Virus record (IMG/VR): IMGVR_UViG_3300037424_001944
Coordinates: 1-26,874 of that record
DNA from: a virus
Lineage: Duplodnaviria; Caudoviricetes
DNA length: 26,874 nt
Strand: one strand, 5' to 3'
A program made the translations under genes and the position numbers. Each line of letters begins with the position of its first letter. Positions within the stretch are counted from its first letter, which is position 1. Below are positions 1-26,874 of the stretch, one piece after another. The notes under the pieces are model-generated. The model was not told where the DNA came from. It was given only the letters and a program-made list of their open reading frames with translations, and made no database searches.

Positions 1-208
1 TGCGCCGCAGTTGACCGGAGCGGAAGGAACGGAAGCGCAAAAAGCCGATGCCTGCGGCCTTCGCTTTCCGTGCGCTGGCGGGCCGTAGGCCGCGCACGCG
101 CTTGGCTGTTTTATAGATCTGCGAGCCCTTATGGCGAGCTTGGATGTTTACCCCGCCTGCCATCACTGCGGGGCAGGTGGGATCGCCCGCGCTTTATGCG
201 CGGTTCTG

Positions 209-390
209 GCTGAGCGCGCCCTCGCGCGCGAAGGATCTGAGTGCGAGCGGCCACGCGAGTGCGAACTAATTGGGGGTCTGGGGTGGCTGTGCCCCCCAGC
301 GGGGTGCAGGGGCGGAGCCCTTGTGGGCTTTCGCTGAGCGCGCCCTCGCGCGCGAAGGATCTGAGTGCGAGCGGCCACGCGAGTGCGAAC
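209..390 (+). repeat. Structured A-B-A repeat element, copy 1
   Basis: Identical 58-bp direct repeats at 209-266 and 333-390 flank unit B (attgggggtctggggtggctgtgccccccagcggggtgcagggg, 269-312). Related copies at 14099-14253 and 26086-26141. Confidence 0.9.
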
Positions 391-654
391 ATTTGACGGC
401 TTCCTCTGTCCGCGTAGGACCCGGGAAGCCCATGCGGGCTCTTGCCCGCGTTCATGGGCTGGCTTTCGTTTGGAAACGGGAAGGGTTTCGGGGCCGGATG
501 TGGGGATTGCGGCGTAGCCGCTATTATGAGAAAGGCGCGTACTCGCGCCGACTGAGCCGACTTGTCCGCCTGAGCACGTTGTAATATTTATGATTTTTAT
601 ATATAATATTAGGGACTCTCCGGATGCCTTCGTTTCACGTGACCTGATGCAGCC

Positions 655-692
655 AAAAGAGAACCCCGCTCGATGCCTGTCGAGCGGGGTTC
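655..692 (-). terminator. Rho-independent terminator of the late operon
   Basis: Perfect 13-bp stem (661-673/680-692) followed on the minus strand by TCTTTT, downstream of the last structural gene. Confidence 0.75.
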
Positions 693-698
693 GTTATT

Positions 699-745
699 AT
701 CCCGCACTTAAGGTGCGGGATTATCCCGCACTCAAGGCGCGGGAT
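699..745. repeat. Tandem pair of 23-bp palindromes
   Basis: atcccgcacttaaggtgcgggat (699-721) and atcccgcactcaaggcgcgggat (723-745), period 24. Confidence 0.8.
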
Positions 746-817
746 TATAGGTGACTCTCCGGTTGGTGTAACAACTCGTGATGTCCGTGCGCTGCGGGCG
801 GGTGCATGTCCCGCTTC

Positions 818-3800
818 TCACTGGGTAAGGGGAATGTCGAGCTCCAATACGCAACGGATAATAGTTGCGCTTGTGCCCGTCGCGTTGTTCACGATCCGCA
901 TGGTGATTGCGTCGCCTGCGGCCAGTGCAGCGGAATTGACTAGGTCCGAGAATTGCGCCGCTGCTGCTCCTGCCGGGACCGTGATCGTGATCGCGGTTGC
1001 GGTCGATGTGTTCTTCATGATCGTGAAGACCAGCGAACCGCTGGCGGGCTGGGCGGAATTGGTGTTGATGTACAGGTTTTTGATCGTGCAGGCTACCGGT
1101 ATGGTGATGTTATAGGCCGCTGTCTGCAAGCCGGATACCACATCCTCGAAGCCTAAGAAGCGTGTTGACGATGCTGGCACGCCTGCGTTTGCGCCGTGCG
1201 TGAATGAGAGTTGGATGCTCTTCCTCGTCTCTGTGGGTGTGAGAAATATTCCAAGCTCAACCCGGCTGTCGGTGTCGCCTTCGAAATAGAGCGTTACAGT
1301 TGGGGTTGTGCCCGATCCGTTGGGGGAAGCAAAGACTTTAATCAAGAAGCGGTCGGTTGCGGCGAACTCCGTGTCGGCGATAGCCAGGTCGAAATCATAA
1401 GGCGTGTTCGAGCCAGTCAGATTGCCTGTTACTTCCGATGTAGCAAGTAAAGTTTCTGTGCCTCCGCTGGTGCGGTGGTAGGCTTTCACGTAGGCGGTCG
1501 CATCCTTGACGCCTGCGGTCTTGGCTAAATGGATGTGGCAATGTAGCTCCTGGGCGCTGATGAAATCGAACTCGCCCGCCGTGTGTATGAATTCTTCGAT
1601 GACCGTATCGGCGGCGCTGATGCTGGCCGAGGCGCTGGTCTCCGCGCCTGTGGGCCGCGTGTGGCTGAGGGTCTCGTAGCCGCCGATGTCGCTGTTTGTG
1701 GAGCTGAGGAACATCGAGACGGTGGTTGGGAGTGGGTGGAATAATCCATCCCCGCCGAGATATTGGGTGCCGTCTCCGGGGAATGCTTCGAACAGGTCAT
1801 CTACTGCATTGGCGAGTGTTTGCAGATTGTTGATCGTCTCGTCGAGTAGCCCATTGAAATCACTGGTAACCAGTGGGGTGTATGCGGCCACTCGTTCGAT
1901 GGTGGACGGCAGCGCGCCGCCTTCGGTGTTGGTTAGCCATTGGGTGTCGGTAATGGTCATGCGCCAGGGTAGCCTTGACTGTTTCAAATCAAGTTCTTCA
2001 GTGACGTCGGCGCATAGTAATTTGTAAGTGGCGTCGGTGGGCAGCAGGTTGACCGTGATGTGGTCAGAAGATTGGTATTTGAGATTGACGAGGAATGGGG
2101 CGAACACAGGCGCGCGCGCTTGTGAATATTTGGTTGGCTCCGTTGCTGTGGATGGCATGAAGCCAAGATTGTGCACGGAGTTGAGAAACGCGTCCGCGTT
2201 CTCCGAGCGCCATATTTGCCCGTTGGGGCCTGTGCCTGCAATGAATGTTCCGTTGGTAAGCGCGATTGCTGCGCGGATGTCGGTCTCTGTGCCTAGATTG
2301 GTGATGAGCGTCCAGGTTAGCCCGGCATCCGTGGACTGGAATAATTTTGCATTGTCGAAGGTTTCGGCGATGATGAAGCCATAGCCGAAGGTGTCGAAGT
2401 GAAAAACGGATAGTTCTGCATCAAGCTGCCCGATAAGAGACCAGGTCAGCCCGGAGTCGGTAGAGCGGAATACTTTGCCGCCGCCAGCGGTCCCGGCCAG
2501 CACGATGCCATTGCCCAGGTAGATCAGGCTGAGTACTTTGGTTTCCGTGCCCAATTGTTGGACGAGGACCCACGTTTGGCCGTAGTCGGTGGAGCGGTAG
2601 ATATTGGCATTGGCTTCCACTCCGGCCAGCACGACTCCGCCGCCCAGGTCGGCGAATGTCCAGATCCAGGTTTCAGTAAGCTGTGTGTAGGTAGAGAAAT
2701 CTAGGCCGTAGTCGGTGGAGCGGTAAATACGGCCGTTTTTGGTTCCTGCCAGGACAATCCCATTGTCTAAGTTGACTAGGCAAAGGAAGCCGTAGAGGGT
2801 GCTGGGAAGGGTATATGTCACGGTCCAGGTAGCCCCGTAGTTGGTGGAGCGGTAAATCCTTCCGCCGCGCCCGCCTGCGCCAGCCCCATAGTCTCCGGCC
2901 AGGACGATGCCGCTTCCGAGATTGAGAAGCGCGAAAACCTGGAAGCTGATGGTTTCGGACAGAACAAGTTCCCAGGTGAGGCCGTAGTCGGTGGAGCGGT
3001 AAATTTCTCCATCGGTGCTGAGGTTGCCAGCGGTCCCGGCTAGTACGATTCCGCTGCCCAGGTCGGCAAACGACAGGACATAGTTCGCGCTGCCTAATTG
3101 CTGGATCAGTTTGAAGCTGGTTTCTGTGCGGTGAACGGTTCCGTTTTCGTCGCGCCAGAGATACTGGCGGCGGTGCTGGTGGTGGTAGTTGACGTCGAAG
3201 CCGTAGGCGTCGATGTCGTATTGGGGGTCTGCGACGTTCTGCCAGGCGGCATAGAACAAAATTTCGTTGTCTCCATTGTCGGTTGCAAAAATGAAATGTT
3301 TTTGTCGCAATAAGGTGAAAAATCGTTGTGCATTGTTGAGGGTGAGTATGTGTCCATCGGGCAGGAACTGGTAGGCGAGCCAGTCGGCGGTGTCGTCTAG
3401 GAAGATGGCTGTTTTGCCGAAGTATGTGCAAAAGGCTTCGATCACTTCCTGGTAGGTGAGCGCGCCGTCGGCGGTGTAGTAGGTTTGTGGGAATAGGTTG
3501 CAGGTGAAGGTTTGAAAGTTGCCGTCCCAAAAGGCGTCGGTGATGAAATAATCGGATGTGTCGAGAGTGTATTGCTGGCCTCCTATGGTCACCCCGCGCG
3601 AGAATTGGAGTCTGACCAGGAAATAATTGATGTCGATGAAGGTAGATGATTGGAGCGTGATTGTGAGCGACAATCTGTTGAGTTTGTAGTCGGTGACCGC
3701 CCCGCCGCCAGATGGCGGAGTGCTGGCTTCGAAGAGTGTTGTCCCGTTGGCGGCGTCTATGATCTTTGCATTGAAGTAAGGTGCATAATTGCCGGACTCG

Positions 3801-3835
3801 AGGGCAGCTTGTAGGGTGGCGGCCAGGGTGTACAT
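818..3835 (-). CDS. Large virion spike / receptor-binding protein with BNR (Asp-box) beta-propeller
   Basis: 1005 aa. About 7 repeats of LGxGIVLAG...(Y/F)RSTDxGxTW, a Thr/Ala/Ser-rich beta C-terminus, and last position in the structural operon. Confidence 0.75.
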   Translation of the reverse strand: MYTLAATLQAALESGNYAPYFNAKIIDAANGTTLFEASTPPSGGGAVTDYKLNRLSLTITLQSSTFIDINYFLVRLQFSRGVTIGGQQYTLDTSDYFITDAFWDGNFQTFTCNLFPQTYYTADGALTYQEVIEAFCTYFGKTAIFLDDTADWLAYQFLPDGHILTLNNAQRFFTLLRQKHFIFATDNGDNEILFYAAWQNVADPQYDIDAYGFDVNYHHQHRRQYLWRDENGTVHRTETSFKLIQQLGSANYVLSFADLGSGIVLAGTAGNLSTDGEIYRSTDYGLTWELVLSETISFQVFALLNLGSGIVLAGDYGAGAGGRGGRIYRSTNYGATWTVTYTLPSTLYGFLCLVNLDNGIVLAGTKNGRIYRSTDYGLDFSTYTQLTETWIWTFADLGGGVVLAGVEANANIYRSTDYGQTWVLVQQLGTETKVLSLIYLGNGIVLAGTAGGGKVFRSTDSGLTWSLIGQLDAELSVFHFDTFGYGFIIAETFDNAKLFQSTDAGLTWTLITNLGTETDIRAAIALTNGTFIAGTGPNGQIWRSENADAFLNSVHNLGFMPSTATEPTKYSQARAPVFAPFLVNLKYQSSDHITVNLLPTDATYKLLCADVTEELDLKQSRLPWRMTITDTQWLTNTEGGALPSTIERVAAYTPLVTSDFNGLLDETINNLQTLANAVDDLFEAFPGDGTQYLGGDGLFHPLPTTVSMFLSSTNSDIGGYETLSHTRPTGAETSASASISAADTVIEEFIHTAGEFDFISAQELHCHIHLAKTAGVKDATAYVKAYHRTSGGTETLLATSEVTGNLTGSNTPYDFDLAIADTEFAATDRFLIKVFASPNGSGTTPTVTLYFEGDTDSRVELGIFLTPTETRKSIQLSFTHGANAGVPASSTRFLGFEDVVSGLQTAAYNITIPVACTIKNLYINTNSAQPASGSLVFTIMKNTSTATAITITVPAGAAAAQFSDLVNSAALAAGDAITMRIVNNATGTSATIIRCVLELDIPLTQ

Positions 3836-3839
3836 AGAC

Positions 3840-4523
3840 TCATAAATCTTTCAAACTGCGCGCCTGGGAACTGGACGTAAGCGCGATGTCATTGTTGAGC
3901 CAGGATGTTTTACGGGTCTCGCTCCTGGGCTCGGGCCGGTTTTCGTAGCGGGAAATGCCGAAATTGAAGGCGTCGCGGTAACGTTTGGCCGCGCGTTCGT
4001 AGGAGGCGATGATCACATTGGCCTGGTTGAGGTTGATCGCTTCGATGGGTTTGAGCAGCCGGATGTTGATGGCATATCCGCAGGCCCCGTCTACAAGGAT
4101 CTGGTCCTGATCCGCGTTCATCGTGCTCTCGACTTCGGAGTCCAGCCCGTTCACGGTATGCCCCTGGGTGTAGCGGATGAGCAGGTTGCCGCTCTGTTCG
4201 GCATCCCTGAGCCGTATCCAGACGCGGTTGTCTTCGAAGATCTTGTCATATTCGAGCGGCTCGTCATCTTCGCCCAGGTCGTCGTTCTTCAGCACGTCCA
4301 GGACGTCCAGGACTATGGTCGGGAAGGACCCGCCCGTCAGTTCGTAGGCCAGTAGGCCGCTGGTCACCTCCACGATCTCGCCCATATTGATTGGCGCGCG
4401 TTGGTTGAAATCGCGCAGGGCCTGGCGGACTGCCGCTGTAACGGTTGCAGTTGTGAATAAGGTGCCGTCGTCGAGGAGTTGGGCCTGGACGCGGGTAATG
4501 AGCGTGGTCAGGGAGTCGGACAT
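3840..4523 (-). CDS. Putative head-tail adaptor / head completion protein
   Basis: 227 aa. N-terminal helix LTTLITRVQAQLLD, beta middle and helical C-terminus as seen in phage adaptors; lies after the capsid genes. Confidence 0.55.
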   Translation of the reverse strand: MSDSLTTLITRVQAQLLDDGTLFTTATVTAAVRQALRDFNQRAPINMGEIVEVTSGLLAYELTGGSFPTIVLDVLDVLKNDDLGEDDEPLEYDKIFEDNRVWIRLRDAEQSGNLLIRYTQGHTVNGLDSEVESTMNADQDQILVDGACGYAINIRLLKPIEAINLNQANVIIASYERAAKRYRDAFNFGISRYENRPEPRSETRKTSWLNNDIALTSSSQARSLKDL

Positions 4524-4696
4524 ATGATCACATCGCTGTTTCTGGTGGTGCTGGCCAGCATCGCCGTTTTAGGCGATGTCTGCCGGCGCCCATCGCTTTT
4601 ATTGACGGTAGGATCCGGAATCGGTGGGGCAGGGCGTGGGAGTCGCCCTGCCTTTACCGATAGGGGCACGGCGCGGGAAGGGGCGCGCCGGTGCTT

Positions 4697-4912
4697 TTAC
4701 TTTCTTGGCGTTAAGCTAAAGGCGCGTGGGAAAAGCTTGTGCAGGCCGCGCCGGATGGGCTGGCCGATGATCTCTACGCCTAGTTTGACCAGGACATAAA
4801 TGATCAGGACAAAGAACACATCTTGAGAAAGGGGGAAGTCGGGCAGAAACAACTTGATCAGCCCGTAGACTGCACCCATGAGCAGAGCGAGTAAAGCGTA
4901 ATCGAGTTTCAT
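4697..4912 (-). CDS. Small two-TM membrane protein (holin-like)
   Basis: 71 aa, two hydrophobic segments, basic C-terminus, AAGGAG RBS, ATGA overlap with the upstream gene. Confidence 0.65.
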   Translation of the reverse strand: MKLDYALLALLMGAVYGLIKLFLPDFPLSQDVFFVLIIYVLVKLGVEIIGQPIRRGLHKLFPRAFSLTPRK

Positions 4913-5211
4913 TTGGACTCCTTAGGTTTGGATCTGCCACCGCTGCTTTTGGCAGTGGGAGCTGGTGCGCTTTGGTGGTTGATTGGTGTTGGCTTGGGCG
5001 TGTCCATCTGTGCCAGTGGGTCGGGCTTGGCTTTCATGTCTGGTGCGCCTTTGACGAGTGGGAAGATCATCTTGCGCCCATCCAGAAGGATCACAACGAG
5101 CTCTTGAGTCTCCTTTCGGATGCCTGCATCCCAGACGCCCAGTTTGTAGCCTTTGAGCGGTTTTACTTTGGCGATGGCCTGCTCGGCCATGGATAGAAGT
5201 TTTTTATCCAT
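4909..5211 (-). CDS. Hypothetical protein (100 aa, MDKKLLS..., Pro/Lys-rich tail)
   Basis: Start re-placed at the ATG just after the stop of 5214..5720; fits operon packing. Confidence 0.65.
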   Translation of the reverse strand: MDKKLLSMAEQAIAKVKPLKGYKLGVWDAGIRKETQELVVILLDGRKMIFPLVKGAPDMKAKPDPLAQMDTPKPTPINHQSAPAPTAKSSGGRSKPKESK

Positions 5212-5213
5212 GC

Positions 5214-5720
5214 CTACACCGCCAAGTCGTAGTTGGCTACTGCGCCCAGGAACTCCAGATCGGTGGTCAGGGCACACACGCAGGATAATTCGAGCAAGAA
5301 ATACTCGTCATTGTCGATAAAAACCGGCGTGGTGAGGGTGACGGTCAACTTGTGTTGGTCTACATCGGCGGCGTCTGTGGCTGCGGCCAGGTCTTGTGTG
5401 ATGGCTGGTTCGGTAACGACTGCGACGGCGGTATCGGCTCCTCGGGTGACCTTGCTGAGCGTGGCTGTGATGCTGGTGGCTGCTGCGGTCAATATTTCAT
5501 AATCCACCTCGATGGATTTGAGCTTTGCGCCTTGCAAGGCTACGCTGTTGGACGGGATCACGATCGGGATGTTGACAACCGATGTCTCGGCCCCGGCCGT
5601 CTTTACTTTGACGATGGTCCCGGCTACCTGCCCGGCAGCCAGCGCCCAGGTCCCGGTGACGCAATGAAAGAGCGTCGGCGGAATGTACTGGCTCATGTGG
5701 GTGTTGTGGGTGTATCCCAT
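5214..5720 (-). CDS. Beta-rich virion protein, paralog B (putative capsid decoration protein)
   Basis: 168 aa, clear paralog of 5728..6234, downstream of the major capsid gene. Confidence 0.65.
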   Translation of the reverse strand: MGYTHNTHMSQYIPPTLFHCVTGTWALAAGQVAGTIVKVKTAGAETSVVNIPIVIPSNSVALQGAKLKSIEVDYEILTAAATSITATLSKVTRGADTAVAVVTEPAITQDLAAATDAADVDQHKLTVTLTTPVFIDNDEYFLLELSCVCALTTDLEFLGAVANYDLAV

Positions 5721-5727
5721 GTCACAC

Positions 5728-6234
5728 CTACTGCCTGAGGGTGAAGTTAGCGACTGCGCCTAAGAACTTCGCTGTATTCCCGCCCGCGCCTGCAACGATG
5801 GACATTTCGAGCAAGCAATATACATCATTGTCGAGATAGAACGGGGTTGTGATGGTGATGGTCTGCTTGTGCTGGTCGACTGTCTTGGCGCCTGCGGCGG
5901 CAAGCGTGTCCGTCTTGGTGACGGCTGCCACAACTGCGACGGCGCCGTCTGCGCCGCGCGTGACTTTATTCAGGGTCCAGGTGATGGAAGTTGGCTCGGC
6001 GACTTTGAGCTCATAATCCACCTCGATGGATTTGAGCAGGGCGCCTTGCTGGTTCACGCTGTTGGATGGAATCGGGATGGGGATGGTCACGACGGAGGTC
6101 TCATTTGCAGCAGCGCGATTGATTGCGATGGTCCCGGCCACGTCTCCGGCGACGTGTGTAAATGTGCCTGTCACGAACGACCAGGTAGTCGGGGGGATGT
6201 ACTGGCTCATGTGGGTATTGTGTGTGAATCCCAT
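5728..6234 (-). CDS. Beta-rich virion protein, paralog A (putative capsid decoration protein)
   Basis: 168 aa, AAGGAG RBS. Shares THNTHMSQYIPPT, IPSNSV..QGA.LKSIEVDYE, KVTRGAD, VDQHK and FLGAVAN with 5214..5720. Confidence 0.65.
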   Translation of the reverse strand: MGFTHNTHMSQYIPPTTWSFVTGTFTHVAGDVAGTIAINRAAANETSVVTIPIPIPSNSVNQQGALLKSIEVDYELKVAEPTSITWTLNKVTRGADGAVAVVAAVTKTDTLAAAGAKTVDQHKQTITITTPFYLDNDVYCLLEMSIVAGAGGNTAKFLGAVANFTLRQ

Positions 6235-6298
6235 GGCTTGGTCTCCTTATAGGGAATTCAGAAGGAACCCAGCCGCCCGCGGCGGCTGGGGAATTTCT

Positions 6299-6433
6299 TT
6301 ATTTAGGGACGATGAATAGTGCGATGGTCAGGCAGCAGAAGCCTGCTGGGGTCCAGTTGATTGGACCTGTAACGCGGAATGCGTCCAGGGCGAACAGGAT
6401 CGCCGCTGCGATAAATAGGATCAGGCTGATCAT
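6299..6433 (-). CDS. 44-aa hydrophobic peptide MISLILFIAAAILFALDAFRVTGPINWTPAGFCCLTIALFIVPK
   Basis: Translated by hand (below the ORF-track cutoff). ATG is 1 nt after the capsid stop; two hydrophobic segments. Confidence 0.55.
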   Translation of the reverse strand: MISLILFIAAAILFALDAFRVTGPINWTPAGFCCLTIALFIVPK

Positions 6434-6434
6434 C

Positions 6435-8654
6435 TTAGCCTGCGACGTTGGACTTATGCAGGCCGCGATAGTTGCTCACGCCTACGACCAGGAACTGCCG
6501 CACTTTCAAGCGGCTTTCGTCGTTCATGAACATGGCCGGATCGTTCTCCCGGCCAGCGATGAAGATCTGCGGCTTGACGCCGAAGATCTCGCCGAGCATG
6601 ACGCCCGGTACAAGTTTCGGGTCTGCGACTGCGGCGAAGTCCGTCGCGTCGGTGAATTCGGGCACGGTCAGGGGTTTGACTTTGCCCATGTAGGTGCGCC
6701 CGCCTGAGGTGGGGATGGCTTCGACATTGGCGGCCCAGCGTTCCAGGAATAAGCTATCGGCCTGGTCGGACAGGTCGATAGGCACCAGCGCGAAGCGCGG
6801 GCGCACGGCCTGTTTCTTCCCGGTGCCGAGGTAGCTGGTCCCGTCGATGCTGGCGGCCACGTGTAAGGGTTGGTTGTACATCGCCTTGGCGATGGCCTTC
6901 CAGGCGGTGTAATCTGTCCCCAGGGCGGTGGTCAATAAGTTGGCATGCCCGCCTGTGGTTGTGACGGCGGTCGAGTTGAAGAGCGCCCCGCCGTCTGCAA
7001 GGGTGGGACCTACTCCGCTTGTGGAAGTGAAGATCGCGGCCACTTGCTCTGAGATGTTGCGCATCCCGGCCAGCGCCAATTCGCGCGGGAAGGCTTTGAA
7101 GGCTTGTAGGTTGTCCCTGAGAATGGCCTCCAGGGTCAACGGAACATATCCGCCGTACTTGGTCCAGTCGGACGTCTCGACATTGTCGCCGATGGGCAGG
7201 ATGGTGTACTCTGCGCGTTCGGCTACGACCGGCAGGCTGCCGATCGTGCCGGTGATGACCCAATCGACCTGGTTTAGGTCGCTGAAATGTTCCTCGGTGA
7301 CGATCTCCTGCCACCAGCCGTAATCGGCCATAGCGAACTCGTCCCACGATTTGACCAGCTTCTTGTTCATCGAGTCCTTGACGATGCCGGGGAAGTTGGT
7401 GGTGGTGGCGAGCCCGGCCATGATCAGGTCGTAGTCGACGTTACCGGTAAACTCCCGGTCGCCGGTGAGCATAAGGTAAAGCTCTTTGATGCCGTTGAGC
7501 CGGTGTACTTTCAGGCTCTCGGTGCCGGGGTCGCGTTCTGCCCCGAACAGGTCGAAGGCTGCGGCGCGCACCTGGTCGTCACTGCTGAACATCTGCACGG
7601 CGCGTCCCGGGCCGGAGATTGCCAGCCGGTTGGAGATGGCGGCGATCTCCATCTTTGCGCCTTCGATGGCCGCGTGCAGTTCATTGGCCTGGAACTTGCG
7701 GCCTTTGAACTGCTTCTCGATCCGGGTGCGGGTCAGGTCTGGCAAGCGGGAATTGTTGAGCGCGGATTGCAGCAGGTTGTCACAGGTGGCAATCAGGATT
7801 TCTTCCGACTCCTGGTGCTGCGCTTCGAGCCGTGCGATGCGTTCGGTCTCGCCTAAGAGTGCGGCGGCGGCGTCGCGGTTGGCGCGGATGGCTGCGCCGA
7901 TTTCTTGGGCTTCTTGCAGGTCGTCGGGCTGGGTGTTGGACGCGCCCGCGCCCGTTTGGGTGGTGCTATCTTTCGGGTCCATGTGTACTCCTTTCAGTAC
8001 ATGAGTGGGTTTGGACGCGTCTAGCCCCGCGTGTTGTGGATCATCGGCGGTGTCGCCGTTGATTTCAGTTTTATGTGCTGCAAGTGCAGCGAGCAGTCCG
8101 GTCCCTTCGGAAGCGGGTACAACGACTGCGGCGGTGTGGCGGCCCGTGGGATTGACGAAGATGAGTTGCATGGCCGTTTGTTGGCCGTTCACTTCGTATT
8201 TCCGACCGGGCCAATGGCTACAATCCGGGCTGAAGAAGTCGTTCCGGCAAATGGAGCATTTGACCATGTCGAAGAACCAGGAGATGGAGAACCGGCTGAT
8301 CTTGCCCTCGGCAAAGGCGGTCATGGCTTCGCGCGTGGTCAGGCGCACGGTATGTTTGAATAGTGGGCCGTCGAGCCACGATCTTCGGATGGAGCCGAAG
8401 AAGGCGTCCAGGTTTTCGCTGTGGTCTTTGACAAATGGCTGCCCTGCGAAGCTGGCCGCGAAGTGGCTCCAATCTGCTTCGAACAGAAAGCCGTTCTTAT
8501 TAGGCCGGTCATGTTGGAAGACCGCCGCGTCGAATTCGATGGATTCCAGTTCGCCGCTTTCGATCTTGCGTAGGGTTTCAGCACGGTTAGGTAAGGCTAG
8601 TTCGGCGACAAAGGCCGGGCTGTACATGATAGGTAAGGCTGTTTTTTCGGGCAT
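6435..8654 (-). CDS. Fused prohead protease-scaffold-major capsid protein (Mu gpT-like HK97 fold)
   Basis: 739 aa. N-terminal protease-like region (FVKDHS...FSISW, CSIC..CSH), helical linker, and capsid region (TTTNFPGI..., KYGGYVPLTLEAILRD, LKVRQF..GVSNYRGLHKSN). Confidence 0.85.
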   Translation of the reverse strand: MPEKTALPIMYSPAFVAELALPNRAETLRKIESGELESIEFDAAVFQHDRPNKNGFLFEADWSHFAASFAGQPFVKDHSENLDAFFGSIRRSWLDGPLFKHTVRLTTREAMTAFAEGKISRFSISWFFDMVKCSICRNDFFSPDCSHWPGRKYEVNGQQTAMQLIFVNPTGRHTAAVVVPASEGTGLLAALAAHKTEINGDTADDPQHAGLDASKPTHVLKGVHMDPKDSTTQTGAGASNTQPDDLQEAQEIGAAIRANRDAAAALLGETERIARLEAQHQESEEILIATCDNLLQSALNNSRLPDLTRTRIEKQFKGRKFQANELHAAIEGAKMEIAAISNRLAISGPGRAVQMFSSDDQVRAAAFDLFGAERDPGTESLKVHRLNGIKELYLMLTGDREFTGNVDYDLIMAGLATTTNFPGIVKDSMNKKLVKSWDEFAMADYGWWQEIVTEEHFSDLNQVDWVITGTIGSLPVVAERAEYTILPIGDNVETSDWTKYGGYVPLTLEAILRDNLQAFKAFPRELALAGMRNISEQVAAIFTSTSGVGPTLADGGALFNSTAVTTTGGHANLLTTALGTDYTAWKAIAKAMYNQPLHVAASIDGTSYLGTGKKQAVRPRFALVPIDLSDQADSLFLERWAANVEAIPTSGGRTYMGKVKPLTVPEFTDATDFAAVADPKLVPGVMLGEIFGVKPQIFIAGRENDPAMFMNDESRLKVRQFLVVGVSNYRGLHKSNVAG

Positions 8655-8657
8655 GGG

Positions 8658-8996
8658 TTACTCCTGTGTTCCTGGGCCTTGCGGTTCGGTGGGAAGTGGG
8701 CTGCCTGGGTTGTATGGGAAGCCATAATCAGGTGGGGGTATGGGTGTGGAGCCTGTGCTTGGGAACTGGATCGCAAAGGGGTCGGGGCAGTCCAGGAAAC
8801 TGGCCTCGACCGGCTCGCCCGGTGCGGTTTCGGTTTGCATTTCTTTTGGCTTTGCCGGGAATGTAGTGTGTGTGGAGAATTCGTCCATGTAATCGGCGCA
8901 GCCGCGCGTCGCGCCGAGCGTGCGGAAGCCGATGTCCTCGATGAAGATCCGGCGCCTGGGAAACAGGGTCGGCCAGAACAGGGTTCCGCTAGGCAT
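8658..8996 (-). CDS. Hypothetical protein, Pro-rich C-terminus
   Basis: 112 aa, fills the operon gap and overlaps the upstream stop. Confidence 0.5.
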   Translation of the reverse strand: MPSGTLFWPTLFPRRRIFIEDIGFRTLGATRGCADYMDEFSTHTTFPAKPKEMQTETAPGEPVEASFLDCPDPFAIQFPSTGSTPIPPPDYGFPYNPGSPLPTEPQGPGTQE

Positions 8997-9873
8997 GTGA
9001 CATTCCCCTTGTCCAGTTGCACCAGGCAGGCGGCCAGGTCGAGACCCACGGCTTGATGTAGACGCGCCGGTCGGCGTCCGACCCGGCGCGCGGCCAGCCG
9101 GGAATGTGGTCGATGATGAGCATTTCTTCCAGCAGCTTCCAGACGCCTTCGATCAAGCCGAAGATGCGCGGCCCGGTGAAGCCGTAGGCTTCGATCAGGA
9201 CTGGCTTCCCGTGCAGCCTGCCTTTGTGCGGGAGTTCGGGGAAGAATTCGAGTTTGTTAAGTTCGATGGCCGTTTCGAACTTACTGACGTATGACCATTC
9301 CAGGTGTCCGTGTCTGGGGTGGCGCTTCCAGTAATCGCGTTCCCTGGTGTGACCGACCAGGCCCTGTACGGAGACGATATCGGGACGGTTCCAGGCGTTG
9401 GCGTTTGGGTCTGGCGCGCTGTAGAAGTCCTGGCATTCGACAATCGCAAAGCTGCCCTGTGTTCCGTTGACCCTGAACAGGTCGCCGCCGTTGCGTAGCA
9501 CGGTATGGATCTCGCCGGTCAGGCCGTGGTTGCCGTCGAAGTAGCCGAACTTGGGTTGGTGGAACAAATCCCACATGACCGGCCCGAGCATCCGTTTGAA
9601 CTGCTCGACCCATTCGGGCCGCTGGGCCAGGCTGATGACGATCTGGCTGGTGCGGCGTGGTTTGCCGCCGATCACTGGCCGGATGACGATAGTCTCGTTG
9701 GTCTCTTTGAGCTTGATCTTTTCGCTATGGGTGCGGGCTGGGCTGTCGTGGCGCGCTCGCGCGAACCGGTGCGGGTCGCCGATGTATTGGGTCACGCCGT
9801 AGGCCGGGTCAAATTCGGGCATCCGTCCAACGTTGATATACCGTTGCCCGTTGTAGTAGATCGACTCTGTCAT
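8989..9873 (-). CDS. Hypothetical protein (294 aa, Trp/His/Gly-rich)
   Basis: Long ORF with AAAGGA RBS in the late operon; no motif recognised. Confidence 0.7.
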   Translation of the reverse strand: MTESIYYNGQRYINVGRMPEFDPAYGVTQYIGDPHRFARARHDSPARTHSEKIKLKETNETIVIRPVIGGKPRRTSQIVISLAQRPEWVEQFKRMLGPVMWDLFHQPKFGYFDGNHGLTGEIHTVLRNGGDLFRVNGTQGSFAIVECQDFYSAPDPNANAWNRPDIVSVQGLVGHTRERDYWKRHPRHGHLEWSYVSKFETAIELNKLEFFPELPHKGRLHGKPVLIEAYGFTGPRIFGLIEGVWKLLEEMLIIDHIPGWPRAGSDADRRVYIKPWVSTWPPAWCNWTRGMSHA

Positions 9874-9910
9874 CCTGCACCGTCCTTTCGTTTTGAATGG
9901 TAGTGCGGGA

Positions 9911-10273
9911 TCATTTGATCCTGAGTATGGATTCGAAGAACAGGCCGAAGCGTTCGAGTATGGTCGGCTGTAATTCAGCCGGGGCGAGCGCGTATTGGTA
10001 GCGTTCGCCGGTGGGCCGTTCGAGGACTAGGTAGGGGTCGGGTTCGAACGTTGGTAGTGGGTCTTCGTCTTCTTCGGTGTCGGGGACGACTTCCTCCAGG
10101 TAGAACGTGCGCAGCCATTTCCCCTTCCAAGGATTGGGGTCCTGGCCGCTGATCTGCGACCATTCTCCGGATGTACCGACGATTTCGACGGTGCTGCCGG
10201 CGGGGATGTCACCCCGGTTGGATTCGCCTGGGCTGGCGTAGTAAGGGGCTGTGTGGATTACGCGGTAAGTCAT
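9911..10273 (-). CDS. SH3b-like domain protein
   Basis: 120 aa. IPAGSTVEIVGTSGEWSQI...KWLRTFYLE resembles a bacterial SH3 pattern; ATGA overlap with the portal gene. Confidence 0.55.
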   Translation of the reverse strand: MTYRVIHTAPYYASPGESNRGDIPAGSTVEIVGTSGEWSQISGQDPNPWKGKWLRTFYLEEVVPDTEEDEDPLPTFEPDPYLVLERPTGERYQYALAPAELQPTILERFGLFFESILRIK

Positions 10274-11661
10274 TCGGTTTCCTCCGTGGGTGTGGTCTCG
10301 TCTTCGGGTTGGCTGTCTGTGGGCCTGCCCCCGCCTTCGCGCTTGATTGGCGCGCGGATGCCTTTAGGCTGTGTGCCTTCGGTGTCATAATCCTTGCCCA
10401 GCATCTCGTAGAACAGGAGCAAATAGGTCGGCTCGTCGATCATCATTCTGTCGAACAGGTCGGCCAGGACTGGCTCGATCCGGGCGGCGGCCAGGGCCAG
10501 CGTGGAATTGTCGCGCTCGGTCACGTCATCGGCGCGGATGGCGATACCGGCCGCCTGCAAGCGTTTCTTGGCGAAATGGTTGCGCTTGATAACTGCGATG
10601 GCGCACATGGTCGCAAGGGCGCGCTTGAACGAGTTCTGGCGCATCTTGAACTTTCGGAAGGTGGGTGTCCCGGCTGCCTCCGCAGTGGTGCGGGTACTGG
10701 ACTCCGGCTCGGCCAGGTAGTGCAGGGGCAGGCCGATGCCTGCGGCAATGTGCTTTTTCACGGCGATGATGTCCATCTGTGCATCGAAGGATTGCATGTT
10801 CGGGGAGAGCGTGCCCCACACTTCTGTATCGTCGTTTACGACGATGGAACCTGGTTGCGGTGGGTTGGCGTTGAGTTCGGCTTCGCGCTGCTTGCGTGCC
10901 TTTGCGTCTGTGAACTTGCCTTTCACGATGTACACGATCAGGTTGCGCAGATGGTTCATGATGACCCGGTCGTTGAGCAAAGTGCTGAGCCTGCCCAGCC
11001 ATTTTAGGACGGGTGTCAAGTCGGCTTCGCCGAAGGTCGAGCCGACTGGCCGGTTGATCGGGAAGTGCAACATGAATTGTGTTTGCTCGGGGTCGAGTGG
11101 ATCGTAGGCCGGGTATGGCGGCGCGCCGAGGTCTTGCTGGATGTAGTGCGTTTCCTGCCGGTAGTCGTTATTGAAAGTCTGGATTTCGTTGATCTGTTCG
11201 GACGGCACAGCGCGGGCGAAGGTCGAGCCGTCTGTCGGGTCCACGCTGCACAGTACGAACAGGTCGCCGGTCCGGGACTGCTCGGCTACCCACTCGGGGA
11301 TTTGCTCGTCCAGGTTATTGAGCGGATGCTCCCAAAATTCGCGGACTGCGGCTGCGGTGGGCTTGTGTTTGATGTCCGGGGCCATGCCGTCGCCTACCAC
11401 GAATTCGACGATGGCGTCGGTGATCCGCCGCGCGATGGGGTTCGTGCGCCAGGCGAGCAAAGTCTCGCTGATAATGGTGCGGCGGTCCCAGTTGATCCGG
11501 TCGCGGAAGATGTCCCGCCCGGTGCGTGTGCCGATGATGATGGTATCGTCAGTTTCGGCCATGCTCGAGAGCCGCGCTTTCACGCGTTCTTCGACGGCCT
11601 GGTCGATGGCTGCGCGGAAGGGGTTACGGACTCGGATTTCTCGCCCGAAGATTTTTGCCAT
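10270..11661 (-). CDS. Portal protein
   Basis: 463 aa, directly after TerL. Motifs WRTNPIARRI...VVGDG, GDLFV, FGEADL and AAGIGLPLHYL are typical of portals; GGAGG RBS. Confidence 0.85.
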   Translation of the reverse strand: MAKIFGREIRVRNPFRAAIDQAVEERVKARLSSMAETDDTIIIGTRTGRDIFRDRINWDRRTIISETLLAWRTNPIARRITDAIVEFVVGDGMAPDIKHKPTAAAVREFWEHPLNNLDEQIPEWVAEQSRTGDLFVLCSVDPTDGSTFARAVPSEQINEIQTFNNDYRQETHYIQQDLGAPPYPAYDPLDPEQTQFMLHFPINRPVGSTFGEADLTPVLKWLGRLSTLLNDRVIMNHLRNLIVYIVKGKFTDAKARKQREAELNANPPQPGSIVVNDDTEVWGTLSPNMQSFDAQMDIIAVKKHIAAGIGLPLHYLAEPESSTRTTAEAAGTPTFRKFKMRQNSFKRALATMCAIAVIKRNHFAKKRLQAAGIAIRADDVTERDNSTLALAAARIEPVLADLFDRMMIDEPTYLLLFYEMLGKDYDTEGTQPKGIRAPIKREGGGRPTDSQPEDETTPTEETE

Positions 11662-13158
11662 TTAATAACCTCCGTCAATTTCTTTCTGCATGTCCCGTTG
11701 CAGGATGGTCGACTCCTGGCTGATGGTCCATTCGAGCTTGTCGAGAATGGCTACTAAGGAATCGGCCATGACATGATCATCATGGATGAGTTCGCCGGTG
11801 GTGTCGTCGCGTGTGCCTTCGGGCACGGACCAGCGCATTGTTTTGGCTGGGCCGGGCAGGATCTCGCTTTTGATGTTGAGATATTGCAAATCGACTGCGC
11901 TTGACGGCTGGCAGTCTCGGAACCGTCCGGTTTCGATCACGGCGATATAGCCGTATCCGATCTCACTCTTGGCTTGTTGGGTGAACTTGACGGGAATCAC
12001 GCGGCCTGAAAATACCCGGTCGAGCATGGCCCATAGCCCCTCCCCTACTCCCGTGGCGTCGATCACAAAGTAAAGCGGGCGCCATACTTCGCCCAGTGCC
12101 TTGAGTTTGCCGAACATGACGACATGGTTCTGCCCGGTCCAGGCCTGGCGGTAGACTGCCCGGTAGGTTGGGAAGCTCAAGAGTTCGAGCGATGATAGGT
12201 CAATGTCCACGATCGTGAGCGTGAGTGCATCCCGGCCTGCATTTTGGAGCGGCGCGTCTTCGTCCAGGTTCATGCGTGCTTCATCCTGTCCGGCTACGTC
12301 GATGAGAAACGCGTAAGCGTGACCGGGTTCGGGCATGTCTGTGCCCGGGCGGTCACCGACCATAAGCGCCCGGCGCGCCGCGTTGAACATGCCGATCTCG
12401 GCGTCGATCTCCTCGTTGAAGTACTGCGTTTTGATTAAGGGATGTTGTCTCCCTAATCGCTGTACTTCGCCGTCCACGAAGCGGCCATAGGCCGGGTTGT
12501 GTTTGCGGACTTCGTCCGCGCTGTATTGGAACACGCGCCGGATGCCGTCCAGTTTCTCGGCGGCTTCCGCTGCGCGGCGTTCGCGGGAGAGCAGGCTACC
12601 GGATGTCCAGACCGTGCCCACGATCACGCGGGTGGCGTTGGTCGAGGCGGCCATAGGGCTGGCCTTCTTGTCGTACACGCTGGGGCTGATGTCCTGGGCT
12701 TCGTTGATGATCAGCACGAGCGACGCAGTCGCGCCGACTACGTTGGCCTGCCCGTCGCCGGACAGGAAGGATACTTTCGCCTGGCCGATCATGCGCATGA
12801 AGTCGGAGCGCTTCTTCCAGCGGTTGCGCGTTAGCACGTTGGTATTCAAGCGCGTCTCGAGTCGGAAGATGGCGCGGATGGTCTGGGGCTTGTAGGTGGG
12901 ATTGAATTCGACGATCTCCACGTCTTTGTGTTGGAAGCGGTGTAGGAGATACGCTTTCAGATGGCACAGGAGCTCGTCTTTGCCTGATTGGCGCGAGATG
13001 ATAATGACGATGGTGTGACCCAAATTGTGTTTAACTGAATTCCAGATCGCGGCTATAGGCTCTATCTGGTACGGCCTGAGTTCCATGCCCCCGCCGTGGA
13101 GTGAGAAGTTATACGGGTTGCGCTGGATGGTCTTGGCGCGCTCGGTGAGTGTTGACAC
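11662..13158 (-). CDS. terL: Terminase large subunit
   Basis: 498 aa. LRPYQ adenine-binding motif, Walker A ISRQSGK, Walker B-like LIINEAQD, and RNase H-like nuclease motifs LIDVAG, IDATGVG and HDD. Confidence 0.92.
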   Translation of the reverse strand: MSTLTERAKTIQRNPYNFSLHGGGMELRPYQIEPIAAIWNSVKHNLGHTIVIIISRQSGKDELLCHLKAYLLHRFQHKDVEIVEFNPTYKPQTIRAIFRLETRLNTNVLTRNRWKKRSDFMRMIGQAKVSFLSGDGQANVVGATASLVLIINEAQDISPSVYDKKASPMAASTNATRVIVGTVWTSGSLLSRERRAAEAAEKLDGIRRVFQYSADEVRKHNPAYGRFVDGEVQRLGRQHPLIKTQYFNEEIDAEIGMFNAARRALMVGDRPGTDMPEPGHAYAFLIDVAGQDEARMNLDEDAPLQNAGRDALTLTIVDIDLSSLELLSFPTYRAVYRQAWTGQNHVVMFGKLKALGEVWRPLYFVIDATGVGEGLWAMLDRVFSGRVIPVKFTQQAKSEIGYGYIAVIETGRFRDCQPSSAVDLQYLNIKSEILPGPAKTMRWSVPEGTRDDTTGELIHDDHVMADSLVAILDKLEWTISQESTILQRDMQKEIDGGY

Positions 13159-13526
13159 TATATTCCGTCCTCGGCGTTGAGGTCGGCCAGCGCGTCCATG
13201 ATGGCGGTCTCGACCGGCAAGTACTTGCCGATAATGAGTTGGTGTGAGCGGGCGAGAGTGGAGATGGTGAGCATCACATTAGCCAGGGTGTTGATCGACT
13301 TGAGCGCGTTATCGCTGAGTTGGGTAATGCTCTCATCGGCTTCGATGGGCTTGAGCCCATGCTCCCCCAGCCGTTGCATGATTCGGTCGGCCACGATCCG
13401 CAGGGCGTTGATCTCGCTTTCGAGGTCGTCGTCGCCTTTGGTGAGGCGGTTCTTTTCGCGGCGAGTGAAGCGCTTGGAGTAGAAGCCGTGTTTGACTGCG
13501 TTCTGATTGCCTGGGGGTGCGGGCAT
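13158..13526 (-). CDS. terS: Terminase small subunit
   Basis: 122 aa from MPAPPGNQNAVKHGFYS; the GNxNAxKHGxY motif is typical of TerS; abuts terL. Confidence 0.8.
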   Translation of the reverse strand: MPAPPGNQNAVKHGFYSKRFTRREKNRLTKGDDDLESEINALRIVADRIMQRLGEHGLKPIEADESITQLSDNALKSINTLANVMLTISTLARSHQLIIGKYLPVETAIMDALADLNAEDGI

Positions 13527-13527
13527 G

Positions 13528-13836
13528 TCATGTTTTATCCCTGCTGTGTAGTTGGCCCGTCCCGCGTCCCTGCTCTGCCCGGACCTGGCTGCGCGCATCG
13601 TGGGCGGATAGCAAGCCGTTGAGATGGTTTACCTGCTGGGCAATGAATTTGATTTCTTCGGCCAGCCTGCCGATGGCTTCGGCGCGGTGGGCGCGCTCTT
13701 CTTTCAGGAATTCCCTCCATTGTTCGTTAAGTGCAATCTGGGCGCGTTCGATCCGTCTTGACCATTCCAGGATGAAGAAAACAAAAATTCCGACGATGGG
13801 TAATTGGATGAGCAGGTTTATGACGCTGTCTGGCAA
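13528..13836 (-). CDS. Single-TM plus coiled-coil protein (BhlA/UviB-like holin candidate)
   Basis: 102 aa, TTG start with GGAG RBS, N-terminal TM (LLIQLPIVGIFVFFIL) followed by a charged helix. Confidence 0.6.
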   Translation of the reverse strand: MPDSVINLLIQLPIVGIFVFFILEWSRRIERAQIALNEQWREFLKEERAHRAEAIGRLAEEIKFIAQQVNHLNGLLSAHDARSQVRAEQGRGTGQLHSRDKT

Positions 13837-13863
13837 GGGTTGGACTCCGCCGCTTATACGGAT

Positions 13864-13888
13864 AAAAAAACAGCCGGCTGTCGGCTGT
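13864..13888 (-). terminator. Intrinsic terminator in the late-operon leader
   Basis: Minus strand ACAGCCG-ACAGC-CGGCTGT-TTTTTT, about 30 nt upstream of the first late gene. Confidence 0.6.
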
Positions 13889-13947
13889 CGCTCGCTCCCC
13901 TTAAAAAAGCGGCTAGACTCTCAAGGGGAGCGAGTCTAGCCAATTCG

Positions 13948-13976
13948 ATTTTTGCACACTTGTTCTAGGCTGTCAA
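13948..13976 (-). promoter_or_regulatory. Putative late promoter with an overlapping LexA (GAAC-N4-GTTC type) box
   Basis: TTGACA-N17-AAAAAT; the spacer contains GAAC-AAGT-GTGC (13965-13954). The -10 element is weak. Confidence 0.45.
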
Positions 13977-14098
13977 TGTAGGTGCGCAAGGGGGGGTACG
14001 TTTGTCCTACGAATGTTTGAACGTCCGGCCCGCGTTTTTGGCGGGGGCGGGCCGGCGCTCGAACGGGAGTGGCGGGGGGTTGGCCGCCGCTGTGAGAG

Positions 14099-14253
14099 GG
14101 CTGAGCGCCCCTCAGGGCGCGAAGGGTCTGAGTGCGAGCGGCTACGCGAGCGCGAATAATTGGGGGTCTGGGGTGGCTGTGCCCCCCAGCGGGGTGCAGG
14201 GGCGGAGCCCTTGCGGGTTTTGGCTGAGCGCGCCCTCGCGCGCGAAGGATCTG
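14099..14253 (+). repeat. Structured A'-B-A(partial) repeat element, copy 2
   Basis: Unit B identical to 269-312, flanked by a variant and a truncated copy of the 58-bp A unit. Confidence 0.9.
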
Positions 14254-14523
14254 CGCGGCCTGCCAATGGGCGGCCTGGGCGACTGAGGGAAGGTGTCGCC
14301 GGTGCTTGTCGGCCACCTGACCGAAGGTAGCCAGCCGAAGCCCCCCTGAGAACGCCCGCCCCCCACTTCTGAATGGGTACATTGCTGGGGGGTGTGCCGG
14401 GGTGGGGGGTGTGGGGGGCGGGGTGGCAGGGGGGACTGAGGGAAGCCGCACCATTGGCGTTCTGGCCGCGCATCTTCGGGGGTTCGGGGGTTGGTGGTAG
14501 GATTTAGGGAAAGGAGTCCTACT

Positions 14524-14763
14524 ATGTTGAGAATTAGATTTCAAGCAAATATTGATGATCCGCGTCCCATAAATTGGCCCGTTAAACATCCGTATTGGGT
14601 GACGGGTGAAGCTGGTGATGGTTCTTATGCGACTGTGGTTTCGTATGCCGATGACGAACAGTACATCATGGATAACTGGCCTGAAGCAACGAACTTGGAT
14701 ATTCAAGAAGTCGAAGGTTATACATTCACAGGCCGATTTCCTAAGCCTGATTGGCTCTCGTGA
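14524..14763 (+). CDS. Hypothetical phage protein (79 aa, DPRPINWPVKHPYWVTG...RFPKPDW)
   Basis: AAGGAG RBS at 14511; lone plus-strand gene between the modules, AT-richer than its flanks. Confidence 0.8.
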   Translation: MLRIRFQANIDDPRPINWPVKHPYWVTGEAGDGSYATVVSYADDEQYIMDNWPEATNLDIQEVEGYTFTGRFPKPDWLS

Positions 14764-15021
14764 CCGGCTTGTAGTTGGGGGTTCGGGGGGTACTCCCCCC
14801 GGCAGCAGAAAGGCCCGCGAGTACGCGGGCCGATGGAGCCGGCCTGTCCGCCTGAGCAAGAGTGACCGAGCCGGCTGCGCTGTCCCTGGACCGGTCACGG
14901 TGGATCTCGATCAGTCACGTTTAAATGCGAACCGCCCGGGTTCGCCGGGCGGTTCTGTCTCAATGCGGGGAGCTTGACCGTTGACCGGGTCAACTCCCCT
15001 AAAATAATGTATCAATTTGAT

Positions 15022-15065
15022 GGGGAGCCCAGTTCCTAGGAGTTTGCCATAGGGCTCCCCTTTTT
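15022..15065 (+). terminator. Possible terminator in the convergent intergenic zone
   Basis: ggggagccc...gggctcccc followed by T5; the loop is long. Confidence 0.4.
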
Positions 15066-15079
15066 AAAAGGGTTTCGAT

Positions 15080-15286
15080 CTAAGGGGCGGGTTTCGGGCT
15101 GAGGGGGGCAGCCAGTCCCCCGCCGTGGGGAAGTGTAGCACTAGTTTTTGGGTTTGGCAATGGCGAGCCGCAAGAAAGGCATGTTGTCCTTACGTGGATG
15201 CCGTTTTGAGACTCGCTCTCGTAATAGGTGTGGGCGCAGTTTTTGGGAGACTGGCAGTATCTTGGGAGAGTGGAAGCTATAGGCAT
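15080..15286 (-). CDS. Small Cys-containing hypothetical protein (68 aa, MPIASTLPRYC...CAH...CLSCG)
   Basis: ATG just downstream of the attC R' box; possible Zn ribbon. Confidence 0.4.
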   Translation of the reverse strand: MPIASTLPRYCQSPKNCAHTYYESESQNGIHVRTTCLSCGSPLPNPKTSATLPHGGGLAAPLSPKPAP

Positions 15287-15292
15287 AGGTAA

Positions 15293-15420
15293 GGCCAACG
15301 GGTTAGGCTTTAGCGGCAGGGCGAGGCACGCAACACAACGCCGCCTGCCACTTTGTTTGATAATGTTTGTGGCATTTGGGACAAGACCATTGCCCTGTCC
15401 GCTGCGAGCCTGTGTTAGGT
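15293..15420 (-). other. Integron attC site (128 bp) of the inserted cassette
   Basis: Minus strand R'' ACCTAAC (15420-15414) ... R' GTTGGCC (15299-15293). Plus-strand arms aggct-t-tagcgg-cagggc / gccctg-T-ccgctg-C-g-agcct pair with two extrahelical bases. Confidence 0.8.
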
Positions 15421-15571
15421 GCGTGATAGATACGGATACGCAATGATCTACAGCCGCCACACCATGCACGGCGAAGCGGGATATGCTTGGCAATCTTGCC
15501 AACCCAACCACACTTCAAGCATTCGACTTCTTTAGTTTCGTAGTTCTCAATGTTTTTCACAAAGCACCTAA
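15299..15571 (-). mobile_element. Integron-type gene cassette (273 bp)
   Basis: Begins G|TTAGGTGC and its attC starts GCACCTAAC (9-bp complement); carries a single ORF starting 11 nt inside. Confidence 0.8.
15303..15560 (-). CDS. Zinc-finger-like cassette protein (85 aa)
   Basis: GTG start; CLKC, CGGC, CPKC and CC motifs; reads through its own attC; AT-richer 5' half. Confidence 0.65.
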   Translation of the reverse strand: MKNIENYETKEVECLKCGWVGKIAKHIPLRRAWCGGCRSLRIRIYHAPNTGSQRTGQWSCPKCHKHYQTKWQAALCCVPRPAAKA

Positions 15572-15623
15572 CTCTTAGAAATCAGCGGCGGTGTTCGTCC
15601 GTCCGCTGGATTGGCCGTTGGCC
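15566..15623 (-). other. Integron attC site (58 bp), phage-resident
   Basis: Minus strand R'' GGCCAAC (15623-15617) ... R' GTTAGGT (15572-15566). Plus-strand arms aatcagcggcgg / ccg-T-ccgctg-G-att pair perfectly apart from the canonical extrahelical T and G. Confidence 0.85.
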
Positions 15624-15889
15624 GCTCTTTGAAGTCGGTCGATCTCGGCTGCGATTAATGCGCCTGCGCGAACTAAATTACTGATCCGGTCTTTTGGCTT
15701 GAATGTGGAAATGTCCCAAGGCCAAAATCTAGGAAGTTGCAAGCGGTATCCTTGGCCTTCAATCAAATACGCAATTGCAGCATCGGCTAATTCTCCGTCT
15801 GTCCATTGGTCATCGTGATGGTAGTCGTAGCCTTCTACTGTTTCCTGTCGATCACGTTCATCGAAAATCATTCCACGTCCTGTTTGCAT
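15575..15889 (-). CDS. Phage protein with ER.RQ...HDD...GELA.AA.AY...WPW...NLVRAGALIAAEIDRL pattern
   Basis: 104 aa from the ATG with AAGGAG RBS; motif pattern familiar from phage accessory proteins; C-terminus is encoded by the attC. Confidence 0.8.
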   Translation of the reverse strand: MQTGRGMIFDERDRQETVEGYDYHHDDQWTDGELADAAIAYLIEGQGYRLQLPRFWPWDISTFKPKDRISNLVRAGALIAAEIDRLQRAANGQSSGRTNTAADF

Positions 15890-15890
15890 G

Positions 15891-16220
15891 TTAGTGCTCC
15901 TTTTCTGTGTATTCAATTTCTTCGACCATCGCGCTCGTCTTCGGATGGGCCGGGATGATCCCCTGCAAGTACATCCGGCCTTGGAAGATCCCCTTGTGCG
16001 GGTTCGGCTGGCCGATGGGATAAGGCCAGTGAGCGCAGATGGTATTCCATTCTTGGAAGGATGGATAGACGCTGGCCCGCCAGATGAGCAGGCGATAGAT
16101 ACTCCCGTCTCTGCGCAGGTTTATGATTAGTCCCCCTCCCAGCTTGGTCTTTACCTGGTTGGGTTCGGCGGCGTCGGCGGCGGCGATCAGGTCTTCGAGT
16201 GTGTGTTCAAGGGTCGGCAT
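15891..16220 (-). CDS. Hypothetical protein
   Basis: 109 aa, tightly packed in the operon. Confidence 0.65.
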   Translation of the reverse strand: MPTLEHTLEDLIAAADAAEPNQVKTKLGGGLIINLRRDGSIYRLLIWRASVYPSFQEWNTICAHWPYPIGQPNPHKGIFQGRMYLQGIIPAHPKTSAMVEEIEYTEKEH

Positions 16221-16518
16221 GGTTTCCGCCTTTCTTATGTCGCTTTACCGCCTGGTCGTATTCTTTCAGTCCGCCGCGCCGGATCACCTCCGCTGTGAAC
16301 GGCGCGCGGCCTTTGAATTCATCGCTCAACATGCGGATGAAGTTAAACACAATTACGCTGACCGGGCCTTTGAAGTTCGGGTGGCGGAGCGCGAGTTGTA
16401 GTGCGCTGATGATGGACACGGCAAGCACGGGCTTGAGTGAGATGTGGATTTGGAAACCGACTTCTTCGAGTTGCTTGAGTTCGGCGGTGTATTGCTCTAT
16501 AAATTCGGATTGGGACAT
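16207..16518 (-). CDS. Hypothetical protein
   Basis: 103 aa, AGGTG RBS, operon packing. Confidence 0.65.
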   Translation of the reverse strand: MSQSEFIEQYTAELKQLEEVGFQIHISLKPVLAVSIISALQLALRHPNFKGPVSVIVFNFIRMLSDEFKGRAPFTAEVIRRGGLKEYDQAVKRHKKGGNHADP

Positions 16519-16525
16519 GGGTCAC

Positions 16526-16948
16526 CTACTTTCGGTTTCTTGGCTCCCGGTGCGCCGGGCAGTATCTCTGCCAGGGCACGACCGGGACGAATTGGATGGT
16601 GCAGCCTGGCTCGTCGCATTGCTTCGACTGTCCGAGTATCAGGCTCCCGGCCTGCACTCTGGCCGGGTCGGCCAGGACCTGCATCGGCTGGGCCTCCACG
16701 AATTCGGGTGGCCTGCCGTCGATGGCTGCGGCCAGGAGTTCTACGGCGTGGGCCAGGTGCTTGCTGGGCTGGATGGTTCCGGTCATGACTCCCTGGATGT
16801 ATCGCCAGGACCATGGCCGGTTTTTGTCCGCGATCCTGGACAGCCTGCGCGCCAGGCGTTCGAAGATCTTTACTTTCCCCGCGCGCGGCTGTAGGGCTTC
16901 CAGGATGTCGAACAGGCTTTGCAGGTCTTCTGATATGGCTTTGCTCAT
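16526..16948 (-). CDS. Putative HTH plus C-terminal Zn-finger DNA-binding protein
   Basis: 140 aa from MSKAISED; helical N-terminal half, then CDEPGC...QRYCPAH. Confidence 0.55.
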   Translation of the reverse strand: MSKAISEDLQSLFDILEALQPRAGKVKIFERLARRLSRIADKNRPWSWRYIQGVMTGTIQPSKHLAHAVELLAAAIDGRPPEFVEAQPMQVLADPARVQAGSLILGQSKQCDEPGCTIQFVPVVPWQRYCPAHREPRNRK

Positions 16949-16988
16949 GGCGCGATTTCTGACATACTTCTGACATCGTACAGGGCAC

Positions 16989-17333
16989 TTAGAACGGGGG
17001 TTCCATAAGCTGCGGGATGGCCTTTTTGACCTTCTCGAGTTCATCCGTAAAATCCTGCATCCACTGGCGGGATTTGTCTTTCAGGAACAAGCCGGCATCC
17101 GCATTCATCCGGTCGATGGTCATCCGCGCCTGGCGTACCAGTTTGATAAGCTGGGTATTCTCGATCCGGTAGCGGTCGTAGTTTTCGTGCAAGTCCTGGG
17201 TCAGTTCGCGCTCGGCTTCCCATTGGTCGAGGGCTTCGCTGAGGTCTGCGGTGTGGCCGGTGAGTGCGATAATCCGCTCGCTGATCTCTTTGCTGGCTTC
17301 GGGGGTGAAGACGTAAAGTATGGGCGTGGGCAT
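16989..17333 (-). CDS. Hypothetical coiled-coil protein
   Basis: 114 aa, helical and charged, operon packing. Confidence 0.65.
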   Translation of the reverse strand: MPTPILYVFTPEASKEISERIIALTGHTADLSEALDQWEAERELTQDLHENYDRYRIENTQLIKLVRQARMTIDRMNADAGLFLKDKSRQWMQDFTDELEKVKKAIPQLMEPPF

Positions 17334-17335
17334 GG

Positions 17336-17566
17336 CTATAACCTGCTTTCGACTTCCGTCCGGTCGTCGTCATAGAAGCGGTCTTTGAGCGGCTCCGGGT
17401 TTTGGCGGAGCTCTCTCTTTTTCTGCTCGTAGGTCTTTTTGTCGGTGTACAGCCAGCCTTGACCCTCCAGGCTGTAGACTTCTGCGTGGACGTCCTGCCG
17501 GGTGCCGGAGATCCTGAGTATGGCGTTCGAGCCGGGCTTGTACATGTGTATGGTGACGGTGTTCAT
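17336..17566 (-). CDS. Hypothetical protein
   Basis: 76 aa, GGAG RBS, ATGA overlap. Confidence 0.65.
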   Translation of the reverse strand: MNTVTIHMYKPGSNAILRISGTRQDVHAEVYSLEGQGWLYTDKKTYEQKKRELRQNPEPLKDRFYDDDRTEVESRL

Positions 17567-17934
17567 GGCTCACACTCCGTTACTGTCAGATAGTCCGAAT
17601 TGACGTAGCCGGTCATCCGTGCCTGGCGTCCCTGATCGTCGATGCCGGCGCCGTTGATCTTCCACCAGTCGCCGGAATCATCCAGGATTTTGAGTGTTGT
17701 ATCTTCGGTCACCCACCCCATGGCTTGGGCGTGCTCGTTGGGCCCGTAGCGGACGTGCAGCGAGTCGGTGTTGACGGTGGCGCAGGTGGTGGACCGTACC
17801 GCCGTTGATAGTGGTGCTGCCGGCGGGATCGTTGTTTTTGTCGGTGCCGGATCTGCTGGGGGTTCGAAGCCTGCCACTGGCGCCAGGCAGGCGAGCAAGA
17901 AGATGAAAGGTAGGATCGTGAGTATTTTTCTCAT
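17563..17934 (-). CDS. SH3b-domain lipoprotein
   Basis: Signal peptide with lipobox-like LLAC, Pro/Thr linker, then SH3b pattern VNTDSLHVRYGP...GDWWKI...GYVNSDYL. Confidence 0.8.
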   Translation of the reverse strand: MRKILTILPFIFLLACLAPVAGFEPPADPAPTKTTIPPAAPLSTAVRSTTCATVNTDSLHVRYGPNEHAQAMGWVTEDTTLKILDDSGDWWKINGAGIDDQGRQARMTGYVNSDYLTVTECEP

Positions 17935-18581
17935 TTGAACTTTTCTCCCGTTTTGAATGGCTCCGCACCGTCTGCTTTCAGGTACTCGTCCATGTAAGAA
18001 ACCTTTTGCGCGCTGCTTGGTGGTGGTAGTGGCTGGTCCCAGTTGTTCTCTATGCGGTAGATGGCGGTGCCGATCAGGTTGCCTTCGAGGCGCGCGGTCT
18101 GGGTGTGGGCATAGATGTATTCGGGGGTCACGTGTGGTAAGTCGGCCAGGATGCTGGCTTTGGGTTCCCGGATTTTGGACGTTAGACAGGCTACTAAATT
18201 GGACTCAAATAGCGGATTAATCCGGAATTTCTCCGACTCTTCTTGTTGTTCTTCACTATAAATCTCCACTGATTCTTTAATTAAAGAAGAAGAAGAATCG
18301 GAATTATTCCGACTTAATTGGACAAAGGTGTCCGAATTACCGGAGAAGCCTAGTTTAAGTTGGGTGCCTTTGGCGATCATCCAGCCGCTGCGCGTGTTGG
18401 TGATCATGTCGTATTCTTTGAGCAAGATTAGCGCGCTGGCGACGGTCTTGTCTGTGTAACCTGTCACGCTTGCCAGCCAGCCGTTTGTGACGGCCTGGCC
18501 AGACCAGGTGACGGCTAAGAGCACGGAGAGCGGCGCGCCTTTGAGCATGCGCAAAAGTTTGATCGGGTTTTCGTATTGCAT
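17931..18581 (-). CDS. Winged-HTH replication initiator (lambda O/DnaD-like architecture)
   Basis: 216 aa. N-terminal wHTH (WLASVTGYTDKTVASALILLKEYDMI), Ser-rich linker whose DNA contains iteron-like repeats, and a C-terminal helical domain. Confidence 0.65.
   Translation of the reverse strand: MQYENPIKLLRMLKGAPLSVLLAVTWSGQAVTNGWLASVTGYTDKTVASALILLKEYDMITNTRSGWMIAKGTQLKLGFSGNSDTFVQLSRNNSDSSSSLIKESVEIYSEEQQEESEKFRINPLFESNLVACLTSKIREPKASILADLPHVTPEYIYAHTQTARLEGNLIGTAIYRIENNWDQPLPPPSSAQKVSYMDEYLKADGAEPFKTGEKFK
18223..18344. other. Putative replication origin (iterons plus AT-rich palindrome) inside the initiator gene
   Basis: cggaatttctccgact (18223-18238), cggaattattccgact (18299-18314), tccgaattaccgga (18331-18344), and palindrome ttctttaattaaagaa (18273-18288). 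Confidence 0.55.
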
Positions 18582-18596
18582 AGTAGGGTCTCCCGT

Positions 18597-18692
18597 TTAG
18601 TGGCCGGTGTTTGCCAGGATGATGAGAAAGATCAGGCAAGCCAGGCCAAAGAATAAGATGGCTGCGGTAAGTTGTTCTTTTTTGATTTCCAC
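18597..18692 (-). CDS. 31-aa single-TM peptide (MEIKKEQLTAAILFFGLACLIFLIILANTGH)
   Basis: Translated by hand; AAAGGAG RBS before the GTG. Confidence 0.55.
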   Translation of the reverse strand: MEIKKEQLTAAILFFGLACLIFLIILANTGH

Positions 18693-18788
18693 GCTGTCTC
18701 CTTTGTTTGGCCGTGGAGGGCGGCCACGGAACCGCCCTCCAGAGGGCCTACATGCGATTCTGTGTTCACGGTCAAAGCGTGAACACGA

Positions 18789-18941
18789 TCACTCTAATTC
18801 GACCTGCGCATCACGTTCGGCCTTTCGCAGCCTGTAAGCCATAGTTTTGTGGCTTGGGGTGCAGTAGCGTTGTGTCATGGATTCGGTCTCGAAAGGCATC
18901 ATGCAGTATTGGCAGGTCCAGGTATAGATCTTGGTCTTTAT
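18789..18941 (-). CDS. Small Zn-finger protein (CQYC...QRYCTPSH), apparent ATA start
   Basis: The protein-like part begins exactly at an ATAA overlap with the upstream stop. Confidence 0.45.
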   Translation of the reverse strand: MKTKIYTWTCQYCMMPFETESMTQRYCTPSHKTMAYRLRKAERDAQVELE

Positions 18942-19912
18942 TCTTTGCTTTCGCCTGCCGGGTGCGCTGGCATGTTCTCCGGCAGTTGGATCGGGCCTGT
19001 CGATTCGACTTTCGCTGGCTGGCCGGTCGCGTTCAGGATATGCTCGCATGGCTCCGGGTTGGTCCAGGGCTTGCCCTCGTGAAAGCATTGCAGGCAGAAG
19101 ATCTTGCGCCGGTTGCCCTGTTCGTCCACGGTCCAGACCGATGCCGGGTTCTGATTGGTGGGGATGGTTTGTGGTGCTGGCTTCGGCGCTGGCCGGAATG
19201 GGTTTCGTAAACGGCTCATCGCTTTGTCGAAAAAACCGGTTGCGGCCTCCTTCTTCTCTACGGTAGGCGGCTGCTGTGCTCCCGGCCAGTTAGGGGCGGG
19301 CACGGCGCGATTGTCGCCGGTCAGATAGCGACCGGCAGCCGAATAGACCTGCTCGGTTACATCGGCCATGATCGCGCTGCGTAGAATGGGGGCGAGGTCG
19401 TTTATCATCTCCTGGCGTGCGCCGGGAGTATTGAGTTGTTTATAGGCTGCGTCGGCGGTCTCGTCGACTAAGTCGCGGGCTTTGGAAGTGGCTTCGGCTT
19501 GGGGGTCGAATAGTTTGAAGAAGTAGACGGCCACGATATTCAAGCCGACTGCGGCTACGGATGCAATCACGAATGTTTGCATTTCAGACTCGGACATCTT
19601 GAGTAACTGATTCTCGGCGGATACGCGGACTGTGTCCGCGTAGACTAGGATGAGCTCTGCGCAAAGATCAACGATGCCCATACCAAAAGCGATTCCGCGT
19701 TGCTTGGCTCCTTCGGCGTAGGTGAGCAAGACGAATAACCAGACCAGTGCACCGATGCCGGTGGCAAGCAGATATAGGTAGCCGAGAATTTGGCGATCTG
19801 CACTCATAGTGTTCTGGACAAAAGACAAGGTTCGGCTTGCTGCGTAAAGCAGTAATCCGGCACCTAGGCCATAGAAGGCGATTTGTGCAAGAAATTTAGT
19901 TTTGCGATTCAT
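18938..19912 (-). CDS. Multi-pass membrane protein with helical region and C-terminal Cys/His knuckle
   Basis: 324 aa, about 4 N-terminal TM segments, Pro-rich linker, CLQC...CEH; strong RBS. Confidence 0.75.
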   Translation of the reverse strand: MNRKTKFLAQIAFYGLGAGLLLYAASRTLSFVQNTMSADRQILGYLYLLATGIGALVWLFVLLTYAEGAKQRGIAFGMGIVDLCAELILVYADTVRVSAENQLLKMSESEMQTFVIASVAAVGLNIVAVYFFKLFDPQAEATSKARDLVDETADAAYKQLNTPGARQEMINDLAPILRSAIMADVTEQVYSAAGRYLTGDNRAVPAPNWPGAQQPPTVEKKEAATGFFDKAMSRLRNPFRPAPKPAPQTIPTNQNPASVWTVDEQGNRRKIFCLQCFHEGKPWTNPEPCEHILNATGQPAKVESTGPIQLPENMPAHPAGESKE

Positions 19913-20228
19913 TTGGTAGGGTCTCCTTTACGCCCCGCTCTTTAGCCCCGCCGCAGTAGGGCGGGGTAGTAGCGGGGTGGGTAATCAGATTGAATATGGA
20001 TATGGGGACCGGCTTGCGCTGGGAGCCGGGACTCCCGGCGAGCACGATCTCTTTCGCCTGGACCAGTTTTTTGTAGTAATAAAAAACGGTATCCGAACTG
20101 GGGATATTGGTCCGCCGCATGATGTAGCGGATAGTGGGGGGCACGCCGTACCGGGCGTAGTGTCTTTGCACGGCTGCGAGTACGGCGCTTTCACGGGGGT
20201 TCATCGTTTCAAAAGACCTCCTAATCAA
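19896..20228 (-). CDS. LexA-type N-terminal winged-HTH regulator lacking the S24 peptidase domain
   Basis: RESAVLAAVQRHYARYGVPPTIRYIMRRTNIPSSDTVFYYYKKL matches the LexA DNA-binding pattern (G.PPT.REI...S..TV...L..L). Start may be the internal MNPRE. Confidence 0.7.
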   Translation of the reverse strand: MIRRSFETMNPRESAVLAAVQRHYARYGVPPTIRYIMRRTNIPSSDTVFYYYKKLVQAKEIVLAGSPGSQRKPVPISIFNLITHPATTPPYCGGAKERGVKETLPNESQN

Positions 20229-20466
20229 TCTCGATCTGGTAGTAGCCGCTGCCCAGGTTTTCGCTGCGCTGGTTGCTGGGCTGGCTGTTGTCGTGGACGT
20301 TGCTCACGTGGCCGCCTGCCGCGCCATAGTCATGGGTGACGGTGGCGGTCGCCTGGCCGGTGGGGTGCTCAACGGTTATCGTTTGGCCTACGTTGAGCGG
20401 GGTATGGGTGTAGATATTGGTCTGTGTGCCCGGTTCAGGCACGGTACGAGAGAAGATATTAGCCAT
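20221..20466 (-). CDS. Hypothetical protein
   Basis: 81 aa, AAAAGGAG RBS, first gene of the leftward operon. Confidence 0.65.
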   Translation of the reverse strand: MANIFSRTVPEPGTQTNIYTHTPLNVGQTITVEHPTGQATATVTHDYGAAGGHVSNVHDNSQPSNQRSENLGSGYYQIEID

Positions 20467-20636
20467 GTGGTAGGGACTCCTTTTGGGGTAGAATTGAGAT
20501 GCAGTCGCCCGCTGGTCTCCTGTGGTAGGGACTCCCCAGCGGGTGACTGCGCGTTAGGTCGCCGCGTTCCCGGCGCGGCCTTCTGTTATCAGGCTTGGGG
20601 GTCGTCCGAGCCTGGGATAACCAATGGAGAAAAAAA

Positions 20637-21461
20637 ATGAAAACGGATGTGGGTGAGTTTCTGGCTTCGTATCCTTATAGCGAAGCCACGAAAGACGCGT
20701 ATCGTCGCGTCTTTGCCCGGTTGCTTGCCGGTCGAGACCTGGGTGGTCTGACGGCTGCCGGGCTGGTGGAATTGGTACAGTCTCAGGGATGGGGGAATAG
20801 CCAGCAATGTCTTGCGCTGGCGGCTTGCCGGAAGTTCTTATGCTGGCGCTATGGTCAGAGTCATGCGGCTTTGTCGGCCAGGATCAAGTCCCAGCGCCCG
20901 AAGCACCAGCGGGTGCTTACTCCCGAAAAGGCGCTCGAGCTTTTGATGTGGTTTGATGCGTCGAAGGCGAAGGGGGCGCGGGATCTGGCGCTGGCGGCAA
21001 CGTTGTTGGATACGGGCCTGCGTGTGTCTGAGGTCTGCCGCTTACAGTTGGCCGATACGGATCTTGACCGGCGCGTGCTTCAAGTGGTTGTGAAAGGTGG
21101 ACAGTGGGGGATTGGGGTATTCTCCGACCAGACTGCTGAATATATATCGGCCTGGCTCGCCCTTCGCCGGGCGAAGCTGGGCGAAGGGGCGTTGTTTGTG
21201 AGTACACGCTCTGGCTGTCATTTGACAAGGGAAGGCTTGCAGAGTATTGTCAAACAATGGGGTCGGGCTATAGGTATCAAGCTCTCTCCCCACGATTTCC
21301 GGCGGTCCTATGCTACAATCGCAACGGTGTTCGGCGCTCCCAGCCGGTTGATCCAGCTTGGAGGGCGTTGGTCGTCGATAGGGATGGTCGAACGTTATAC
21401 ACAGTCAGTTAGCCCGGAAGCTATCCGGCCCTACTTGCCGGTCAAAAACTTGACTGCATAA
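20637..21461 (+). CDS. int: Tyrosine recombinase / phage integrase
   Basis: 274 aa from MKTDVGEF with GGAG RBS; catalytic R (TGLRVSE), K (VKGG), HxxR (HDFRR), W (GRW) and Y (ERY). Confidence 0.92.
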   Translation: MKTDVGEFLASYPYSEATKDAYRRVFARLLAGRDLGGLTAAGLVELVQSQGWGNSQQCLALAACRKFLCWRYGQSHAALSARIKSQRPKHQRVLTPEKALELLMWFDASKAKGARDLALAATLLDTGLRVSEVCRLQLADTDLDRRVLQVVVKGGQWGIGVFSDQTAEYISAWLALRRAKLGEGALFVSTRSGCHLTREGLQSIVKQWGRAIGIKLSPHDFRRSYATIATVFGAPSRLIQLGGRWSSIGMVERYTQSVSPEAIRPYLPVKNLTA

Positions 21462-21467
21462 GAAGAT

Positions 21468-21497
21468 GTTGAGGGTTCGAAACCCTTCGCCCACCCC
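21468..21497 (+). other. attP core: 3' end (T-arm plus acceptor strand) of a tRNA, most like tRNA-His
   Basis: gtt-gaggg-ttcgaaa-ccctt-cgcccac-ccc starts 7 nt after the integrase stop. T-loop TTCGAAA and the ...CACCCC ending are typical of bacterial tRNA-His. No 5' half is present. Confidence 0.75.
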
Positions 21498-21699
21498 TGA
21501 GCTAGATTGTTAAGGTGCTGACTCACCTTACGTCTGGCCTGATGTAGAAGCGGGTCGCTGGCTAGAGCGGCCTGCTTCGCGTTTAAATCAAGACCAGAAT
21601 AAACTGAGAATGATGGCGGCCACGGCTGCAACGAATAACCAGTCTGCCCACGAAGCGGGGCGGCTGGTCCCTTTTAGAAGGGACTTCCAGATACTGGCT

Positions 21700-21927
21700 T
21701 TAATTGCTCTGCGGGAGCGTATCGGGATCAAGGGGGCCTGTCTTTCGTTTCTCTTTGATGGCTTCGATGTCGGGGCGGGGAATGCGATAGGGGGAGTTCA
21801 GCCCGTCGGGGTCGAGCTTGTAGGCGTTCGGGAACTTCCCTTGCTTGACCCATAGTTGGAGTGTTCGATAGGATACCCCCAGTTCTTCGGCGGCTTCCAA
21901 GGTGGATAAATGTTCTACTTGGTTCAT
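21700..21927 (-). CDS. Excisionase-like MerR-type HTH protein
   Basis: 75 aa, LSTLEAAEELGVSYRTLQLWVKQGKFP...YRIP; convergent on int/attP. Confidence 0.8.
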   Translation of the reverse strand: MNQVEHLSTLEAAEELGVSYRTLQLWVKQGKFPNAYKLDPDGLNSPYRIPRPDIEAIKEKRKTGPLDPDTLPQSN

Positions 21928-21933
21928 GCCCGT

Positions 21934-21961
21934 ATTATACGCAATGTGCGCAATGTGTCAA
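21934..21961 (-). promoter_or_regulatory. Consensus sigma70 promoter with tandem operator repeats
   Basis: TTGACA-N16-TATAAT, with CACATTGCG twice in tandem; ATG follows 6 nt after the -10. Confidence 0.8.
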
Positions 21962-22090
21962 GGTTTTTTTGGATGTTCCGCCGCCCGCCGCAAGGCTAGG
22001 GGCGGTGCGGCGCTGCCCATGTTCTTCGCCGCTAGGGGTGGGCGGCGATTGGGCAGGCTCGCCGGTTATGGCGGTATCCGATCGGAAATA

Positions 22091-22122
22091 AAAGAGCGGT
22101 GTCTTCGAAGACATCGCTCTTT
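22091..22122. terminator. Probably bidirectional intrinsic terminator
   Basis: aaagagcggtgtct-tcga-agacatcgctcttt with A/T tracts on both sides, after 22143..22544. Confidence 0.7.
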
Positions 22123-22142
22123 CTGGTGGTAGGATCCAGATT

Positions 22143-22544
22143 TTATTCCTGGACCTTCTGCGGGTCGATCCTGAGCACGGCCTTACCTTTGTGCTCTCCG
22201 ACCTGGATCTTGATCTTCTTTCCGACCAGCTCGCCGACTGTCTGCGCGCCGGTGGAAGCCTTCAGGCTTTCCACGTCCACGGCGGCGGACAGCAGATATC
22301 CGCGTGGGAATTCTGCGCCGGATTTGGTCTTGAAGTACAAAACGGGCTGGACCTTTACGGCTGGCTTGTGTGTGTGCGGGTCGATGTCGCGGGGATTGGG
22401 TACGGTCTCCTCCTGGGTCATGCGTGAGATTTCTACGGTCACGGCCTGGACCTTCCAGCGTTCCAGCAGGTCGGTCACCTTCAGGAAGCGGGCGGGGTGT
22501 AGGTCGTCAAGCAGGGTATCGGGTTTGATGGGTTGGGCGGTCAT
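22143..22544 (-). CDS. Conserved phage protein, possible OB-fold ssDNA-binding protein
   Basis: 133 aa with the pattern FLKVTDL...VTVEI...PVLYF...VGKKIKI...VLRI; function inferred. Confidence 0.55.
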   Translation of the reverse strand: MTAQPIKPDTLLDDLHPARFLKVTDLLERWKVQAVTVEISRMTQEETVPNPRDIDPHTHKPAVKVQPVLYFKTKSGAEFPRGYLLSAAVDVESLKASTGAQTVGELVGKKIKIQVGEHKGKAVLRIDPQKVQE

Positions 22545-22777
22545 TGGGTTATCTCCTGTGATTTTCCCGCAGGGACGCCGCCTGCGGGACGGTGCAAATA
22601 AGCTTCTTCGTCGCGGGCAGCCTGGGCGTCTAGTTCTGCGACGGCCAGGTCTGCGGCGGTGCGGGCTTCCTCGGGCGAGTCGTAAATTTCTTGACTGCGT
22701 TGGAGGATGCGCCCGAATTCGTTTTTGACTTCGAAGTAGTACTTCTTGTGCATAAATATAGTGTGGTAGTGGGTCAT
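22541..22777 (-). CDS. Small protein, YegP/DUF1508-like
   Basis: YYFEVKNEFGRILQRSQEIYDSPEEA resembles the YegP fold pattern. Confidence 0.5.
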   Translation of the reverse strand: MTHYHTIFMHKKYYFEVKNEFGRILQRSQEIYDSPEEARTAADLAVAELDAQAARDEEAYLHRPAGGVPAGKSQEITQ

Positions 22778-22780
22778 GGG

Positions 22781-23305
22781 CTATTTTCCTTCCAGTGATT
22801 TAAGGATAGTCAAGACTTGTTGGGTGGTCAATTCCCTTATGGTTACGTCGACTCTCTCGCCTGTGATGTCGACCTTTGCGCCGTCTCTCCACAGTACCGA
22901 ATGAGTGTTATTTTCCACGTGGGTGATGTGGTCAAAACCCGCCTTCTCGAATGGTTCAACGGCGGCGCGATGGGCGGCGATGTCCGCCATACACTTGTTG
23001 TGATACTCCATATTTTTGATATGGAATTCGCGCGCCTCGGATAGCATCCGGTTCTGGATGTCACGCGCGATGTCTTTTGGCGCGCGGTTGGGGTTGCATG
23101 TGATGGTATTCGAATTGAAGTATGAGCGGATTCCTTTCGGCGTTCCTGGGGAGATAGCCAGCCGGGCGGGTCTCGGCCATTCTCTCAGGTAGCAATGGAT
23201 GTAAGCGGTCTCGCCTTCAAGCGTTGCGCCGTCTTCGGAGAGTTTGAATAACTCGCCGGTCAAGATGGTAAGTTCTACGGTGATTTCGGTTAGGTTGGGT
23301 GTCAT
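22781..23305 (-). CDS. Hypothetical protein (174 aa)
   Basis: Start re-placed at MTPNLTE with AAAGG RBS, which avoids overlap with the J-domain gene. Confidence 0.65.
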   Translation of the reverse strand: MTPNLTEITVELTILTGELFKLSEDGATLEGETAYIHCYLREWPRPARLAISPGTPKGIRSYFNSNTITCNPNRAPKDIARDIQNRMLSEAREFHIKNMEYHNKCMADIAAHRAAVEPFEKAGFDHITHVENNTHSVLWRDGAKVDITGERVDVTIRELTTQQVLTILKSLEGK

Positions 23306-23367
23306 GTTGTGTGCCTTTCTGCCTTGTGCATGGGCTACGGTTGCCCATGCACAAGGCGGGGGATTGG

Positions 23368-23904
23368 TTAGGCGTTCAAGAGTTCCGAATCTTCGTGCAT
23401 CGGCTGGCGCGCGCTGCGGGTGAATGTTCGACTCCCGTGCATATTGCGGATCTCGTCCAGGCTGCGCTTTTCGCGGTTGAAGCTCGGCACGCCTGCAAAG
23501 AACCAGGCTTCTTTTTCTCTTGCCCATTTAAAACTCTGCTCTTTGATGGCTTCCTTGTTGACTTTTGTCTCGCCGGTCAGCCAGACCCAAAGCCCGCATA
23601 ACTCCACGTTTACGCCTTCGAGATTTAAGGCGAATTCGATTTTTACTCGTAGTGTTTCGATTACCTCGTCCAGGTCATGATAATCGGCGGCGGTTTTCTT
23701 GCCTTCGTCGTGAGCTTTCGCCTGGCGGGTGCGTTGGCTGCCGCGTTCCAGTTCGGTGAGAAGTTGGGCGTACTCTGCGTTGATCATCTGCATGGCTTCG
23801 ACGGTTCCGCCCATGTCGGGGTGGTGCTCGCGGGCAAGCTTGCGGTATAGGCTCTTGGCTTCTTCCGCGCTGGTGGGGGTGGGGGTGAAGTATTGGTAAT
23901 TCAT
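23368..23904 (-). CDS. J-domain (DnaJ-like) protein
   Basis: AKSLYRKLAREHHPDMGG...MQMINAEY carries the HPD motif; C-terminal domain ELCGLWVW...FKWAREKEAWFF. Confidence 0.88.
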   Translation of the reverse strand: MNYQYFTPTPTSAEEAKSLYRKLAREHHPDMGGTVEAMQMINAEYAQLLTELERGSQRTRQAKAHDEGKKTAADYHDLDEVIETLRVKIEFALNLEGVNVELCGLWVWLTGETKVNKEAIKEQSFKWAREKEAWFFAGVPSFNREKRSLDEIRNMHGSRTFTRSARQPMHEDSELLNA

Positions 23905-24095
23905 GGTAGGGACTCCTTTTTATCTTCCGGTTGCATCCGGGCATTTAAATCATCTACTTTGTTTTGCTGGAAGTGGTCGCGGATCTGATCTAGTGTGGCG
24001 CTGAAACTGGCGAGCGCTTCACGCAGGTCGAGTCGGGCCTTTATGCTGGCTTCGATTTCCTCGTTTATCTGGTCGTGTAAGGTTTTCTTAGGCAT
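23901..24095 (-). CDS. Small coiled-coil protein (64 aa, MPKKTLHDQ...)
   Basis: Overlaps both neighbours in operon fashion. Confidence 0.55.
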   Translation of the reverse strand: MPKKTLHDQINEEIEASIKARLDLREALASFSATLDQIRDHFQQNKVDDLNARMQPEDKKESLP

Positions 24096-24426
24096 AGCCA
24101 AGTTCCCCCATGATGACGGCCTGGTCCACCCTGCGTGCTTGCGCTGCCGGGCGGGTCCGGGCTTCCACAAAAAGCCAGACGGCCAGCCGGTGCTTACACA
24201 CGTGCCCTTTATGCGAGTCGGGGCAGGTGCAGGACTTGGATTTTGTGTTGACGTGATACCAGCCATTCCCGGCGCTATTGCGGACATCGAATTCACCCGC
24301 GTTACATCGGGCGTTGTAAATCATGCCTGGGCGGGCGGCAATTTCTACCGCTCGCTCTAAGCGGGCAGGATCTAGGGCGGGCCATTTGGTAAGGGCTTCC
24401 TGGGCTAAGGTTTTGAAGGTGCTCAC
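24088..24426 (-). CDS. SWIM zinc-finger protein
   Basis: YHV...SCTCPD...VCKH(RLAV) is the CxC-n-CxH SWIM motif; GAGG RBS. Confidence 0.85.
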   Translation of the reverse strand: MSTFKTLAQEALTKWPALDPARLERAVEIAARPGMIYNARCNAGEFDVRNSAGNGWYHVNTKSKSCTCPDSHKGHVCKHRLAVWLFVEARTRPAAQARRVDQAVIMGELGYA

Positions 24427-24716
24427 AATTGCACCTCGCTGTAAACCGAAGCGGGCAGGCTCTCAAGCAGCCAGGGCGTAGCGGTGCGGGGACTGCCGAA
24501 GGATTCGAGCACCTCGCCAGTAAAGCCATATTGCAGGCTCACATTTCTGATGTGCTTGAAATCAACGACCAGTGACGCAAGAGAATTGCGCGGCGTGATT
24601 ATGGCCGTTTGGCTGGCTGCATAGGCCTCTTCGATTCTGCCTTCGTGCCAGCCGTTTGACCAAAACCAGCAGGACAGGATGATAGGGGCGGATGTGGGGT
24701 TATCGGGGGGGAACAT
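24423..24716 (-). CDS. Hypothetical protein (97 aa, MFPPDNP...)
   Basis: AAAAGGAG RBS; GTGA overlap with the SWIM gene. Confidence 0.65.
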   Translation of the reverse strand: MFPPDNPTSAPIILSCWFWSNGWHEGRIEEAYAASQTAIITPRNSLASLVVDFKHIRNVSLQYGFTGEVLESFGSPRTATPWLLESLPASVYSEVQL

Positions 24717-24771
24717 TGGTAGGGTCTCCTTTTTTGAATTCCCTGCCCTAAGCGGGCAGGGGCTAGGGTGG

Positions 24772-24939
24772 TTACGACAGGATAGCAAGATTTTTGTATT
24801 TGTTTTTGGCAAACTGCCAAAGGGACTCGTACGAGCGAAACAAGCGCGATTTACTGCGGGGGTTGGGGATAAACGCTTTTGAATTGAAATCAAATAAAGC
24901 CCAACCATGTGATTTTTTCTCGGCTATGAGTGTTTTCAT
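24772..24939 (-). CDS. 55-aa basic peptide (MKTLIAEKKSHGWALFDFNSK...)
   Basis: Translated by hand; GGAGG RBS; fills the gap between its neighbours. Confidence 0.55.
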   Translation of the reverse strand: MKTLIAEKKSHGWALFDFNSKAFIPNPRSKSRLFRSYESLWQFAKNKYKNLAILS

Positions 24940-24954
24940 GGGACCTCCAAAGGA

Positions 24955-25479
24955 TTAGATTAAGCCAGCCTGGGCGGGCTGGAACTGCCAGCAGCCAAAA
25001 CCAGCGAATGACGAATGCACCCACTGGCCGGGGGTGGACGGGATGGGAGCGGGGGGATAGGCCTGCACCCAAAAAGCAAAGACGGGGATGCCAGCCTTGA
25101 CGGCCTCGCGGGCAACTGCCAGCGAGCCAGCACCAGGGGCAAAGAACACAGCAGCAGAGCAACCAGCAAAGGCAGCTTTGGACCTGAGCAAATAACGGGC
25201 TTTGATGGGGACCGAAAGACCACCACCAGCAGCAACGCGAACACGAGCACCTAGACCATTGGCAACGCGGACATGCCAGGGGCAAGATGACAACACGGGC
25301 GCAACTGCGAAAACAAAGAGGGACGATTGAGGGACGGCAACCTCGACAACTTGCTGATCGGCGCCAGACTGACAACCAACATGGATAGATGCACCTGAAG
25401 CAATGACGGCTGAAACGACCTGACCGACTAATGGGGACTGGGGGAGATTGCGGGAACCACCGAAATAGACACTTGACAT
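24955..25479 (-). CDS. SLOG-superfamily (DprA/Smf-like Rossmann) protein
   Basis: 174 aa from MSSVYFGGSR; VGCQSGAD, LLRS, and AVFF..G.GS...AREA.KAGIPVFAF follow the SLOG motif order. Confidence 0.75.
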   Translation of the reverse strand: MSSVYFGGSRNLPQSPLVGQVVSAVIASGASIHVGCQSGADQQVVEVAVPQSSLFVFAVAPVLSSCPWHVRVANGLGARVRVAAGGGLSVPIKARYLLRSKAAFAGCSAAVFFAPGAGSLAVAREAVKAGIPVFAFWVQAYPPAPIPSTPGQWVHSSFAGFGCWQFQPAQAGLI

Positions 25480-25575
25480 GATGACCTTGACCTTTGCCCG
25501 CTTGCGGGCTTGCTTAGATTGGCGGGGCTGAAAAACGCGCAGCCCAGTTTCCACTAAGCATGGCAAAAAGGCACA

Positions 25576-25820
25576 AGGCGGCGCTCTTGTTCGTTGCCGC
25601 CTGGCAAGGGGCAAGCGCGTTCTCACAAAACGGCGCGGGGGGAGGGGGCTACAACGGAAGCGGGCGCTCTTGTTCTTTGCCCGCTGGAGTTTAGTTCCCC
25701 CGATGTACCCCCGTGCGCGCTTTTGTGGCGCTTGCCCCGACTGCCTGCCATGCCCGGCCCCGCCCCATGAAAGAGTGGTGGGCTGACAAGGAATTGCCGC
25801 GCTCTTGTTCTTTGCGGCAA
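25576..25820. repeat. Hairpin array 1: three stems with 13-nt loop GCTCTTGTTC(T/G)TT
   Basis: 25576-25602, 25659-25685 and 25794-25820; perfect 7-bp stems of different sequence. Confidence 0.85.
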
Positions 25821-25948
25821 GGGCAAGGAAGCCACACCCGACTGAATGGATACCTTCGTAGTGGCTCGTAACTTAAATGCTCTTATGCCGGTGCTCGTCC
25901 GGCTTCCTTTTTCGGCGTTCGTGCGTTCGTGCGCTTTTGATCTTTATC

Positions 25949-26293
25949 GGGAGTGGCCGGGCGCACTTAATACCAGCCCCCGCACCCTGCTAAAATGGAG
26001 CCCCATACAGGGCCTGTCAGACGCGGGTAAAAACCGTCCTTATAGAGTGCAACCTACAACGGGAAATCTTGAAGGGTGGTAACAGATTGGGGGTCTGGGG
26101 TGGCTGTGCCCCCCAGCGGGGTGCAGGGGTAGAACCCCTGCGTGTATTTAGAAGTTGGAAGTTATTGGGAGTGGCCGGGCGCACTTAATACCAGCCCGGC
26201 CACCTGTCGGGGAGAAGTGCGGGGGCGCTTTAAATACCAGCCCCCGCACCTGATGAAACGGGTGAAGGCGGGCGTTCTAAATACCAGCCCGCC
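25949..26293. repeat. Hairpin array 2: four units with 13-nt loop GYNYTWAATACCA
   Basis: 25949-25989 (chimeric), 26171-26203, 26217-26249 and 26267-26293. Confidence 0.85.
26086..26141 (+). repeat. Structured repeat unit B, copy 3
   Basis: 44 bp identical to 269-312, followed by a variant hairpin gcagggg-tagaa-cccctgc. Confidence 0.85.
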
Positions 26294-26874
26294 GTTTTGC
26301 TTTTAAGGGGATGTTGCACGTATCGTCAAATCCCTTCCATACCGGCGTCCTGAGTGGAGCGGTGTTCTTCCGCGCAGTCGAAGGGTTCGGGATTTCGCAG
26401 GCGTAGGCCAGTGAGCGGAGCGAACGGTAGCGCCGTGCTCGTCGGCGCGTGGGCCGGAGAACCCCGCCCCCCTGAGAGCGGTTCGACACACATTGCTAAA
26501 CCCAAAGCCAGCCCCCCCGCTAGTGGGGGGCATGGCTTGGGTTTTGGGGTGGGGGGTGTGCCACGCGGCAGGGGGGCGGGGTGGGCCTGCGAAAGTCCCG
26601 TCGCCGGTCGTTGGGGGGTGCAGGGGGGAACGCCCGCTTGTCTGCGGCCCGGCGTGCTCGTTGCCGGGCCGACTGAGCCGACCCTTCCGCCTGCCCGAAG
26701 GGCGAGTGTTTGTCGAGCCTCGGGCTTGGCGGGATGGGTGGGCGGGGGATTGGCCGCTGTCCAGGCTTGGGCTTTTAGTGGTGCTTGTCCACGGTGCGCG
26801 AGAGTGGAGGGAGCGTAGGGAAACAAGGCGCGGGCCTTAGCGCGTGGGTGTTCGCGCGGCCTGCCTGTTCGTTG

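Follow-up and report, generated by a model that had tools for sequence, protein, structure and literature searches.

We report an attC site, attC1, that is kept at the same locus in a small tailed phage and in all three of its relatives that reach this locus, with different cargo joined to it at one and the same G|TT position, exact reciprocal boundaries around that cargo and no integron integrase (IntI) above the family cut-off in these phages. In the reading that we prefer, and that we consider reasonably probable from the sequence comparisons, attC1 would be a fixed, inherited attC to which varied cassettes have been joined singly at G|TT by attC x attC recombination, with an IntI provided from outside the phage. 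The window, meaning the whole stretch of DNA analysed (26,874 nucleotides), is the entire virus record (26.9 kb, linear, CheckV estimate 100%). Because it encodes terminase subunits, a portal, a protease-capsid protein, an excisionase and a tyrosine integrase, we take it for a small temperate tailed phage. GenBank holds no close phage (best terminase match 30% identical), and a search for the host found none, the integrase clusters giving no names or taxa.

A long series of small genes on the minus strand ends with the locus, and a sigma-70-like site (15160-15132) and the packaging genes follow downstream. The preliminary description had placed it within an early operon; its minus-strand position holds, and the term early operon was read from gene order alone. 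Elsewhere in the window, a 90-aa gene (14491-14763, plus strand) flanked by a pair of GGGGTTCGGGG repeats has no counterpart in a co-occurring strain (joint 14463-14776) or in the three relatives, and is a second variable slot, one without attC boundaries. Positions 200-390 and 26086-26142 match the L002 region between the locus and the terminase genes, which suggests a repeated element near the record ends.

Two attC sites with exchanged R boxes around a 273-bp cassette

The phage-resident site attC1 (15566..15623, minus strand, 58 bp) was recovered by a generic attC scan, by two models (R1 and R2) and through its orthologues. In order of falling coordinate, it comprises the R'' box (15623-15617), a 4-nt spacer, the L'' box (15612-15605), a 7-nt loop, the L' box (15586-15580), a 7-nt spacer and the crossover G|TT between 15572 and 15571; positions 15609 and 15602, which read G and T on the plus strand, are extrahelical and have a 6-bp stem between them. 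The last six positions of the site (15571-15566) are cargo sequence. The second site, attC2 (15293..15420, minus strand, 128 bp), is the cassette's own and is supported by the attC scan, by R2 and by its R-box complement; its final 6 nt (15298-15293) belong to the phage right flank and are complementary to the R'' box of attC1. It has the same 6-bp stem as attC1, with C and T as extrahelical bases. The G and T announced in the preliminary description are thus present in site 1, on the plus strand, and do not extend to site 2. Its other statements on the pair were borne out: two tandem minus-strand sites of 58 and 128 bp at exact coordinates, whose R boxes are exchanged, R' of site 1 being complementary to R'' of site 2 over 9 nt and R'' of site 1 to R' of site 2 over 7 nt. 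The predicted outcome of deleting 15299-15571 was likewise reproduced in silico, giving a 273-bp piece and one self-complementary site that folds as a single closed hairpin (-14.9 kcal/mol, bottom strand). Of the 706 GTT triplets in the window, 4 are followed within 600 nt by an exact 9-nt complement, the true one counted.

The generic attC scan returned exactly two matches in the window, namely these two sites. When the same scan was applied to 200 dinucleotide shuffles (with a rule of five inner pairs; a six-pair rule misses attC1), the mean was 0.165 matches, two or more matches appeared in 6/200 and a tandem pair in 0/200, and the two-site finding is therefore not due to chance. On control arrays the scan recovered 2/3 published TJE1 sites, four sites of an IntI-headed array and one M16-3 site, a partial recovery that marks it as specific rather than sensitive. 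A covariance-model check, proposed earlier as a way to judge both sites, was run with two home-built models. R1, a model of 18 short attC sites selected without the core motif of the query, ranked site 1 first (21 bits, E 0.007) and gave only a 9-bit partial match to site 2. R2, a covariance model of 150 attC sites from other records, matched both sites end to end at their exact coordinates on the plus (bottom) strand (33.1 and 25.2 bits; next-best match in the window 12.2 bits); its training loci were partly found with the core motif of attC1, for which R2 is therefore not independent.

Published attC sites have RYYYAAC / GTTRRRY R boxes, extrahelical G and T, spacers usually of 5-6 nt and lengths of 57-141 bp, according to the features listed in PMC5027507. 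Both sites carry the AAC / GTT triplets and fall within this length range, and attC1 departs from the R-box consensus at one position per side. The L boxes of attC1 pair by 7/7 Watson-Crick pairs, and those of attC2 by 5 pairs and 2 G-T wobbles, the wobbles forming on the bottom strand only. The central spacers are 4/7 nt in attC1 and 5/8 nt in attC2, against the usual 5-6 nt, and the spacing of attC1 (4 and 7 nt) was seen in 0/45 other sites with the same core, which counts against its use for loading. In folding, attC1 is better than its shuffles (z -3.0) and attC2 is not (z -1.1); this shuffle-like folding of site 2, and the failure of the short-site model R1 to match it in full, are weak points for cassette loading.

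The cargo of the window is a 273-bp segment (15299..15571, minus strand) with the make-up of a gene cassette: one ORF, a split attC with complementary R' and R'' boxes (9 nt) and a family domain that ends at the R'' box. It is intact, is missing from the three relatives and has a GC content of 0.51 (0.47 without its attC), against 0.58 for the whole window. Its ORF (15303..15560, minus strand, 85 aa, GTG start) begins 12 nt past the crossover; residues about 5-49 represent a CxxC...CxxC family of unknown function, a predicted zinc ribbon, and the remainder is read-through of attC2. The nearest homologue, P0002, shares 81% identity across the N-terminal 64%, with divergence setting in just past the residues encoded by the R'' box, and the three closest homologues share PN at that box (about residue 49) and diverge afterwards. 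For the window ORF, Pfam and NCBIfam gave no family, PHROG matches were weak (E 0.002-0.05) and Atlas matches stayed below 0.9. A search of plasmids with the cassette and attC1 gave no match, five short chance matches aside. A right arm like that of attC2 (15295-15336) was seen in different surroundings on two contigs (5113 and 3809 nt) from runs X1 and X2. We also observed that the variable middle of attC2 (15303-15420, minus strand) encodes, in frame, an extra Cys/His-rich stretch, and that the cassette ORF stops just within the right arm of attC2, like the upstream gene in attC1.

The same site with different cargo in related phages

Of 20 loci obtained in a search with the terminase, five stand at 86-93% identity, and three of these five (L002, L004 and L008) reach the locus. 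The preliminary description had pointed to related phages as the place to look for different cassettes at this position, and the comparison confirmed it: attC1 is kept in 3/3 relatives, with other cargo at the same G|TT, in a sample of four genomes that perhaps come from related samples. The identity of attC1 to the window (86-89%) equals or exceeds that of the neighbouring gene (73-84%) and of terL (79-88%), and homology around the site begins one base ahead of the R'' box and stops at G|TT. Behind it, L002 carries two cassette ORFs in tandem, L008 one, and L004 one with a 237-bp attC.

The R' box that follows attC1 is the exact complement of the cargo R'' box in 4/4 genomes (9 nt in the window, 10 nt in the others), and one of the three relatives has, beside this 10-nt complement, a 12-nt internal copy. 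The terminal R' complements the R'' box of attC1 at 7/7 positions in the window, with one mismatch in L002 and one wobble in L004, and is lost in L008. Among other attC sites this R-box type was found in 1/150 on each side, and a cognate R' (GTTRGCC) upstream of attC1 on the cassette strand was found in none of the four genomes, which therefore do not show the arrangement of a SALIN or attG. From the missing upstream R' it follows that attC1 does not terminate an ordinary cassette, and from this together with the rare R-box type at the flank that the array is closed by the phage's own sequence, as is expected if cassettes entered a self-complementary site. A linear array piece would not end in an R' complementary to its first R'' (the 1/150 type), and the published TJE1 array is open, with its first R'' matching the upstream R', whereas the array of the window is closed by the phage flank. 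Both points weigh against one ancestral capture of a multi-cassette array (CALIN) that was later reduced by lineage-specific excision or deletion without repeated loading. We regard such a history as quite unlikely, even though an empty site was seen in none of the 4 genomes, attC x attC usually ends in excision, and L002 and L008 have both a first cassette in common and decayed cargo attC sites.

That shared cassette argues further against a single capture. L002 and L008 carry it as two alleles whose gene differs by 18 synonymous against 8 non-synonymous codon changes, and it is therefore a real gene; both R boxes differ between the alleles in a compensating way, and the attC bodies are wholly unrelated. 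Since compensating R boxes pair only in the circular form, this points to separate captures or to passage through circles. The gene family comprises 38 viral loci (L114-L151) and is mostly a plain phage gene, the cassette form being limited to L002, L008 and the unrelated record L126 (2482-2745); a plain allele 77% identical to the L002/L008 cassette gene is found in L116 (2501-2719). The R boxes of the cassette form match over 10-11 nt in unrelated phages. As a separate observation, the 5' part of the L004 cassette (L004:3733-3822) contains a perfect hairpin of 12 bp and, after it, a copy of its own attC that is inverted, lacks the centre and has the circular-junction form; a circle, or template switching on a folded site, may have left this copy behind as a fossil.

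Cargo attC sites have decayed in 2/3 relatives, being degenerate or collapsed in L002 and without the right arm in L008, so that fixation apparently follows loading in some lines. The idea of a phage-resident attC that takes variable cassettes agrees with the comparison of relatives; the word "shuttle" attached to it earlier is too strong for these lineages. Changes in attC1 itself comprise an altered AAC of R'' in L002 and a T in place of the extrahelical G in L004. In the in-silico empty sites of L002 and L004 the closed hairpin is not the lowest-energy form, and the top and bottom strands of the empty site fold equally well; both results count against loading. In run X1, a 228-nt contig has the right flank of the phage connected, at a GTT, with yet another attC-like arm. 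This may be a fifth cargo state, known from 30 loose letters.

Beyond this group, an attC was found in 0/19 records of distant relatives, most of them fragments (positive control 3/3), and in five distant loci searched with filters off nothing exceeded 12.3 bits. The site was therefore probably acquired a single time, at the base of the clade. The exact attC1 pattern was found in 0 viral stretches and the degenerate pattern in 1 metagenome stretch, the same contig as L004, while a profile of the upstream gene returned the same three phages and one weak match, and genomes gave only weak unrelated matches.

Within the four genomes, attC1 varies at 2/32 paired against 10/20 unpaired positions (Fisher p 0.0005), 11/12 stem pairs being invariant; covariation or compensatory change in the stem was not found. 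The frame overlapping the site is supplied by different genes. In the window it is a phage gene of 104 aa (15575..15889, minus strand), similar to several PHROG families of unknown function and spanned by a joint (15624-15927) in run X1, whose final codons traverse attC1 and whose stop lies 3 nt ahead of the crossover G. This gene is absent from the three relatives, in which a conserved phage gene of unknown function (15891..16220, minus strand, no family match and no usable Atlas match) is fused in frame to the attC1 tail. Protein constraint is accordingly an unlikely cause of the stem conservation, the overlapping tail belonging to different genes. Through the three different junctions the upstream frame remains identical and stops 0-3 nt before the crossover in 4/4 genomes, and the cargo start lies 12 nt past the crossover in 3/4, an arrangement in which the upstream frame ends at the crossover like ORF-11 in attI1 (as described in PMC8876359). 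The same source reports that read-through relieves attC hairpins. From this layout we infer translational coupling of the cargo to the gene that reads through attC1.

These signs of maintenance bear on the view that attC1 is the passive leftover of a cassette inserted at a random GTT (attG), on which cassettes land without the phage maintaining the site. Cassettes do enter GWT sites and leave single attC sites, by the account in 10.1101/2022.09.11.507474; attC1 is confined to a clade with terminase identity of at least 86% and may thus be young, and its stem shows no compensatory change. Such an insertion would leave the cognate R' upstream and a random sequence downstream, the reverse of what was found, and it would account neither for stem positions far more conserved than loop positions nor for a site that outlived replacement of its upstream gene with the same frame each time. 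We therefore judge it very unlikely. On the other side of the array, the phage right flank (15080..15292, minus strand) contains the sigma-70-like site and, ahead of the packaging genes, a GC hairpin that is conserved. A 68-codon frame behind attC2 in this flank was considered as the gene of the original cassette that brought attC1 and was rejected: its synonymous/non-synonymous codon changes (4/12, 6/13 and 1/6) look neutral, homologues were found only in L002 and L008, and it is probably not a protein gene.

Possible source of the recombinase and routes of entry

No IntI above the TIGR02249 cut-off was found in the window (0/1) or in relatives (0/5). Lacking an intI gene, the window holds no complete integron; with two attC sites 145 bp apart, its locus is a CALIN by definition, and it behaves like an integron platform without being one. 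The phage's own tyrosine integrase (20595..21461, plus strand) is Xer-like and was rejected as an IntI, since it scores 30.5 bits, far under the cut-off of 265, over residues 28-168 only. Its homologue is absent from genome G002, in which attC1 and a cassette are nevertheless present. An IntI-free transfer of these modules, by the phage enzyme or by homologous recombination among related phages, is consequently extremely improbable to us: a tyrosine integrase is indeed encoded, and conserved flanks in strains that co-occur in run X1 would permit module swaps, but homologous exchange, which can spread cargo, cannot generate a number of G|TT junctions that are exact and have R boxes to match.

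The absence of IntI from the phage and its relatives means that the recombinase would come from the host or from a co-resident element. Among viral records with the same attC core, an IntI-like fragment heads the array in 1/50 (241.6 bits against the cut-off of 265, cut by the contig end); these are 50 of 74 core-motif loci, after setting aside three of the phage's own family, non-attC matches and near-duplicates. In the viral record L093 (1-3000), which has an IntI-like gene and an attC array, the ORFs of the array apparently run opposite to the usual cassette direction. The excised junctions suggested earlier as a trace of cassette movement were searched for in Logan contigs of runs X1 and X2, which drop rare forms, and neither the empty joint (15298-15572) nor the circle junction was found; X1 may itself be the sample from which the window derives. 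The runs listed as holders include no RNA run, and no sigma-70-like site was found on the cassette strand between 15.2 and 21 kb.

Under the proposed mechanism, the empty attC1 would fold on its bottom strand during phage replication and be cut at G|TT, and an integron integrase supplied from outside the phage would join a free cassette circle to it, one event each. The incoming cassette would then sit directly behind attC1, which would take the role of attI, and the cargo would share a transcript with the phage genes upstream, its translation being coupled to the gene whose frame passes through attC1. Cargo that is still intact, as in the window, could leave again, and cargo with a decayed attC, as in L002 and L008, would stay fixed. 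One source lists phage infection and replication among the ways in which folded attC strands become exposed (PMC8946536), and intermolecular attC x attC insertion has been described in vivo (10.1101/2020.11.24.395434). That report also states that attI is preferred over attC as an insertion site, which counts against loading at attC1.

The same preference makes room for another route, in which the circular phage genome would act as a giant cassette, being inserted through attC1 by IntI into a host attI or array and leaving later by way of a downstream attC, together with neighbouring cassettes. An empty attC1 is shaped like the attC of a circular cassette, L002 holds two cassettes in tandem, G002 is without the Xer-like integrase, and a Vibrio prophage between two attC sites has been described (PMC9892861). 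We nonetheless consider this route unlikely, given that the ordinary integrase is kept by the window, G001 and G003, that no prophage form was found in any array and that the cargo genes are small and phage-like, unlike a typical chromosomal array. Its footprint would be the same as that of direct loading, and sequence would not separate the two. Taken together, as repeated IntI-type loading at a maintained site, direct loading and the giant-cassette route appear likely to us.

Relation to known integron systems and significance

Integrons had been presented in the preliminary description as systems that are not described in phages. This was wrong, since phage attC clusters with IntI1 activity are published: Qi et al. 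2023 report 17 CALINs and 3 integrons among 10,705 phage genomes and IntI1 activity at 5/6 tested phage attC sites, and propose capture by off-target homologous or illegitimate recombination, adding that phages may draw on cassettes (PMC9892861). The present locus resembles their CALINs in having at least two attC sites with cassettes in a phage without intI; unlike it, theirs are presented in that account as single genomes, with neither relatives compared nor a conserved acceptor attC (PMC9892861). In TJE1 (L112:1-300) we noted that position 1 of the record is the start of the array, which opens directly behind the annotated palindrome with an R' to match its first R''; this start next to the palindrome may be its acceptor site. 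The Vibrio anguillarum prophage Va_90-11-286_p16, flanked by two attC, likewise couples a phage to attC, but it carries a full piece of host integron with intI, as against a lone acceptor in a small phage here (PMC9892861).

With the classical integron (intI, attI, Pc) the locus shares a fixed insertion point with the newest cassette first; it differs in having no intI, in its foldable attC acceptor as opposed to the double-stranded attI, and in that expression would rely on phage transcription. With SALIN/attG it shares an attC with cassettes outside an integron, an integrase acting in trans and fixation by attC deletion, as outlined in 10.1101/2022.09.11.507474; the cognate R' is downstream here and upstream in that description, and the site here appears to be reused. 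In titles and abstracts of open-licence papers and bioRxiv, we found no description of a vertically kept attC that serves as attI substitute with variable cargo. Among IMG/VR records (L022-L095) many attC arrays without IntI were observed, with 157 attC matches in 53 loci, and self-complementary attC sites in L026, L036, L074 and L083 could be further landing sites.

Homologous or illegitimate recombination is the usual explanation for accessory genes in phages. In the present case a phage lineage that contributes no enzyme appears to run a site-specific loading slot consisting of one 52-bp element, by which phage CALINs would become working platforms instead of one-off captures. The element offers a small construct for testing attC x attC loading, and the matched cassette and non-cassette alleles (77% identical) offer material for studying how cassettes are made. 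It is possible, if somewhat doubtful, that attC1 is a domesticated attC, that is, a selected, integrase-free substitute for attI with a read-through frame, which would draw through a borrowed IntI on a pool of cassettes made from phage genes. If this were true, phages would be both users and a source of gene cassettes, and the locus would give a handle on the question of cassette origin.
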